Assembly (NCBI GenBank): GCA_963810935.1 | Contig: CAWEPK010000007.1 | Location: 64,001 to 128,000, forward strand | Reading direction: 5' to 3' | Source of the DNA: an uncultured delta proteobacterium | GTDB lineage: Bacteria; Desulfobacterota; Syntrophorhabdia; Syntrophorhabdales; WCHB1-27 | DNA length: 64,000 bases | In this document: positions 1 to 64,000 of the stretch, in pieces | How the letters are laid out: each line of letters begins with the position of its first letter | Numbering within the stretch: position 1 is the first letter of the stretch | The notes under the pieces: model-generated | What the model saw: the letters and a program-made list of their open reading frames with translations, nothing else | Databases searched by the model: none | What the model was told of the DNA's origin: nothing | Made by a program: the position numbers and the translations under genes

Positions 1-124
1 AGCATAAAGGCATAGAAGAGGCAAGGGGAGGGCTCTTGTAGTTTCCAAAGCAATCAGCTAATATTTGTGACTATCGTACACAATCCTCGACACGCCGACA
101 TAGGTTACGGAGGGGTCCGGAAGC

Positions 125-3100
125 ATGTTGAGAAAATTCCGTTCGTGGTCCATAAGTACACACTTAGTGACTTTGATCGCCCTGCTGGCGGTCCCTTGCA
201 TAAGCCTGATCGTCTACTCAGGGATAACCGAGCGTCGTGAAGCAATAGCCAGCGCCAAGTCTGATTGTTTGAAGTTCGTTAATGAGGTTGCCGGACAGCA
301 GCAAGCCATGGTTGCAGGGGCGGAGCAACTGGCAGCCGCACTTTCCTTGGTTCCCGCGATACAAACCCGAAACGCCTCAGCCGCCAACCATTTTTTTGCC
401 GAGCTTTTGAAAAAGAACCCTCAATATAACAACATACTCGTCTGTGATAAATCGGGCCGTGTCTGGGCGTCGGCAGTCCCTTTTGAGGGGAATGTGTCGC
501 AGGCCGACCGGACCTATTTCCGAGAGGCATTACGTACCGGGATGTTTTCTTCCGGCGAAGCCGTCTTGGGCCGGATAACGAAAAAACTTTGCATAGGCTT
601 TGGATACCCGGTGAAGAATACCGCGAATCAGGTGGTAGGGGTGATAGGCATCATTCAGAGCTTAGACTACAGCCAGCATGTGTTCGAAATGCTTAACCTC
701 CCGCCCTACTCGTCATTCAGCCTACTCGATCATAAAGGCAACATCTTCATCAGGAACCTCAGCGATCCGTTCTCACAAAAACTTATGGGTCAGCGTGATG
801 TTAGGGAAGAACTATTCACACGAATGACAGAAGGTCCTGATGAGGGAACTTGGGAAGCCACGGGAAATGATGGCAAGTTCCGAGTTTCTGCGTATAAAAG
901 AATAAGTCTCCCTCACGAAACAACGCCTTATATTTATGTGCGCGACAGTATACCGCTCGCTTCAGCCGTGTCGAACGCAAATGCCGTAATGTTCAGGAAC
1001 CTCTCGGCATTCGTGTCGCTGTTTCTTATCGGCTTGTTGCTGGCTTGGTTCATCGGGAAGCGCGTCATCGTTAAACCCCTTATGGCGCTTAAAGGCGCAT
1101 CCGAGCAATTGGCCGCGGGTGCGGATACGGTCAATGTGTCTTCCGTTGTGACAGACGGCGAACTCGGAGAGCGTAGCTCGCACATTCGACGATATGGCTG
1201 AGACTTTGATTCAGGAAAAGACCGCCCTTCGGACAAGCGAGGAGCGTTGGTCCACCACGCTTTCGAGCATCGGTGATGCGGTAATTGCAACCGATGTTAA
1301 AGGGAAGATCACATTTATGAACGCCGTTGCGCAAGGGCTGACCGGCTGGACCCTCGAAGAAGCCGCAGCGAAACCCGTGACAGAGATATTCAACATCATC
1401 AACGAGCAGACCCGTACTCAGGTTGAGAACCCCGTCACGAAAGTGCTCCGGGAAGGAATGATTGTCGGTCTCGCCAACCACACTGTTCTCATCAGGAAAG
1501 ACGGATCGGAAATCCCTATTGACGACAGCGGCGCACCCATAAGAGATGAGGTCGGTAACACCAGAGGCGTCGTTCTCATTTTCCGCGACATCACCGAGCG
1601 CAAGGAAGCCGAAGAGAGGGCGAGTCACCTTGCCTCCTTTCCGGAGTTGAATCCCGCTCCTATTTTGGAGGTCAATGTCTCCGGCGAGATCACCTTTTGT
1701 AACCCCGGCGCACTTAGCATATTAAATGAGGCCGGGATGAACGGAGCAGATTGCCAGCGCCTCCTGCCGGAAGACCTCGGCGACATCCTTCGGAATTGGG
1801 ACAAGAAAAGCGAATCGACTATTTATCGCGAGATACTGCTAAAGAACAAAGTCTTTGCAGAGAACATCCATCTTGTGCCTCAGTTTAATGTCGCCCGTGT
1901 TTATGCATTTGACATTACCGAGCGTAAGCGGGCAGAAGAGGTCGTCCAAACGACCTTGCAACGCTTCTATACCGTTTTTTCAAGCATGTATACCGCCATT
2001 CTGCTCGTGACCGATGAAGGCCGGGTTGAGTTTGCCAATCAGGCGTTCTGTGACTACTTCGATTTGAAAGACTCACCTGCGGACCTCGTGGGACTCAGTC
2101 CATCCGAGATAATTGCGAAAATCAGGAAAGCCTATCTATATCCTGACGAGGCAATGGCCCGCATCAACGAAATCGTAAATATGGGTCAGCCCGTAAGAGG
2201 TGAGGAAGTGGCTATACGGGGTGGCCGTTCATTCCTGCGGGACTTCATCCCTATAAATATGAACGGAAAATCATTCGGCAGGTTATGGTACCACACTGAC
2301 ATCACGGTCCGTAGACGGGCCGAAGATAGTCTGGCTAACGACCTCGCCGCCCTAACCCGGATACACGATCTGAGCATAAAACGCCTCGAAGCGGGCGGAC
2401 TCGAACCATTATTACAGGGGATCATGGATGCGGCTGTTGCCATAGTGGGGGCTGACAAAGGCACCCTGCAACTGGTGGAAGGCGATTCGCTTCGCATCGT
2501 TGCACATCATGGACATGAGCGTCCTTTTCTCGACTTCTTCGCCTCGGCTGATAATGTGGCTTCCGTGTGCGGGGAGGCGACTAGGCGCGGGGAGCGCGTG
2601 GTGGTCGAGGATGTGGAGGCGAGCCCACTCTTCGCCGGGACCCCGTCGCTGCCGGTCCTCCGAGACGCCGGTGTACGCGCCGTGCAGTCCACGCCTCTGC
2701 TCCGCCGACAGGGGGAGCTGCTTGGCATCCTCACGACGCAGTGGGGCGTTCCCTATCTGCCAGACGAGCACGACCTGTGGAGAATCGACTTGATCGCTCG
2801 TCAAGCTGCCGACATTATCGAACACACACGGGCGGAAGAAGAGCTTCGCCGATCCCATGAAGAACTGGAGCAACGGGTGGCCGAGCGGACAGCGGCGGTC
2901 ACCCGTCTCGCAGCGGCGGTGGAAAGCGCAGCAGAATCAGTCCTTATTACCGATCCTACTTGGCACGGCGAGTACGCAAATCCGGCATTCTACCATTTGA
3001 CGGGGTATGAGACGGACGAAATCGTCGGGCGTGAGATACGTTTCCTGCGGTCAGAAAAAGAGGACGCTTCTGTATATGACCAGAACAGGTCGGGGCCAAT

Positions 3101-4403
3101 GACAGGCAAGCCTCATGCCACCAGATATATGATACGGACGAAAGACGGAACCGCCGTTCCTGTCGATAGTCTTACATCGCCCGTCAAGGATGCGTCGGGA
3201 GCAATCACGAACTTCGTGTTTATCTGGCGCGACATGAGCGAGCAACTCAAGCTCGAAGACCAACTCCGCCAGTCCCACAAGATGGAAGCCCTTGGCACCC
3301 TCGCGGGGGGCATCGCCCATGATTTTAATAACATGCTCGCCGTCATCATAGGAAACGCGGAACTGGCGATTGATGACGCCTCGCCGGAAAGCGACGGCAT
3401 ACGCCATAACCTAGATGCTATTTTCAAGGCGGGAAAGCGCGGCAGGGACCTCGTCAAGCAGATTCTCACATTTACCCGGAAGAACGAGCAGCAGAAGAAG
3501 AACCAGCACCTCGGCCCCCTCATCGAGGAGTCTTTCAAGCTCCTGCGGGCTTCGATCCCTTCTAACATAGAAATGAAGCTCAATCTTAAGACAAAGTCGG
3601 ATTCGGCACGGGTTAACGCTCCGCAATTTCAACAGGTCATCCTCAACCTTTGCACGAACGCCGCTTATGCCATGAGGGAGAAAGGCGGTCTTCTTGAGTT
3701 ATCCCTTGAGGATGAAATCCTTGAGGACTCTTCAGATGCGAAGCCTCAAAAATACCTTAAGCTGACGGTGAGCGACACAGGCACGGGGATTGACAAGGAG
3801 GTGAAGAAAAGGATATTCGACCCCTTCTTCACGACCAAAGGCCATGGAGAGGGTACGGGGATGGGCCTCGCCGTCGTCCACGGCATTGTAGAGTCCCACG
3901 AGGGCATCATTACTGTTCAGAGTGAGCCGGGCAGCGGCTCGACCTTCACAGTCCTGATTCCGAAAGCCAGAGGTAAGGCTGTGTCTGAAAGCGAGCCTGA
4001 ATATGCCCCAGTCGGCGGAGAGGAACGCATCCTGTTCGTGGACGATGAGGACGCGGTTGTCGAAATGACGACTGTTATGCTTGAGCGCCTCGGCTATAAA
4101 GTAACTTCCTTCACCGATCCCGAGGTTGCCCTTAACGCCTTCACCGAGACTCCGCATGATTTCGACCTTGTCATAACGGACCAGACCATGCCACAGGTCA
4201 CAGGGGTGGTGCTGTCGCAGAAGATGAAAACGATAAGGTCCGATATTCCGGTCCTTCTCTGCACCGGGTACAGTCATATGGTCTCCGCCGAGCAAGCGAA
4301 GGCACAGGGGATAGACGGCTATGTTATGAAACCGCTCGATAGGCGCGAACTGGCCGAGTCGATACGAAAAGTCGCTAGATCAGGGGGGGGGGACATTCGT
4401 TGA
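125..4403 (+). CDS. Membrane hybrid sensor histidine kinase (Cache-HAMP-PAS-GAF-PAS-HisKA-HATPase-REC), split by a probable frameshift near 1171
   Basis: ORF 125..1201 has two TM helices, a Cache-like periplasmic region and the start of a HAMP domain (KPLMALK...DGELGE). The +1 frame continues VARTFDDMAETL into ORF 1194..4403, which has PAS motifs, a GAF domain, an H-box (GGIAHDFNNML), G-boxes (DTGTG, GTGMGL) and a REC domain (FVDDE, TDQTMP, MKP). Confidence 0.85.
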
Positions 4404-4491
4404 TTACTCCGCCTCTTGAGCCGCCCGCCGATCAGTAACCCATGAGAGCCGAAAGAAGGGTACAAGCCTTATTACAGATATCCGAATTGCT

Positions 4492-4887
4492 CTAAGGTAG
4501 GATCGTCTTTATGGCTGTCTCAAAGGAAGCCCTTTCCAGCGGCTTGAGAAAGACGTGACTGATCTGCGCGGCTTCTGCGCTTTCTCTGGTCATTTCGAGG
4601 TTCAGACCAGCGGTGACTATTACGAAGGGGAGATCGGGGCGGACGGCTCTCATCAACACGGCCATCTCGGTGCCTCGCATATGCGGCATTATCTCGTCCG
4701 CGATCACAAGTCCGAATCGGTGCGGGTTTTCATTAAAGATACTGACCGCATGAATGGGGTCTGCGCTCGTTTCTACAGCGTAGCCCATGCGCCTGAGAAG
4801 CTCAGCCTGAGTCTCCAAGAGCGTGGGTTCGTCCTCGACCAATAGGATATGACCCTTCTCGGAGCCTGACCCTGTGATTGGCGTCAT
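4492..4887 (-). CDS. Single-domain response regulator (REC)
   Basis: ILLVEDE, ADEIMP and LKP motifs. Start chosen at the ATG at 4887, after a GGGGGGAAGG purine-rich RBS. Confidence 0.85.
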   Translation of the reverse strand: MTPITGSGSEKGHILLVEDEPTLLETQAELLRRMGYAVETSADPIHAVSIFNENPHRFGLVIADEIMPHMRGTEMAVLMRAVRPDLPFVIVTAGLNLEMTRESAEAAQISHVFLKPLERASFETAIKTILP

Positions 4888-5348
4888 CCTTCCCCCCCTT
4901 ACGAATCTTGTTTTCTCTAAACTGCCTTTCGGATTGAACGAACAGGGTGCTGTTGCTCTGGCGTGAGGCTGAGCGCAGTCCTTCGTGCGTCTAATAATAC
5001 TTATAATACAGAGAAGTGACCCTTGCAAAAACAATTGTGCAAGAACATCATTCAGCTAAATGATAGCTCATATAGAGTTTAAGCATTTATCTCCATCTGC
5101 GTCCTCTTAAAGTGAAAACGAACCTTTTGGCCTGATCCTTACCCCACTATGGTGTAAGGGCGCCGAGAGACAGGCTCCCGAATCTCCCGCGATCCGATGG
5201 CGGTATATTGTTAGTGGGTAGTGGCCGGCGACCCTCCGGAAGGAACTACGGGGTGCCACGAAGACGCGAGCCTACCTATTTCCACCTGTCGGTCGCCAGC
5301 CCCTCAAGGTTTTACTCTGTTGCCTTTTAATCGTTTACCGTTTGGCGA

Positions 5349-5690
5349 CTACCCCATCTTATTGATTTTCGTAATATAAATGTCATTTTCCACTTTGATC
5401 CAGCTACCCGACACTTTGTCGCCCGGTTTTATTGTCCTTGCTGCATTGTAGCCGGTCGGTGTTTTTGCGTAGCCTATTCTTGCCTCTCGTGTGCCATACT
5501 TATCGGTCTGGATCGTTGCCGTGCCGTCCTTGGGATTTACACTGACGACTTGGCCTGAGAAGGCGCCGGTGGGAGCGTTTCCGAGCTCAGAGGGGCTGAC
5601 GTCCTCTTTGGAAGGAACCGCTTGCGAAAAAACACTGCCGACAAGGGCAAAACTAAACAGAACGAATACAACTACAAGAATCTTCTTCAT
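5349..5690 (-). CDS. Small exported protein, possibly OB-fold-like
   Basis: Signal peptide MKKILVVVFVLFSFALVGSVFS, AGGAGG RBS, and GQVVSVN...IKPGDKVSG pattern. Confidence 0.7.
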   Translation of the reverse strand: MKKILVVVFVLFSFALVGSVFSQAVPSKEDVSPSELGNAPTGAFSGQVVSVNPKDGTATIQTDKYGTREARIGYAKTPTGYNAARTIKPGDKVSGSWIKVENDIYITKINKMG

Positions 5691-6031
5691 TTGACATCCC
5701 TCCTGTCATATTACGTAGTTTGTTTTCCGAGGCCATATTGCAAACTTTGCGGACTCTTCTCGCACACCGGCGTTTCACATATTACTTACTGTACCGAGGC
5801 TCGTTCATCCTCATTTATATTCTCTTGTACCGCTGTTCCGTCTTGTCAAGTGGAGTATGTGAGAGGTGGTTGGGGCACCTGCCTCGCTTTCACATGGTAA
5901 TACCGACGCGCCCGCCGAAATCTCCCCGCTTCTGTGCAATCGGCCTGGACATCGGCTATAATATTGTAAGCAAAGTTACTTACGCTATGTGCCCGGTGGC
6001 CTTACAGTATCCTTAAAACAGGGGAGTATAC

Positions 6032-6508
6032 ATGACTATCTTCAATATGCACGACGTTGTCAACTTCGCCATCAGGATCGAGGAAAACGGGGAGAAGTTT
6101 TACCGGGAAGCCGCGGAGATCATTCCCGACGGACCTGTCAGGGAATTGTTCACGCGGCTTGCCGAAGAGGAAACGGTGCACAAGAGGACTTTCGAAAGGC
6201 TGCTGGCGAGCCTCGGCGACTACCAGCCGCCCGAAACGTATGATGGCGAGTACCTTGCCTACCTGAAAGACTTCATCGACGGCAAAGCCGTGTTCAGGGA
6301 CCACCCCAGGATCCCGGAGCTGGCCAAGGCGGCCACTATCGTGGGCGCACTCGACTTTGCCATTCAGCGGGAGATGGATTCGATCCTTTATTACCAGGAG
6401 ATAAAGAGCCTCCTGGGGGACCATGCGGAAACGGTCGATATGATCATCGACGAAGAGAGGATGCACTTCGCCTTTCTTTCGAGGTTGCGCAGGGAAACCG
6501 CCGGTTAA
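6032..6508 (+). CDS. Ferritin-like/rubrerythrin-family di-iron protein (no rubredoxin domain)
   Basis: AIRIEENG, EEETVH, AIQREMDS and DEERMH di-iron motifs; GGGGAG RBS. Confidence 0.9.
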   Translation: MTIFNMHDVVNFAIRIEENGEKFYREAAEIIPDGPVRELFTRLAEEETVHKRTFERLLASLGDYQPPETYDGEYLAYLKDFIDGKAVFRDHPRIPELAKAATIVGALDFAIQREMDSILYYQEIKSLLGDHAETVDMIIDEERMHFAFLSRLRRETAG

Positions 6509-6576
6509 GGGTCTCCAGCCAACTGCGTTCCCCCAGGTTCCTGGAAGAGCAGCAGGGCAGGGGTTTGCGACCCTGT

Positions 6577-6594
6577 CCGTGAATAATTTCACTT
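6577..6594. promoter_or_regulatory. Candidate Rex (NADH/NAD+ sensor) operator
   Basis: ccGTGAAtaatTTCACtt matches the GTGAA-N4-TTCAC core of Rex sites and lies upstream of hdrC. Confidence 0.5.
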
Positions 6595-6836
6595 TCTTCA
6601 ACTTTTTTTAAAAATTAAATGTATACAAAAACGCAGGGATTAAAGGGCCTTACGCAATATGCGTTAAATAGCGGCGTACATACCGCTCTTAATTGGTATT
6701 TTTTTAGTCCCAGAGTACTTGAAACGCAGGTGGGCTTTGTGCTACGATCAAACCTTGGGGACCGATTCAGTCGTTGCATCGGCTATCCAAGAAGGCAAAT
6801 GTTAGCCGAAAAAGCGTGCACTCGGGGGGTGCTTGA

Positions 6837-7403
6837 ATGGACGTTTTGAGGCCTTCGGCAGGCCTTGGGGAAGACTTTGCCGGCGAAGTCAGGAAAGAGA
6901 CTTCTCAGGACGTATCCGTCTGTTACCAGTGCGGCAACTGCACGGCAGGGTGCCCGTACACCGAATTCTTCGATTTTCCCGTAAACCAGATAATACACCT
7001 TATCCAGATGGGCATGAGAGACGTTGCGCTCTCTTCCAGGGCCATATGGCTTTGCGCCACGTGCGAGACGTGCACCACGAGGTGCCCGTGCGAGATCGAC
7101 GTCGCGCATATAATGGACAGCCTGCGGGCCACCGCCTTGAGGGAAGGGAAACGGACGGAGAAGGATATCAAGACTTTCTACGAATCCTTCCTGTCGTCCA
7201 TGAAAAGCCACGGCCGTATTTTCGAGGCGGGCATCCTGATGCGCTACAACCTCGTTTCGGGGCACCCCTTCACGGACGCGGACCTCGCTCCCCAGGTCAT
7301 GAAAAAAGGGTTGATCCACTTCCTGCCCAAGAATATAAAGGGCCGTGAGGAAGTGGCGAAGATTTTCAGGAAGTTCGCCGAAAAAAGGGCACGATCGCTA
7401 TGA
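6837..7403 (+). CDS. hdrC: Heterodisulfide reductase subunit C
   Basis: CYQCGNCTAGCP and WLCATCETCTTRCP 4Fe-4S motifs; first gene of the hdrCBA-flx cluster. Confidence 0.93.
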   Translation: MDVLRPSAGLGEDFAGEVRKETSQDVSVCYQCGNCTAGCPYTEFFDFPVNQIIHLIQMGMRDVALSSRAIWLCATCETCTTRCPCEIDVAHIMDSLRATALREGKRTEKDIKTFYESFLSSMKSHGRIFEAGILMRYNLVSGHPFTDADLAPQVMKKGLIHFLPKNIKGREEVAKIFRKFAEKRARSL

Positions 7404-8314
7404 AAGAATATGCCTACTACCAGGGTTGCTCGCTGGAAGGGACGGCGGCGGCCTACGATACGTCGATCAGGCTCGTCATGAAAAGCCTCGGCGTGAACCT
7501 TGCCGAGCCTGAGGACTGGAGCTGCTGCGGCTCGACGCCGGCCCATGCCGTAGACCGCCTGCTGGCCGGTGCGCTGGCCGCCCGCAACCTCGCCATAGTC
7601 GAGCGCATGGGCAGCCGGACCCTGCTTACGCCGTGCCCCTCCTGCCTTTCCGCATTCAAGAAGACGCAGCACGCGATGGCCGGCGACAAGGCCTTCAAAG
7701 AGGAAGTCAACGGGCTGCTCGACAGCCCTTACGATTGCACGGTGACGGCCAAGTCGGCCCTCCAGGTGCTTTACGAAGACCTGGGATTGGAAGAGATAGC
7801 GCGGCCGGTCAAGCTTGCGCTGCCGGGCCTGCGGGTTGCACCTTATTACGGCTGCATACTCAACAGGCCGCCGAAGGTCGCCGCCTTCGACGACCCGGAA
7901 AACCCCGTCTCGATGGACCGCATCCTCAGTGCCGTCGGGGTGGATGTCGCAGATTTCGCTTTCAAGCTGGAGTGCTGCGGCGCGGCTTTCGGCGTGCCTA
8001 AGAAGGAGATGGTGCTCAAGCTCACGGCGAAAGTCCTTTCGATGGCGCTCGACGCAGGGGCGAACTGCATAGCCGTGGCCTGCCCCCTGTGCCAGCAAAA
8101 CCTCGACCTGCGGCAGTCGCAGGTCAACAAGGCGCTCGGCGAGTCCTTTTCGATCCCGGTCCTTTACTTTTCGCAGATAATGGCCCTCACCTACGGATAC
8201 ACGTCGGAGGAGGCGGGGCTGACGAAGAATATCGTGAGTGCCGACGGCGTGATTGCGGACCGCCGGCCGGTAGAAGAGAAGCCGATTACTGAACCAGGGA
8301 GAGCCGCGAAATGA
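7400..8314 (+). CDS. hdrB: Heterodisulfide reductase subunit B
   Basis: YYQGC, DWSCCG, YYGC, ECCG and ACPLC CCG-domain motifs; ATGA overlap with hdrC. Confidence 0.93.
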   Translation: MKEYAYYQGCSLEGTAAAYDTSIRLVMKSLGVNLAEPEDWSCCGSTPAHAVDRLLAGALAARNLAIVERMGSRTLLTPCPSCLSAFKKTQHAMAGDKAFKEEVNGLLDSPYDCTVTAKSALQVLYEDLGLEEIARPVKLALPGLRVAPYYGCILNRPPKVAAFDDPENPVSMDRILSAVGVDVADFAFKLECCGAAFGVPKKEMVLKLTAKVLSMALDAGANCIAVACPLCQQNLDLRQSQVNKALGESFSIPVLYFSQIMALTYGYTSEEAGLTKNIVSADGVIADRRPVEEKPITEPGRAAK

Positions 8315-10268
8315 GAGTAGGTGTATTCATCTGCCATTGCGGCAACAATATCGCCGGGACGGTCGACGTGGCCCGAGTGGCCGAGGAGACCCGCAAGCTG
8401 CCGGGTGTCGTCTACGCGACGGATTACATGTACACGTGCTCGGAGCCGGGCCAGGACGAGATCAAGAAGGCCATAACGGAACGGGGGCTCAACAGGGTCG
8501 TCGTGGCTGCCTGCTCGCCGCGCATGCACGAGCTGACGTTCAGGCGCACCGTCGAGAAAGCGGGGCTTAACCGTTATTTCTTCGAGATGGCGAACATCAG
8601 GGAGCACTGCTCCTGGATAGGCGAGGACAAAGAGCTGAACACGGCCAAGGCCATAGAGGCCGTCCGCATGGCCGTCGCCAAGGTAATGCTCGACAAGCCG
8701 CTCCATTCGTCGTCGTTCCCCGCGAAGAAGAGGGTGCTCGTGATAGGCGCGGGGGTCGCAGGCATGCAGGCTGCGCTCGACTGCGCGGACGGCGGGATAG
8801 AGACGGTCATCGTCGAGAAGAGCCCGAGCGTCGGCGGCATGATGGCGCGCCTCGACAAGACGTTCCCTACTATCGACTGCTCCATCTGCATCCTCGGTCC
8901 CAAGATGGTCGATGTCGCCCAGCACGAGCTTATCACGCTGCACGCCTATTCCGAGATAGAAGACATCAAGGGATACGTGGGCAACTATACGGTGAATATC
9001 CGCAAGAAGGCGACCTACGTCGATTGGACGAAGTGCACGGGCTGCGGCGAGTGCATGGAGAAGTGCCCCGGAAAGAACGCCTACGATGTTTTTAACTACG
9101 GCGTTGCGCCGACGAAGGCGATAAACATCCCCTTCCCGCAGGCGATCCCGAAGAAGGCGAAGATCGACCCGAATACTGCCGGCAGTTTGTTAAAGGCAAG
9201 TGCGGCGTCTGCGCGAAGGTCTGCCCGACCAAGGCCATCGACTACGAGATGGAAGATCAGATCGTCACGGAAGAGGTGGGTGCCATCGTCGTCGCGTCCG
9301 GCTACGGCCTCCTCGACATCGAGAAGCTTACCGAGTACGGCGGCGGGCGGTACAAGGACGTGATCACGGGCATACAGTACGAGCGGCTGCTCAACGCCTC
9401 CGGCCCGACGCAGGGGCACATACAGAGGCCGTCGGACGGCGAGGAGCCGAAGACGGTCGTCTTCGTCTCCTGCGCGGGGTCGCGCGACAAGTCGATAGGC
9501 GTCCCGTACTGTTCGAACTTCTGCTGCATGTACACCGCCAAGCAGGCGATACTGACGAAAGACCACATCCCTCATTCCCAGTCGTACGTCTTCTATATGG
9601 ACGTGCGCGCGCCGGGGAAGGGCTACGACGAGTTCACCCGCCGCGCGCAGGAAGAGTACGGGGTGCGCTACATACGCGGGCGCGTCTCCCGGATCTACCC
9701 GAAGGGAAAAAAGATGGTCGTCAAAGGGGCGGATACGCTCCTCGGCGCGCAGGTGGAGATCGAGGCGGACCTCGTCGTCCTGGCGACTGCGGCGATTGCC
9801 GCGCCGGGGGCGGCCGCACTGGCGGAGAAGCTCCACATATCCTACGACACGAACGGCTTCTATGTAGAGAGCCACCCGAAGCTGCGGCCCGTTGAGACGA
9901 ACACCGCCGGGGTATTTCTGGCAGGGGCCGCGCAGGGGCCGAAGGACATACCGGCATCCGTCGGCCAGGGCAGCGCCGCTGCCGCAAAGGTGCTCTCGCT
10001 CCTTTCGAAAGACATGATCGATTCGGACCCCGTCATATCGACCGTCAACACAAACGCCTGTGTGGGCTGTCTGAAGTGCGTAAGCACGTGCCCGTTCCAG
10101 GCGATCAAGGAAACGACCGTCAGGGGTAAGACCGTCGCTTCGGTCATAGAGACGGTCTGCGCCGGGTGCGGCGTCTGCACGTCTACATGCCCGTGCGGGG
10201 CGATACAGCTTTCCCATTTTACGGATAATCAGCTCCTGGCCGAGGTGAACACCCTATGCAGGATGTAA
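8311..10268 (+). CDS. hdrA: Heterodisulfide reductase subunit A (FAD/Fe-S), with a probable 1-nt deletion frameshift near 9171
   Basis: GVFICHCG, ACSP, NIREHCSW, GAGVAG and KTFPTIDC in ORF 8311. After KIDP the other frame reads YCRQFVKGKCGVCAKVCP and runs into ORF 9249 (YCSNFCC, GPKDIP, C-terminal ferredoxin). Confidence 0.93.
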
Positions 10269-11706
10269 AGGCAGGAACACTCAGAATAGTCGGCTTTTTG
10301 TGCAACTGGTGCTCTTACGGCGGCGCCGACACTGCGGGTGTCTCCCGTTTCAGGCAGCCGACGGACCTGCGCATAATCAGGGTGCCATGCTCCGGCAGGG
10401 TCGATCCGCTGTTCGTTGTGCGGACGCTTTTATCCGGCGCGGACGGCGTACTCGTCTCCGGCTGCCATCCGCGTGATTGCCATTACTCGGACGGCAATTT
10501 CTACGCGCGCAGGCGGCTCGAGATGCTTAAACAGTTCCTCCCGTTCATCGGCATAGACGGCCGCAGGTTCCATTATACCTGGGTCTCGGCATCCGAAGGC
10601 CAGAGGTGGCAGCAGACAGTCACCCAGTTCACAAAGCAGATACACGAGCTTGGCCCGGCGGCGGATGATGCGGAAAAGGCAGCGGCGGCAACGCCGGGCG
10701 TAATACCGCGGGCAGCAGGCGCGGCAGGGGTGAGCGTCCCGTCGAAAGAACAGGTCGAGGCGCTCAAAAAAGCCGCAGCGGATGCGCTCTCCACTGTCGA
10801 TGTGGTTGTCGGCTGGAAACAGGGCTTCGACCCGCTGCATGTCGAGCCGTGCTTCATCGAGAAGCCGGAGCAGGTAGAGCAGCTTGTTTTCTCGCCCCTG
10901 TGCGAGCAGAACCTCGCGCCGTATCTGACGCGCCTGAAAGGTAAGAAAGTCGGCGTCATCGTCAAGGGCTGCGATTCCAGGACCGTCGTCCAGCTCCTTC
11001 AGGAAGGGCTGATAGCGAGAGATAACGTCTACGTGATCGGCATCCCCTGCACGGGGACCGTCAGCGTGAAGAAGGCCGCGGCGGCGGCAGGCGGCGAAAA
11101 GATAGACTCGGTTTCCTTCGAGAATGATGCTTTAAAAGTCGGGACCGCGAGCGGCGAAAAACGCATCAGCCTTGCCGATATCGTGCGCGACAAGTGCGCA
11201 CCCTGCAAATATCCCGCACCGCTGATCCACGACGTGGTCGTCGGTGAGCCCGCTAAGGCGGCTGCCGGTAGTGATGCGTCCGGGTACGACGACATCGCGG
11301 CCATCGAGGCAATGACTTTGCCTGAGCGCCGGGCATACTGGGAAAAGGCGCTTGGCCGGTGCGTCCGCTGCTACGCCTGCCGCAACGCCTGCCCGCTGTG
11401 CGTTTGCGAGGAATCGTGCATCGCCGAGACGCGCGACCCGCACTGGATGACGCAGGAGTCACGCCCGCCGAGAAGTCGATGTTCCACATGGTGCACGCCC
11501 TCCACACGGCCGGCCGCTGCACAGAATGCGGCGAGTGCGAGCGCGCCTGTCCCATGGGCGTCCCTCTGATGAAGCTGAAAAAGAAAATCAACAAGGAAAT
11601 GCTCGACCTGTTCGGCTACACCGCGGGCGTCAAGTGCGACGACAAACCGCCCCTTTACACTTTCAAGGTGGACGAAGAACGGATAGAGGAGCACAAGCTT
11701 TCATGA
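10256..11706 (+). CDS. flxDC: FlxD-FlxC fusion (MvhD-like 2Fe-2S domain plus FrhB/FdhB-like Fe-S domain), with a probable frameshift near 11458
   Basis: N-terminal FLCNWCSY, RVPCSGRVD and GCHPRDCHY (MvhD). A low-complexity Ala-rich linker follows, then KGCDSR and CVRCYACRNACP. After HWMTQE the shifted frame gives TPAEKSMFHMVHALHTAGRCTECGECERACP to the stop at 11706. Confidence 0.85.
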
Positions 11707-12725
11707 TGAAGGCGGCCTATATACCAAAAGAAGGATGGAAGGAATTCGTTGCCGGGATCGCGAATCGTGCAGAGGTTTACGCACCGTGCAGGGACGGGGA
11801 GACGGTAGCTTTCCGGCGCATCGGCGCAGGCCAGGAGCCCTGTCTCGACGAGCCGGCAGCGGCCGCGCCCAAAGGCGTTATCTATCCGCAAAGCCATTCC
11901 CTTTTTACCTTTGATTTCAAAAAAGACCCCGCCGCGCCGGACAAAACGGCCATCGAATTGTCCGCGCCGACGGATGCGCCGGACGCCGTCGTTCTCTGCG
12001 GCCGCCCGTGCGACGCAAAAGGCTTCACGATCCTCGACCGCGTCTTTTTGGGCGTCGATCCCTATTACACTGCGCGCCGCGAGAAGACGACGCTTGTCAC
12101 CCTCGCATGCAACGGACCGTATACCGGCTGTTTCTGCACGTCAGTAGGCGGTGGCCCTGCTGAAGGGGCTGGCTCCGATGTCATTCTGACGGATTTGGGC
12201 CACGGCTACTACGTCGAGGCGTTGACCGAAAAAGGCGCAAACGCGATAGAAGGCGCTGCCCTCAAAGACGGCGCGCCTTATGAGAAGGAAGCCGGGGAGC
12301 GGAAAGCAGCCGCGACGCAGGCGGTAAAGCAGGTGTTTTCCTCAGCAGCAAAACCGGCCGAAGGCTCTGACGCGTACTGGGACGAGGTCTCGCAGAAATG
12401 CATTGCCTGCGGCGCATGCACGTACCTTTGCCCCACGTGCTACTGCTTCAACATCACGGACGAGCAGGCGGTCGGCTCCGGCGGAAGGCGGTTGAGGAGC
12501 TGGGATTCATGCATGTTCGCCCACTTCACTAAAGAGGCGAGCGGCCACAACCCCCGCGCCCAAAAATCGAAACGGCTGCGCAACAGGGTGGCCCACAAGT
12601 TCACCCATTATCCCGAAAAATACGGCGAGCCGGGCTGCACAGGCTGCGGACGCTGCATACGCCTCTGCCCGGTCTCTATGGAGATAAGCGAGATAGTGGC
12701 GACCCTTACTGCCGCAAGCGCCTGA
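11703..12725 (+). CDS. flxB: FlxB (AsrA-like 4Fe-4S protein)
   Basis: RPCD, CFCTS, CIACGACTYLCPTCYCF, WDSC and CTGCGRCIRLCP motifs; ATG overlaps the upstream stop. Confidence 0.85.
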   Translation: MMKAAYIPKEGWKEFVAGIANRAEVYAPCRDGETVAFRRIGAGQEPCLDEPAAAAPKGVIYPQSHSLFTFDFKKDPAAPDKTAIELSAPTDAPDAVVLCGRPCDAKGFTILDRVFLGVDPYYTARREKTTLVTLACNGPYTGCFCTSVGGGPAEGAGSDVILTDLGHGYYVEALTEKGANAIEGAALKDGAPYEKEAGERKAAATQAVKQVFSSAAKPAEGSDAYWDEVSQKCIACGACTYLCPTCYCFNITDEQAVGSGGRRLRSWDSCMFAHFTKEASGHNPRAQKSKRLRNRVAHKFTHYPEKYGEPGCTGCGRCIRLCPVSMEISEIVATLTAASA

Positions 12726-12733
12726 GGAGGACC

Positions 12734-13567
12734 ATGGCCGCAAGCAACCCCTACCTGCCCGACCTCGCAACCGTGATAGAGGTCATAGAAGAGACGCCCA
12801 ATATCAGGTCGTTCAAGGTGCTCCTTAACGATGCGGGGAAGATGAGCAGCTTTGCCTTCGAGCCCGGCCAGGTCGCCCAGCTTTCCGTCTTCGGCGTCGG
12901 CGAATCGACCTTCGTCATAAACTCTCCGCCCACCCGCAGGGAATTTCTTCAGTTGAGCGTGATGAAGGCAGGCGAGGTAACCGCCGCGATCCACGATCTG
13001 GCGGCCGGGGACCAGGTGGGCGTGCGCGCACCGCTTGGCAACTGGTTCCCCTACGAGCAGATGAAGGGCAAAAAAATCCTATTCATCGGCGGCGGGATCG
13101 GCCTTGCCCCGCTGCGGACACTGATACTCTTCATGCTCGACAACCGCGCCGACTACGGCGACATCTCGATCATTTACGGCAGCCGCAGCTACCCGGACCT
13201 TTGCTACAAGACCGACCTGGAGGACTGGGGCAAGCGCGGCGACGTCAACCTTATCCTCACCGTCGATGCAGGGTCGCCGGGCGCTCCCATACGGGAAGGG
13301 TTCGTGCCGGCTGTCCTCGCCGACGTGGCCCCAAAGCCGGAAGACACGATAGCCATAACCTGCGGCCCGCCGATCATGATCAAGTACGTCCTCGAAAACC
13401 TGGTCAAGCTGGGGTTCAAAGACGAGCAGATCGTGACGACCCTGGAGGCGCGCATGAAGTGCGGCATCGGCCTGTGCGGCAGGTGCAACATAGGCGGGCA
13501 GTATATATGCAAAGACGGCCCGGTGTTTACGTTATCTCAGTTAAAAGCGTTAAATTTCGAGATCTAG
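12734..13567 (+). CDS. flxA: FlxA (AsrB/PyrK-like FAD/NAD-binding oxidoreductase, 2Fe-2S)
   Basis: FEPGQ, GGGIGLAP, CGPPIM and MKCGIGLCGRC...CKDGPVF motifs; GAGGAGG RBS. Confidence 0.9.
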   Translation: MAASNPYLPDLATVIEVIEETPNIRSFKVLLNDAGKMSSFAFEPGQVAQLSVFGVGESTFVINSPPTRREFLQLSVMKAGEVTAAIHDLAAGDQVGVRAPLGNWFPYEQMKGKKILFIGGGIGLAPLRTLILFMLDNRADYGDISIIYGSRSYPDLCYKTDLEDWGKRGDVNLILTVDAGSPGAPIREGFVPAVLADVAPKPEDTIAITCGPPIMIKYVLENLVKLGFKDEQIVTTLEARMKCGIGLCGRCNIGGQYICKDGPVFTLSQLKALNFEI

Positions 13568-13575
13568 GGTAGGCC

Positions 13576-13697
13576 GGCCGGGATCTTCTCGCGCCTTTCA
13601 CCTGTCTCTCCGGGCCGCACGTCCTCACGTACAGAAAACGTACGCTCCGGGCGGCGGCTCCTCGATCACGGTGAAATTCATCGAGAATCTCCCGGCC
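13576..13697. repeat. Palindromic intergenic element, family B, copy 1
   Basis: Termini GGCCGGGA...TCCCGGCC; long imperfect hairpin with central CTCACGTAC-agaaaac-GTACGCTC; similar to 14051..14177. Confidence 0.7.
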
Positions 13698-13746
13698 TTG
13701 AGTTTACTGCCGCTTCAGGTTTATATTCATGCCGGAATATTAGCCG

Positions 13747-14046
13747 ATGGGAATAGAGATCACCAAGATAGCCACCGACGTATCCGACAACGGTTCCATC
13801 ATCACAACAACCTACAAGGTAGTCGACGACGGCAGGGAATTTCTGTTGGCCTATACCTCCTGCGCTCATTTCAAAAGCGTATCTCCGGCAGGAGAGAAGG
13901 GCATTCTTTACGTTGACGCAGACGACAACAAGGTCCACAAGCAGGTAGTAGCGCCGGGCGGCGCCTGCGCCCTGGTATGGGACGATGAGGTAGTAGAAGG
14001 GCTGTCGCCAGCGGCGCTAAGGGGTGTGATAGAAGCGGCGGTTTGA
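13747..14046 (+). CDS. Hypothetical protein (99 aa)
   Basis: ORF with typical codon usage, located between two family B palindromes; no recognisable motif. Confidence 0.65.
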   Translation: MGIEITKIATDVSDNGSIITTTYKVVDDGREFLLAYTSCAHFKSVSPAGEKGILYVDADDNKVHKQVVAPGGACALVWDDEVVEGLSPAALRGVIEAAV

Positions 14047-14050
14047 GGGG

Positions 14051-14177
14051 TGGGGCCGGGAGCTTTCTGCGCCCTTCGCGCCGTTTTTCAGGCGCGGCTC
14101 CTCACATACACAAAAAGTATGCTCGTCGCGCGCCGTCGAAAAACAACGCGAATTGCATCGAAAACCTCCCGGCCCCA
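14051..14177. repeat. Palindromic intergenic element, family B, copy 2
   Basis: Termini TGGGGCCGGGAG...CTCCCGGCCCCA; central CTCACATAC-acaaaaa-GTATGCTC; shares a GAA(A)TTNCATCGA motif with copy 1. Confidence 0.7.
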
Positions 14178-14285
14178 TTTGTGGTAATGATGCGCACAGC
14201 GGGCATTTGCATCAGTTGCCCCCGTCTGAGGTAAGACACAACATGCCCCGTTAGCGGCGGCGGCCGGGGGCGCGAGAAATAGCAG

Positions 14286-15395
14286 TTATAAAAGAAATCT
14301 TGCTGCCAGGCCGACCGCGTACGTGAGCACGCAGGTTCCCATGATTATGATAATGTTGTGCACGATGTTCGACCAAATGCTCCTTCCGGCCAGGACGGCT
14401 GCGAAGAACCCCGCAACAGATATGCTGGTTGCCGCAAGGACAAAGGCAACTACGGCCGGAACCGACGGATTTACCCCACATAAAGAGGCCACAAAGAAAG
14501 GGGCTAAGATCGGTATGGCCCCTATAATGAAGAATATGGCGGTGATCTTCAGGGAGTCTCCTGGATGGGGCATGTCTACGCCTGTCCGGATTGTCCTGAC
14601 CAGGCTCGAAAGGATTACATTGTCGCCACCCACGAGGTCCATGATGAGCTTTACGGTCTCGTCGCCGATTCCTCTTTCGTTAAGATCAAGCTCTAGTTCC
14701 CTGCGCAGCACGGCAGGGGTGACCTCTGTTTTTATGTTCAGCTCTTTTTCCCTTCCCATGTGAAGATCGTGATGACCCTTGGCCCCTATATATGATACCG
14801 ATGTCTCGGCTATCATGCCGCCAACCATACCGATCACTCCGGTCAGTCCTATGACGAGCGTCCTTGCATGGGCGGCGACGAGTCCGATGACCAATCCGAG
14901 GGTCTCTATGATGCCGGCCGTCATCCCCGGTATTGCTTCCTTTAGGTTCGCTATGTAGACCCTTCTGTCCGCGATTTGCTCCATCATGTGCCACTCGTGG
15001 CCTATCTCCTGTCTTATCACGTTCATGATGATCGTGCGGGCTTGATCGTTATCTCTGTAGACATCAAGAAGCTGGGCGTAATCGAGGATCGCTTTCTTTT
15101 CGCCGTGTTCGAGGTAATGGATGAATATCGTGAGGGGGAGGAGAAGCGAAATGAGCTTCGCCCACGCTATCCTCCATTTCACTATGCGGGATACCCGGAA
15201 CGAGACGCCATGGATGCGCTCTGACAGGCCGCTCCACACGTTCGCATGGCCCCGCTCCATTCTTGCTATTTCCAGGATGGCCCTTTTGCGGTCGTCATCT
15301 TTGTACCGCCCGGCGAGAAAACGGTACAGGCTTTCGGCCGTTATCTCCGACAGCCAGAACGCCCGGAGCAGGGCCTGATTGTTGCGGGTGTCCAT
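14286..15395 (-). CDS. Rubrerythrin-like di-iron domain fused to a VIT1/CCC1 transporter domain (putative iron exporter)
   Basis: N-terminal E..LY, ERGH and EIGH di-iron motifs, followed by multiple TM helices in a VIT1-like pattern; lies downstream of rbr. Confidence 0.75.
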   Translation of the reverse strand: MDTRNNQALLRAFWLSEITAESLYRFLAGRYKDDDRKRAILEIARMERGHANVWSGLSERIHGVSFRVSRIVKWRIAWAKLISLLLPLTIFIHYLEHGEKKAILDYAQLLDVYRDNDQARTIIMNVIRQEIGHEWHMMEQIADRRVYIANLKEAIPGMTAGIIETLGLVIGLVAAHARTLVIGLTGVIGMVGGMIAETSVSYIGAKGHHDLHMGREKELNIKTEVTPAVLRRELELDLNERGIGDETVKLIMDLVGGDNVILSSLVRTIRTGVDMPHPGDSLKITAIFFIIGAIPILAPFFVASLCGVNPSVPAVVAFVLAATSISVAGFFAAVLAGRSIWSNIVHNIIIIMGTCVLTYAVGLAARFLL

Positions 15396-15485
15396 AGTGC
15401 GCCTCTACACCCTGTCATACCGGGCGATGCGATAAGACTGGGTCCGGAAAGGGGCAGCGGGCCGCCGCTCCGCCGCCCCGCCAGT

Positions 15486-16061
15486 CTAGTAGTTCTCCCC
15501 CAGCAGCTCGTAATGCGCTTGTGGATGTGCACAGGCCGGGCAGGTGTCCGGGGCTTCCGGACCTTCGTGTACGTAGCCGCAGTTCCTGCATCTCCACTTC
15601 ACTTTGCCGTCCCTCTTGAAGACCTTATTCTTCTTGATGTTTTCTAAGAGGGCTAAGTACCGTTTTTCGTGAGACGTTTCGGCGATTGCTATCATCCTGA
15701 AGACCTTCGCGATTTCGGGGAAACCTTCCTTGTCCGCTACGTCCGCGAAATCGGGATAGATGGTGCCCCACTCCATGCGCTCCCCGGCCGCCGCTTCTTC
15801 GAGGTTTTGCGCGGTAGTCCCCACGACGCCTGCGGGGAAGGTCGCGTTGATCGTAACGTCGCCACCTTCCAGGAAGGAGAAAAACCTTTTGGCGTGCTCC
15901 TTCTCGTTGTCGGCCGTGTCGGCAAAAATCCAGGAGATCTGCTCGTATCCTTCTTTCTTCGCCTGCGAGGAGAAATAGGTGTACCTGTTCCTCGCCTGCG
16001 ATTCTCCCGCGAATGCCTGTAATAAGTTCTTCTCCGTCTGTGTTCCTTTCAAGCTTGCCAT
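15486..16061 (-). CDS. rbr: Rubrerythrin
   Basis: AFAGESQARNRY, EKEHAK and C-terminal rubredoxin WRCRNCGY...CPACAHP. Confidence 0.96.
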   Translation of the reverse strand: MASLKGTQTEKNLLQAFAGESQARNRYTYFSSQAKKEGYEQISWIFADTADNEKEHAKRFFSFLEGGDVTINATFPAGVVGTTAQNLEEAAAGERMEWGTIYPDFADVADKEGFPEIAKVFRMIAIAETSHEKRYLALLENIKKNKVFKRDGKVKWRCRNCGYVHEGPEAPDTCPACAHPQAHYELLGENY

Positions 16062-16077
16062 ATCGTGCCTCCCTTTA

Positions 16078-16551
16078 TTATTCTCTTATTGAGCGTTTCT
16101 TTTTCGACCTGCTGTTTTGTTTATCCCGGCACTCCCGGCAGTACCCGTAATATTCAAGCCTGCCGCCCGTTATCGTGAAGCCGGTTTTTTCGGTCACGTC
16201 CTCCCGGTTGGCGGCAACCGGCGGCCGGTAGTCCGTTATGCTTCCGCACCGTCCGCAGATCAGGTTTACGTGCTCTTCCGGGTCCGCCTCGTAGCGGTTC
16301 TCCATCCTGTCGAACTGGAGGGCCTTGATTACACCGAGCCTGGAAAGTGCGTCAAGGGTGGCGTAAACGGTTGAAAGGCTCACGCCCTTCCTCTTTTTTC
16401 TTGCCTCCCTGTAGATCAGGGTGGGTCCGGGGTGAAGCAGCCTCTTCTCGATAAGGACATCGATAACGGCGAGTCTCTGGGAAGTGGTTTTCAGCCCCCC
16501 TTGCCTGAGCCGCCCTATTATCGATTCCCTCGTCAGTAGAGGTCCCAACAT
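16078..16551 (-). CDS. perR: Fur-family regulator, probably PerR
   Basis: GLKTTSQR, SLSTVYATL, HVNLICGRCG and GYCREC; directly upstream of rbr; GGAGG RBS before the ATG at 16551. Confidence 0.8.
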   Translation of the reverse strand: MLGPLLTRESIIGRLRQGGLKTTSQRLAVIDVLIEKRLLHPGPTLIYREARKKRKGVSLSTVYATLDALSRLGVIKALQFDRMENRYEADPEEHVNLICGRCGSITDYRPPVAANREDVTEKTGFTITGGRLEYYGYCRECRDKQNSRSKKKRSIRE

Positions 16552-16587
16552 GCGCGCCTCCGCGTGGCTTGCTGCCCTAATTTTGCT

Positions 16588-16606
16588 ATTCGGAATCGTT
16601 CCTATT
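16588..16606. promoter_or_regulatory. PerR-type operator
   Basis: ATTCGGAATCGTTCCTATT is an imperfect 19-bp palindrome (GGAA-tcg-TTCC core) resembling the deltaproteobacterial PerR box, upstream of perR-rbr. Confidence 0.65.
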
Positions 16607-17015
16607 CCAGATATAATCGTCCGGCCCGTCTCTGTCAAGCTTCGCCGTGAATAAAATAGCCCGTACCGGAGTCCGGTCCCTCTTTTTGCAACGCGTCCCC
16701 CGCTGCCTTTTTCGGGTTTTATCCGGTTTGCCGTTAAGTGCCCGGCCCTATCTTCCGATAATGGAGCATGAGCGCAGGCAGCGGGGCCGAGCAGTGCGGC
16801 CTAGCCGGCGGGTGCGAAGCAGCCGGCCAAGCGGAGCCAAACATGGCAAGCGAAGGCAATGTAAGGAGACGGTAATTGAGACAGATGTCCCGAATTTCCG
16901 TCATTTGGTGGTTTTTTGAGCGATTAGCATTGACAGACGACAATCGTCAAATGTTATGAAACGCGATGAAGAGCATCGCGGTCTACATACATTGAAGCAA
17001 GGAGGAGATTGGATT

Positions 17016-17729
17016 ATGGGAAAGAAAGTGTTCCCGGCATTTATCGTGTTTTTCTTCGTTCTCGGTTTTTTTAGCGTCGTTTACGCTCAAACAGCGGGCG
17101 CGCAGGCGCCTGCCCCTTCGGACGGCAAAGTCCTCGCGCAGCCCGTGAAGAAGGTCGCGGATCAGCCGGACCCTACCAATTATTTTATACTGAAAGGCGG
17201 AGCCTTCTGGCCTAAGGGCGACTTGCAGCCCTTGGGAACGGGCTTTACCGGGGAGTTCGCCTACGGATGGCGGTTCTCGCAGTACGCAGCCGTTGAGCTT
17301 GGCTCGGGTTATCTCAACCTGGGTAAGACGCTGCGCCAGTCCGACCCGGACTTCGGGACAATCACGAACAAGCAGACGGTATACGCCGTGCCCCTTACCC
17401 TGGCACTCAAGCCGATCATACCGATCACCAAGGAATTCGAGGTCTTCGGCCTGATAGGAGCCGGAGGGTATTACATCAACAACAGCAATACCTTCACCAT
17501 CCCCGGTGAGGGCAGCGTCAAGTGGACAGGCCACAGCGTCACTTACGGCGGCTTCGTGGGCGCGGGCGTGAACTACAACCTGACGAGGAACTGGTTTGTC
17601 GGCGTTGAGGGCAAGTACCTCTCGACGGCTAGGCCCAAATATACGACAAACATCTTCGGAGAGCGCCTGGTCTATAATTTCAGGACCGAGGGCATAATAA
17701 GCACGTTCAACGTCGGCTACAGGTTCTAA
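17016..17729 (+). CDS. Outer-membrane beta-barrel protein (OmpA/OmpW-like, 8-stranded)
   Basis: Signal peptide, alternating beta-strand pattern, C-terminal VGYRF; GGAGGAG RBS. Confidence 0.85.
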   Translation: MGKKVFPAFIVFFFVLGFFSVVYAQTAGAQAPAPSDGKVLAQPVKKVADQPDPTNYFILKGGAFWPKGDLQPLGTGFTGEFAYGWRFSQYAAVELGSGYLNLGKTLRQSDPDFGTITNKQTVYAVPLTLALKPIIPITKEFEVFGLIGAGGYYINNSNTFTIPGEGSVKWTGHSVTYGGFVGAGVNYNLTRNWFVGVEGKYLSTARPKYTTNIFGERLVYNFRTEGIISTFNVGYRF

Positions 17730-17761
17730 CCCGGGCTTATACGGGAAAAAAGAAAACGAAA

Positions 17762-17798
17762 CGGAGCAGGGAGCGTGTGATAAGCGTTCCCTGCTCCG
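17762..17798. terminator. Hairpin, probable intrinsic terminator between convergent genes
   Basis: CGGAGCAGGGAGCG-N9-CGTTCCCTGCTCCG, preceded by an A-rich tract (U-tract on the minus strand, i.e. the clpB direction). Confidence 0.65.
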
Positions 17799-17834
17799 AT
17801 ATTATGGCATGCCTGTGCGGCCGGCAATTACGGC

Positions 17835-18004
17835 GGCTCAGCGCCCCCTCGTCGGCAAAGCCGCCGGAGCCGCGCGTCTCAGCGCTGCGCATACGCATGC
17901 TTTATTGCCGCTGTTTGTTCAGCGGCAATTGCTGGGGCTCGCGTCGCAACGTCCGGCGGGATCAGCCGCATTAGCGGGCCTCCCCTTCATAAAAAGGAAG
18001 GGGC
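17835..18004 (+). repeat. Degenerate family A (REP-like) repeat pair
   Basis: GGCTCAGCGCCCCCTC...GGCAAAGCC..GGAGCC and GGGGCTCGCGTCGC...CCCCTTCATAAAAAGGAAG match the family A copies at 40138, 42462, 42597 and 44561. Confidence 0.65.
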
Positions 18005-18032
18005 ATTTACCCGGGCGATTCGCAGTGCTTTT

Positions 18033-20651
18033 TTACGACGCCGCGGCCCGCCGCTTTTCTCCCTTCTTGCTGAAGACCGCGTTCCCCGATCCGTCCGCGT
18101 CCACCGTAATGACGGCCCCTTCCGCCACGTCCCCTTTCAGTATCTCCATGGCAAGCTCGTCCTGCACCTTCCGCTGGATGAGCCTTTTGAGCGGTCGCGC
18201 GCCGTACACCGGGTCGTAGCCCTCCGTTGCTAAGGCCTCTTTCAGGCGGTCGGTGAAATCCAGGGTGATGCCCTGCTCGGCGGTCCTCTTCGAGAGGTAC
18301 CGCAGTTGCAGCTCGACGATCTTCTTCAGGTCTTCACGGCTGAGCGGCTTGAAGATGATCTGCTCGTCGATGCGGTTGATGAACTCCGGCTTGAACTGTG
18401 CCCTTACCGCCTCCATGACGCGCTCCTTCAGGCGGTCGTAGTTGCCTGCCGTCGCCTCGCTCGTGATGAACTGGCTGCCGATGTTCGAGGTCATGACGAT
18501 GACGCTGTTCTTGAAATCGACCGTCCGCCCCTGGCCGTCCGTGAGCCGCCCGTCGTCGAGCACCTGGAGCAGCACGTTGAAGACGTCCTGGTGCGCCTTC
18601 TCTATCTCGTCGAGGAGAACTATCGAGTACGGCCGCCTGCGGACAGCCTCCGTCAGGAAGCCGCCCTCCTCGTAGCCGACGTAGCCGGGGGGCGCGCCGA
18701 TCAGCCGCGAGACCGTGTGCCTCTCCTGGAATTCGCTCATGTCGATCCTGATGATGGCCTGCTCGTCGTCAAAAAGAAATTCCGCGAGCGCCTTGGCAAG
18801 CTCCGTCTTGCCGACGCCCGTAGGCCCCATGAAGAGGAAGCTGCCGAGCGGCCGGTTCGGGTCCTGCAAGCCCGCCCTGGCGCGCCTGATGGTGTTGGCG
18901 ACTGCCGTGATCGCCTCTTCCTGGTCGATCACCCTCTGATGGAGGCGCTCTTCCATCTGTATCATCTTGTGCCGCTCGCCTTCGAGCATGCGCGACACGG
19001 GGATGCCCGTCCACTTGGAGACGATCTCGGCGATGTCCTCCTCGTCCACCTCTTCCTTGAGCATCTTCTTGCCGGACTGCAACGCGGCAAGCTCTTTATC
19101 TTTGCCGGCCAATTCCTTTTCCAGCGCGACGATGGTGCCGTAGCGGATTTCAGCGGCCTTGCCGAAATCGCCCCTGCGCTCCGCCTCGTCGCCTTCCGTG
19201 CGGGCCTTGTCGGTCTTCTCCTTGATGTCGCGGATCGCAGTGATAAGCAGGCGCTCCTTCTCCCAGTGCTTCCTGTGCTTGTCTACCTCTTTCTTCAGGT
19301 CCGCCGCCTCTTTTTCGAGCTTCCTGCGCCTCTCTGCGGATGCCTCGTCCCTCTCTCGCTTAAGGGCCTCGATCTCGATCTGCACCTGTATGAGCCTGCG
19401 CTGTAGCTCGTCGATCTCCGCGGGCACGCTGTCCATCTCGATGCGCAGCCTGGATGCCGCCTCGTCGACGAGGTCAATCGCCTTGTCGGGGAGGAACCTG
19501 TCCGTGATGTAGCGGTGCGAGAGCGTTGCCGCCTCGATGAGCGCGGAGTCCTTGATCTTGACGCCGTGGTGCAGCTCGTAGCGCTCTTTCAGGCCGCGCA
19601 GAATGGCTATCGTCTCCTCCACGCTCGGCTCGCCGACGAGCACGGGCTGGAACCGGCGCTCCAGGGCCGCGTCCTTCTCGATGTACTTCCTGTACTCGTT
19701 GAGGGTGGTCGCGCCGATGGCGCGCAGCTCGCCCCGCGCGAGCTTGGGCTTGAGCATGTTCGACGCGTCTATCGCGCCTTGGGCCGCGCCTGCGCCGACT
19801 ATCGTGTGAAGTTCGTCGATGAAGATGATGATCGCCCCGGCCGCCTCGTCGATCTCTTTCAGCACGGCCTTCAGTCTGTCTTCGAACTCGCCCCGGTACT
19901 TCGCCCCGGCGAGGAGCGCGCCAAGGTCGAGGGCCATGATTTTCTTGTTTTTCAAGGTTTCCGGCACGTCGCCCTGCACGATCCTCTGCGCGAGACCTTC
20001 CACGACGGCCGTTTTGCCGACGCCCGCCTCCCCGATGATGACGGGGTTGTTCTTCGTGCGGCGGGATAGTACCTGCATGACGCGCCTGATCTCGTCGTCG
20101 CGCCCGATGACGGGGTCGAGCTTCCCTTTTCGCGCCTCTGCGGTAAGGTCGCGGCAATACCGCTGGAGGGCCTGGTATTTCTCTTCGGGGTTCTGGTCGG
20201 TAATGCGCTGCGACCCCCGGATGTCTTTCAGGATCGCGTATATCCGGTCTTTGGTCACGCCCGCCCGGTGCAGCAGCCCGGCGGCCGCGCTCGTGTGGCT
20301 CTCGGCGATGCCGATAAGCAGGTGCTCGGTGCTGACGTATTCGTCTTTGAGCCGGTCGGCCTCCGTTGTGGCGACGTCGAGCGCTTTTTTCAGGCCGGGG
20401 CCCATGTAGACCTCGCCGCCCGCGCCCTGAACTACGGGCAGCCGGCCAAGCTCGCCCTCGACGTTGGCGACCAGCGCGTCCGCGCTAGCGCCAAGCTTTT
20501 CCAGGATGGCCCGGACCGTGCCCTCTTTCTCCTGGAGCAGGGCATAGAGCAGGTGCTCGTTCTCCAGCGCCTGGTGGCCCAGCTCCTCGGCCTTTTTCTG
20601 CGCCTCGGCAATGGCCTCCTGGGACTTAACGGTAAATTTATCCAACCGCAT
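18033..20651 (-). CDS. clpB: ATP-dependent chaperone ClpB
   Basis: 872 aa; GEAGVGKT and GPTGVGKT Walker A motifs, M-domain coiled coil, GAPPGYVGY. Confidence 0.98.
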
Positions 20652-20907
20652 AGGATCGCTCCTTATTGTTTACATTTACTAACAATCAAGATAATCCCTC
20701 GGCCGGATATACGCAAGAAGGCCTGATTACAGGCCGAGGGAGATAGCCGCGGCCGGAGGTCGAGGTGGGGGTGTTTAGGGATCACATGTCGGATTTGAGG
20801 GGGCTGGAGGCACAGTGAATGTTCCACCTGCAAGTGGCGCGTCGGGCCAGAGGCCATGAATCACGCATTACCGCGGAAACATGATAATGCAGACTTAAGC
20901 CGGAGCG

Positions 20908-22156
20908 TTAGCTATCGATTCCAACGTCTTGTTGGGGCGTCTTTTCGTGAACTGTGGTCAGCGGACGTTTGAAACCGCCGTCAACAGAAAGCGGTGAGGT
21001 GTCTGTCTTTCCGTTCATGGAACAGGGCGGATAAATTTGGTAGGCTTGGTTCTCTTGGCTTCGGAGCCTTGGTTTGAGGCCGACAAAACGCGCTCTTGCG
21101 CCTTTAAGGTATTCCTCGGAAAGTTCGCAGCAGGCCCATCTGCGGCTTAGAGCCTCAGCGACTTCCCCCGTAACACAGGAACCGGCGAAGGGATCGACTA
21201 CCAGATCGTTCTTGTCTGTAAGCATTCTGATGAAGTATTCAGGGATGCCGGCAGGAAACCGTGCGGGATGAACCGGCAAAGAGTTAGCACGGCAATACTC
21301 TTGGTATGCGCCATTTGACTCCGTATTGGCGAGAGCGATTAAATTAGGCGGAACGGAACCGCCGTTGTCTTTGCCGAACTTATCTGAGATGTCATGTCCC
21401 GAAGGTCTTAGTTTAGGGGTATAACCGTTCTTCAAAAGTGACTTCATCGAGTCGCTATAGGGCGCAAGGACCCGCTTGTTCGATGCCTTTGGCCAAGGCG
21501 ACCGAGAAAGCCACCAGATACAATCTACTGCGTCTTTGACCCGTATTCGTCGTACATTTACCCATTCTGCAGGGGTGGGGAGTTTAGCGGGGTTCCACCA
21601 ATAGTGTTCTTGACACAAATGAAAATCATAGTCCCGACACAACGTAATAAGCAGTTCAAAGTGATATAAAGACCGTGTGGGCATGCCCGACTTCCAAGAC
21701 CCGCCGATATCAATGACTAAGCTTCCCTGATTCTTTAGAACCCTTCTCATTCCCTCGGCAAAAGGACGAAACCACTTTACATATTGGTCGGCATCCTCAT
21801 TGCCATAAGCCTTTTTCCTTACTAGCCCGAAAGGCGGAGATGTGACTATTAGGTCAACGCTGTTCGGCTCCAACGTCCTATGCAACAAACCAAGCGAATC
21901 ACCATGGTAAATCTGCCCTAAATTGGTCTCCTCAAACAATGTCGGGTCCAACAGGCCATAGAACATCCCTGTTTCCTTTATTTGGGAGTCGAGGGTCTCG
22001 GGTTTTTGAGATGTAGCGTGTAAGTGTCGAAGATAGCCGCTTAACGAATCGAAGCCTTCTCGCCGAGTCTGCTTGTTCCATCTCAGCATATTCATTTGCT
22101 GCGAGACGGAAGTTAACAACACGACTTCGAGGATTCTGGCTCTTTGGACGCGGCAT
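20908..22156 (-). CDS. Beta-class amino-DNA methyltransferase (SPPF type, N4-C-like) with a probable N-terminal RHH domain joined across a frameshift near 22067
   Basis: TSPPF (motif IV) precedes HPARFP and DPFAGS (motif I). Upstream MPRPKSQNPRSRVVNFRLAANEYAEMEQA joins, after a 1-nt shift, RREGFDSLSGYLRHL. An alternative start is the ATG at 21966. Confidence 0.8.
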
Positions 22157-22219
22157 CGAGTTACAGTAAGACAAAAACTAATCTAAGTCAACTTATTTCT
22201 GTATGACAAATACCCGATG

Positions 22220-23218
22220 TCATCCGGCTTCGCGAAAGGTATTGGCCCGCCTGATGAAATCAATGCTGGGCCACTGTCGTCGGTCTGGTGGCAAAAAGAT
22301 TTCCCGGTTTAGGCGTGCTTCAAATTCGGGCATGCCTCCGCCGAGCCCCAACCGGACCAAGTCGCGCTTTTTTGTGGCATTAATCAGCATCCTTCTATCT
22401 TCGGTCAGATAAATCAGGCCCCGGTCATACGCCCTATGGTAGGTTGGTGAAAGACAAATCCCGTTCGTGACCTCGTCGGTACTGCCTTCGGCTCCTACGG
22501 GCAGAATGTGGGCGGCCTCAACCAGCCGTAGCTGAAGGCCGGTAACAGCGCACTTGCGATCGTATGCAACGGTAACCTTGCGGCGAAAGTCGCTGTCTCT
22601 TGCGAGGCGTGATATTTTGGCAATAATACGACGTCGTTCTTCTGGAACGGTAGCAACTTCTTCATCGGTCACAGCCTCAAAACGGGTGACCTTGCTCAGG
22701 ATGTCTGAGACCCTTGCGTCTGCTCCACTCTCATGAAGGGCCTCTACATTCAGTGAATACACGAGGATATTGTCGGGCCGGAATCCTATTGCAATTTCGT
22801 CATTTCCCTTTCGTACAAACGTAAACCCGTCTCGAACCGCGTTACGAAGTGCAGTGATGTTTATCTGTATGGATGGAGACCGAAGGGAGAAATCTCGGTG
22901 TTTGCGCAGATCAAAACCGGCAAAACACTTCGTGCCTGGGTCATAACCAAGGAGAAGGGTCGGGCCGTCGGGGTTTTCGGGAAGTGGCGGTGTCACCGAT
23001 GTCAATTGTATTCGATATTCATCAACGGGGCGTGCAGCCCCGCCACCATGAGTTAAGGTCCAAATATATATCCAGACCGAGAATGACATCTCGCCCGCGA
23101 CAATATAGAACCTACGGGGGTGTATTCGCTTCTCGGAAACGAGTGCGGCGGATGCTCCTGCTTCTGTGAATGCGTCTTCAATCGCACCGACGATTTGTGC
23201 AGGTGATAATGCTGCCAT
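22220..23218 (-). CDS. HNH endonuclease (putative restriction enzyme)
   Basis: C-terminal RDSDFR..V..AY...CAVTG...EAAHI...NGICLSPTYHRAYD (HNH_2-like); distinct N-terminal domain (YIWTLTHGGG..RP.DEYRIQ); adjacent to the methyltransferase. Confidence 0.85.
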   Translation of the reverse strand: MAALSPAQIVGAIEDAFTEAGASAALVSEKRIHPRRFYIVAGEMSFSVWIYIWTLTHGGGAARPVDEYRIQLTSVTPPLPENPDGPTLLLGYDPGTKCFAGFDLRKHRDFSLRSPSIQINITALRNAVRDGFTFVRKGNDEIAIGFRPDNILVYSLNVEALHESGADARVSDILSKVTRFEAVTDEEVATVPEERRRIIAKISRLARDSDFRRKVTVAYDRKCAVTGLQLRLVEAAHILPVGAEGSTDEVTNGICLSPTYHRAYDRGLIYLTEDRRMLINATKKRDLVRLGLGGGMPEFEARLNREIFLPPDRRQWPSIDFIRRANTFREAG

Positions 23219-23511
23219 TATTCATCCTATCTTATTTCTTCCCTATTTTGTAGCCCTAACTATTTTTTATCCTTTTACGTGTTTGCTCTCCATTCTACGT
23301 TTAGTATTGAAGGCGGTCAAGAAAAAATGACGAGACAGCGGCCGAAACGGGGTCGCGGCAAGTATTTTTATTTCTTTCCGGGAAGTCAGGCCCACGATTG
23401 CCGGCCGAAAGCTGCAAACGATGGCGGAAGAGGCGGATAACGGACTACAGGAAGGAAGACCGAAGCCCATGCGGTCTCACCAACCCGGCCCCCACGTTGC
23501 TTTCCCCGCCC

Positions 23512-23886
23512 CTAAACCCGCTCTTTGGCCCTCACGGCCGGTGTCTTCCTGCTTTTGGACGGGTTTGGGGGCCGGGCAGGCGCATCCTTCACGTAAACCG
23601 GTTCCGCGTGCAAAGCCAAACCGAGGGCGTCGATGACCTTCAGAACGGTGTCGAAGCCGGGGCTGCGTTCCCCGGAAAGCGCCTTATAGAGGCTTTCACG
23701 GGACAGGCCGGCGTCGCGCGCTACCTGGGACATGCCTCTGGCCCGCGCTATGTCGCCCAGGGCCTTGGCGATAAAGCCGGCGTCCCCGTTAGCCTCCTCA
23801 ATGCTCGCTTCGAGGTAAGCGGCCATTTCCTCCGGGGTGCGAAGGTGCTCGGCAACATCGTATTTGGTAGTAGTGGTGCGTGCCAT
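23512..23886 (-). CDS. Addiction-module antitoxin (HI1420-like, Xre HTH)
   Basis: YDVAEHL, ALGDIARARGMSQVARDAGLSRESLYKALSG..SP.F. Confidence 0.92.
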   Translation of the reverse strand: MARTTTTKYDVAEHLRTPEEMAAYLEASIEEANGDAGFIAKALGDIARARGMSQVARDAGLSRESLYKALSGERSPGFDTVLKVIDALGLALHAEPVYVKDAPARPPNPSKSRKTPAVRAKERV

Positions 23887-23889
23887 TGC

Positions 23890-24186
23890 TTACTCCTGTA
23901 AACCCCTTGCCAATCGCAAGGCGGTTTTGATATCCCTGGCCTGCGTGCGTTTGTCGCCTCCGGCTAATAGAATTACAAGCGATTGTCCGCACTCTTTATA
24001 GTAGACGCGGTAACCCGGTCCGTAGTCGATCCGCAATTCCGACACGCCTTCGCCGACAGGCCCTACATCTCCGGGGTTCCCTGCCGCCAACCGCTCTATT
24101 CTTACAAGCACACGAGCACGCGCACGGACATCATTCAGCCCGTCAAGCCACCGGGCGAAGACTTTAGTTTTGCGGACCTCGACCAT
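23890..24186 (-). CDS. Addiction-module toxin (HI1419-like, RelE/ParE superfamily)
   Basis: GNPGDV.PVGEGVSELRIDYGPGYRVY...LLAGGDKRTQ. Confidence 0.92.
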   Translation of the reverse strand: MVEVRKTKVFARWLDGLNDVRARARVLVRIERLAAGNPGDVGPVGEGVSELRIDYGPGYRVYYKECGQSLVILLAGGDKRTQARDIKTALRLARGLQE

Positions 24187-24221
24187 GAATATAGTGTAGC
24201 CTGTTGGCTACACTTTGTCAA
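24187..24221 (-). promoter_or_regulatory. Sigma70 promoter with overlapping palindromic operator (TA pair 1), leaderless
   Basis: TTGACA-N17-TACACT-6nt-ATG on the minus strand; palindrome AGTGTAGCC-tgtt-GGCTACACT at 24193..24214. Confidence 0.7.
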
Positions 24222-24296
24222 GAGGAATGACGGGATTGTAAGGAAGGCAGCGGCACCGCAAGGCAATTGACCCGGCCACCCCCTATGCCCCTACCG

Positions 24297-24602
24297 TCAG
24301 GCGGCGGTGCTGAGTCCTTCGGCCTCGATCGACAGCTTAAAGCCCATTGCGTGGAGGATGCTGAGGAGGCTTTTGAATTCGGGGTTTCCCCGCCCGGAAA
24401 GCATACGATAAAGGCTTTCCCGCGTTAGATTGGCCCTCTCTGCAATTGCCGCCATACCGCCGTTAGCCTCCACGACGTTTCTCAGCGCGAGCAGGAAGAC
24501 GGCGCGGTCTCTTTCTGCGATGGCTGCACTCAGGTACGCCGCAGCCTCGTTATGGTCCTTTAGCGCCTCGATCAAATCTTTTTGATAAGAAGATTCAGCC
24601 AT
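24297..24602 (-). CDS. Addiction-module antitoxin (HI1420-like), second copy
   Basis: AAAYL...FLLALRNVVEANGGMAAIAERANLTRESLYRMLSGRGNP. Confidence 0.9.
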   Translation of the reverse strand: MAESSYQKDLIEALKDHNEAAAYLSAAIAERDRAVFLLALRNVVEANGGMAAIAERANLTRESLYRMLSGRGNPEFKSLLSILHAMGFKLSIEAEGLSTAA

Positions 24603-24936
24603 GTTTATTCCTCTCCTTATAATCTTGCCAGTACTCTCTTGCGGTTGCTATGTCCTTTTGCTGACTCGATTTATTTCCGCCGAGCAGAAGCAACAGGAGG
24701 CGCTTGCCTTCAATCCCAAAGTAGATGCGGTATCCCGGTCCGTAATCGACCTTCAGTTCATAAACACCTGTGCCGACGGTACGGTAATCACCGAGGTTAC
24801 CCAGGCGGGCACGGTCCAATCGGATGCGTATCTTAGCCCTCGCCATAACGTCTCTAAGATTCTCAAGCCAGGCTTGGAAAGGTTTTTTCCCTTCACGAGT
24901 TATGTAATATTCAATCTCGTATGGGAAAATCGCCAT
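24595..24936 (-). CDS. Addiction-module toxin (HI1419-like), second copy
   Basis: GKKPF..WL, GNLGD...VG.GVYELKVDYGPGYRIYF...GGNKSSQ. Confidence 0.9.
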   Translation of the reverse strand: MAIFPYEIEYYITREGKKPFQAWLENLRDVMARAKIRIRLDRARLGNLGDYRTVGTGVYELKVDYGPGYRIYFGIEGKRLLLLLLGGNKSSQQKDIATAREYWQDYKERNKHG

Positions 24937-24970
24937 GATTAATTGTAACTTATAAGTTACTCCCCGTCAA
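24937..24970 (-). promoter_or_regulatory. Sigma70 promoter with perfect palindromic operator (TA pair 2), leaderless
   Basis: TTGACG-N17-TACAAT-5nt-ATG on the minus strand; perfect palindrome GTAACTTATAAGTTAC at 24945..24960. Confidence 0.7.
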
Positions 24971-25118
24971 GCGGGCGAATGGTGAAACCTGCCTCACCCC
25001 GGCCCCACACTACCCCGCTTTACACAATAGAAGCACTCTGTTACACTACCCCGTCGGCGGATTCTTTTGCCGCCTGTGTGGCTTTTCGCCGCAAATACAA
25101 GATACAGAAGGAGTATTC

Positions 25119-25748
25119 GTGAAAGGAAAAATAGTTTTACCGTTGGTGATCGCATTAGCATGCCTTATCTCAAACAATGCCATGGCAGTATCGGGGCGGG
25201 CCACTGACGCAGTGCGCGGAATGATGGACCAGGTAATCGCGATCCAGAACAACCAGGGCCTCCAGGGCCAGGAAGGACAGGCAACGAAGAAGACCGAAAT
25301 CAGGAACGTCATCCTCAAAAACTTCAATTTTGAAGAGATGATGAAGGGCGCCCTGGGCCAGTATTACAGCAGCCTGAATCAGGCGCAGCTCACCGAGTTC
25401 AAGTCGGTCTTTCAGGACCTCTTTCTCATTTCATATGCCAAGATGGTCATGGATTTCGTGAAGAATGAAAAAATTGACTTCAAGGGGGAGTCGGAGGGCG
25501 GTAGCCAGGTGACGGTGAAAACGGTCATGAAGTTCGTCGGCAGCGACATCACGGTGGACTATTCCCTTATGCAGAAAAGCGGGAAATATCAGGTCAGCGA
25601 CGTTGCCGCGGACGGCGTGAGCATGGTGGGCAATTACCGCAGCGCCTTCTCGCGCGTCATGAAGCAGGAGGGCTATACGGGCCTTCTCAAGAGAATGAAG
25701 CTCCAGCAGCAGGCAGCCGGGATGGAACAGATAAGCAGCGTGAAATAG
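25119..25748 (+). CDS. MlaC/Ttg2D-family periplasmic phospholipid-binding protein
   Basis: Signal peptide; FNFEEM...ALG, VDYSL...DV..DGVS...NYRSAF motifs; GAAGGAG RBS with GTG start. Confidence 0.85.
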   Translation: MKGKIVLPLVIALACLISNNAMAVSGRATDAVRGMMDQVIAIQNNQGLQGQEGQATKKTEIRNVILKNFNFEEMMKGALGQYYSSLNQAQLTEFKSVFQDLFLISYAKMVMDFVKNEKIDFKGESEGGSQVTVKTVMKFVGSDITVDYSLMQKSGKYQVSDVAADGVSMVGNYRSAFSRVMKQEGYTGLLKRMKLQQQAAGMEQISSVK

Positions 25749-25778
25749 CGTTATCTTTCATGCGGGGTGCCGCGGCCC

Positions 25779-26531
25779 TTACCTGCTGAGGCGAAAGGCC
25801 AGCGGCACCTGCACCCACTCATCCACGGCTGTCTCGCCCCGCTTTGCCGGGACAAAGCGCCAGCTCCGCACCGCCTCGCCGGCCGCCTTGTCGAGCACAT
25901 CATAGCCCGACGAGCGGGCAACCTCCAGTTGCAGGACATGCCCCTCCCGGCTCACCAGCACCTTCAGCATCACCGTCCCTTCCATCCCCATCTTCCGCGC
26001 CACAGGCGGATAGGCGGGCCGCGGGTTGTTCAGGTAGGCTGCGCCGAACCTGGGAGGGGTCGCAGTCACGGCCGACCCCATCGACGGCGCCGGAGGCATG
26101 GATGCGTGCGTCTGAAATCCGGGCAGCCCTGCGTCGCGGGAGACGGCGCTCCCGGCAGGTAGGTTCGTCCCCGGCAGGTTCACCGGCGTCGATGACGCGG
26201 GCGCATCGGACGGCGGTCCGGGCGGGGATGGGGCATCGGGCGCGGGCCGCTCGGGGGCCTGCCGCGCCGGCGGCTCTTTGGCGGGAGCGGCCCTGGCGGC
26301 CATGGGGAGCGGCTTCGGCGGCCTGACTGCGGGCGCTGCGACGGACTTCGGGGGCACGCGCTCTTCGAGAAGCTCCGCATCGATTGGGGCCGAGGCGTCC
26401 GGCACGGCCGACATGTGGCCGAGCATCAGGCCGAAGCCGTAAATCAGCGCAGCCCACAAAAGGCAGGCCAGCCCGGCAAGCCACGGCAGCCGCCGCCAGT
26501 GATCGTCAAGACGCTCCGTCGCCCTATGCAT
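25779..26531 (-). CDS. tonB: Energy transducer TonB
   Basis: N-terminal TM, Pro-rich linker, YP..AR..GMEGTV...SSGY..LD.AA...WRF.PA C-terminal domain. Confidence 0.92.
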   Translation of the reverse strand: MHRATERLDDHWRRLPWLAGLACLLWAALIYGFGLMLGHMSAVPDASAPIDAELLEERVPPKSVAAPAVRPPKPLPMAARAAPAKEPPARQAPERPAPDAPSPPGPPSDAPASSTPVNLPGTNLPAGSAVSRDAGLPGFQTHASMPPAPSMGSAVTATPPRFGAAYLNNPRPAYPPVARKMGMEGTVMLKVLVSREGHVLQLEVARSSGYDVLDKAAGEAVRSWRFVPAKRGETAVDEWVQVPLAFRLSR

Positions 26532-26536
26532 TTGCT

Positions 26537-26941
26537 TTATCCGTTATATTTGACTGCTATGAGAAAGTGCTGCGCGCCGGCGCGACGCGCCTCAAGCATG
26601 GCCTTGACTACTACCCCCTGGGGCGCGGCATTGTCGGCAGCAACTATTACGTGGCCGTTAGACGCCTTCAGTTTCGGCATCAGCACCTGCGTAAGGGTGG
26701 CCAGCGTGACGGGCGTCGCATCCAGGAAAATCGCCTGTTCCTTCGTCACGGTGAGCGTGATCGGGGCCTTTGCCTGTATCGGGTCTGCCTTCCCCTCGGG
26801 GAGGTTCACGGGCAGGGAATGGAGGCTCTGCAGGGAGAGGGACGCGAGCATGAAGGTCGCAAGCAAAAAGAACATCACGTCGATCATGGGGATGATCTGG
26901 ATGCGGCCGCTCCGCGCTTCTCTGGACCTGGGGATCTTCAT
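26537..26941 (-). CDS. exbD: Biopolymer transporter ExbD
   Basis: IIPMIDVMFFLLATFM motif; start overlaps the exbB stop. Confidence 0.92.
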   Translation of the reverse strand: MKIPRSREARSGRIQIIPMIDVMFFLLATFMLASLSLQSLHSLPVNLPEGKADPIQAKAPITLTVTKEQAIFLDATPVTLATLTQVLMPKLKASNGHVIVAADNAAPQGVVVKAMLEARRAGAQHFLIAVKYNG

Positions 26942-27612
26942 CTGAGGCCTCCTGCGCGGCCTGCCGCGTCGGCAGTCGCGGTCACCCCGTCCTGCTCGCG
27001 CCGGATGTGGTCGATAAGGTCCGTGCCGAGGCGTTCCATCTCGTCCATCGTCCTCGACTCGAGGTGGGAGAAGAAGTTGAAGGCGAACAGCGCGATCAGC
27101 GCGATAATGAGGCCGAGGGTCGTTGCGATTAGCGCCTGGGCAACGCCGCCCGTGATGCCCGTCGGGTTGACGAGGCCGCTTCCGCCGATGAGCTTGAAGG
27201 AGTCCATCATGCCTACGATCGTACCGACGAGCCCGAGCAAAGGCGCGCCCGTAACGACCGTCTCCAGCACCCACAGCCCCCGCTTGAGGGACTTCTCGAT
27301 CAGCCGGGCCTCTCTGGCCGCCCGCGATTCCACCCACCAGGGCGGCTGGGCGCGGTTCGCCAGGATCACACCGAAAAAGCGCGCGAAGTAGCTCTCCGCC
27401 TTCGCCGCCCCCATCTCAGCCTCAAGCTCGGACCAGCCTGAGCGGTCGCCGTCCAGGACGGCCGCCATCGACCCCGGCAGCCGCCCGTGCCGCCAGTAAA
27501 TGAACGCCTTGTCGAGGATGATCGTAATGGCGACGAGGCCCATGAGCAGCAGGGGGTATACCATGAGCCCCCCGAACTGGAGCGCCTTCATTGTCTGGAA
27601 AAAGTTGTCCAT
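26938..27612 (-). CDS. exbB: MotA/TolQ/ExbB proton channel
   Basis: APLLGLVGTIVGM and GVAQALIATTLGL motifs. Confidence 0.92.
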   Translation of the reverse strand: MDNFFQTMKALQFGGLMVYPLLLMGLVAITIILDKAFIYWRHGRLPGSMAAVLDGDRSGWSELEAEMGAAKAESYFARFFGVILANRAQPPWWVESRAAREARLIEKSLKRGLWVLETVVTGAPLLGLVGTIVGMMDSFKLIGGSGLVNPTGITGGVAQALIATTLGLIIALIALFAFNFFSHLESRTMDEMERLGTDLIDHIRREQDGVTATADAAGRAGGLR

Positions 27613-27623
27613 GTTCGTCTCCT

Positions 27624-29743
27624 TCAGAAATAATAGATCATGCTCAGCCGAAAAGTCAGGGGCTCGACGGGATGGAAGTGGACGTTATTGACCCCTGCGG
27701 CCGGCTCTCCCGGCAGGCGGGACGTATAATAGTATTCGATGTTGGCCGCCTTCGTGTTTAAAAGGTTCAATCCATCGAGCATAACGGTCCAGCTTTTCGT
27801 CAGCTTGTATCCCACCCGGCCGTTGAGGAGCCACGTTGCCGGGGCCCTTTCCGTGTTGTTGTCGACGAGCGGATAAGGGCCCTTGTAATGCAGTTGCAGG
27901 CTGCCGAAGTAGGGTCCCAGGTCATGCACGGCGACGTTGAACGTGCCCACACCCTCGACCGCTCCGGGTATGTGACTGCCCGGCGCGGATGGGTCAATGC
28001 CGGTAAGGCGGGCCTCGACGTAAGCGTAATCCGCGCGGATGGTGAGCCACGGCTTCGGGTTATAGGCGTTCGTCGAGCTCAACGCCGGTGCGGCGACTCG
28101 GCGGTCCGGGCGTTGTCGTGCCGGAGTCGCCGTCGAAAATAAGCTCCGATCCCATATCGAGCCGGTAAACGGTGAGCGCGCTTTGCAGGTTGGGGATAAA
28201 GGACGTGCGCGCCCCGACCTCGTACCCTTCGGTGCGCACCAGCGGGGTAACCCTCTGGCTGGGCAGGTTGGAATCCGGCCCGTTTCCGGGGGTTACGGTC
28301 ATCGTCGTCCCCCTGGCGTCGTTCGAGTGGAAGCCTCCGCCCGCGTTAATAAAATACTCCGTTTTGTCCCACGGGCCGAAAATAAGGCTCAGCTTCGGGT
28401 TGGCCATGCCCGCGCCCGAAGTGCCGGAATTGGCGGGGTTGTCGCTGCTCACGCGGAACTGGTAGAAGTCGGCCCGCACCCCCGTCTCGCTGCGGAACTT
28501 GGAAAGCCAGGGGATGCCGACCTGGTAGTAAAGGCCTTCGGAAGTCTCCATGACGCGGTCGGAGCGGACGATCGACAAAAGCTGCCTGTTCTGCGTGTTG
28601 TTGAGTCCCACGTTGATGTTGTCGTTTTGCGTTTGCAGGCCGATCGTGTGCTGTACGTCACGGCCGCCGACGTTAGTGAGCCAGGCGTGGCTTATGTTGA
28701 TCGCCTCGGTGACGCGCCGGTCCGTCTGCTGGAACTGGTCGCCGTGGACAGGGTCGTTCAGGAAATAAGTGAAGTCGGAATACAAGTCGAGGCTGCTTGC
28801 GATCGCGTATGCGTTGACGCGGGTGACGGAGGTGCCGGACGTGTGCTGCCAGGCCCCGGAAAGGCTGTAGCGCGAGGTGTTCGTGCCGTCCGTCGGGTTG
28901 AGGCTGCCGTATCGGCCGATGATGCCCTCATCCACTGCGCGCTGGGCGATCTGGTTCGTCGCGTTCCCCTCGCTGTGGTATCCCATGCCCTCGATGACGA
29001 GGCTGTCCGGCCCGTCCGCGAGGCTGTATTTCACGAGTCCGTTGAACTTGCGGAAGTGCTCGGGGTTGGTCCACGGGCCGTCATTGTATAAGCGTCTCCG
29101 AGGCGAAGAGGAGGTTGCCCTGGCCCAGCTTGGCCGAGTCTGCGAGGAGGGCGCGGGCGTAGTTGTTCTGCCCGCCCGTCACCATGGCGAACCCTTTTTC
29201 GAGCTTATCGACGTAACCGATGTTGATTGCCCCGACTGATGAGAAATCGCCCTCGTCCGCATAATACGGTCCCTTGCGATAGGCGACGCCCTGCACCAGC
29301 TCCGGTATGAGGAAGTTGAGGTCTGCATAACCCTGCCCGTGGGCGTTCGTCCGCTGGTTGACGAGCATGCCGTCTAAGGAGATGCGCAGGTCGGTGCCGT
29401 GGTCGAGGTTGACGCCGCGCAGGAAATACTGGTTCGCCTTGCCTTCGCCGCTGTGCTGTGTGACGACGAGGCCGGGCGTGACCTGCAATACCTCGCCGGG
29501 GTCGTAGGTCACCTGCGCCTCCACTTCCTTGCGCGGCGCGACGCCTTCACTCGCTGCGTCCTTAGGACCGGCGGGGGGCTCGGCCGAACCGGTGACTTCG
29601 ACGACGTCTAAAGTCTGTATCGGTTCGGGCGGTGCGGCAAAGGCAAGCGGTAGGGCGCATAAGGCGGGCAGGCCGCTCAAGATGATGAGAAGCAGCGCGG
29701 GAGCGCATGCCGATATTTTTTCGAGTCTGCTCTTATGTCTCAT
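27624..29743 (-). CDS. TonB-dependent receptor (probably for a metal such as Ni/Co), split by two probable frameshifts (~29089 and ~28075)
   Basis: Signal peptide, TonB box (DVVEVTG), plug PGLVVTQHSGEGKANQYFLRGVNLDHGTD. Frames join as ETL|YNDGPWTNPEHFRK and VEL|TNAYNPKPW. Ends with an aromatic residue (YYF). Confidence 0.88.
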
Positions 29744-29753
29744 CCTGTCTCAT

Positions 29754-29810
29754 AAAAAAAGGCCATGAGGGCCGCCCCAGCCTTCCGGCTGATTGCGGCC
29801 TTCATGGCCT
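29754..29810 (-). promoter_or_regulatory. Leader attenuator-like element, GCCAYGAAGGC motif (copy 2)
   Basis: Minus strand: GGCCATGAAGGCCGC-aat-CAGCC(GGAA)GGCTG-gg-GCGGCCCTCATGGCC-TTTTTTT, just before the receptor start codon. Confidence 0.7.
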
Positions 29811-29889
29811 CATCCGAATATGTGCTCCGTGTGCGATAATGGAAAGCCGGACGCGGCTCCCTACAGCGCGTCTCGCGCAGCCGCCATCA

Positions 29890-29946
29890 CAAAAAAACAG
29901 CCGCGAAGGCGTCCCTCTTCAAGAGGACATCCGGCCTTCGTGGCCC
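29890..29946 (-). promoter_or_regulatory. Leader attenuator-like element, GCCAYGAAGGC motif (copy 1)
   Basis: Minus strand: GGCCACGAAGGC-cggat-GTCCTC(TTGAA)GAGGGAC-GCCTTCGCGGCT-gTTTTTTT, downstream of a TTGACG-N17-TAAAAA promoter near 30022..30050. Confidence 0.65.
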
Positions 29947-30083
29947 CTCTACAAATTACCTGTTTGAATCGGCCCCTGCAGGGCCATGCCGCCCTACCGG
30001 GCAGCTTAAAGTTCCTTATTATTTTTAACATAAGCCTCCGCCCCCGTCAAGGAAAACGGTCGGGAATCGATCCGCCGTTGATA

Positions 30084-30815
30084 TTAAAAGGCGTAGCTCG
30101 CCGTGCCGCCCACCGAGACCCTCTCGGTAAACTGTATCTCCAGGCCGAACTTGAGCTGCTCCAGCCCCAGTATGGAGAACCTTGTTCCGAAAACCCCTCC
30201 CGCGAGGCTGTCGTTCCTTATCGAACGTGACGACTCGACGGCCGCTCCGTTCATTTGGGTGCGCACGTCCTGCGTAGATGCGCCGTAGAAGACCTTAGGG
30301 CCGCCGTAAAAGACGAAAACCTTGCAGGGAGTCCATTGACCCAGGACGGCGAAGCTGGCCGACCAGGGGGCCTTCAATTTGACGGAGCCGGCAGGGGTAA
30401 CGGACTCGTTGTAGTCCGACCAGACGCGGTCGATATAGAGCGTTCCGCCGATATCGAACTGAGGGTTGAACTTGTAAAGGACGCCACGGGCTCCGATGCC
30501 GCTATAGGGTTTCATGTTGTCCTTGAATGAGAAATCGGGTGAGAAATTGGGCAACTGCGCATCGGCGCCGCCAAGCCTCAGGAAGACCTCCATCCCTTTG
30601 CAGAAGCCGTAGCTGCCTTCCGCGAATACCTGGCTCTGCTGGAACCTGAAGCTCCCGCTGTTTTTCCACTTATCATCGTAGAAGAAATACCCCATCCCGA
30701 ACGAGAATTTGCCGGGAGACGCGGCTGGCTCGGCCGGGCCGAGGAGGCTTACCGCGTGGGCCGCCGTAGCAAGAGCCAATATGATTCCTACCGCCATAAG
30801 TAGACCTATCTTCAC
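30084..30815 (-). CDS. Outer-membrane beta-barrel protein
   Basis: Signal peptide ending AHA, amphipathic strands, C-terminal SYAF; AGGAGG RBS with GTG start. Confidence 0.8.
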   Translation of the reverse strand: MKIGLLMAVGIILALATAAHAVSLLGPAEPAASPGKFSFGMGYFFYDDKWKNSGSFRFQQSQVFAEGSYGFCKGMEVFLRLGGADAQLPNFSPDFSFKDNMKPYSGIGARGVLYKFNPQFDIGGTLYIDRVWSDYNESVTPAGSVKLKAPWSASFAVLGQWTPCKVFVFYGGPKVFYGASTQDVRTQMNGAAVESSRSIRNDSLAGGVFGTRFSILGLEQLKFGLEIQFTERVSVGGTASYAF

Positions 30816-30882
30816 CGTATCCTCCTATCCGGTCCCGTAGCGGCCCTTAATTGTCGCACATGACCGGATTGCACTAAGAATC

Positions 30883-32250
30883 TCAGTAATAAATCCTCAT
30901 CCTCATCCCGTAGACCTGCACCGGCCCCCTGTCTTTGTTGTAGGCAGGGTTCCAGATGTACTGGAAGTCGGGGCTTATCTGCACGTACCTGCCTACCTGT
31001 ATCCTGTAGTAGGCCTCCGTCACCTGCTCCAGGCCGTAGTTCAGCGTCCCGTCCCCTACGAGCATGCCTATGCCTCCCTGTTGGAGATAATGCTGGTGGG
31101 AGGATGTAATGCCGCTCAACCCGAAGGCCAGGCCTGCCTGGTCCTCCTGCCTACCCCAGTTCTTGCCGCTTACCTGCATCCCTACGCTTGCGTGCCTGTC
31201 CGACTCCGTGTAGGACCAGTTGGAGTTTGTGCCGTTGGCCCAGCCGAGTCTTGCGAAAAGGCCCGTATCCCCTTCGTTGGCAAGTGGCTGCTCTACATTG
31301 ATGCCGAAGCCGTACTTGACGTGGCCCGGCCGGCCGTTGAGGGTGGTATCGGGTGCGTTACCTGTTAATGCACCTAAGGCGATGGCATCCTTGTAGTCGC
31401 CCATGCGCCCCTCGTTACGGTAAGCGAGAAGACGAATTACGGGACCCTTCTCCCAGTGGGCGAGGTCAAGCTCAAGGTTGTCTCCCCTGGCCTTGTAAAT
31501 ATTGCTGTCCAATTCATAACCGTTTCTGCTGGTAGGGACCTGGTAGCTGCCTAAGATAAGCCTCCATGCCGGGTGGACAAGAGCGGCGGAGAAGCCTATC
31601 GAGTATCCCCTTGTATCGGATGCATAGTCCCAGGCGGTATTAAATAAAAAGTCATAGTTCATGAACTGCGTGCGGCCGTTATTGGCATAGCGGTTCTGGT
31701 CGAAGTCGTCCGTAGGGGCGAGCTTGCCCCCCTTTATCTCTATCCGGTGGGCAAACTGCTTGCCCGGTATCTGGTCCACGCCTCTTTCTACAGGCTCCGT
31801 CGTGATATTCGATAAGGGGATCACATACCTCCCGTAGAGACGCGCGAGGTAAGGGTCCTGGCCCAGATTGGCGGGTCCTGCCCTTATAACGTCTGCATTC
31901 GTATACCCGCCCAAACCAATGCCGTTGCTTATGCCCGATCCCCTGAACATCTCGAAGTCGGCGTATGCCTGGAGGGAATTGGTTATCTGCGACCCTAAGT
32001 AGATGCCGTAGACATGGGTCAACTGCTGCTTGAAGCTGTGGTCTAAAATAAAGCTCTTATCTCCCGTATAGGGGCTGGGAAAACCAGGGGCATTCTGGTA
32101 GACGGCGTTCACCTGGGCACCCAGGAGCTGCGGCGTCCAGGAGGGCCAGTTTGCGGATGGGCCGTCTGCGGCGAAGGCGGTCGTCAACGAGAGGCAAAGG
32201 CTCGCCGCGCCGATAAAGATGAGAACGGGCCAAAGGAGCGTGCCCCGCAT
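30883..32250 (-). CDS. OprB-like porin of the MnoP (high-affinity metal porin) type
   Basis: Signal peptide; FDQNRYANNGRTQFMN...AWDYASDTRGY and SPDFQYIWNPAYNKDRGPV motifs. The start could instead be 32346, which is coupled to cbiN. Confidence 0.78.
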   Translation of the reverse strand: MRGTLLWPVLIFIGAASLCLSLTTAFAADGPSANWPSWTPQLLGAQVNAVYQNAPGFPSPYTGDKSFILDHSFKQQLTHVYGIYLGSQITNSLQAYADFEMFRGSGISNGIGLGGYTNADVIRAGPANLGQDPYLARLYGRYVIPLSNITTEPVERGVDQIPGKQFAHRIEIKGGKLAPTDDFDQNRYANNGRTQFMNYDFLFNTAWDYASDTRGYSIGFSAALVHPAWRLILGSYQVPTSRNGYELDSNIYKARGDNLELDLAHWEKGPVIRLLAYRNEGRMGDYKDAIALGALTGNAPDTTLNGRPGHVKYGFGINVEQPLANEGDTGLFARLGWANGTNSNWSYTESDRHASVGMQVSGKNWGRQEDQAGLAFGLSGITSSHQHYLQQGGIGMLVGDGTLNYGLEQVTEAYYRIQVGRYVQISPDFQYIWNPAYNKDRGPVQVYGMRMRIYY

Positions 32251-32342
32251 AATTTTCGTATATCGGCCCCGTCGGAGAGGATTGAGTAAGCGCGTATCAC
32301 ACTTTCCTTTCATATTGTGATACAGGATTACGGTGTCACGGT

Positions 32343-32627
32343 TCATTTCGGTTTCCTTTCAGTGAGACTTCTCCAGCAGTACCCCATAGCAAACCCGCCG
32401 ACCGCGCCGGCGATGAGAAAAACGAAGAGGAGAAGGTCCCCCTGATCGGTATTGATGAGAGGAGTCCTTGCTTCTCTTCCGTGCTCTTTGGCAACACGCC
32501 CGACAACCGTTTCATCGACGCCCTGCCATTTTTCCTGTTCAGCGCAAGCGAGGGGCGCCAGGGAGAGAAGGAGAACGATCAATAGCGATATCAAGACCAT
32601 TGCGCTTAGAAGTCTTAGTCTGCTCAT
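32343..32627 (-). CDS. cbiN: CbiN-like ECF cobalt transporter component
   Basis: WQGVDETVVG...GREA..PLINTDQGDLLLFVF...GGF..GY; two TM segments; coupled to cbiM. Confidence 0.75.
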   Translation of the reverse strand: MSRLRLLSAMVLISLLIVLLLSLAPLACAEQEKWQGVDETVVGRVAKEHGREARTPLINTDQGDLLLFVFLIAGAVGGFAMGYCWRSLTERKPK

Positions 32628-33382
32628 GGCTTTGTTTCCTCCTTCCTAATCACGTGCATTTTTACGAGAAGCTCCGGCCTTCTTCTGCTGAGCAGCACTA
32701 TGACCCCCGCAGTCATGGCCCCCTCGACTATTCCGAGGGGAAGCTGTGTCGGGATGAAGGCGATCAGGAGCTTCCAGAAAAGAGGAATGAACGGCGTGTC
32801 GCCCTTTATGCCCGAGGCAAGCTCGACGGAGGTCGCGATGTAGGTTGCCCAGTCCGCGAATAAACCTGCAACAAAAGCGGCTATGCCGATTCCGACCCCC
32901 AGTCTTCTAAGTGCCTTGAACGTCAAATAACCCGCATAGGACCCCATGACGCCCATGGACATGATGTTGGCGCCTAAGGTGCTTAAGCCCCCGTGTGAGA
33001 GGAAGAGCGCCTGTATCAGGAGTGCCACGGAGGCGGCAAGCACGCTTATACCGGGGCCAAGGAGTATCGCGGACATCCCCGTGCCGCACGGGTGCGAGCA
33101 TGTCCCCACAGTGGGCACGGGTATGGGCATGCACGAGATGACAAAGACCGCAGCGGCCATGAACCCGACCAGGGGCTTAAACGAAATGTCAATAGAAGAA
33201 AGCCGTTTCAGCCTGTATAGACCGTACACTACGAAAGGCGTTGCCACGACGAACCACAATACTGCCCAGGGCAGGGGAAGTATTCCCTCCGTGATGTGCA
33301 TGGCATGAACGGGGCAGGGGTCGAGCACATGAAAAAAAGTAAAGGTTGAAAAAGAAATGAAGGTCAGTAAAGCTTTTTTCAT
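32624..33382 (-). CDS. cbiM: ECF cobalt transporter S component CbiM
   Basis: Cleavable leader ending VHA then MHITEGILP; GTCSHPCG and HGGLSTLGAN; located under a cobalamin riboswitch. Confidence 0.92.
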   Translation of the reverse strand: MKKALLTFISFSTFTFFHVLDPCPVHAMHITEGILPLPWAVLWFVVATPFVVYGLYRLKRLSSIDISFKPLVGFMAAAVFVISCMPIPVPTVGTCSHPCGTGMSAILLGPGISVLAASVALLIQALFLSHGGLSTLGANIMSMGVMGSYAGYLTFKALRRLGVGIGIAAFVAGLFADWATYIATSVELASGIKGDTPFIPLFWKLLIAFIPTQLPLGIVEGAMTAGVIVLLSRRRPELLVKMHVIRKEETKP

Positions 33383-33439
33383 ATTCCCTCCGAAATCAGC
33401 TATTGCAGTGTTCTAATGACAGTCCTCCGTTCCAGGCAC

Positions 33440-33479
33440 AAAAAAATCCCCGGACCTGGATCTACCAGGTCCGGGGATA
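33440..33479 (-). terminator. Intrinsic terminator in the cbiM leader (riboswitch expression platform)
   Basis: Minus strand: ATCCCCGGACCTGG-taga-tCCAGGTCCGGGGAT-TTTTTT. Confidence 0.8.
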
Positions 33480-33549
33480 CCGTTTTTCATCCTCCGAACA
33501 AAAAAAGCGACCGCCCCTTTACCACGGGGGACGAGTCTGTGTATAGCCT

Positions 33550-33715
33550 CCAAGAAGGTCTTCCGGCTTCCGGATCATATTACTTGCCGCGTCTTCCCAT
33601 CCCGCTTGGGCGGAACAGTGACATCGTGCGGCTTTCATCCCCGGTTACGGCGGCGGGTCCGCGACGGATTTGCACCGTCTTCCCTGTTATGGCCTATATG
33701 GCCTCTCGTGAGATA
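33550..33715 (-). ncRNA. Cobalamin riboswitch (controls cbiMN-porins)
   Basis: Minus strand: AACAGGGAAgacGGTGCAAATCCgtcGCGGACCCGCCGCCGTAA...CACTG...GGGAAG...AGCCGGAAGACCT (B12 box). Confidence 0.93.
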
Positions 33716-33819
33716 TTTATCTATAAGCCATCGGCCGGGGGGAAGTCAAGCCTGTTTTGCGGAATTATCATTTGACAACAGTAAGAGTGCGTGCTAAATA
33801 CTCTATAGTCTAACGGGTA

Positions 33820-33993
33820 GTCGGAGGCCCTGGAAAGGGCCTTAAAAGGGAAGCCGGTGCGATTCCGGCACGGACCCGCCGCTGTGTGTGGGGACGAAAC
33901 CCGCTGATAGGCCACTGTGTCGCAAGCCTTAAAGACGAAGCGGCATGGGAAGGCGCGGGGAGTAGGGTGATCCACGAGTCAGAAGACCTGCCG
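33820..33993 (+). ncRNA. Cobalamin riboswitch (controls cbpA-cbpB)
   Basis: AAAAGGGAAgccGGTGCGATTCCggcACGGACCCGCCGCTGT...GCCACTG...GGGAAGGC...GAGTCAGAAGACCTGCC; TTGACA-N17-TAAATA promoter at 33772..33800. Confidence 0.94.
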
Positions 33994-34021
33994 CAAACCC
34001 GATAACACTTGGAGAAAAGGT

Positions 34022-34062
34022 AAATCCCCAGGCTGATTAAGATCAGTTTGGGGATTTTTTTT
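34022..34062 (+). terminator. Intrinsic terminator downstream of the plus-strand cobalamin riboswitch
   Basis: AAATCCCCAGGCTGAT-taag-ATCAGTTTGGGGATTTTTTTT. Confidence 0.85.
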
Positions 34063-34114
34063 ATGCCCCTTATTGATGAACGAGCTCAATTTCTCTTGAA
34101 AGGAGGTGACGGAC

Positions 34115-34207
34115 ATGAAGAAAGACGTGATCGCCTATCGCAAGTCCTGTAAGTCGAGCGGAGCGGGCCTGTCCCACTACATCATGGCAACGAAGAAGGA
34201 AGAGTAG
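34115..34207 (+). CDS. cbpA: 30-aa modified-peptide precursor, CbpA-like (MKKDVIAYRKSCKSSGAGLSHYIMATKKEE)
   Basis: Missed by the ORF track. Strong AGGAGGTG RBS; IAYRKxCxxxGxGLSHYI is the signature I recall for CbpA; sits immediately upstream of a SPASM radical SAM gene. Confidence 0.88.
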   Translation: MKKDVIAYRKSCKSSGAGLSHYIMATKKEE

Positions 34208-34294
34208 TTTTAATTGCGAAACAGGAGACGCCCCGGTGCTTTTGCCGAGGCGTCTCCTGCAACGTCCCGGAAAGATCAGCTCTGGAGGTTTGCG

Positions 34295-35705
34295 GTGTCA
34301 AACGTCGGAACAAGTAACCATGCGTCATCGAGAGGTACATACTTCAATACCGGAAACGGGCCGACTATTCAACTTATCGATATAGGGCATCAGGATTATA
34401 TTGCCCTGCTGGCCCCTGAAACAGCCTTCTGGTCGCTTCTCAAGAAAGACAAGGTTGGAGAAGCCCTCTCCAACGGTCCTTTCATGGAGCAATATCGTGA
34501 AAAGGCTGCAAGTTTCTCCGCCGAAATGGAGACGCTCCGCTTCGGTCTCAGCCCCGGCGCTGTTTATTTCAATCCGACAGAGAGGTGTAACCTCAATTGC
34601 GATTATTGCTATATCCCTGAGGCCATGCGGAAAAACGGCGAGCACATGTCGGAGGAAGCGCTGTTCGAGGCATTGGCTATACTGCAAGAGCACTTCGCGG
34701 AAACGGTAACGGACGGACGGCGCCCCCAGGTCGTCTTCCACGGCTCGGAGCCAATGATGGCCCGCAAGGTCGTGTTTGCGGCCATCGAACGCTATAAGGA
34801 TGCTTTCCTTTTCGGGATACAGACAAACGGGACGCTGCTGGATGACGCCGCCGTAGAATTCCTGACGGAGCGCGGCATCAGCATCGGTCTGTCCCTTGAC
34901 GGTCACGTCGGGGAGTTAGCGGACGCGGCCAGGAGGAACTGGGACGGAGCGGGCGTCTCCGGGAAGGTCGTCTCCGTCATCAGGAAGCTGCGGAACTATG
35001 AGAATTACAGCGTCATCTGCACCGTAACGCAACGGAACATGGAGGCCCTGCCCGATATCGTAGACCACTTCCATTCCCTGGGTATCCCCTCCTGTATGCT
35101 CAACCCTGTGCGGTGCACGCTGCCCGGCGGCCGCAACCTCAAACCGCAAGACCATGAGCTGGCAGGCCATTACCTCAAGGCCCTGGACCGGAATTACGAA
35201 TTGTACCGGACAACGGGCCGAAAGATGGTAGTCGCAAATTTTGCCAATGTCTTGTTGAGCATCGTCGCCCCGACCGCGCGCCGGCTCATGTGCGATATAT
35301 CCCCGTGCGGCGGCGGTCGCTGCTTCTTCGCCGTTTCTGCAAAAGGAGACCTCTTCCCGTGCAGCGAGTTCATAGGGATCCCGGAGTTTTGCGGGGGAAA
35401 CCTTTTCAAGGGCGAGATCAGACAGGCCCTCGATAGCCCCGCCTTCAAGAAAGTCACCGGCCGCCTTATCGAAAGGATCGAGCCGTGCGCCTCCTGCGCC
35501 GTCCGCCATTTCTGCGGTTCGCCGTGTCCGGCGGAAGCCTACGCAATGAACGGCGGAATCGACCGGCCGGGCGCATTTTGCGAGTCTGTACGAAGAACAG
35601 GTTCGCTACGCCTTGCGGGTGATAGCCGACGGCAGGGAAGACGAGTACCTGTGGGACAATTGGGACGCGGATACGACAACCAGCATGAACATCACGTCTC
35701 TTTGA
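34295..35705 (+). CDS. cbpB: Peptide-modifying radical SAM/SPASM enzyme, CbpB-like, with a probable +1 frameshift near 35585
   Basis: CNLNCDYC radical SAM motif, FHGSEP, QTNG; SPASM CGGGRC...FPC...CASC...CGSPC...FC. After AFCE the shifted frame gives LYEEQVRYALRVIADGREDEYLWD to the stop at 35705. GTG start after GGAGG. Confidence 0.85.
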
Positions 35706-36103
35706 GGCGACGCAAGGGCGCAGGGAAGAACGGAAAAGAAGAAGGGGACGGGCTGCTTTTTTCAAGTCTGTCGAGCGAAACATGAAGGCTATTTGTTGAT
35801 GCTCGTTACTTCAGTTGTGGCGATGCCCAACAAGATACCGAATATGGCGCCGGTTCATCCCTTCCTGCGAGCGCCTGTCCGGCTGAGTCGCTAGTTTTGG
35901 TAGGAGAAAGTGTTGCTGTCGCCAACCGGACGTCGCCATCGGGTTCGTCTGCAAAGAAGGGCCAGTATCAATCTTTTCGTCTTCCGGGATCATACTCCCC
36001 GAACCATGAGCAACAAGCGCAAGAAAGATGTTGTTAAACCTGCGCTGTTCTTGTTAGCATATAGAACGTAAAACACCAAACAAGTGCACAGGAGAGGCAA
36101 ACC

Positions 36104-36724
36104 GTGAAGAACATGGGCCTTGCAGCATTGGTAAAATCCATGGGATTGAAACGCGAAGCATTCATCTTTGCAACCTTGTTTTGCCTCCTCATCGTTAGTT
36201 GTTCTTTTTCGGTATACGCCGCAGGACCGGACGGCTTTGCCAATATCCCCTGGGGGGCGACGAAGCTGCAAGTCGACCAGGCGATGGCGCGGCAGGGGTT
36301 CAGGCCCGATCCTCGTAATCTATGCAGTCCTGGGATTACTTGCGCCGCCTACCATGGTAATCTGGCCGGGACTCCCGGATACCTTGAGTTTAGTTTTCTT
36401 AACGACGCTTTCTACTCCGGCCGTTTTATGATCCAGGTAAGCGATGGTGGTGGTACCGTGCAACGTGCATGCTCGAAGTTCTTACCCATTATTCAGGCCA
36501 AATATGGCTCACCAACGCAAACGGGTAATCGGCAGGGCATGACAGAATTTCAATGGGACGGGCTTCAACCTCCCGGTTCCCCGGACGCTGTCCAGATATA
36601 TGTGTCTTGCGACCCTGAATCCGAACGTTGCGGAGGGCAGTACTGTACCAGTGTCTTTACGATTATGTATAAGAACACCGGTCTGCAGCAGCATCTCGCC
36701 GGTCAGGACAGGAACGGATTGTAA
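36104..36724 (+). CDS. Hypothetical exported protein
   Basis: AGGAGAGG RBS, signal peptide, GF..IPWG motif and several Cys residues. Confidence 0.65.
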   Translation: MKNMGLAALVKSMGLKREAFIFATLFCLLIVSCSFSVYAAGPDGFANIPWGATKLQVDQAMARQGFRPDPRNLCSPGITCAAYHGNLAGTPGYLEFSFLNDAFYSGRFMIQVSDGGGTVQRACSKFLPIIQAKYGSPTQTGNRQGMTEFQWDGLQPPGSPDAVQIYVSCDPESERCGGQYCTSVFTIMYKNTGLQQHLAGQDRNGL

Positions 36725-36914
36725 TGCTATTAAGAGACCTTAAAGCGAAAAGAGCCTCCAACCAGGAGTGACGGGGGATAAGTCTCTTGACTCACACTTT
36801 TTGCCCTCACAGGACTCCCCACGTCCCGATTGCCGTGCGAAATCTTCAACGTTTCAGTCCATCGGCGGGGCGAGGCTTCGAGGAAGAAATAGTAAACCTA
36901 TGCCGCGCAATATC

Positions 36915-37012
36915 TTGACATAGCTCGCTTACGATTCTAAACTAAACGTGCCATGAAGGCAGCGACTGGTCCGAAGGCCGGCCCAGGTAAAGTTGCGTCG
37001 TGGCATTTTTTT
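36915..37012 (+). promoter_or_regulatory. Sigma70 promoter plus leader attenuator-like element, GCCAYGAAGGC motif (copy 3)
   Basis: TTGACA-N17-TAAACT (36915..36943), then TGCCATGAAGGCAGC-ga-CTGGTC(CGAA)GGCCGG...GTTGCGTCGTGGCA-TTTTTTT, just before the nikM RBS. Confidence 0.72.
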
Positions 37013-37028
37013 GCCTAAGGAGAGGCGC

Positions 37029-37712
37029 CTGCATATTCCGGACGGATATTTGAGCCCGCAAACCTACCTGCCGCTTTACGGCGCATCGGCCGTGTTCTGG
37101 TCCGTCGCCGTGAAGAAAGTCAGGCGGGACCTGCCAGCTAAGCATGTCCCATACCTTGCGATGGCAGCCGCCTTTTGCTTTTTGATCCAGATGTTCAACG
37201 TGCCTGCGCCGGGGGGGACGTCGGGACATGCGGTCGGGGCAGCGGTTGTCGCCATTCTCCTGGGGCCCTGGACCGCTGTCATCGCGCTTTCGGTCGTCCT
37301 CGTTATCCAGGCCCTAGTCTTCGGAGACGGCGGGATCACGGCGCTCGGCGCTAACTGCTTCAACATGGCGGTGCTGATGCCGTTTGTCTCTTATGCTTTT
37401 TTCAGGCTCATAGCGAGGGGCGCGCCCGGCCGCCGCAGGGTCTTCGTGGCCGCCTTCGTCGCGGGCTACGCGGGTCTTTGCGCGGCAGCGACAGCGGCGG
37501 GCTTCGAGTTCGGCATACAGCCGCTCATCGCGAGCGGACCCGACGGCAGGCCGCTTTACGCCCCGTACCCGTTGAAGATCGCAGTACCCGCGATGGCTTT
37601 AAGCCACCTGCTCGTGTTCGGCGTCATGGAGGGCCTCGTCACGGCCCTGATCGTCGCCTACGTATTCCGCCAGGAGCCGGACCGGTTCAAGGGCCTGCGG
37701 GGGCCGGCATGA
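37029..37712 (+). CDS. nikM: ECF nickel/cobalt S component (NikM-type), apparent CTG start codon
   Basis: (M)HIPDGYLSP, MFNVPAPGGTSGHAVG and FGDGGITALGAN; AAGGAGAGG RBS sits just before CTG-CAT-ATT. Confidence 0.88.
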   Translation: MHIPDGYLSPQTYLPLYGASAVFWSVAVKKVRRDLPAKHVPYLAMAAAFCFLIQMFNVPAPGGTSGHAVGAAVVAILLGPWTAVIALSVVLVIQALVFGDGGITALGANCFNMAVLMPFVSYAFFRLIARGAPGRRRVFVAAFVAGYAGLCAAATAAGFEFGIQPLIASGPDGRPLYAPYPLKIAVPAMALSHLLVFGVMEGLVTALIVAYVFRQEPDRFKGLRGPA

Positions 37713-38084
37713 TTGAAAAAGGCGGCGACCGAGAATAGCGATCGGGACGAGCGGGCATTCAAAAAGAAGCTCCTCATCGGGCTCATCGTGCTTGCCTGCC
37801 TCACGCCTCTCGGCATTATCCTCCCGCGGATTGCAGGCGGGGGCGAGGCTTGGGGGGAGTGGGGCCCGGAATATTTGCACAAGGCGCTCGGGTATTTGCC
37901 CGAAGGCTTGCAGAAGAGTATCGGCGTCTGGCATGCGCCTGTCTCGGGCTACGCGCTTCCGGCCGCAGGAGACTCCCTTGCCTCGCAGATAGCGTCGTAT
38001 GCCGCCTCCGGCGTGGCCGGGCTGCTCATAATAGTGGCGGTCGTATTTATCGTGATGAAGGTAATCAAAGGCCATGAACGATAG
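37713..38084 (+). CDS. nikN: PDGLE-domain ECF accessory protein (NikN-like)
   Basis: LTPLG...AWGEW...PEGL...APVSGY; two TM helices. Exact start is uncertain. Confidence 0.75.
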   Translation: MKKAATENSDRDERAFKKKLLIGLIVLACLTPLGIILPRIAGGGEAWGEWGPEYLHKALGYLPEGLQKSIGVWHAPVSGYALPAAGDSLASQIASYAASGVAGLLIIVAVVFIVMKVIKGHER

Positions 38085-38997
38085 GGTGCCGAAGTTTTTA
38101 TTATCGAAGGCGGAGCCGCCTGCGCCGCGTGCCCACAGCCGCATCCGCCGCCCGTTCATCGACCGTGCCCTCAACCGCATCGGCTCCGTGATCACCGTCA
38201 CCTTCGTCCAGTGGGAGCTTGCCTCGAAAAAGGGCCTCCTTCAATCGGTAGACGCCCGCGTCAAGGTGGTCTGCATGCTCTTTCTTGCGGTGGCCGCAAC
38301 GCTGAAGAACGACCTCGCGGCGCTGTTCGCCCTCGGCTGTTTCCTCGTCCTGCTTGCGGCGTTATCAAGGATCGCCCTCGGCTTCTTCCTGCGCAGGGTC
38401 TGCGTGCTTGCGGTCCTTTTCGGCGTGCTGGTGGGTCTTCCCGCTGCCTTCAACCTGGTGACGCCGGGCAGGGTCGTGCTGCCCATCGTCGCGTTCGACG
38501 GCCCTGTCCGCATCGGCCCGTTTGCCTTGCCCGCTGCGATAGGCATAACGGCCGAGGGGCTGACCATCGTCGCCCGCCTGTTCCTTCGCGTCGCGGATTG
38601 CCTGTGCGCCTCTTTCCTTTTGCTGTACACGACGCCGCTTTCGCAGATCATCAGGTCGCTGAAAGTTTTCCGGGTGCCCGACGCGGTCGTCCTCGTGCTC
38701 TTCCTGGCCTACAAATATATCTTCCTTTTTTCGAAGATGCTCGAGGATATGTACCTGGCCGCGCGCAGCAGGCTCGCCGGCTCCTTCAGCATGAAAGAGG
38801 CGAGGGACTGGTCCGCAGGCAGGGGGGCGGTGCTCTTCCGGAAGACCCAGGAAAGGTGTGAAGACGTGTTCCAGGCGATGACTGCGAGGGGCCTTAACAA
38901 GGGGATCGTCCTTGCCGATTCGTGCGCCCTGAAGGCGGCCGATATCGGCGCCGGCCTTGGCCTGGCTGTTGCGGGAGGTCTGCTGTTATGGCTGTGA
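38074..38997 (+). CDS. nikQ: ECF transmembrane T component (NikQ/CbiQ)
   Basis: DARVK, YKYIFLF...ARSR and AMTARG motifs. Confidence 0.88.
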   Translation: MNDRVPKFLLSKAEPPAPRAHSRIRRPFIDRALNRIGSVITVTFVQWELASKKGLLQSVDARVKVVCMLFLAVAATLKNDLAALFALGCFLVLLAALSRIALGFFLRRVCVLAVLFGVLVGLPAAFNLVTPGRVVLPIVAFDGPVRIGPFALPAAIGITAEGLTIVARLFLRVADCLCASFLLLYTTPLSQIIRSLKVFRVPDAVVLVLFLAYKYIFLFSKMLEDMYLAARSRLAGSFSMKEARDWSAGRGAVLFRKTQERCEDVFQAMTARGLNKGIVLADSCALKAADIGAGLGLAVAGGLLLWL

Positions 38998-39833
38998 CGG
39001 ACTGGCCGGGCATCCTCCAGGCAAGGGACGTTTCATACTCATATCACGGGAAGATCACCGCGTTGTCCGGCGTCACGCTCGACATCCCGGAAGGCCGGAT
39101 AGTGGCTGTCATAGGCTCCAACGGATGCGGCAAATCGACGCTCCTCCACGTGCTCGACGGCCTGGTCTACCCCGCTTCCGGCGCGGTGCTATTCAAGGGG
39201 GCGGAGGTGAGCGAGCGCTCCCTGAAGGACCCGCAGTTTTTGCGCCGCTTCAGGGGGGAGGTCGGCTATGTCTTCCAGGATTCGGACGTCCAGCTATTCT
39301 GCCCGACCGTGCTCGACGAGTTGAAGTTCGGGCCTTTGCAGCTCGGCCTCGGCGACAAAGAGGCGCAGGATAGGGGCATGCAGGTGCTGGAGATGCTGGA
39401 GGTAAGCGCCCTAGCGGACAGGCCGCCGTACATGCTTTCGTCAGGCGAGAAGAAGAGGGTGGCCCTGGGCGCGGCGCTTACCATGAACCCGGACGTCCTG
39501 CTGATGGACGAGCCGACGAACGGCCTCGACCCGAGGACGCAGGTTTTCCTGGTGGAGCTGGTCCTCGCCCTGAATGAGGCGGGCAAGACGATTGTGATCG
39601 CCACCCACGACCTGTCGCTGGTAAGCGAGCTGCGGTGCACGGTCGCGGTGCTTTCGGAAGCGCACGCGATCGAGCGCATCGGAGAATCGGAAGCGATACT
39701 TAACGACAACGAGCTTCTTTTAAAAGTGAACCTGATCCACGAGCACGTGCACTTCCACGGCGAAGTAGCCCACCGTCATATCCACTCGCATTACCTGTTC
39801 CATCGACATAACGAAAGTGCGAAAATAATATAA
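38988..39833 (+). CDS. nikO: ECF ATPase (NikO/CbiO) with His-rich C-terminus
   Basis: GSNGCGKST, LSSGEKKR and LMDEPT; tail HEHVHFHGEVAHRHIHSHYLFHRH. Confidence 0.9.
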   Translation: MAVTDWPGILQARDVSYSYHGKITALSGVTLDIPEGRIVAVIGSNGCGKSTLLHVLDGLVYPASGAVLFKGAEVSERSLKDPQFLRRFRGEVGYVFQDSDVQLFCPTVLDELKFGPLQLGLGDKEAQDRGMQVLEMLEVSALADRPPYMLSSGEKKRVALGAALTMNPDVLLMDEPTNGLDPRTQVFLVELVLALNEAGKTIVIATHDLSLVSELRCTVAVLSEAHAIERIGESEAILNDNELLLKVNLIHEHVHFHGEVAHRHIHSHYLFHRHNESAKII

Positions 39834-39854
39834 GAGTGAGCGAATTAACGTTCG

Positions 39855-40064
39855 CTAACGCGAGCGGACTAGCGCTTCGTATTGCTCGCTGTCCCAGCAC
39901 GAGCGGAAGAAACTGCACTCCCGGCATCGTTCTATCCGGCCCGTCTCTATCAGGTATCGCTTGCCCGACCTGTCGGTCACCCCGTGCTTTGCCATCTCGC
40001 CGATGCATGGGGGCGTCCCCGATTTGCAGCCGTGCCTGTTGTCGCAGTTGATGCAATAACTCAT
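39855..40064 (-). CDS. Small Cys-rich protein (69 aa)
   Basis: MSYCINCDNRHGC...PPC...CRECSFFRSC; the first ~14 codons are duplicated at ~40213..40254. Confidence 0.6.
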   Translation of the reverse strand: MSYCINCDNRHGCKSGTPPCIGEMAKHGVTDRSGKRYLIETGRIERCRECSFFRSCWDSEQYEALVRSR

Positions 40065-40105
40065 TTGCTTTGCAATATAAGATACAGGGTGGCGTGTTGC
40101 AAGGC

Positions 40106-40208
40106 AGGGGCGACGCAAGCCCCAGTAAGCCGTTACCGTCTCTTCCTTTTTATGAGGGGGTGGCTCCGCCAGCTTTGCTGGTGGAGGGGGCGACGCAAGC
40201 CCCAGTAA
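40106..40208 (-). repeat. Family A (REP-like) repeat: one full copy (40138..40208) and one partial copy (40106..40128)
   Basis: Minus strand: TTACTGGGGCTTGCGTCGCCCCCTCCACCAGCAAAGCTGGCGGAGCCACCCCCTCATAAAAAGGAAGAGAC. Confidence 0.85.
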
Positions 40209-40398
40209 TTGTTTTGCAGCCGTGCCTGTTGTCGCAGTTGATGCAGTAGCCCATATGTTTCCCGTTTGCCGTGAAGGCTGTTGCGAGCAATATAAGATAT
40301 GGTGCGGCCGGTTGCAAGCTGCCGGCCTGACGGCAGGGGCAAAATATAGATTGTCCGGCCCGGCGCGTTCGGTGTTAGGATAGAATATGAGGGAGTTT

Positions 40399-41892
40399 AT
40401 GGTGCATGCTGCGGACGGGTGTAATTTCGTGTTCGGGGAGGCGACCATCGCCGGCATACACGCCGCGATGAAGGCGGGCAGGCTCACCGCCAGGCAGCTA
40501 GTCGAGATGTACCTCGCCCGCATCGAGGCCTACGACAAAAAAGGGCCGGCGATTAACGCCGTGATCCTGGTCAACCCCAACGCTGCCAAAGAGGCGGACG
40601 CACTCGACGGGAAGCTCAGGAAGTCGGGCTTTGTCGGGCCGCTGCACGGCATCCCGGTGCTCCTGAAAGACAACGTCGAGACCGCAGACATGGCGACGAC
40701 TGCCGGATCGTTGAGCCTCAAAGGCTTCATGCCGCCGGCCGACGCCCCGATAGTCGCCAGGATGCGGAAAGCCGGGGCGATAATCATCGCCAAGGCCAAC
40801 CTGCACGAATTTGCCATGGCGGGCGAGACGTTCAGCTCGATCGCCGGCCAGACCTTAAACCCATACGACCTTACGAGGACGCCGGGCGGATCGAGCGGCG
40901 GTACGGGCGCGGGCCTTGCCGCCGATTTCGCCGTCGCAGGCATAGGTACCGACACGGTCAACTCGGTGCGCTCCCCTGCCAGCGCCAACAGCATTGTCGG
41001 TATCAGGCCGACCATCGGCGTAGTGAGCAGGTCGGGCATCGTCCCGTACGCGCTGACGCAGGACACGGCAGGCGCCATGGCGCGCACAGTGGCAGATGCC
41101 GTGCTGCTGCTCGACGTCATCGCAGGCTATGACCCGCAGGATGCATCGACTGCCTGGGGTGTGGGCCGCATACCGGAGACATATACGGCGTTTCTTAAGA
41201 AAGGCGGGCTCAAAGGGGCGCGGATAGGCGTGCCTCGCGGCTTCTTCGGTACGGGGCCCGAGCACGCGGAGGTGAACGCGGCTGTTCGCGCCTCGATAGA
41301 GATGATGAAAAAGCACGCGGCGATTGTTGTCCCCTTCGACTGCGATATATCCACGGACAATCTGGTGTCGGACGTGAGCGTCCACACAATGGAGCTGAGG
41401 GACCACCTCGACGCCTACCTGAAATCGCGCAAGGCCCCGGTGAAATCGCTTGAGGAGGTCTATGCCTCGGGCAAGTTCCATCCCGGCATTGGAAGCATCA
41501 TCAGACAGGCACTCGGTCTTTCGACGAGCGACGTGGAGTACAAGGACCGGCTCATAAAAAGGGCGAGGCTTCAGGATGCGTTCATGAAGATCATGGCGGA
41601 CAACAGGCTCGACGCGATGATTTTCCCGCACCAGCGCTGCCTTGTAGCGCCGGTCGGCCGGACGCAGGCCGAAAGGCAGGGGATATTGACCTCCGCGACC
41701 GGGTTCCCCTCTATCGTGATGCCTGCCGGTTTTTCCGCGCCTTCGGAGACAGCGCCTATCGGCATGCCCATAGGCATCGAGCTTGTGGGCAGGCCGTGGA
41801 GCGATGGAGAGCTGATAAGGCTTGCCTACTGCCTGGAGCAAGCCGCGAAATCAAGAAGACCCCCGGTAAGCACCCCGTCCCTGCAACAATAA
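40399..41892 (+). CDS. Amidase-signature family enzyme
   Basis: GIPVLLKDN, GGSSGG and GTDTVNSVRSPAS (Lys-Ser-Ser triad region). Confidence 0.93.
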   Translation: MVHAADGCNFVFGEATIAGIHAAMKAGRLTARQLVEMYLARIEAYDKKGPAINAVILVNPNAAKEADALDGKLRKSGFVGPLHGIPVLLKDNVETADMATTAGSLSLKGFMPPADAPIVARMRKAGAIIIAKANLHEFAMAGETFSSIAGQTLNPYDLTRTPGGSSGGTGAGLAADFAVAGIGTDTVNSVRSPASANSIVGIRPTIGVVSRSGIVPYALTQDTAGAMARTVADAVLLLDVIAGYDPQDASTAWGVGRIPETYTAFLKKGGLKGARIGVPRGFFGTGPEHAEVNAAVRASIEMMKKHAAIVVPFDCDISTDNLVSDVSVHTMELRDHLDAYLKSRKAPVKSLEEVYASGKFHPGIGSIIRQALGLSTSDVEYKDRLIKRARLQDAFMKIMADNRLDAMIFPHQRCLVAPVGRTQAERQGILTSATGFPSIVMPAGFSAPSETAPIGMPIGIELVGRPWSDGELIRLAYCLEQAAKSRRPPVSTPSLQQ

Positions 41893-42325
41893 GCGGTCGG
41901 TCGTGCGAGGCCGTAGCACGTAATATAACCAATAATTACCAGCGGATGTATCACGATTGCAGTAGAGGGAAGGGGTGCCCTGAAACAGCCAAAACCGGCT
42001 AATAGGCTTGCTTCCAGGCGAGTCGCGGGATAGAATAGGGCGGAGAGGCTAGACCCTTTTTGGCCGGATTATATACGCGGTACTACATTCCATAATCATT
42101 TACCGGCTGTACCCCTCCTTAAGAGACAGGATTCCGTGGTCATAGATGTGTAACATGAAGCATATAGACAGAGATATGAAGGAAAGTCGGGTAATGATTA
42201 AGATTTTTCTTGACATGCGCTATAAGTGGTTATACATTATTCGCGGCGCATGTAACGTTATTTGACTTTGCAAAAGCCATAATTGCCGTTTGACGAAGAA
42301 ACGGCAGGCCACCGGGGAGGACGGA

Positions 42326-42457
42326 ATGAGCAAAATCCGGTTCTATTTCTCCGTAATGCTGCTGACGAGGTTGTGTCCGCATTCCAGATTCACCAGAAGG
42401 ATACGGCTCGGCTGTCAGAGGCAGATCAGCGAGTACTTCAGGGCAAGGGGCCACTAG
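42326..42457 (+). CDS. Putative 43-aa basic small protein (MSKIRFYFSVMLLTRLCPHSRFTRRIRLGCQRQISEYFRARGH)
   Basis: GGGGAGG RBS; TTGACA-N17-TACATT promoter at 42210..42238; below the ORF-track length cut-off. Confidence 0.45.
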   Translation: MSKIRFYFSVMLLTRLCPHSRFTRRIRLGCQRQISEYFRARGH

Positions 42458-42461
42458 CATT

Positions 42462-42663
42462 GGGGCTAGCGTCGCCCCCTCCACGAGCGAAGCTCGCGGA
42501 GCCACCCCCTCATAAAAAGGAAGAGACACTGCGGCGCGGTTTGTGAAGATTAAGCCGGTGAGCCGGACTATCGCCGTTCTCGGCGCTGTGATTACCGGGG
42601 CTAGCGTCGCCCCCTCCACGAGCGAAGCTCGCGGAGCCACCCCCTCATAAAAAGGAAGAGACA
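42462..42663 (+). repeat. Family A: two identical 67-bp direct repeats (42462..42528 and 42597..42663)
   Basis: GGGGCTAGCGTCGCCCCCTCCACGAGCGAAGCTCGCGGAGCCACCCCCTCATAAAAAGGAAGAGACA occurs twice, separated by a 68-bp spacer. Confidence 0.95.
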
Positions 42664-42838
42664 TTCAAAGGCTTCCATAAGGGGACGGACGGCCCTTCGT
42701 ATTCGTCCGTGACGCTGCGACAGCCTCGATAGCCGGAGCGGTTGCCCGATGAGGGCCCGTCCCGCCGGCCATCGAGGCATTTTTTTGCCCCGCCGCTCAA
42801 TCGTTTTTTTATCCGCGTAAGATTTTATGAATGGGTTT

Positions 42839-43333
42839 TCAGGGCCCTTCAGGAGGGGCGGCATCCCGGCAGCGAAGGATGTTGATACCTTTCCAGGTCA
42901 TTACTGTCTCCCGGTGCTGGTTGAGCACCTCGACGAGGGCCCGGATAGAGCCCCGGTCAGGTTTTGTGCGCGACCTGCGCGCCTCCAGGATGGTTGCCCT
43001 CACCGAAAGCTTGTCTCCGGGGCGCACCGGTTTGAGCCAGCGCACCTTGTCGACGCCCGGGGAGCCCAGGCTTGCCGCGTGGGAGAGGTAATGTTCCACG
43101 ATCAGGCGCATGGCAAGGCTTGCAGTGAGCCAGCCGCTTGCGATGAGGCCGCCGAACGGGGTCTTCGCCGCGCCTGCCGGGTCGTTGTGGAAAACCTGCG
43201 GGTCGTAGCGGTTGGCGAAGGCGATCATCTCGTCCTGCTCGGCTGTTATCTCGCCGAACTCGTATACCGAGCCCAGTTCGTAGTCCTCGAAGTACCGGGT
43301 CTCGATGGGGGTTTTGAACTCGGAAGCAGCCAT
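42839..43333 (-). CDS. MaoC-family (R)-specific enoyl-CoA hydratase/dehydratase
   Basis: YFEDY, YDPQVFHND, FGGLIASGW and WLKPVRPGD. Confidence 0.92.
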   Translation of the reverse strand: MAASEFKTPIETRYFEDYELGSVYEFGEITAEQDEMIAFANRYDPQVFHNDPAGAAKTPFGGLIASGWLTASLAMRLIVEHYLSHAASLGSPGVDKVRWLKPVRPGDKLSVRATILEARRSRTKPDRGSIRALVEVLNQHRETVMTWKGINILRCRDAAPPEGP

Positions 43334-43454
43334 AGCTGACTTTAGATTAAAATAGTAAGAGAAGATTGTAAAGGGCACCCCCCACCCTGCCCGCTCCCCC
43401 AGGGGCGAGGGGAACAAAAGAAACCGCTCTTACCACCCACCGCTGTTGATCTCC

Positions 43455-43689
43455 GTAGTATCCCACATTGCTCCATAGTACCACCTGCTCTTACCGCCGC
43501 CCAAGGGATGCGCAGCGTAGCTGCTTCCGTTAGCGGCGGTCGCGGCCGGAGGAGCGCCTCAAGGGGTCGGGATAGGCGGATGCAATGTGAAGTGCGTCGG
43601 CCGGAGGCGTACGCATGTACGTCGGAGGGCACGCGCTGAGCAAGGCGCCGCATAGCGCGATCCCGCAGACGGCGCGAGTCCAGCCGCCC
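43455..43689 (-). repeat. 235-bp family C element, copy 1 (inverted relative to 63373..63607)
   Basis: The reverse complement aligns along its full length with 63373..63607; internal hairpin with ACGTAC..GTACGC core. Confidence 0.9.
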
Positions 43690-43762
43690 AAAGCATTGGT
43701 TTAGCTTTTTAGTTTTGTCGCTTGTTGATTAAAAACGCGATATAGGTGTGATCCCGTGCCCG

Positions 43763-44233
43763 CTATGCTACGAGGTAGTTCTGTAACGTCTGATAACTCT
43801 GAAAATCCGTGTCGACCAGCGTCAGGCCCATATTCGTCTGGGCATCCGCCCGCACGTGCCTGGGCGAGCACTGCATTGTCAGCGGTTTCTCGCTCTGCGG
43901 CAGAGCAAACACCAGCGACAACCTGGGTTCCCCATCCGACTCCTGAAACGAGCCGTTCGGCATCGAGAGGTTGAGGCCGCCCAACGAGATATCGTTTACC
44001 ATGCCCGCATGCACGACCCCATCCGGGCCCGTCACGAGGGCAGGGACGGAGATCTTCTTCCTGGGGTAGCGCCGCTTCTCTTCCTGCACCTTGACCGGCG
44101 CGCTCTTGCTCACATAATCATACAGAGCGTTCTCGATGACTGAAGAGAGTGACCTTCTGTCGTTCTGCGAAATGCCTTCGAGCGCCTTACGCAACTGCTC
44201 GGACGTACGAAAGCAGATAACGGTATCCCGCAT
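43763..44233 (-). CDS. Ribbon-helix-helix DNA-binding domain fused to a PilZ domain
   Basis: N-terminal ICFRTSEQLRKALE....RRSLSSVIENAL (RHH); RRYPR and DISLGG c-di-GMP-binding motifs. Confidence 0.82.
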   Translation of the reverse strand: MRDTVICFRTSEQLRKALEGISQNDRRSLSSVIENALYDYVSKSAPVKVQEEKRRYPRKKISVPALVTGPDGVVHAGMVNDISLGGLNLSMPNGSFQESDGEPRLSLVFALPQSEKPLTMQCSPRHVRADAQTNMGLTLVDTDFQSYQTLQNYLVA

Positions 44234-44560
44234 GATCCGCGACCTCTTCCAAATGTTTTTCTTATTTATACACCATAAAAAACCCCTTGTCCAGATAAAT
44301 GTAATACTTTGTTGGGAAAAAGTTGGACGTGGAGAAAGACCCGCTTCCGGACCCCGGAGGGCGGCGCGGGGGACGCCCTGACGGTTCTCCCCGCCGGAAA
44401 TAATTACCTAGTTACGCGGGGAAACGCTACTTTATAGCATAGAGGCCGGCCTGCATATGTGACAGCCAGAAGACCTCGACAACCGAAAACCCCGTGGCGT
44501 GCAGCAAGTCAAGGTGGGCGTCAATGGTGGTCGGAAAGTAATTTTTGTCGAGCAATCATT

Positions 44561-44726
44561 GGGGCTCAGCGCCCCCTCCACGAGCAAAGCTCACGGAGCC
44601 ACCCCCCTCGGCACTTCGCTACGCTCGCTTTGTTACTGCCGGGGGCTCGCGTCGCCCCCTCCACGCGACCCTTCTCTCCTTACGTCAGGCGGGCGCCCCG
44701 GCCACCCCCTCATAAAAAAAAGAGAC
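44561..44726 (+). repeat. Family A: two variant copies (44561..44609 and 44641..44726)
   Basis: GGGGCTCAGCGCCCCCTCCACGAGCAAAGCTCACGGAGCCACCCCCCTC and GGGGCTCGCGTCGCCCCCTCCAC...GCCACCCCCTCATAAAAAAAAGAGAC. Confidence 0.85.
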
Positions 44727-44894
44727 TGCGGCGCCGCTAGACTCCGTATCCCTTTGCAGATGATCGTAACACGCCTGCCGTCTGCGCTACAAGCGTGGGC
44801 ATTCGATGAGTGCTCAATTATCGGTGACATCTGCCGATAATCCTTTAGGATAGGCCAGCCGGATAAGCGTACAGGCAATCCACGGGGGAGTTAA

Positions 44895-45788
44895 ATGCTG
44901 ACGCGCGCCCAGGGGCGAATGAAGGCCATCGGGAAGGAAATGTCCGGCGATGAGCGGGACATCCTACTCGACATGCAGGAGAAGTTCCTGGAGACGATGG
45001 GCCTAGGCTTCGACCCGGAAGTCATGCAGATCCTCGACAACGAAGACGCTGCCCAGAAAGAGATAGAATCGATCAAGGACATGCTGAGCCCGCCGATCAG
45101 CGCGCGCCTGTACGGCGTGGGCAACTCCGTCTACTACGGCAGGATGCGAAAAGGGAACGTCAGCTCTTTTTTCGACGTGGTGATGCGGCTCGGCACAGTC
45201 CATACCAAGATGTATATTATCGTGCTCTCCCTTCTCCAGATGGCGAGCAGCGCCGACACCAGGGGGTTCCTCGCCGGGAGCATCGCTACGTCGATAATGG
45301 GGAAGATCGTCGCAGACAAAATGGGGTTGTCGCACGGCGCCGCGAGCAGGGCCGAGCTTGCCGGCCTGTTCCGCGACATAGGCAAGATGGTCGCACTGAC
45401 GTACGGGGAAAAAGAGCAGAAGTACCGGCCGGCAGAGGATTTCCCCAACAAGTTCAACCTCTTCATAGGCCTGAAAGTCGTCGAGCTGTTCCGCCTCCCC
45501 TCTTACCTCAACGACATACTCCTGGAAGACGCAGTTGCCTTCGATGAAGAATCGTTCGACGTCGCGACGATCGTGCAGATGGCGCGCCTGCTCGTCGCGG
45601 ACAGCTTTGCTTCGAAAGGCCGCCTGTCGCTGAAAGTACCTTTGTCGGACCGCGACGGCCTTGCCGTGAACCATTACGGCGATATGATAAGGGAGTGGTT
45701 CCGGGCCATAGGGCTCGATGAATACATAGAGATAGCGGAAGCGGCCACGGAAAGGCAGAGAAGGCTCCGTGCCGATAAAGGCGATTAG
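44895..45788 (+). CDS. HDOD-domain protein (degenerate HD motif)
   Basis: ISARLYGVGNSVYY...VMRLG, AGLFRDIGKMV and F.LP motifs. Start is uncertain. Confidence 0.78.
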   Translation: MLTRAQGRMKAIGKEMSGDERDILLDMQEKFLETMGLGFDPEVMQILDNEDAAQKEIESIKDMLSPPISARLYGVGNSVYYGRMRKGNVSSFFDVVMRLGTVHTKMYIIVLSLLQMASSADTRGFLAGSIATSIMGKIVADKMGLSHGAASRAELAGLFRDIGKMVALTYGEKEQKYRPAEDFPNKFNLFIGLKVVELFRLPSYLNDILLEDAVAFDEESFDVATIVQMARLLVADSFASKGRLSLKVPLSDRDGLAVNHYGDMIREWFRAIGLDEYIEIAEAATERQRRLRADKGD

Positions 45789-45816
45789 AAACTCAGGCGG
45801 CTTGTTGCTTTAGGGC

Positions 45817-46191
45817 CTAGAGCTGGTCGATGACGCTCCAGGGCACCCTTGCGGCGGCGAGCGCCGCTTCGTCCTCCTTTTTCCTGCTGATCTGCCACCC
45901 CCGGAGAATGCCCTTCCTTAGCTTTTTTGGCGCATCCCGGCCGGAAGAATCGGCTTCCCCGGACGTCACTTCTTTCCTCAGGAGGTCGGCGATGTCGAGG
46001 AACGCGGCATACTGCCTGACGTATCCTCTTACGTAAACGGGGTCGGGCAGCTCGCGCCAGTTGCCCGCCTCGATTGCGCCGACCACCCGTTTCCTTATGA
46101 ACAGGACTTCAGAAATCTCTTCGTACGATAACCCCTGGTGTTCCCTTGTTTCCCTAAGAAGCTGCCCTATTCTGGCGAGGTCGAAAGGCAT
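45817..46191 (-). CDS. Xre-type HTH protein (RodZ-like N-terminal domain, no TM)
   Basis: IG.LLR..RE..GLS...IS..L.I......AIEAG....LP..VYVRGYVRQYA; GGGGAGG RBS. Confidence 0.82.
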   Translation of the reverse strand: MPFDLARIGQLLRETREHQGLSYEEISEVLFIRKRVVGAIEAGNWRELPDPVYVRGYVRQYAAFLDIADLLRKEVTSGEADSSGRDAPKKLRKGILRGWQISRKKEDEAALAAARVPWSVIDQL

Positions 46192-46595
46192 CTAATCCTC
46201 CCCTATCTCTTAGACCGGCGGCTTGCTGCGTGCGCTGACTTTCGATCCGATCGTCCTGCCGCCGGGCACCGTGTTGGAGCCCGAGGGATATCGGCCTCGC
46301 CTTATTTTTCCCCAGGTGCAAGGGCTGCGGGCGCCTCTACCCAACGAGTGTTGCTCGACAAAGAACTCCCTTCCCGAAAGATATGAGAAGCAAAAGGCGT
46401 GCCCGAGATGGCGAACCGGCCGGGTTGAATATGCCTTATCCGTCTTTGACCGGTCCGGGCGCGCCGATGCGGGCGCCGGCGTCTTTTTGCGCGCCGCATT
46501 GGCGGTCGGTTTTGCGTTGCGCGGAGGCGACAAACGTGTCGATAACGCACAGGGCGGTCGACATTAATGTACTACTATGGGGCAGATAGCGCGCA

Positions 46596-47252
46596 TCAGG
46601 GCTCGCCCGGCTTGAAAGGCGGCTCTTTGCCCGGCGGTACGCTCTCCCGGGCCATGCTCAGCACCATCGCCAACGTCACGTATGTGCCGCTTAGCGTCGT
46701 CAAATCGACGATCTGTTGGTCGTTCAGGTATTTCTTCGTGCGGTTGTACGTGGCGTCAGAGACCTCGTGGGTCCTGGAAAGCTCCGTGCAGAAGTCATAG
46801 ACGGCCTCTACGTCGGGCGTCATGCCGGCGGGCCGTTTGTTGGCCTTGATGTCGTCCGCCACCTGTTTGGGGAGCCCCTCCTTTATCGCTAACGGGTAGT
46901 GGGCGTACCATTCGACCTGGCTGCGCCATTGCCGCGCGACGATCAGGATGGCGAATTCGGTGAGCTTGCGCGAAAGCGACGAATTCCAGCGGAGGTAATC
47001 GAGGAGGTCGTAAACGCGCTGGGCGAGCACGGGGCTCCGGAGGAGGGGGTTATACGGCCCGCCGAGACCGACGGCCGAGATCTTGACTATTTTTTCGCCG
47101 AGGGGGCGCTGCTGGTCGTTGAGCTGGTCGAGGGTGAGCTGCGGGAAGCGTTTGGGCTTGTCCGGGGCCTGGGCGTAAACGGGGGCGGCCGCGCCGAAGG
47201 AAAGGGCGGCAGCGACGACCAGAGAGGCGATTGCGAGAAGGGGGCGTTTCAT
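46596..47252 (-). CDS. Exported carboxymuconolactone decarboxylase (AhpD-like) family protein
   Basis: Signal peptide; GPYNPLLRSP, EFAILIVAR...EWYAH...A..EGL and DLT..SG.Y. Confidence 0.8.
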   Translation of the reverse strand: MKRPLLAIASLVVAAALSFGAAAPVYAQAPDKPKRFPQLTLDQLNDQQRPLGEKIVKISAVGLGGPYNPLLRSPVLAQRVYDLLDYLRWNSSLSRKLTEFAILIVARQWRSQVEWYAHYPLAIKEGLPKQVADDIKANKRPAGMTPDVEAVYDFCTELSRTHEVSDATYNRTKKYLNDQQIVDLTTLSGTYVTLAMVLSMARESVPPGKEPPFKPGEP

Positions 47253-47500
47253 CGGCTTCCTCCTTTGGTTTTTGTAAAAGTTGGATGAGATATGATACCA
47301 CTTCGGGCGGCATAACTGTGCAATCTTGACATCACCCCGGCAAAGGGCGTAGCCTGTCTATTATCCTCATGCGCAAAAGGCGCCTCCAATATGAGACATT
47401 GCGTATGGACGACACTCCTCGGTCTACTTACGGCGTGAAGGAAGAAATAGAATTACAATACGTCTACAAAGCCGTGGCCCCCTGGGGAAATGAGTGACTG

Positions 47501-50170
47501 ATGGGTGACATCCGAAAACTGCTTGACCCGAAAAGCATTGCCCTGATCGGAGCGAGCGATGTGCCCGGCTCTCTGGGCAGAGTTATATTGAAGAACCTGC
47601 TCCTCGCGAAGGGGAGACAGGTCTTTCCCGTCAATCTGCGGAAAAAGCGCCTTCTCGGCATCGACGCCTACACCGACGTCGCAAAGGTCCCCGGCCAGAT
47701 CGATCTGGCCGTTATCCTAACCCCGGCTCCTACGGTCGTTTCCATCGTCGAGGAGTGCGGAAAGGCCGGTGTCGAAGGGGCAGTCGTTATCTCCTCCGGC
47801 TTCAGGGAGATAGGGGAAGAAGGGGAGCGGCGCGAGGAAGAGCTTCGCGGTGTCCTGAAGCGCTATCCTATAAGATTGATCGGCCCCAACTGCCTTGGCT
47901 TCATAAGGCCGCACCTGGGCCTTAATGTAACTGCGCTTCCGGCCAATCCTCCCGCAGGGCAGATAGCCTTCATCACGCAGAGCGGCGCCTTCGGCCGGGC
48001 ATTGATCGAATGGGGCATAGACAAGCACCTGGGCTTGAGCATGTTCGCCTCTCTCGGATCGATGATAGACGTCGAGCTGGGCGATATGATCGATTTCCTG
48101 GGGTCCGATCCGCATACCAGGAGCATCATGGTCTACATGGAGGAGGGCGTCGGCGACGCGAAGAAGTTTATGAGCGCGGCGAGGGGTTTTGCGCGCAACA
48201 AGCCGGTAGTCGTCCTGAAGCCTGCGAGAAGGTCCAACAGCGGCGCCCAATCCAAGTCGCATACCGGATACCTTGCTACGAGCGACAAGGTCTATGACGC
48301 GGTGCTCAGGAGGGCGGGCGCAGTCAGGGTGAAGACGGTAGCCGACCTTTTCAACACCGCAGGTGTCCTCTATTCGAAGCACCTGCCGAAGGGCCCGAGG
48401 CTGCTTATCCTTACGAACGCGATGGGCATCGGGGTCATGGCCGCAAACACGCTCGACGAGTTCGGAGGCAAGGCTGCGGCCCTTGGCGCCGGCAGCATAG
48501 ACAGGCTCAAGCGTCTCTTACCTCCTTTCCGGGTCGAGGGCACGCCCGTCGACCTGCTGCGGGAAGCCGATGTCCGGCGTTACAGCGAGGCGATCGAAAT
48601 CTGCCTGGAAGATGAGGGGGTAGACGGCATCCTCGTGATATTTACGCCCCAGGGGGCCGCCAGGGCCCACGAGCTCGCCGAGGCGCTCGTCCGCATTGCC
48701 GCTAAGGTTGAAAAACCGATCATCGCGACCTTTATGGGAGGCAGGGAGAGCCAGGAAGGGCGCGATATACTCTCCAGAAATAATATCCCTAACTATTATA
48801 CGCCGGAGGCGGCAGTCAGGACCTACCTCTATATGTACAGCTACGAGCGGAACCTGGAGATCCTGACGGAGACGCCCGCGGACGTCCGCGTCGACCTGGG
48901 ACCGCCGAAGAACACGCTGAAGGCGCTTGTCCGCAAGGTGCTGGCGGAAGGGCGCACGGTCCTCACGGAAGAAGAGTCTAAGCGGTTCCTCCGTGATTAC
49001 CGCATACCTACCGTAAAGACCCATATGGCGCGCAACGTGGAGGAAGCGGTCAGCATCGGCAAAACTGAAGGTTATCCGGTCGTCCTCAAGATCGTCTCTC
49101 CCGATGTAGTCTATAAAACCGACGCGGGCGGCGTAGTCCTCAGCGTAAGCTCGGAAACAAAATTGCGGGACGCATACGCGAAGATGATGGAGAGTGTATC
49201 GGCATATTGCCCCGGGTGCGTTGTGAAGGGCGTAACCGTACAGAAGATGGTGGAGAAGATCGACTACGAGGTCATCCTCGGGGCAAAGACGGACCCGGAC
49301 TTCGGGTCGGTAATCCTCTTCGGCATGGGCGGGACCGCAGTCCAGATATTCCAGGACTTTTCCATCGGCCTCCCCCCTCTCAACCAAGCCCTGGCCCTGA
49401 AGCTGATGGAGGAAACAAAGGTCTTCAGGCTGCTCCAGGGATACAGGGGGAGGCCGGCGGCCGACATCGGCCTCCTGGAGCGCGTTATTCTGAGCTTCTC
49501 CAACCTCGTTGCCGATTTCCCGGAGATAGCCGAAATGGACATTAATCCCCTGGCTCTGCTTAGCGACGGCACGGCGCTGGCGCTCGATGCGCGCATAGTG
49601 CTCGACCCCGATTATTCCACGGAGGCGCCTTCCCATCCCCACCTGATCATCAGCCCGTACCCGACGAGATACATCACGCATTGGACGATGCCGGACGGTA
49701 CCGACGTGACGCTGCGGCCGGTAAGGCCGGAGGACGAGCCGGCGCATCACGAGATGCTCACTAGCCTTTCGGAAAACACCCTGAAGGAACGGTTCTTCCA
49801 GGTGATCAGGCAGATCACCCACGACATGCACGCGCGCATGTGCAACATCGATTACGACAGGGAGATGGCCATAGTGGCCGAGGTGCCGGAGGGAGACAAG
49901 AAAAGGATCATAGGCATAGGCAGGCTGATCATTGAGTACGACTTCAAAACGGCCGAGTTCGCCGTCTTAGTCCACGACGATTATCAGGGCAGGGGGCTGG
50001 GCTACAAGCTGGTGGATACGATCATAGGGATAGGCCAGGAAAAGGGCGTGAAAGAGATTTACGGCTATGTCCTTTCCGAGAACGTGAGGATGATCCGCAT
50101 GTGCACGTTGCTGGGGTTCACGTCGGAGCCGTCGGAAGAGGGAGTGACGAAGGTGAGCCTGCGACTGTAA
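47501..50170 (+). CDS. Pat/YfiQ-type protein: ADP-forming acyl-CoA ligase-like domain plus C-terminal GNAT acetyltransferase
   Basis: P.SIALIGAS, GPNCLG, QSG, SHTG, ATP-grasp region, and GNAT IDYDREMA...AEFAVLVHDDYQGRGLG. Confidence 0.92.
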   Translation: MGDIRKLLDPKSIALIGASDVPGSLGRVILKNLLLAKGRQVFPVNLRKKRLLGIDAYTDVAKVPGQIDLAVILTPAPTVVSIVEECGKAGVEGAVVISSGFREIGEEGERREEELRGVLKRYPIRLIGPNCLGFIRPHLGLNVTALPANPPAGQIAFITQSGAFGRALIEWGIDKHLGLSMFASLGSMIDVELGDMIDFLGSDPHTRSIMVYMEEGVGDAKKFMSAARGFARNKPVVVLKPARRSNSGAQSKSHTGYLATSDKVYDAVLRRAGAVRVKTVADLFNTAGVLYSKHLPKGPRLLILTNAMGIGVMAANTLDEFGGKAAALGAGSIDRLKRLLPPFRVEGTPVDLLREADVRRYSEAIEICLEDEGVDGILVIFTPQGAARAHELAEALVRIAAKVEKPIIATFMGGRESQEGRDILSRNNIPNYYTPEAAVRTYLYMYSYERNLEILTETPADVRVDLGPPKNTLKALVRKVLAEGRTVLTEEESKRFLRDYRIPTVKTHMARNVEEAVSIGKTEGYPVVLKIVSPDVVYKTDAGGVVLSVSSETKLRDAYAKMMESVSAYCPGCVVKGVTVQKMVEKIDYEVILGAKTDPDFGSVILFGMGGTAVQIFQDFSIGLPPLNQALALKLMEETKVFRLLQGYRGRPAADIGLLERVILSFSNLVADFPEIAEMDINPLALLSDGTALALDARIVLDPDYSTEAPSHPHLIISPYPTRYITHWTMPDGTDVTLRPVRPEDEPAHHEMLTSLSENTLKERFFQVIRQITHDMHARMCNIDYDREMAIVAEVPEGDKKRIIGIGRLIIEYDFKTAEFAVLVHDDYQGRGLGYKLVDTIIGIGQEKGVKEIYGYVLSENVRMIRMCTLLGFTSEPSEEGVTKVSLRL

Positions 50171-50339
50171 GCCTAGCAAGGAACGCCGCCCGAAAGACTG
50201 AGAAAAATATTTGACCGATCCGGGAGAAGCAAACTGTAGCTTTGCGTTCCCCCGGCTTTCGTTTTACAACAACCACGCTGACGTTGAAAATTGATTTATT
50301 GGGTAGAAGACTTAAATACGGACGACAAAGGGATAGGCC

Positions 50340-51953
50340 ATGGAGACAATCAGGTTCCAGGATGTGACGTTGACAAAAGAGGTAGAGAAGGCGATCGCCG
50401 ATATGGGGTTCGAAGAAATGACGCCCATTCAGGCAATGACGATACCGCCGATCCTCGACGGCAGGGACGTTGTCGGCCAGGCCCAGACGGGGACGGGCAA
50501 GACGATAGCCTTTGCGATCCCCATCATCGAGGCGGTGAAGCAGCGGAGCAAACGGACCCATGCCATCGTCCTCTGCCCGACAAGGGAGCTGGCCATCCAG
50601 GTGTCGGAGGAGATCAAACGGGTCGCCAAATATCGAAAGGATATACGTGTGCTCCCGGTATACGGAGGCCAGCCTATCGACCGGCAGCTTCGCGTGCTCA
50701 AGGAAGGCGCCCATATAGTGATAGGGACGCCGGGCCGGACTATAGACCACATAAACCGGGGCACATTGAAGCTGGACAGCGTCAAGATCGTCGTTCTGGA
50801 CGAGGCCGACGAGATGCTGAACATGGGGTTCATGGAAGATGTGAAGACGATCCTCGCGGCAGTCCCTGCCGACAGGCAGACGCTCCTCTTCTCCGCCACC
50901 ATGCCCAAACCGATACTCAACGTCACAAAGCGTTATATGAAAGACGCGGAATACATCAAGGTTGCGCATAAGGCCCTTACGGTCCCGGAGGTCGAGCAGG
51001 TTTATTTCGAGGTAACGGAGTCATTGAAGCCCGAGGCGCTAAGCCGGGTCATCGATATGTACGGTCTGAAGCTCGCCCTGGTATTCTGCAATACCAAGAG
51101 GAAAGTAGACGAGGTGGTGCCGGAGCTGCAGGGACGGGGTTATCTGGCGGAAGGCCTGCACGGCGACATGAACCAGTCACAGCGCGACCGGGTGATGGAG
51201 AAGTTCCGGAAGGGTTCGGTCGAGGTCCTTATAGCCACCGATGTGGCGGCCAGGGGCCTGGACGTGGGAGGGATAGAAGCGGTAGTCAATTATGACGTCC
51301 CCCAGGATGAGGAATACTACGTGCACAGGATCGGGCGGACCGCCCGCGCGGGCAAAGCAGGATATGCCTTCACCTTTGTTTCGGGTAGAGAGACCTACAA
51401 GCTGCGCGAAATACAGAGCTACACCCATGCGAAGATCAGGCGAGAGCCGATTCCAACACTTAGGGAAGTGGAGGAAAGCCGGTCGACAGCGATCGTCGAA
51501 AAGATTAGAGAACAGATAAAAGAGGGCGGCCTGGACAAGTACGAGGGCATTTTGGACAGACTGCTTGGGGAAGACTTCTCCTCGGTGGAGGTGGGAGCGG
51601 CATTGCTGAAGATGATGCTAGCCACAGGTGGAGAGGACGTCGATTTCCGGGAGCAGGTCTTCCGCGAGCCGGAGCCACGGATGCGCTCAACGACAAAGCT
51701 CCGTTTGAATGTAGGCCGCAAACACAGGGTCACGGCGAGCGATATCCTCGGTGCGGTAGCCGGCGAGACGGGGCTGCGGGGCAGCGCGATAGGCAAGATC
51801 GATATCCGCGACAACTTCAGTCTGGTCGAAGTCCCCGAGGACGCCGCATCCGAAGTGATCAGGCTGATGAAGAACAGGTATATCAAAGGGAACAAGGTTG
51901 CCATCGGCCCGGCCGGGGACGAGAGACAGGCCCGAACGAAAGCCGGGGGCTAA
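50340..51953 (+). CDS. DEAD-box RNA helicase (DeaD/CshA-like) with C-terminal DbpA-type RNA-binding domain
   Basis: AQTGTGKT, PTRELA, DEAD, SAT and HRIGRTARAG; C-terminal LNVGRK...IG.IDI. Confidence 0.95.
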   Translation: METIRFQDVTLTKEVEKAIADMGFEEMTPIQAMTIPPILDGRDVVGQAQTGTGKTIAFAIPIIEAVKQRSKRTHAIVLCPTRELAIQVSEEIKRVAKYRKDIRVLPVYGGQPIDRQLRVLKEGAHIVIGTPGRTIDHINRGTLKLDSVKIVVLDEADEMLNMGFMEDVKTILAAVPADRQTLLFSATMPKPILNVTKRYMKDAEYIKVAHKALTVPEVEQVYFEVTESLKPEALSRVIDMYGLKLALVFCNTKRKVDEVVPELQGRGYLAEGLHGDMNQSQRDRVMEKFRKGSVEVLIATDVAARGLDVGGIEAVVNYDVPQDEEYYVHRIGRTARAGKAGYAFTFVSGRETYKLREIQSYTHAKIRREPIPTLREVEESRSTAIVEKIREQIKEGGLDKYEGILDRLLGEDFSSVEVGAALLKMMLATGGEDVDFREQVFREPEPRMRSTTKLRLNVGRKHRVTASDILGAVAGETGLRGSAIGKIDIRDNFSLVEVPEDAASEVIRLMKNRYIKGNKVAIGPAGDERQARTKAGG

Positions 51954-51970
51954 CCCTGTGCCCTTCGGAC

Positions 51971-53678
51971 CTACCGGGCGCCTTGGGCGCCTGCCCGCAG
52001 GAGTTCCGTTTTCACCATCTGGCTATACAATTGCGCTTTGGCATAGTAGGTAAGCGCGTCGCCATATAGAGCCGGTTTTGCGTTCGGCCCATTTTCCAGA
52101 AATGCATAGGCGTGCCTGTCCATACCCAGCTCGTGAGCGGCAAACGCTAGATCCAGCCGTTTCTTTATGGCCCGGGCGAGCACGGGCGTGAGGTAAAAGG
52201 CCCGCCGGTTCATCTCCTTCTGGAACAAATCCCTTGCGTCCTTGTAAAAGGCAAACGACGTGCTTGCCGCTTTTGCAGCGACTGCCTCAGGGTTGTCCGC
52301 CAACTGGATTTTTACATACTCCCCCGTAGCATAGGCGGGCAGTCCGATACCGCTGGGCGTACCGGTCCCGAAATAGGCGGTGAGGTCGGCGGGGAAGAAG
52401 ATGCTCGTCGTCGTTGTCCCGCCGTAGCCGAAATTGTTCATGCCGTTAGGCGAGCCGGGGTCGTTGTAATGCCATTTTTTCGCTATGGGATCGTACCAGT
52501 CGTCTGACATGAAAAGCTTCCTGGCGAAATTAAAGTCTATCTTGGCGCCTGCGGCGGCGGGCGAAACGAATTCCCATAGAGTCGCGTAACGATAAAAAGT
52601 ATTGCCCATGCTGCCGTCAGGCCCCGGCACTCCTCTGCCCGGCGGGTTATATGCCTGGTTGGCCGGGTCCACGAGATGGTTCGTAATGACCATGAAGCTG
52701 GACTTCTCGCCCTCGTCGCCAGGCTTTCTTATAACGAAATGTTCTGCATTGGATTCAAAAACAGATATGCTTCCGGACGCGTCACCCAAGGTAAAGTTGC
52801 CCGAGACGCCTGCCCGGGGGACGGATTTCAAATACGCCTGCGCTTCAGCGGGCGATTTCGCGATTTCCGTCAGATAGTGGAAAATCGCCTCTGACTGGAG
52901 CCCCCAGATCGGTACTTTCTGGTTTATAGCTGTCATGGTCCACGCAAAACCGCTGCCGTTCATCCCGGAGTTCTGAGCCATCCCTCCGGCGTAAGGGTTC
53001 GTCACGAAGCTCGGTCCGGTTTTGGGGAAGCCAATGAGGATAAGGCTGTGCATCGCCTCCATTGGGACCATCTTGCTCAAGGGCTACCACGGGTTTCCCA
53101 TCGGTTGTGGCTGCACCGGCAGCCGCAAACGCGTTGCACGAATGGTATTCGTAATTGTCGATATCGGCGCCCGCGAGGAGGCGCTTTTCTGCGGCTTCGA
53201 CGCGCGCCTCTTTCGGATAAGGGATCTTGGGCCTCTGCCACATCTCGGCGGGATAAACTGTCACGGCCAGAATATCGAGATAACCGGCCTCGACCCCTTT
53301 CTTCCTGCAGCCCTCCTTTATCCCCTCTATCCATTGCACCAGGGTTGGGTCGAACTTCCTGATGTAATAATCCCAGACCTTCATATCCTTCTCGACATTT
53401 GCGCTTCCGAAAGCCTTGTTGAGTCGGCTCTTGAAGAGGGCGAGATTATGCTCGATGGCGGCGGAGGCCTGCTCGCCGTACTGCACGCCCATTTCGTAGT
53501 CGGTGCCGGAGACCACGATAACCTTCGGCAGGCCCGTGTAGTTGAATGGCGCCGGCGCGGACTTTCCTGCCGGGGCGCTGTTATCGATTACCGCGCCCTG
53601 CGAAACACCCGCAAGCTGGAAAGCTGCAAACCAGACGCCGATGACCAGGATTACCGCCCAGCGTAAACTCTTCTTCAT
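51971..53678 (-). CDS. Exported peptidase C45 / Ntn-hydrolase family protein, with a probable +1 frameshift near 53082
   Basis: Signal peptide, SGTDYEMGVQYG, autocleavage motif HS|CNAFAAAGAATTDGKP; the next frame continues SKMV...GMNGSG...TNH. Confidence 0.75.
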
Positions 53679-53760
53679 CCTCACGTGCCTCTCCTCCTTA
53701 AGAATAGACCGCCTTGCACCCGCAGCAGAGCCGCTTTCACTCTCGACAGACCGGTTTTGG

Positions 53761-54090
53761 TCAGAGGCTGCCCCCATGCAACTTTCCAAAAGTCCGCGCC
53801 GCCATAAGTGCAATGAGCAGCGCCCCGAGCCCCAGAACGATGCAGTGCCTCGTCTTGCGCAACTCGAACCGGCCAACGCGGGCCACCAGTACATAAGCCA
53901 CAATCAGGTTGAACATTCCCCACAGGACGTTGACCGTCGACGACGACAAGCCCTGTCCGGGCGGTGATGCGAACGGGCTCTGGAAAGTGTTGCCTGACAT
54001 GCCGTTCACCAGATGCGGGATCGCGTTTGCTAGGAAGGCCCCGCCGAAGAAGTAAGCGATAAAGTGATACCAGCGCGTAACTATCTGCAT
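53761..54090 (-). CDS. Small membrane protein of unknown function
   Basis: Three hydrophobic segments; FLANAIPHLV.G..G..FQSPFA.P...NVLWG. Confidence 0.75.
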   Translation of the reverse strand: MQIVTRWYHFIAYFFGGAFLANAIPHLVNGMSGNTFQSPFASPPGQGLSSSTVNVLWGMFNLIVAYVLVARVGRFELRKTRHCIVLGLGALLIALMAARTFGKLHGGSL

Positions 54091-54159
54091 AAGACCCCCA
54101 ATTCAGTCGTGATCTCACACATACGATACCACAACGCCTTAGTTCAACCCACTATGCTG

Positions 54160-56220
54160 CTATCGCGTGCGCAAATAATGGCGGTACATCGCTGACAGCA
54201 CATCCGCTGCTGTCTCCGGCGTACCGTAAACGGGTATGCCCGCCTTTTCCATCGCCACTACGTCCTCCGTCACGAACTCCTTGCACGCCACGCAGGCGAG
54301 CACCGGCTTGCCCTTACAGTCTACCGCCTTGAGAGGAGCGACGTACTCCTTCAGTATCTCCGTCTGCAGGACAACGATGAAGGCCCCCACGTCTGCGCTT
54401 TCTACGCCTATCTTTATCGTGTTCGTCACGTCGTCCGGGGTCATCGAGAAGGTGTAATCTACGGGGTTGAGGCCGCCCGTCATACCGGGGAGTATTGACC
54501 GGAGCCTGTCTTTCAGGCCAGGCTCCAAATCGGCTAAGCGCATCCCGGAGAAATGGACCGCGTCCGTCGCCATGACGCCCAACGAGCCGGCGTAGCTGAT
54601 AATCAGGACGCCCGGCTTTTGGGGCAGGGGCTGCTTGGAGAAGCCCCTCGCGATATCGAACATCTGCTCGTTGTCCGTCGCCCTTATGATGTTGCCCTGC
54701 TTGAATGCCGCGCTGTAGACGTCGTCGTTGCCCGCAAGGGAGGCCGTATGGGACGACACGGCCTTCTTGCCCGCGTCCGATCTCCCCGACTTCACGGCTA
54801 TGACCGGCTTCTCCCTGCTGACTTTGCGGGCGACGTCGATGAACCTTCTTCCTGCTTTGACGTCCTCTATGTACATGCAGACGACTGAGATATTGGGGTC
54901 CGCGCCCAATGTTTCCAAGACGTCCGTTTCGTTCACGTCGAGCTTGTTCCCGATGGTCGCGACAATGCCGAAGTCGAGTATGCGCCGCAGGCCCCAGAGC
55001 ATGCCGGCCGCGTATACGCCCGCCTGGGCGATCAACCCTACGTTGCCTTTACCGAGCTCGTCTACGGCCCCTATCGACTGGACCATATTGCTGTGGGTAT
55101 TGATGATGCCGGAGCAGTTGGGCCCTAAGAGCCTGCACCCGTAGCGGAGGATCGTCTCCTTCATTTCTTTTTCCGCTTTCTTGCCGTCCGCGCCAAGCTC
55201 GGCGAAGCCGGCAGACTCCACCACGATCGACTTTATCCCCTTCGCGCAGCATTCCTCTACGGCCTTCGGCGTAGCTGCGGCAGGCACGAGGACGATGCCT
55301 GCGTCGATGTCGCCGGTCACTTCCGCGACGCTGCTGTAGGCTTTCACTCCCTGCACCTCTTCGACCCTGGGGTTGATCGGGTAGAGCTTCCCTGCAAAGC
55401 CGTGGCCGACCAGATTGTGGAATACGTTCCACCCCAGCTTACCCTCGCTGTTCGATGCACCGAGGACCGCTATGCTTTCGGGATAGAAGAACGTGCGGAG
55501 GTCCCCGTCCCTGAACTGCGGCGCGGGGACGGGGGCGGAATCGACGAACATGCGGGCATCGACGACGACGTAGCCGTCGGGATAGAGGAAGACAGGGTTG
55601 AGGTCTATTTCGCTGATCTCCGGATAGGCGACGACCAATTGCGACACCTGTATGAGGAGCTGTTTCAGGGACTCCAGGTCGGCCGAATATCCACGCGCCC
55701 CACGGAGCAGCGCATACCCTTTGATCTCTTCGATCATCGACGAGACGTCCTCGGGCGATACGGGTATGCTCCTCAATGCGACGTCCTTCAGCACCTCGAC
55801 GAAAATGCCGCCCAGGCCGAACATGAGGATGGGACCGAAGGCCGGGTCCCGGGTGATGCCGATGATGGCCTCGATGCCCGGTTTGGCCATTTTCTGCACG
55901 GAGACGCCCTCGATGTTCTCCCGTCCGAAAACGCCGGCTATGGCCTGATATGCATCAGCCGCCTGCTGCCTGTCCCGTATATCGAGCTTTACCCCGCCGG
56001 CGTCCGATTTATGGACGACCTGGGGCGAGACGACTTTCATAGCCGCGTGGCCGCCGACTGCGTCGAAGGCATCGCATGCCTCCTGCTCGGAGCGGGCAAG
56101 GATGCCGCCCGTCGTCGCGATCCGCTCTTCTTCAAGGATCGCCTTCGACTCATGCTCCATCAGGTAACGCCTTTTTTCCGCTGCCGCTTTTTGGACGATT
56201 TCCCGCGCTGTCTTTGCCAT
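54160..56220 (-). CDS. ADP-forming acetate/acyl-CoA ligase (beta-alpha fusion)
   Basis: N-terminal ATP-grasp (HKSDAGGV, DLNP), then CoA-binding domain (SIAVLGAS, GPNCSG) and SHTASL phospho-His; AAGGGAG RBS. Confidence 0.92.
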   Translation of the reverse strand: MAKTAREIVQKAAAEKRRYLMEHESKAILEEERIATTGGILARSEQEACDAFDAVGGHAAMKVVSPQVVHKSDAGGVKLDIRDRQQAADAYQAIAGVFGRENIEGVSVQKMAKPGIEAIIGITRDPAFGPILMFGLGGIFVEVLKDVALRSIPVSPEDVSSMIEEIKGYALLRGARGYSADLESLKQLLIQVSQLVVAYPEISEIDLNPVFLYPDGYVVVDARMFVDSAPVPAPQFRDGDLRTFFYPESIAVLGASNSEGKLGWNVFHNLVGHGFAGKLYPINPRVEEVQGVKAYSSVAEVTGDIDAGIVLVPAAATPKAVEECCAKGIKSIVVESAGFAELGADGKKAEKEMKETILRYGCRLLGPNCSGIINTHSNMVQSIGAVDELGKGNVGLIAQAGVYAAGMLWGLRRILDFGIVATIGNKLDVNETDVLETLGADPNISVVCMYIEDVKAGRRFIDVARKVSREKPVIAVKSGRSDAGKKAVSSHTASLAGNDDVYSAAFKQGNIIRATDNEQMFDIARGFSKQPLPQKPGVLIISYAGSLGVMATDAVHFSGMRLADLEPGLKDRLRSILPGMTGGLNPVDYTFSMTPDDVTNTIKIGVESADVGAFIVVLQTEILKEYVAPLKAVDCKGKPVLACVACKEFVTEDVVAMEKAGIPVYGTPETAADVLSAMYRHYLRTR

Positions 56221-56422
56221 GGCTCTCTCCCTTGAAATATCACGTATAGTTAAACCGGGGGAGGGCTTAAAGTCAAGCCGGACGGCGAAAAGTTGTATAC
56301 AACGGTTCGGCGCGACCGGCAGGCACGGCGCTTGCAATCCCGGTAAGCAGGAACGGCCGCCGGCCGCTTACTCAATATCGCCCCGACGCCCGGTGCCGAT
56401 CAGCGATTCCGAGAGGTACAAC

Positions 56423-56728
56423 ATGAGAAAAACCCTGCCCATAGCTCTCGCCCTTATCGCAATTGTCGCCTGTCCCCTTATCGCCAAAGCAGCCGGGGCC
56501 TGTGCCCGGCGCGCAGCTATCCACCGCCGGCCTCAGCCTCTCGCGCGGATTGTGACCGATGTCCTTGTCATAAGGCCTGTCGGTGCGGCCGGCCTTGTCT
56601 TAGGCACGGCAGGGACTATTGTGGCAATCCCTGTCGCCGTGCCTAGCGGGAACATGAACAAGGTGAGCGATACCCTTGTGCGGAAACCGTATGACTTCAC
56701 GTTCCGCCGCCCTCTGGGTGTCTGGTAG
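56423..56728 (+). CDS. Small exported/membrane hypothetical protein
   Basis: GAGAGG RBS, signal peptide, D.LVIRPVG...P...TFRRPLG. Confidence 0.7.
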   Translation: MRKTLPIALALIAIVACPLIAKAAGACARRAAIHRRPQPLARIVTDVLVIRPVGAAGLVLGTAGTIVAIPVAVPSGNMNKVSDTLVRKPYDFTFRRPLGVW

Positions 56729-56837
56729 GACAATCTTGTCGAACGCAGGGACGTTTTTTCGACAAACCTGTCGGCTGCTACAGGTGCGCCCCCGGCTTCG
56801 ATGTAGGTGGTTTGAGAGAATAATCTGACGATCGGTC

Positions 56838-59377
56838 TTACATGGCTTCCCGTTCCAGCACCCGGCGGATCGCCTGCGCCATGTCTTTCTTCGTAACGGG
56901 TTTCATGACGAACGCCCGGATACCGGCCTTTGCGGCCTTCTCCGGTGACACGGTTTCGCTGAATCCCGTGCAGAGGATGATGGGCATCTCCTTTCTTACC
57001 GCGAGGACTTCCCTGGCAAGCGCGACGCCCGTCATCTCCGGCATGGTCTGATCGGTAATGATAAGATCGAACGCAGCCGGGTCCTCCATAAAAGCTTTCA
57101 AGGCCTTCAATGGGTCGGTGAAGGCAGTCACGCGGCAGCCCATACGTTTGAGCATCATTTCCGCCATCTCCACGATGGCCGGCTCGTCATCGACAAAGAG
57201 AACGGATTCGGCTTTAGAACAGGAAGTTTCTTCTCCTGCCGTTTCTGCCGGCAGAGAGACATCGGACTGCGGAAGGAGGATCGTGAACTTTGCACCCTCG
57301 CCGACAACGCTTTCCACCTCGATCGCGCCGTTGTATGCCCTGACTATGCCGTAGACCACGGACAGGCCCATGCCCGTGCCTTGGCTTTGCTCCTTTGTAG
57401 TAAAGAAAGGCTCGAACATGCGCCTCTGCACGTCCGGGGCTATGCCTGTCCCCGTATCCTTTACGGTCAGCTTCACATAGCGGCCCGGTTTCATGTTGTC
57501 TTCCGGCAGGGAGTCCGAACCGAGGGTAACCGATGAAAGCCCGATAGTCAGCGTCCCTCCGTCTTCCCGCATTGCGTGGGCTGCGTTGTTGGCAAGGTTG
57601 ACCACAACCTGCTGGATTTCAGACGGTTGAGCGACTACGGCTGTATCTGCCCTTGCCCTTATGTTCAGGTCCATCCTGATCGTGGCCGGGATGGATGACC
57701 TGAGCAACTCATGCGTCTCCTTCAGCAGGGGGACGATATTTACCACTTTCCCTTCCCCAACGTTCTTCTTGCTGAAGGTGAGGATCTTCTTCACCAGGTC
57801 TCGCGATCTCTTTGACGCCTTTAGAATCTGGTCGATGTTCTGCCGGGGCCCGTCTCCGTCAAGCTCGTCGAGGGCAAGCTCCGCATTGCCCATGATGATG
57901 GCCAGCATATTGTTGAAGTCGTGGGCGATGCCGCCCGCGAGGGCGCCGACGGCCTCCATCTTGTGGGATTGGCGGAGCTGCTCTTCGAGCCTGAGGTTTT
58001 CGCTCATGTCATGCCAGACAAGCACGAAGTTCGTGATTGCTCCCGACGCATCGTTGACAGGAGATATAACACAATCGACAGTAAAGTCAGTCCCGTCCTT
58101 CCTCCGTATTTTATATCGGCCGGCGCAGGGCTTACCCGCAATAGCCCCCTGCTTAGTCCGATCATACTTGGAAGGGTCGTCTTTCTCCGACCGCAGAAAG
58201 CGCATGTCGTGCCCGATAACTTCGTCGGCCCCATACCCCGTCATACGGTAAAATACCGGGTTTGCATAATCGATGTGCCAGGACGAATCAGTGGTGAAGA
58301 TTGCTTCTGCCGTGCTTTCGACCGCCGCCGCGAGACGAGCGACCGCCGCTGTCCGCTCGGTTACCCGCAGCTCAAGCTCGTCACGCGATTTGCGAAGCTC
58401 TTCCTCGATCTTCTTGCGCTCCGAGACGTCAGCGGAGATGCCGGCTACCGCGTATATCCTCCCCTGAGCGTCGCGAAGCGGGAACTTCGTCGTAAGCCAT
58501 GTACTCGAACGGCCCTTGAGTTGGCTGCACTCCTCGAACTCCAGCGCCTTCCCCGCCTCGATCACCCGGCGGTCGTTTGCCTCGTGCCGGCCTGCGTCAT
58601 CCTTGGGCATGAACTCGTGCCGTCTTTTGCCGATCAACTGCTCCGGCGTGGAGTTAAGCAACTCTGCGACGGCGGTATTTGCCAATAGGAAGCGCTCTTC
58701 CAGATCGAAGGCATAGATAATAGCCGTTGTGTTGTCGATTATACTCTGGACCTGCCTCTGAGCTACGGCCAGCTCTTCCTCCATCCGCTTGTGTTCGGCC
58801 GCCAGAAGTTCTTTTTCGGCACGCTTTCGTTGGGTGGTTTCGACAAGCACTACCAGCATGCCGGCGACCCGGCCGGCCTCCGAGCGTACGGGGCTGTAGG
58901 AAAGGGTAAAGTAGGCATCCTCCATGCGGCCGTGGCGGACGATGGGGAAAGGCTGGTCCTCAAAATGGACCGTTTCCTCCGTGACATTACCCTTTCAAGG
59001 ACGGGTTTGTTGAAGTCCCAGACTTCCGGCCAGACCTCTCGCGGGGACCGCCCCATCGCATTGGGATGCCTGTCGCCGGCGATGACCCGGTAGGCGTCAT
59101 TGTAAATGCAAATCAGGTCGCTGCCCCAAAGTATAGCCATGGGGAAGCTGCCGGCCAGTATCAGGTTGACTACGGTGCGCAAACTTTCCGGCCAGGCATC
59201 GCGCGGCCCCAGGGACGTGGCCGACCAGTCCATCGAGCGGATCAACGCGCCCATCTCGCCGCCGCCCGATAAGAAGTCCTGCCGCCCTCGATCAGGGGGC
59301 TTCATGGCCTGCACGTGCTTTTCGTTTGTTTTGCGGAGGTCGTTGAGTTCGCGGAGGGGCTCTTCTTTGCCATGCAT
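56838..59377 (-). CDS. Cytoplasmic multi-PAS hybrid histidine kinase, with a probable frameshift near 58980
   Basis: ORF 58850..59377 (GGEMG.LIR..DWSATSLG PAS-like) joins via EETVHFEDQPFPIVRHGR to MEDAYFT of ORF 56838..58925 (PAS, AHDFNNML, HATPase, REC). Confidence 0.85.
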
Positions 59378-59504
59378 CCTCTCTAATATTCTCTTGTGAC
59401 CAATTAATACGCGTGAACCGGCGTTAGAGCCGGAACATTATACCAGAAGGGCTTTATGACATAAAGACTATTTTGCCCTTCTGTAAAGCCAAAATAGAAA
59501 TGTC

Positions 59505-61457
59505 CTATAGCTCCGCCTTTCGTTCTTCAAGAGGCGTCTCCCTGCTTCTACTATCGAGCAAACGGCGCAGCGTTTCAGCAAGCTCTCGCTTCGGCACCGG
59601 CTTCACGAGGCATGCGCTGATTCCCGCTGCCTCAATCGCCTCTGAAGACGCCGCCCCGGCATACCCGGTAAAAAGAATTACGGGCAGGTCCTTTCGCACG
59701 GCCAGCATCTTACCGGCGAGCGTTATGCCCGTCATTTCAGGCATCACATGGTCGGTAATGACGAGGTCGAACAGGCCGGGATCGGATTCGAACGTCCTCC
59801 AGGCTTCCGACGCGCCTCCGGCGGCAATCACGTGGTAACCGAGCCGTTTGAGGATTTCCGACGCCATCGACAGCACCGAAGGCTCGTCGTCTACCAGGAG
59901 GACTGTCTCGTTGCCTGTCGGGAGGGAGGATGCCCGGCCGGACTCTTCGTCCGCGGCTTGCATAAACAGGGGAAAGAATACCTTGAAGACAGACCCCTTG
60001 CCTTCCTCGCTTTCCACTGTAATGAACCCTTCATGTCCCTTGACAATGCCGAAGACGACGGCCAGGCCCATTCCGGTTCCCTGGCCGGTCGCTTTCGTGG
60101 TGAAAAAGGGGTCGAAAATTCTGCCGCGTATCCCTTCGGGGATCCCGGAGCCCGTATCGGCCACGGTGAGCACGGCGTACGCGCCGGGCGGCATGCCCCT
60201 GTCGGGGGCGGGCTCACCCTCCCGGACGGTAGTATTGGAAAGACGCACCGTGAGCGTGCCCCCATTTTCTGCCATCGCGTGGACGGCGTTATTGCAGAGG
60301 TTCATAAGTACTTGCTGAATTTGTGAGGGGTCGGCGCGGACGGTGTCGGACTCCGCCTCGATGCGTAATTCGGTCCTGACGGCGCCGGGGATAGACCCAT
60401 GGAGGAGTTTCATGGTCTCCTCAATGAGAGGGGCCAGGCTTACGGCCGATCTTGCGCTGTCACCCTTTCTGCTGAAGGTCAGGATTTGCCTGACCAGCGC
60501 GCGCGACCGCATCGAGGCCTCGAGTACCTGTTGAAGGAGTTGGCCGGCGAGGCTATCGGCCCTGATCTCATCGAGGGCAAGCTCCGTGTTGCCTATGATC
60601 ACAGCGAGCATGTTGTTAAAACCGTGGGCAATGCCGCCGGCCAGCGTTCCGACGGCCTCCATCTTCTGGGCATGGCGAAGCTGCTCCTCCACCTTCTGCC
60701 GTTGCTCTGTTTCGATAACGAGCCTGCTATATGCCTTTTGCAACTCCGCAGTGCGCTCCTCTACGCGCAGCTCCAGCTCGTGGTTGGCTTTGCCTATTTC
60801 TTCCTCGGCCTTTTTGCGTCGCGATATTTCTGCCATGCATCGGCGATAGACCCATCCCAGAAAGAGAAGGTTGCCGAGGCCGAGGACGATAAATGCCGCC
60901 GCGCACCTGCGCACCGCCCGCGTTGTGCCCTGTATCGCGGCTCGGCATTCTGCTTCTTCCCGGGCGTCCATACTGCCGATTGCGGACTGCATCTCGTCCA
61001 TGATATACCTGGCCCTTCCGGAGATGGCCGCCGCCTGTGCAGGCGAAAGCATTCCTTTGCGCCGCAGGCCGATCGTTTCTTCCAGCTCATGCAGTTCCCT
61101 GCCCGCCAGTTCTATCACCTTCTTAACCTGTTCCTCCGGTAACTCCCCGTCTTTCGCCATCCGGCGCAGTCCGTCCAGGCTGGATGCGATGCGGGATTTG
61201 GCATGGCGATAGGGGACGAGATAGCCCTCATCCCCCGTCAGCAGGTACCCGCGCTCTCCCGTCTCAGCATCCTTCACGGTCGATAAGACTTCAAGGAGCT
61301 GCTCGATTATCATGCGGTCCTGCGTGACCCTGCGCTCACTCCTCAAAGCGGTCAACTCCGTCCAGTACATGGCCGCTGCGCTAAACGCAAGCAGGGCGCC
61401 GGCGACAAAAAACGCCCGCCTGATATTTTGCCTGCCGTCGTGTCGGTCCCTTTTCAT
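59505..61457 (-). CDS. CHASE3-domain hybrid histidine kinase
   Basis: [32 protein letters not shown], HATPase and REC. Confidence 0.9.
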
Positions 61458-61613
61458 GCCACTCCGGTAAAATCCTGATAAGAAGCTAAGTCGCGGGGCA
61501 GGATTAGACAACGTAGCCGATGAAGGAAGAGAATGCGAAAGGCGCAGCGGGATCCTGGCCCCCGGAACTCGCGCATCGTTGACTTTGCGGGCCTGTTATG
61601 GGCAAAATCAATT

Positions 61614-62705
61614 ATGGATGAGATAATAAAAGCCCTCGCCGGCGGCGCAGACCCGGCCGGTCTGGTAGGCCGCGCGCTCGGCCTGCCGGCCGCAGAGCAG
61701 GAGGCGCTCTTTGCGGCCGCGGGCAGTCTGAATAGCGAGGCCGCGGCGCGTTTCCTGGCCCTCGTTTATGCCGGGCTTTCCGACAAACGCCTGCAAAAGC
61801 TCGCCAAGAAGGCGCTGTTTTTGCTCGGCACGAAAGGGGTGCGTACGGAGGCGCCGAGGCCGGCAGGCGAGTCCGCCCTCCATAAAGTAGAGACGGAGCG
61901 CGAGGGGGCGGCCTACCTTTCGAATTACGACGAGACGCTCACGCGGCTCCTTCTGGTGGTCGTCGCAACGCGGAAGAACCATTTCCTTTTCAGCCACATC
62001 GCGCTCCACTTCCCGGACGGCCTGACCGAGATGCAGACGGCCGAGCTGCCGAGAAACCAACTCGAGATGCTCATCCCGGAATATACGTCGAGCGCCGTTG
62101 CGCCCATCGTGCTGCCCGCGATATCGCCGCCTTTTGCCGGCTACCTCGTCGAGGAAGGCGCACGCGCCTCCGGCAGGCAGGCGGAAGAGGCGCGCGGCAT
62201 CAACCGCATGATGTCTGCGGTGAAAGGCGACGTGCGCAAGCCTGAGGACATCTATCTGCTCGATGCGCATGGCGCGGCGCCCGCCGCCTTCGAGGACGTG
62301 CTCAACGATTCCATGTTCGAGCCCTTCAACCTTGCGTGGCCCGGCATCGAAGAGGACAAAAAGAAACTCGACGAAGCGGTCAACTCCGGCATCGTACTTC
62401 CGCAGTACGTAGTCGAGGAGAGGCGGCAGGCGTCCCTGAACGCCCTCGTCGCAGGCGGCAGGCTCGCCGGGCTGACACCCGGTTTCAAGCGGATGCTCGC
62501 GGATTACGCGTACATGTTTTACTGCCTGAAGCGATATGACCTGTACGCGGGCATAGCCGGCCGCATACACGACGAGGCGTACGTGAAACGGGCGCTCCTC
62601 CATTTTGTAAACAAGGCGTTCGGCAGGATGAAGAAAGAGGCCGAGGAAGGAAAGATGCCGGGCGTTATCGTCGATCCGTACTCGGCCGGGAAAGAGCCGC
62701 GTTAA
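61614..62705 (+). CDS. Conserved-looking hypothetical protein
   Basis: Long ORF with strong GC3 bias, apparently co-transcribed with rlmE. Confidence 0.75.
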   Translation: MDEIIKALAGGADPAGLVGRALGLPAAEQEALFAAAGSLNSEAAARFLALVYAGLSDKRLQKLAKKALFLLGTKGVRTEAPRPAGESALHKVETEREGAAYLSNYDETLTRLLLVVVATRKNHFLFSHIALHFPDGLTEMQTAELPRNQLEMLIPEYTSSAVAPIVLPAISPPFAGYLVEEGARASGRQAEEARGINRMMSAVKGDVRKPEDIYLLDAHGAAPAAFEDVLNDSMFEPFNLAWPGIEEDKKKLDEAVNSGIVLPQYVVEERRQASLNALVAGGRLAGLTPGFKRMLADYAYMFYCLKRYDLYAGIAGRIHDEAYVKRALLHFVNKAFGRMKKEAEEGKMPGVIVDPYSAGKEPR

Positions 62706-62721
62706 CAGCGAAAGTAAAGCC

Positions 62722-63318
62722 ATGCACGCCCGCTACGTAGTAAAAGACACGTTCTATAAAAAAGCCAAACAAGAAGGGTATCGCGCGCGCAGCGCCTATA
62801 AGCTGCAAGAGATCGTGCAGCGCTTCCGCGTTATAAAAAGGGGCGACCGCGTGCTCGACCTTGGGGCAGCGCCGGGGAGCTGGGTGCAGGTGGCAGCCGG
62901 CCTCGCAGGCGGGAGCGGCCGGGTGGTCGGCCTGGACATATTGCCCATAGAGCCCGTGACCGCGCCTAACGTGCTGCTCATGCAGGCGGACATAAGGGAG
63001 ATCGACGCAAGCAGGCTGCTTGCGGACGCGGCCGTCGACGCCTTCGACGTAGTGACGTGCGACATCGCCCCGAACCTGTCCGGCGTAAGAGAGGTGGACG
63101 ACGCGCGCGTGCTGGAGCTGTATGAGGCGGTGCTGGGGGTGGTGGGGAAGGTGCTGCGGCCTGGCGGGAGTTTTGTGATAAAGCTGTTCGCAAGCCCGGA
63201 GTTCGGCGGCATGGCGGCGAGGCTGAAGAAGCAATTCGCCAACGTGACGACGTTCAAGCCGAAGTCATCACGAGCGGTGAGCGCAGAAGTGTACCTCGTG
63301 TGCGTGGGGAAAAAATAG
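62722..63318 (+). CDS. rlmE: 23S rRNA Um2552 2'-O-methyltransferase
   Basis: YRARSAYKL, DLGAAPGSW, D.APN.SG, K.F and KP.SSR..S.EVY (K-D-K-E tetrad). Confidence 0.95.
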   Translation: MHARYVVKDTFYKKAKQEGYRARSAYKLQEIVQRFRVIKRGDRVLDLGAAPGSWVQVAAGLAGGSGRVVGLDILPIEPVTAPNVLLMQADIREIDASRLLADAAVDAFDVVTCDIAPNLSGVREVDDARVLELYEAVLGVVGKVLRPGGSFVIKLFASPEFGGMAARLKKQFANVTTFKPKSSRAVSAEVYLVCVGKK

Positions 63319-63372
63319 AGCCGCAGGCGTAAGAGCCGAAGCTAAACAAAAAAGGCAACGGCGGAGTAATGC

Positions 63373-63607
63373 GGGCGGCTGGACTCGCGCCTGCTGCGGG
63401 GCCGCGCTATGCGGCGCCCTGCTCAGCGCGTGTCCTCCGACGTACATACGTACGCCTCCGGCCGACGCACTTCACATTGCATCCACATATCGCAACCCCT
63501 TGAGGCGCTCCTCCAACCGCAACCGCCGCTAACGGAAGCAGCTACGCTGCGTAGTTGTTGGGCGGCGGTAAGAGCGGGTTGTACTATGGAGCAATGTGGG
63601 ATACTAC
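63373..63607 (+). repeat. 235-bp family C element, copy 2
   Basis: Matches the reverse complement of 43455..43689. Confidence 0.9.
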
Positions 63608-63657
63608 ACCGCTGATGTTATTGACGCTAAGAGCGGGCTGAATTCTGTTATCTGCCG

Positions 63658-64000
63658 CTAGTGGACGTTCGGGGACGTGATATTGCCCGATAGCGGCTGC
63701 TCGACGTATATGTCTACCGTGAGCGCCCCGCTGTTGTCGAACGTGGTCGGGTCGTTCATTCGCATGAGAAGATTGCCGTCAGCGGCGGCCGTGCCTAGGT
63801 ACTGGTCGCGGACCGAGAACGGCGGGCCGTCGCCTATGCGCCCTATGAGCGCAGTCGCGGCCGGTTCCTCGGCCATTATGCGTCCTATGTCGATGCCGAC
63901 CGCGCCGCTTGGGCCGCTGACCCACCCCAACCCGCCGGACCACGTCCCCTGCGCATCGAGGAAGAAGCGGTCGCCGTTCCTCAGGGTCACGTTCGAGTCC
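63658..64000 (-). CDS. C-terminal part of a protein with a LecA/PA-IL-like beta-sandwich domain (runs off the window end)
   Basis: Open frame to the window edge; A.GTW...GP.G...ALIGRIGDG..F.V...G.L...MND...DNSGAL.V. Confidence 0.55.
   Translation of the reverse strand, partial: DSNVTLRNGDRFFLDAQGTWSGGLGWVSGPSGAVGIDIGRIMAEEPAATALIGRIGDGPPFSVRDQYLGTAAADGNLLMRMNDPTTFDNSGALTVDIYVEQPLSGNITSPNVH

Follow-up and report, generated by a model that had tools for sequence, protein, structure and literature searches.

A corrinoid-riboswitch-led CbpA/CbpB peptide–maturase pair proposed to act at a late step of B12 metabolism

A gene for a 30-residue precursor peptide, cbpA, and the adjacent gene for a radical SAM/SPASM enzyme, cbpB, form an ordinary and probably intact CbpA/CbpB cassette within the window (the whole 64,000-nucleotide stretch that was analysed). 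Our main reading, to which we assign a probability of about 0.6, is that a corrinoid riboswitch, the peptide and its predicted maturase make up a self-contained unit whose product would work inside the cell at a late, corrinoid-level step of B12 metabolism. The family and its naming are already known: NCBIfam holds TIGR04164 (cobo_pep, modified peptide precursor CbpA) and TIGR04163 (rSAM_cobopep, peptide-modifying radical SAM enzyme CbpB), and NCBI names the relatives of the present proteins in this way. In a search of the literature outside subscription journals for CbpA/CbpB, TIGR04163 and TIGR04164, none of the matches listed dealt with the pair by title or abstract, in keeping with an earlier note on this DNA that had described the two as curated but uncharacterised families linked to cobalamin genes. 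What is new here is the adjacency of the pair at 79 of 79 loci, the riboswitch and operon counts, the existence of carriers that lack CbiC and CbiD, and the overlap between P13 and the terminator in the cbpA leader.

Table 1. Features of the cbpAB cassette and its leader (window coordinates; hairpin energies from folding).
Feature	Position	Strand	Details
Second, divergent cobalamin riboswitch	33536..33724	-	RF00174 103.9 bits; leads cbiM-cbiN-porin; outside the cassette
Possible sigma-70 promoter	33772..33800	+	TTGACA 33772-33777, 17 nt, TAAATA 33795-33800
Cobalamin riboswitch aptamer of cbpA	33805..34009	+	RF00174 112.3 bits, model 1-189 (full)
L5 loop of the cbpA aptamer	33874-33878	+	ACCCG
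P13-like hairpin, cbpA leader	34008..34032	+	First hairpin 3' of P1; -4.1 kcal/mol; 5' arm 34008-34015, loop AAAGGUAAA 34016-34024, 3' arm 34025-34032
Intrinsic terminator, cbpA expression platform	34022..34062	+	Stem 34022-34057, 16 pairs, then T run
Shine-Dalgarno of cbpA	34100..34109	+	AAGGAGGTGA; read from sequence; conserved in L005 and L006
cbpA, 30-aa precursor peptide	34115..34207	+	ATG 34115 to TAG 34207; TIGR04164 43.8 bits
Stable hairpin between cbpA and cbpB	34222..34259	+	15 pairs, one mismatch
cbpB, radical SAM/SPASM enzyme	34295..35705	+	GTG 34295 to TGA 35705; GGAGG 34284-34288

The earlier note had assigned the 30-aa reading frame with its ribosome binding site to CbpA and the SPASM gene to CbpB, and had proposed a profile search as the check; both proteins score above the curated cut-offs, which are 35 for TIGR04164 (E 1.3e-11 for the window peptide) and 375 for TIGR04163. 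The peptide carries the family core R-x-x-C ... G-x-G-L-S-H-Y and its gene lies directly upstream of cbpB. Residues R9, C12, G16, G18, L19 and H21 are invariant across 54 aligned CbpA peptides, and the window copy has all of these together with S20. An identical 30-aa peptide is present in a public protein collection, where it has been called on 5 contigs. Residues 1-430 of CbpB match positions 2-406 of TIGR04163 at 656.5 bits, and Pfam recognises Radical_SAM (53.1 bits) and SPASM (23.9 bits) domains. Among 23 CbpB sequences, the three cysteines of the CxxxCxxC radical SAM motif (C98, C102 and C105) are invariant, as are C333, C338, C343, C356, C398, C401, C407, C411 and C429 on the SPASM side, which we take by analogy to be ligands of two auxiliary clusters.

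The cbpB frame is broken in the assembly by one surplus base at 35585/35586 that two relatives (L005 and L006) do not have, such that the piece matching TIGR04163 positions 407-428 lies in the next frame (35586-35702). This is probably an assembly error, because the contigs of all three runs that cover position 35585 (X1, X2 and X4, from one study that may include the source sample; run X3 lacks coverage there) have one letter fewer. The earlier note was right to call for a frame-corrected cbpB. The frame is also intact in a 99% identical protein and in the two relatives, and the intact enzyme is 469 residues long. With respect to the NCBIfam family, the window copy shows the same adjacency, motif and cobalamin context; it departs from typical loci only in this one-base frameshift and in a hairpin-bearing spacer of 84 nt between the cbpA stop and cbpB, and nothing essential differs.

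At most cbpAB loci the two genes abut or overlap, unlike those in the window. The hairpin noted earlier in this spacer is well supported: the 96-nt region around it folds at -39.2 kcal/mol (z -2.87, with 1 of 200 shuffles equally good), and the structure is retained in L006 with an altered inner stem and loop. Strong hairpins likewise follow the cbpA stop in 18 of the 19 loci whose spacer reaches at least 55 nt. These analogues favour the idea that the hairpin tunes peptide against enzyme, and its most likely effect would be to raise the level of peptide over that of CbpB.

Upstream of cbpA, the riboswitch aptamer covers the full Rfam model at a score far above the gathering score of 31.5, and it is followed by the reported intrinsic terminator, the core stem of which folds at -19.8 kcal/mol. 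The promoter proposed in the earlier note is only partly upheld: boxes resembling -35 and -10 elements are visible, and TTGACA is retained in both aligned relatives (L005 and L006), but a consensus promoter scan of 33300-36100 called no promoter-like site. Between aptamer and terminator lies a P13-like hairpin whose 3' arm falls within the terminator 5' arm, 8 nt being common to both.

Nearly all tested cobalamin riboswitches repress, and repression by B12 had been assumed for this locus. An activating corrinoid riboswitch has, however, been shown experimentally upstream of cobT in Alkalihalobacillus halodurans, the only one described so far, and its P13 and terminator have bases in common and are mutually exclusive (PMC10653944). 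The overlap in the window follows the same layout and recurs, in that the P13 3' arm is common to the terminator in 43 of 62 cbpA leaders (the window's included), which makes repression by B12 doubtful. By the test used, 17 of the 62 leaders have no such overlap, and in seven alphaproteobacterial leaders it is the Shine-Dalgarno region that the P13 5' arm and loop match. Classical leaders (that of the L020 cob operon, that of the window cbiM and that of cobU in the same genome) have an overlap of 0 nt as opposed to 8 nt for cbpA. The cobT and cbpA riboswitches also seem alike in having a UGG-type L13 opposite an xCCCG L5, and the former governs a late-step cobalamin function, as we propose for the latter; the downstream genes differ, and the likeness is one of predicted layout. 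In 35 of 52 leaders, the L5 base preceding CCCG pairs with the L13 base following GG, where about 17 would be expected, although this is a hand tally of a Watson-Crick fourth pair and is confounded by relatedness. Since a P13 stabilised by its ligand precludes the terminator, we lean towards a switch in which corrinoid binding would turn the pair on.

A conventional OFF switch serving the same B12-supply role is a serious if somewhat less probable contender. Here the hairpin that we call P13 would merely be an antiterminator, and the ligand would favour the terminator by a route unseen in the sequence. Such a switch accords with there being a solitary activating precedent (PMC10653944). It accords also with the 11 loci in which cbpAB is embedded in and co-transcribed with cob genes, including the L020 operon with its classical leader. 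Moreover, the predicted kissing loop of the window is weak (GGU with ACC, three pairs only), as is its P13 beside the far more stable terminator. Against this, the disputed hairpin is the first after P1, which is the place of P13, and its loop (of the GAUGGUAAA type) matches the loops of the P13-like hairpins that stand on their own in cbiM and cob leaders of the classical type. Its 5' arm tracks 3'-arm sequences that diverge widely among phyla, as does the terminator 3' arm, and no third element is visible that might serve as a separate antiterminator. In the window cbiM leader a run of seven U comes right after the P13-like hairpin, and a second strong terminator lies beyond it; an antiterminator sought in that leader was not found, and it is only partly usable as an OFF control. 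Elsewhere in the same genome a riboswitch with a cbpA-like platform precedes a gene for aldehyde:ferredoxin oxidoreductase, an observation that says nothing on regulatory sign.

The pair is found in at least 564 species-level genomes, spanning Desulfobacterota, Chloroflexota, Planctomycetota, Verrucomicrobiota, Omnitrophota, Acidobacteriota and Actinomycetota as well as Alpha- and Betaproteobacteria, and including the cultured Dechloromonas agitata, Rhodoblastus acidophilus and Desulfomonile tiedjei. In every one of the 79 loci whose flank extends to 250 nt or more, cbpA lies directly upstream of cbpB (found by motif in 75 and by profile in 4, the latter being GLAHY or GLTHY variants). Searches with nhmmer place an own B12 riboswitch at 65 of the 79, and an Rfam check agreed with 18 of 20 positive and 11 of 11 negative calls, the two discrepancies being aptamers truncated where the contig stops. 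Where an own riboswitch is lacking, 11 of 13 loci lie within cob or btu operons. With very few exceptions, cbpAB is linked to the B12 regulon.

The position of the window cassette invites a different explanation, namely that of the earlier note, in which B12 represses the pair and the modified peptide, together with the neighbouring cbiMN and porin, captures cobalt or chaperones it towards corrin synthesis. Here cbpAB diverges from a riboswitch-led operon whose products match the profiles of CbiM, a CbiN-like protein and OprB, and it is followed downstream by cbiM-PDGLE-cbiQ-cbiO. Similar company is kept in L010 and L025, where the pair sits between cbiC and cbiM, and in L014 and L085, where it lies beside NicO. 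The peptide has an invariant Cys and His, which are classic cobalt ligands, all six CbpB-bearing relatives have CbiC, and riboswitches of this class as a rule repress. Across the family, however, the available flanks contain cobalt transporters at only 6 of 86 loci, as compared with late-step cobalamin genes at 25 of 86. Salvage-type operons with btuFCD and cobT/cobS include cbpAB in L012, L015, L018, L022, L023 and L026. Indeed, 14 of 50 CbpB genomes (MAGs of unstated completeness) lack both CbiC and CbiD yet retain CobS, and would therefore have no use for cobalt insertion; CobS is present in all 15 of the CbiC-less genomes. These genomes argue against cobalt capture and for a role at the corrinoid level. 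One Cys and one His would also make a poor cobalt site, and the layout of the expression platform is that of an activating switch. Cobalt capture is thereby weakened to an unlikely explanation, whereas the alternative offered in the earlier note, an accessory to corrinoid synthesis, survives. The accessory would be dispensable for B12 synthesis, since 13 of 19 CbiC-bearing relatives are without CbpB.

We next consider how the peptide is recognised. In three predictions, the CbpA-CbpB complex scored ipSAE values of 0.90, 0.88 and 0.90, the best of three controls reaching 0.00, with at least 66% of contacts in agreement and partner pLDDT of at least 70. Of 157 solved complexes 116 attain this ipSAE mark, as do 2 of 215 mismatched pairs; these counts are rough because of own alignments and riding ligands, and the pass may partly reflect likeness because a similar complex (CteB with its peptide) is already solved. 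In the models, CbpA residues 4-7 touch CbpB strand 45-50 in the N-terminal domain, and residues 2-26 run along the recognition strand, the barrel strands and the SPASM cysteines. At the level of prediction, this supports binding of CbpA through the CbpB recognition domain, as expected of a RiPP. The conserved V-I-A stretch of CbpA would be held as an added beta strand on that domain, while the core C-x(3-6)-G-x-G-L-[STA]-H-[YF] would thread into the barrel beside the SPASM clusters.

We infer that CbpB would make a single intramolecular cross-link in CbpA, for which the likeliest candidate, still a tentative one, is a thioether that joins the one invariant Cys to a carbon atom within the G-x-G-L-x-H-Y segment; that Cys could instead be a metal ligand. 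CteB, the SCIFF thioether maturase (5wgg, 5why), is the best match to CbpB among solved structures by sequence (E 1e-33) and the best full-length fold match, N-terminal domain included (E 2.6e-22, TM 0.63-0.72), followed by anSME. Both enzymes take a Cys-bearing peptide, CbpA being the predicted substrate of CbpB. They differ in that identity is only 21-23%, that the SCIFF peptide has six Cys as opposed to one in CbpA, and that CbpAB is additionally wired to B12. Because the thioether-maturase models all score CbpB below cut-off (PapB, the next-best family after TIGR04163, 145.8 against 340; SCIFF maturase TIGR03974, 125.3 against 425; StsB, 57.9 against 625), we do not file CbpB as a sactipeptide or ranthipeptide maturase, though it may work alike. 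Assignment as an anaerobic sulfatase maturase was rejected (TIGR03942, 109.5 against 349).

Peptide binding bears on a further explanation, in which CbpA would be a small partner or scaffold of CbpB and the true substrate a corrinoid intermediate or lower-ligand precursor. CbpB is unusually conserved for a maturase (63-83% identity across phyla) and the peptide core is nearly fixed, as would suit a housekeeping enzyme, and cobT directly follows cbpB in L011, L077 and L079. We nonetheless regard this as very unlikely, given that both the domain organisation and the closest fold match point to peptide maturases that carry a recognition domain, and that CbpA in the predicted complex follows the recognition strand, barrel strands and SPASM cysteines of CbpB. 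Small conserved peptides paired with a SPASM enzyme, with no exporter and with housekeeping-like conservation, are familiar from PqqA/PqqE and MftA/MftC, which CbpAB resembles in these respects. Unlike those systems, cbpAB has no accompanying peptidase or tailoring genes and no sign of small-molecule release; PqqE (6c8v) appears at rank 50 in the CbpB fold search.

A precursor and a radical SAM/SPASM maturase also make a classic RiPP pair, and hairpins after precursor genes are usual in RiPP operons, so that an exported antimicrobial or signalling peptide, regulated by B12 by chance, might be envisaged. Such a product is highly improbable: no recurrent exporter, protease or immunity gene lies beside the pair in 86 loci, where the commonest neighbour cluster other than CbpB, present at 12, is an ABC ATPase from btu/cbi operons. 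Across a wide range of phyla, moreover, the core hardly varies, quite unlike that of the diversifying bacteriocins. Because neither exporter nor protease travels with cbpAB, the modified peptide would, on our main reading, stay inside the cell. There it would serve the handling, completing or salvaging of corrinoids as opposed to cobalt uptake, and its invariant His could be a ligand of cobalt.

A bolder extension, which is possible but doubtful, is that cbpA leaders from many phyla together make up a large natural family of corrinoid-activated riboswitches, with at least two designs (P13 against terminator, and P13 against a Shine-Dalgarno-masking helix). These would switch on a cross-linked, His-bearing peptide that acts inside the cell and binds or accompanies unfinished corrinoids in the closing steps of cobamide assembly or salvage, an undescribed kind of B12 helper. 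The cultured carriers make both the role of the peptide and the regulatory sign testable. If the cbpA leaders are ON switches, the sole known activating corrinoid riboswitch would become a widespread class. If CbpA takes part in corrinoid handling, it would supply a missing piece of a pathway regarded as fully charted, and would bear on corrinoid sharing in anaerobic communities.

All elements that an earlier note had read from the sequence of this locus are real: a riboswitch matched by Rfam, a terminator, a ribosome-binding site, cbpA matched by NCBIfam, a hairpin, and cbpB matched by NCBIfam and Pfam; in the profile search it had proposed, both CbpA and CbpB score above their family cut-offs (see table). 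The promoter it described is visible by inspection, but the promoter scan called none. A single intergenic region of the window holds two divergent cobalamin riboswitches (Rfam), one heading cbpAB and the other, on the minus strand, heading cbiM, a cbiN-like gene and an OprB-family porin, with a TonB-dependent receptor and TonB farther on. The CbpA/CbpB family is already curated, under the names 'modified peptide precursor CbpA' (TIGR04164) and 'peptide-modifying radical SAM enzyme CbpB' (TIGR04163); relatives carry NCBI names, and the window's cassette is an ordinary member. A second ECF-type cluster lies 3' of cbpB (36993-39830, +; CbiM, PDGLE-domain protein, CbiQ and ABC ATPase), with a 206-aa ORF that has no Pfam match between the two (36104-36721, +). 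Elsewhere in the window, a DNA methylase (N6_N4_Mtase) adjoining an MTaX1/HNH protein (20911-23218, -) is a likely restriction-modification pair.

Features of the cbpAB locus and its divergent neighbour (window positions)
Feature	Position	Strand	Details
Cobalamin riboswitch heading cbpAB	33805-34009	+	RF00174, 112.3 bits
Cobalamin riboswitch heading cbiM operon	33536-33724	-	RF00174, 103.9 bits
cbiM	33382-32624	-	Led by the minus-strand riboswitch
Terminator-type hairpin	34022-34057	+	16 pairs and T run; 3' of the plus-strand aptamer
Shine-Dalgarno of cbpA	34100-34109	+	Full: AAGGAGGTGA
cbpA, 30-codon ORF	34115-34207	+	NCBIfam TIGR04164, 43.8 bits (cut-off 35)
Hairpin between cbpA and cbpB	34222-34259	+	15 pairs
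cbpB, GTG start	34295	+	TIGR04163, 656.5 bits (cut-off 375); Pfam Radical_SAM and SPASM

The CbpB profile match ends at position 406, and positions 407-428 are matched one frame over (35586-35702). Alignment with loci from the same genus (L005) and family (L006) shows a single extra base in the window at 35585/35586; the frame is uninterrupted in a 99% identical CbpB from another assembly, and contigs from three public sequencing runs of one study (X1, X2 and X4) each lack one letter at 35585, a site that a fourth run leaves uncovered. These runs represent a different assembly, though not one independent of the window, whose source sample they may include. Because the relatives, the near-identical protein and the contigs of all three covering runs lack the surplus base, the break is most likely a consensus error, in keeping with the earlier note's call for a frame-corrected cbpB, and intact CbpB has 469 residues. 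The TonB-dependent receptor (27627-29743, -) is divided into a Plug domain (29743-29084), a barrel (29034-28063) and one more ORF (28082-27627); the split likely reflects more one-base assembly errors, or a pseudogene, and is consistent with stray indels in the assembly. The source genome, a MAG of 21 contigs and 93% completeness, carries one CbpB copy. The 99% identical protein (P0001) has a spurious N-terminal extension that stems from a single-base difference close to where cbpB starts (34290-34300); here the X1 contigs agree with the window without a gap.

A pattern scan using one genome per species found CbpB relatives in at least 564 stretches, of which the best 80, drawn from many phyla, were combined with five loci from relatives and the window (n = 86, counting one sequence twice, as L008 and L050). 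A CbpA-like peptide is encoded upstream of cbpB in 79/79 loci having at least 250 nt there, 75 found by motif and four by profile (GLAHY or GLTHY replacing GLSHY). The R, C, G, G-L and H positions are invariant in 54 aligned peptides; the Ser is replaced by Thr or Ala once the four variants are included, the Tyr becomes Phe in two, and Tyr8 of the window's CbpA falls in a variable column. With an iterated nhmmer profile, a cobalamin riboswitch was located immediately upstream in 65 of the 79 loci, and another locus, L040, gave a partial match only. Rfam agreed for 18 of 20 submitted positives, the other two having aptamers truncated where the contig stops, and found no cobalamin riboswitch in any of 11 nhmmer-negative loci. 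Since 11 of the 13 loci without a riboswitch of their own sit inside cob or btu operons (cobQ-cobD-cobA-cbiA-cbiC-cbpAB-cbiMNQO and cobT-cobS-...-cbpAB-...-btuFCD-cobA among them), the tie to the B12 regulon is close to universal within the sampled loci. Rfam matches in related loci included a c-di-GMP-I riboswitch (L006:446-545), a group II intron domain (L044:11629-11699) and 6S RNA (L016:3145-3318).

In the flanks, which extend up to 8 kb on either side, late-step genes (cbiA, cobQ, cobD/cbiB, cobT, cobS, cobU, cobC, cobA, aminotransferase) occur near cbpAB in at least 25 of the 86 loci, ring-synthesis genes in at least 10, corrinoid transporters in at least seven and cobalt transporters in at least six, the window included; these tallies are minima because only clusters present in two or more loci received names. 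Whole-genome searches found CbiC in 35 of 50 CbpB-bearing genomes, and among the 15 CbiC-less genomes, of unstated completeness, CobS in all 15 and CbiD in one. Lacking CbiC and CbiD yet keeping CobS, 14 of the 50 look like corrinoid salvagers with no use for cobalt insertion, and the five loci from the 50 genomes that lie in salvage-type operons (L012, L015, L022, L023 and L026) all belong to this group. In 41 relatives, CbiC is present in 6/6 that bear CbpB, and CbpB is present in 0/22 that lack CbiC; cbpAB is accessory, not essential, because 13 of 19 CbiC-bearing relatives do without it. The pair is thus associated with cobamide assembly and not specifically with cobalt, which weakens the suggestion that it captures or chaperones cobalt and retains the alternative, also raised earlier, of an accessory to corrinoid synthesis. 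The operons in L012, L015, L023 and L026, which also hold btuFCD, cobA and a TonB-dependent receptor, flank cbpAB with an Asn_synthase-like protein, a Diphthami_syn_2 (PF01902) protein and small radical SAM proteins that could be further corrinoid-remodelling genes. Possibly by chance, six loci (L017, L029, L047, L051, L053 and L063) have sulfatase or FGE-sulfatase genes no more than 8 kb from cbpAB, and a 786-aa 'arylsulfatase A-like' call (P0139) is grouped in a CbpA 90% cluster.

CbpB is 63-83% identical across phyla, a high level of conservation for a peptide maturase. Its closest solved protein is CteB, a thioether-forming SCIFF maturase (E = 1e-33 by sequence; top Foldseek match over the whole length), followed by the anaerobic sulfatase maturase, ChlB, TigE and SuiB. 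In its AlphaFold model (pLDDT 80, pTM 0.84), three strands and two helices precede the barrel, as in the recognition domains of such maturases. The complex predicted from intact same-genus CbpB, window CbpA, SAM and three clusters scored 0.90, 0.88 and 0.90 (best of three controls, 0.00), a mark reached by 116/157 solved complexes and 2/215 mismatched pairs, counts that are only rough here given the prediction's own alignments and ligands; likeness to solved maturase-peptide complexes may also contribute to the score. The runs share at least 66% of contacts, with partner pLDDT of at least 70. In this prediction, the conserved V-I-A stretch of CbpA (residues 4-7) pairs with CbpB strand 45-50, residues 8-10 contact CbpB 324-326 and 463-465, and the core follows the barrel strands and the first SPASM cysteines; CbpA is also contacted by the C-terminal tail of CbpB (459-469), a segment that would be lost through the frameshift. 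CbpB would make one intramolecular cross-link in CbpA, most likely a thioether from its lone Cys. CbpB falls far under the cut-offs of every thioether family, so that the proposed parallel is one of mechanism and not of membership.

cbpA and cbpB abut or overlap in most loci. Spacers of at least 55 nt occur in 19 loci, 18 of which fold with z <= -2.19 (100 mononucleotide shuffles each). Nearly all begin a long G+C-rich stem right after the cbpA stop, with sequences unrelated between phyla, and L006 keeps the hairpin although its inner stem and loop differ from the window's. This recurrence supports the proposal that the hairpin sets the peptide-to-enzyme ratio, which it would do either through partial termination or through protection of the transcript 5' of it.

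Whether the riboswitch represses or activates was judged from hairpin P13. Procknow et al. (PMC10653944) show that P13 and the terminator of a repressing corrinoid riboswitch coexist, an antiterminator taking the 3' side of P13; the one known activating example, A. halodurans cobT, responds to cobinamide and has bases common to P13 and terminator, so that ligand-stabilised P13 is the antiterminator. As in cobT, the window's first hairpin 3' of P1, taken as P13 (5' arm 34008-34015, loop AAAGGUAAA, 3' arm 34025-34032), shares bases with the terminator, its 3' arm falling within the terminator's 5' arm (8 nt common). Such sharing (4-10 nt) is found in 43 of 62 cbpA leaders; 17 have a hairpin without a shared terminator in our test and two have none, at least two of these 19 (L036 and L075) being missed cases by eye. 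In seven alphaproteobacterial leaders, which have no terminator, the P13 5' arm and loop (UCCGAUG) can pair with the Shine-Dalgarno region (CAUCGGAG), the same logic run in translation. The P13 5' arm follows highly varied 3'-arm sequences (UCCCCAGG, GGCUCCGG, GGGUUCC), as does the terminator's 3' arm. The loop (GAUGGUAAA type) is identical to that of separate P13-like hairpins in classical leaders, and the L5 base before CCCG is Watson-Crick to the loop base after GG in 35/52 leaders (about 17 expected from marginals; a hand tally of leaders regardless of relatedness).

The earlier note had assumed repression by B12, which the shared layout makes doubtful. In the controls, three classical supply-operon leaders (the L020 cob operon, the window's cbiM and cobU-cobT of the same genome), the P13-like hairpin has no overlap with the main terminator. 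Counting against activation are a strong prior of repression among cobalamin riboswitches, the weak P13 and three-pair kissing loop of the window, and the placement of embedded cbpAB in one operon with cob genes. In the cbiM leader (33446-33560, -) that hairpin is followed by seven U and then a second, 14-pair terminator, and an antiterminator sought there was not found. By analogy with cobT, we give a probability of about 0.6 that the cbpA riboswitch is an ON switch, induced by corrinoid. Induction can be reconciled with the cob-embedded loci if standalone leaders answer to incomplete corrinoids, as the pair would then be made in both settings when intermediates are present. Another cobalamin riboswitch of the same genome (L091/L093, G000:C8:771178-773600) has a near-identical platform and 8 nt common to P13 and terminator, and heads an unusual target, a small Cys-rich ORF and aldehyde:ferredoxin oxidoreductase. 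A further one (L090/L094, G000:C16:126944-129400) lies ahead of genes for a CdhD-like corrinoid iron-sulfur protein and a pterin-binding protein; its target is a corrinoid-dependent enzyme, not a supply gene.

Follow-up and report, generated by a model that had tools for sequence, protein, structure and literature searches.

In the textbook view, nickel uptake is controlled at the DNA level by NikR. To our knowledge, NiCo (czcD) is the sole described nickel-linked riboswitch class, and it governs export. Leaders in which a ligand-loaded protein or a small ligand chooses between a terminator and an alternative fold are represented by the PyrR and TRAP attenuators and by the terminator-embedded HMP-PP/thiS aptamer; we know of no attenuator of this type for nickel. 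Guanidine-II (mini-ykkC) has two small hairpins that carry the same conserved short loop (consensus ACGR) and are joined by a variable linker. On the protein side, CooT has so far been seen as a nickel chaperone of CO dehydrogenase, with a puzzling role.

In the targets of ANTAR-domain proteins (EutV, NasR, AmiR), a dimeric protein binds two small, similar-looped hairpins with 3-bp stems whose formation excludes that of a terminator; each loop has six nucleotides, of which the first is A and the fourth is G (PMC3369931). Within its first 300,000 characters, a 2024 review of bacterial metal sensing describes NiCo as a four-way junction that turns exporters on and names riboswitches for Mg, Mn, Ni/Co(Fe), Li, Na and Ca, and no class for nickel import (PMC11672702). 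Rodionov et al. (2004) assigned nik(MN)QO of Geobacter to NikR boxes (PMC545781), and neither riboswitch nor terminator occurs as a word in a genomic study from 2024 on nickel homeostasis in cable bacteria (PMC11247825). No description of a nickel-leader RNA such as the one reported here was found in the full-text literature, a body of text that most subscription journals lie outside.

Three copies of a leader element in the window

The window, that is the whole 64-kb stretch of DNA analysed here, holds three copies of the element (A, B and C), all within 1-2 nt of the positions at which the original prediction had placed them. The layout described there, GCCA(C/T)GAAGGC followed by an enclosed hairpin with a copy-specific stem, back-pairing and seven T, was found in 3/3 copies.

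Copy A (36950..37012, + strand; covariance-model score 54 bits, E 1.1e-10) comprises the potential hairpin P1, GCC-AUGAA-GGC (36950-36960), the inner hairpin P2 (about 36966-36986), a 3' arm that extends to 37004 and a U7 tract (37006-37012). A sigma-70-like promoter of the nik operon, TTGACA-17-TAAACT (36915..36943, +; 10/12 consensus matches), precedes it; its -10 hexamer ends at 36943, 6 nt before G36950, in agreement with the claim that motif and predicted transcript start together. The gene that follows encodes an S component of the NikM/CbiM family (37029..37712, +; Pfam CbiM, E 5.4e-66). Its start is probably CTG 37029, giving a product that begins M-H-I-P-D-G, with a Shine-Dalgarno sequence, AAGGAGAG, at 37017-37024; relatives start nikM with TTG, CTG or ATG at the equivalent LHIPDGYLSP position. 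The remainder of the operon (37713..39833, +) was assigned by Pfam and consists of a PDGLE-domain (NikN-like) protein (37713-38084), CbiQ (38074-38997) and, as the last gene, an ABC ATPase (38922-39833). Among public RNA runs, one metatranscriptome held a small share; its contigs come from a relative (85-95% alike) and span only part of nikM (37019-37381), so that they carry no information about the leader.

Copies B and C form a tandem pair in the leader of a TonB-dependent receptor on the - strand. Copy B (29891..29944; 55.7 bits) has P1 GCC-ACGAA-GGC, an inner hairpin with the loop UUGAA/UGA, the 3' arm GCCUUCGCGGC and U7; copy C (29754..29808; 61.2 bits) has P1 GCC-AUGAA-GGC, the inner hairpin CAGCC-GGAA-GGCUG, a 3' arm and U7. 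This leader has a sigma-70-like promoter as well, TTGACG-18-AAAAAT (30021..30050, -; 9/12 matches). Two stable hairpins with the loops GGUA and GCA/UGCA (29971..30005, -; MFE -26.1 kcal/mol, z -2.8) occupy the position termed P0 below, and receptor leaders of relatives carry the related hairpins GGCCC-CGAA-GGGCU and GGCCCC-GCA-GGGGUC.

The downstream operon had been described as TonB receptor-exbBD-tonB. Receptor (27624..29743, -; Pfam Plug and TonB_dep_Rec_b-barrel), ExbB (27612-26938, -; MotA_ExbB) and TonB (26531-25779, -; TonB_C) were identified by Pfam, the last two in the 25779..27612 block of the same operon. The receptor itself is split over three ORFs, one for the plug (29743-29081) and two for the barrel (29034-28060 and 28082-27624). 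Neighbouring ORFs were considered as regulators and rejected: that at 36104-36724 resembles a secreted protein, that at 30084-30815 resembles an outer-membrane barrel, and that at 39855-40523 looks doubtful as an ORF.

The window scanned against Rfam 15 returned only two true Cobalamin riboswitches, both away from the motif copies. Copy A had no match at E <= 10 to Rfam 15, including NiCo, Cobalamin, mini-ykkC and TwoAYGGAY, and copies B and C matched only sRNA models at chance level (E 1.8-3.7), far below gathering scores. This bears out the view that the element resembles neither the cobalamin nor the NiCo riboswitch.

Distribution of the motif and genes downstream

Twenty motif copies were used to build a covariance model, R1. 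In the 4.06-Mb genome to which the window belongs (G000), its E values were 1e-10 to 1e-12 for the three copies and 0.004 for the next best match. The 11-mer GCCAYGAAGGC occurs 27 times in this genome, and a hairpin and U-tract follow only these three occurrences. R1 found the motif in all 21 genomes of the same family (1-4 copies per genome), in 1/74 genomes of other families in the order (G088) and, at E <= 1e-4, in 43 of 151 genomes that sample the phylum evenly.

A pattern scan over one genome per species (596 Gb) gave at least 123 loci in records of Desulfobacterota, Nitrospirota, Bacillota and Acidobacteriota; the record titles name Desulfobacterales, Desulfobacca, Syntrophobacteraceae, Nitrospirota/Thermodesulfovibrio, Acidobacteriota and Clostridia/Bacillota. 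Since the pattern alone should yield, by a hand estimate, about 200 chance matches in 596 Gb, its hits were re-scored with R1. The 108 matches retained at E <= 2e-5 constitute alignment A7 (107 distinct rows), which is fitted to the model and for which most seed sequences had been gathered by a pattern that fixes the 5' arm.

As downstream gene we took the longest ORF starting at most 350 nt 3' of a motif match and scanned it against Pfam. Set 1 contains 64 ORFs from 65 of 80 covariance-model matches (15 were omitted as opposite-strand duplicates or low scorers), and the phylum sample and the own family together supplied the 46 ORFs of set 2. CbiM/NikM accounts for 8 ORFs in set 1, some of them fused to PDGLE or DUF4198, and for 11 in set 2. 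In the same order, the numbers are 1 and 4 for CbiQ, 4 and 1 for DUF4198, 3 and 12 for TonB receptors, 3 (ExbB) and 2 for ExbB/TonB, and 6 and 3 for outer-membrane channels or porins (OprB, BBP2 or MetA-type in set 1, OprB/MetA-type in set 2). NikA-like SBP_bac_5 proteins follow with 3 and 2, Peripla_BP_2 with 2 and 1, DUF3842 with 2 and 1, and TP_methylase with 2 and 1. Found in set 1 only were BPD_transp_1 permeases (2), CooT (1), FmdE (2), SAM methyltransferases (4), ECF S components (2), DUF6802 (3) and one each of a PP-loop ATPase, FeS/DUF3786, DUF3450 and a transposase; CobN (1), DUF3786 (2) and a flavin reductase (1) were found in set 2 only. No Pfam hit was obtained for 12 ORFs of set 1 and 4 of set 2. 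Within the own family, the classes after the motif are nikM, the TonB receptor and a cluster of methyltransferase, ABC ATPase and permease.

The motif thus stands almost always before genes of nickel uptake or trafficking, namely NikM/CbiM, DUF4198, TonB receptors, ExbB, NikA-like proteins and CooT. The covariance-model search and the table of downstream genes, which the original prediction had proposed, returned a conserved motif with nickel-linked genes behind it, and the negative Rfam 15 result together with its presence before nickel uptake genes in several phyla supports the suggestion of an undescribed nickel-linked leader. Nickel is the likeliest metal, because the S components belong to the NikM(N)/DUF4198 type, because a separate cbiM operon in the same window sits under a B12 riboswitch, and because CooT binds nickel (reviewed in PMC6006190). 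Cobalt is a possible alternative, since CobN, TP_methylase and BtuF-like genes are also found downstream of motifs.

Predicted structures of the leader RNA

The most stable predicted fold is a long unbranched rod followed by U7, with MFE values of -30.9, -27.4 and -43.2 kcal/mol for copies A, B and C (z versus shuffles -3.7, -2.7 and -6.3). In all copies a G+C-rich stem lies directly before the U-tract, as in an intrinsic (Rho-independent) terminator. Across A7 (n = 107), rod position 5 is CG in 75 sequences, UA in 19, UG in 10, GC in 2 and AU in 1, and is never unpaired; position 7 is AU in 90, UA in 3 and GU in 1, and position 1 is GC in 88, GU in 18 and AU in 1. P2 shows double changes at 5/5 pairs, in 16-47 sequences each. 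Covariation supports the predicted rod and its inner hairpin P2, and, because of the rod covariation and of five whole-structure measures that all lie above slid controls, we take the predicted terminator rod to be real.

Positions 8-11 (AGGC) of the 5' arm, which the search pattern fixed for most seed sequences, are invariant though they are unpaired in register in 9-35 of 107 sequences, and in leaders L233 and L234 pairing is confined to GCCAC/GUGGC. The arm can be paired with itself as P1 (GCC-ANGNA-GGC) in 107/107 sequences, with position 1-11 being GC in 98, GU in 8 and AU in 1; with one double change only, this 3-bp stem is barely tested by covariation. In the P1 loop N5 and N7 vary while G6 and A8 are invariant, which mirrors the P2 loop consensus N-G-N-A (mostly NGAA). 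Loops of P2 in 144 pattern hits that were folded include UGAA (15), AGAA (13), CGAA, AGGA, AUGAA and AGCA (4 each) and ACGAA (3).

In many leaders another stable hairpin, P0, precedes the motif by 25-60 nt; it frequently reads GCC-AYGAA-GGC, with a longer stem. When the 110 nt upstream were searched for hairpins with an AYGAA loop and a stem of 4 bp or more, 20/107 leaders had one, compared with 3 for the reverse complement and a mean of 0.6 (maximum 3) for shuffles. A leader may hold from 2 to 4 such look-alike hairpins, with linkers of 5 to 60 nt and no conserved junction or pocket.

It had been claimed that two tandem hairpins form an alternative to the terminator. Besides the look-alike hairpins elsewhere in the leaders, this is backed by RNAalifold, which predicted P1+P2 from the first alignment, and by copies A and C, for which P1+P2 is the predicted fold when they are cut before the 3' arm. 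We infer that P1 acts as a functional hairpin. The calculated stability of P1+P2 is -14 to -18 kcal/mol, that of the rod about -27 to -43 kcal/mol.

Sigma-70-like sites (at least 9/12) were located within 150 nt upstream in 51/106 leaders, the mean for shuffles being 12.6. In 17/106 leaders the -10 element ends 4-9 nt before G1 (shuffles, mean 0.6, maximum 3), so that there the predicted start and that of the motif coincide. For the other 34 promoter-like sites the distance to G1 is 10-111 nt, in most cases 40-111 nt, enough to accommodate P0. A DNA operator for a dimeric repressor was also considered; it is ruled out by the spacing between the arms, which ranges from about 20 to 45 nt.

Co-occurrence with DUF3842 and CooT and depletion of NikR

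The phylum sample comprises 43 genomes with the motif and 108 without it, and as these genomes are related, the counts overstate independence. DUF3842 was found in 41/43 motif genomes and in 17/108 of the others, CooT in 41/43 and 49/108, and NikR_C in 9/43 and 63/108. The two motif genomes that lack DUF3842 are G119, with a weak motif hit, and G197, which is 85% complete. Divided by DUF3842 instead, NikR_C is present in 9 of 58 genomes with this protein versus 63 of 93 without it. Family f22 has CooT (4/4) and NikR (4/4) and is without both DUF3842 and the motif; hence DUF3842 tracks the motif better than CooT does.

Within the order, the own family compares with the other families as 18/21 versus 0/74 for DUF3842, 21/21 versus 2/74 for CooT and 1/21 versus 59/74 for NikR. 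No NikR_C domain was found in G000 (93% complete) and no NikR box near the nik promoter, the single match in the window, at 44746, being at chance level. Outside the phylum, DUF3842 occurs in 16/21 motif-bearing genomes; in the other 5/21, whose completeness was not established, no match was obtained.

The two genes are also neighbours. In every case inspected cooT lies directly 3' of the DUF3842 gene, in G000 the two overlap (C8:189231-188651), and in 11 sampled genomes of 6 families cooT is within 1 kb of a motif. The order motif-DUF3842-cooT-promoter-P0-motif-nikM recurs in several families (leaders L233, L234, L239, L120 and L101). In the own family there is no linkage between pair and motif, and the leader of the pair contains no copy. 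G088, which is 100% complete, has the motif before a TonB receptor and neither DUF3842 nor CooT. The co-occurrence of motif and DUF3842-CooT recurs across many families. It could reflect membership of the regulon rather than a regulator role, because DUF3842 and cooT are often themselves downstream of a motif.

CooT (PF10133) is an all-beta protein of about 65 residues with an N-terminal Met-Cys, and G000 has two hits of this kind; M1 and C2 are shared by all 24 sequences compared. Reportedly, Timm and colleagues described CooT as 'Sm-like' in 2017. Our own fold search gave no clear support for this: the model (pLDDT 91.7) matched the CooT structures 6fan (Z 11.8) and 6y8v (Z 9.1), and the best Hfq match was 3hfo with a Z of only 2.6 at rank 45. 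The G000 protein matches the 6fan sequence at E 8.7e-5. According to a review, CooT is a dimer of unclear function that binds one Ni per dimer (Kd 9 nM; PMC6006190). The DUF3842 model (pLDDT 85.9) gave weak Rossmann-like matches to UbiX-like proteins, the FtsZ N-domain and USP (E >= 3.6e-4, TM about 0.45); neither a PDB sequence match nor an NCBIfam model was found, and in the full-text literature DUF3842 is named solely in one unrelated paper. The median pI is 4.95 for CooT (24 sequences, acidic) and 7.8 for DUF3842 (17 sequences, about neutral), and in this both appear unlike typical RNA binders.

Comparison with described systems

As in ANTAR targets, the predicted folds contain two tandem small hairpins that exclude a terminator. 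Unlike there, the loops are 4-5 nt long and carry G as their second or third nucleotide, the entire 5' arm serves as the switchable hairpin, and the second hairpin is nested inside the terminator. The ANTAR-type logic put forward by the original prediction thus holds for the choice between dual hairpin and terminator, whereas the hexaloop with A1/G4 and an association with ANTAR proteins (see Discussion) are absent.

The NiCo riboswitch is likewise a cis-acting RNA of Ni/Co homeostasis that controls termination, but in place of its four-way junction before exporters there is here an unbranched rod before importers. With guanidine-II the element shares two small like-looped hairpins and a variable linker, whereas loop consensus and gene context differ and one hairpin is here a terminator arm. 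PyrR, TRAP and HMP-PP/thiS leaders resemble it in the choice between terminator and alternative within a short leader, while their RNA motifs and proteins are unrelated to those described here. NikR governs the same kinds of gene, nikMNQO and TonB receptors, but is a DNA-binding protein and is depleted in motif genomes.

Discussion

The leader RNA is a new cis-regulatory element of the nickel-uptake regulon; it is widespread and follows a known attenuation logic, and with high confidence we regard it as a transcription attenuator of that regulon. How the attenuator might be switched is a more tentative matter. In the stop form, the rod with U7 would be an intrinsic terminator that halts transcription before nikMNQO; before the TonB receptor, exbB and tonB this form would occur twice in tandem (copies B and C) and so provide two checkpoints. 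In the go form, the near-invariant 5' arm would fold alone as P1, and P1, P2 and the optional P0, which share a loop type, would be bound at their loops by a multimeric factor acting in trans, which would keep P1 closed and the 5' arm apart from the 3' arm. When nickel is scarce the factor would be bound and transcription would read through; when it is plentiful the factor would be released, the terminator would form and transcription would stop. The candidate for this factor is the conserved and translationally coupled DUF3842-CooT pair, with CooT as the metal sensor and DUF3842 as the likelier RNA-contacting part. That this pair is the factor, and that nickel acts in this direction, is inferred. 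For the reading as a whole, a nickel attenuator whose loops are held by a trans factor with DUF3842-CooT as the best candidate, we see slightly less than an even chance.

The original prediction had left two options, a protein-bound antiterminator and a nickel-responsive riboswitch, and we lean towards the former. In a protein-free riboswitch, Ni2+ (or Co2+) would bind the RNA at the G and A of the NGNA loops or in the G-U-rich upper rod and favour the terminator, making an OFF switch in which DUF3842 and CooT are regulon members only. The very strong conservation of nucleotides across phyla would suit such a switch, as would the G-U wobble at rod position 9 in 40/107 sequences, the position of the motif, which can start at +1 with nothing upstream, and the genome G088, which has the motif and neither protein; DUF3842-cooT is, moreover, often downstream of the motif like regulated genes, and Mg, Mn and Ni/Co riboswitches are established (PMC11672702). 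Against this, the hairpins vary in number and spacing around no constant pocket, and the rod is by far more stable than P1+P2, so that little would be gained from a ligand favouring the rod, and an antiterminator made of RNA only is missing. The co-occurrence with DUF3842 (41/43 versus 17/108) is also tighter than expected for one cargo gene. We rate the riboswitch below the protein reading because of the variable number and spacing of the hairpins and because the RNA alone has no fold that competes with the rod, and consider it unlikely, yet still a serious contender.

Much less probable is that the copies are ordinary intrinsic terminators or a dispersed repeat without regulatory role or, in a milder form, short, stable leader RNAs (about 60 nt) with a function mainly in trans, for instance as a factor sponge. 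Every copy is indeed a good terminator, perfect-stem copies double as terminators on the opposite strand, and terminated leaders would retain P0 and P2. However, the genome-wide recurrence expected of a generic repeat was not seen, with only three copies in 4.06 Mb; these lie downstream of promoters and directly upstream of nickel genes, the 5' arm is conserved across phyla, and the gene context is non-random.

Although its logic is shared, an ANTAR-domain antiterminator is hardly credible here and is largely refuted as a general partner, since the single such protein of G000 (GAF-GAF-ANTAR, contig C3) is not encoded adjacent to the motif, the loops (A-N-G-N-A or N-G-N-A) are not hexaloops with A1 and G4, and ANTAR proteins show no association with the motif (17/43 motif genomes versus 44/108 without it; 0/4 genomes in each of families f11 and f12, where the motif is present in 4/4).

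Returning to the attenuator whose loops are held by DUF3842-CooT, a wider proposal can be made, which we advance with somewhat more reserve than the mechanism itself. A nickel-sensing ribonucleoprotein switch of a kind not known before, with CooT as sensor and DUF3842 as RNA-binding antiterminator, may use P0-P1-P2 as its RNA operator and, in many Desulfobacterota, Nitrospirota and Bacillota, take the place of NikR as master regulator of nickel uptake. At about 55 nt, and at +1 in some operons, the element is well suited to direct in vitro transcription. The motif also marks nickel transporters in unannotated genomes, among them TonB receptors, porins, DUF4198 and DUF6802 proteins and methyltransferase-ABC clusters. 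If the proposal is true, an RNA-level switch for nickel import would be a new class of metal regulation and would give DUF3842 and CooT a testable function. It would also account for the way in which the many anaerobes that lack NikR regulate nickel for hydrogenases and CO dehydrogenase.

Genes behind the motif and the start of nikM

Besides the nikM and TonB-receptor operons, a third class of operon controlled by the GCCAYGAAGGC leader motif was seen in the window's own family (loci L019 and L024–L028), with the gene order SAM-dependent methyltransferase, ABC ATPase and ZnuB-like permease. No fourth copy of the motif was found in the window's own genome (G000).

The mechanically assigned start of the nikM ORF (TTG, 36993) falls within the terminator stem, and the apparent start is CTG-CAT, encoding Met-His, at window positions 37029–37034. 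In NikM/CbiM, the Met-His at the N-terminus serves as a ligand of the metal. Relatives have TTG, CTG or ATG as start codon at the LHIPDGYLSP position, matching the CTG site of nikM. In relatives, the nik upstream regions also have a conserved element in common, TTATTATACTACAG...AAAGGTAGTC, which contains the inverted repeat ACUAC/GUAGU and precedes the nik promoters by ≈ 100 nt (L014, L015, L020 and L030); it was not obvious within the window.

The TonB-dependent receptor behind the two minus-strand motif copies (27624–29743, minus strand) is divided into three ORFs, the plug and the barrel in two pieces, which could reflect frameshifts, a pseudogene or assembly errors.

ANTAR and CooT proteins

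The sole ANTAR protein of G000 (C3:45105–45260, L189) has 407 residues and a GAF-GAF-ANTAR architecture. CooT genes lie at C1:172630–172806 (L231) and C8:188651–188827 (L232) of this genome. There are two CooT subtypes: MCEVKVF... always has a DUF3842 partner, whereas MCQT... is unpaired and in G000 adjoins a FabH-like gene. Within one family, the DUF3842-cooT leaders L115, L202 and L209, upstream of DUF3842, contain roughly three hairpins whose loops are of the UGAA or GGAA type, one example being GGCCC-UGAA-GGGCU. These leaders carry no terminator, and their hairpins may serve translational autoregulation.

Cobalamin riboswitches

Two divergent cobalamin riboswitches are located at 33536–33724 (minus strand) and 33805–34009 (plus strand) of the window. 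One heads a radical-SAM/SPASM gene, the other cbiM followed by a 94-residue ORF, an OprB-type porin and a 243-residue beta-barrel protein. Cobalt and nickel import therefore stand side by side under different RNAs, that for nickel being putative.
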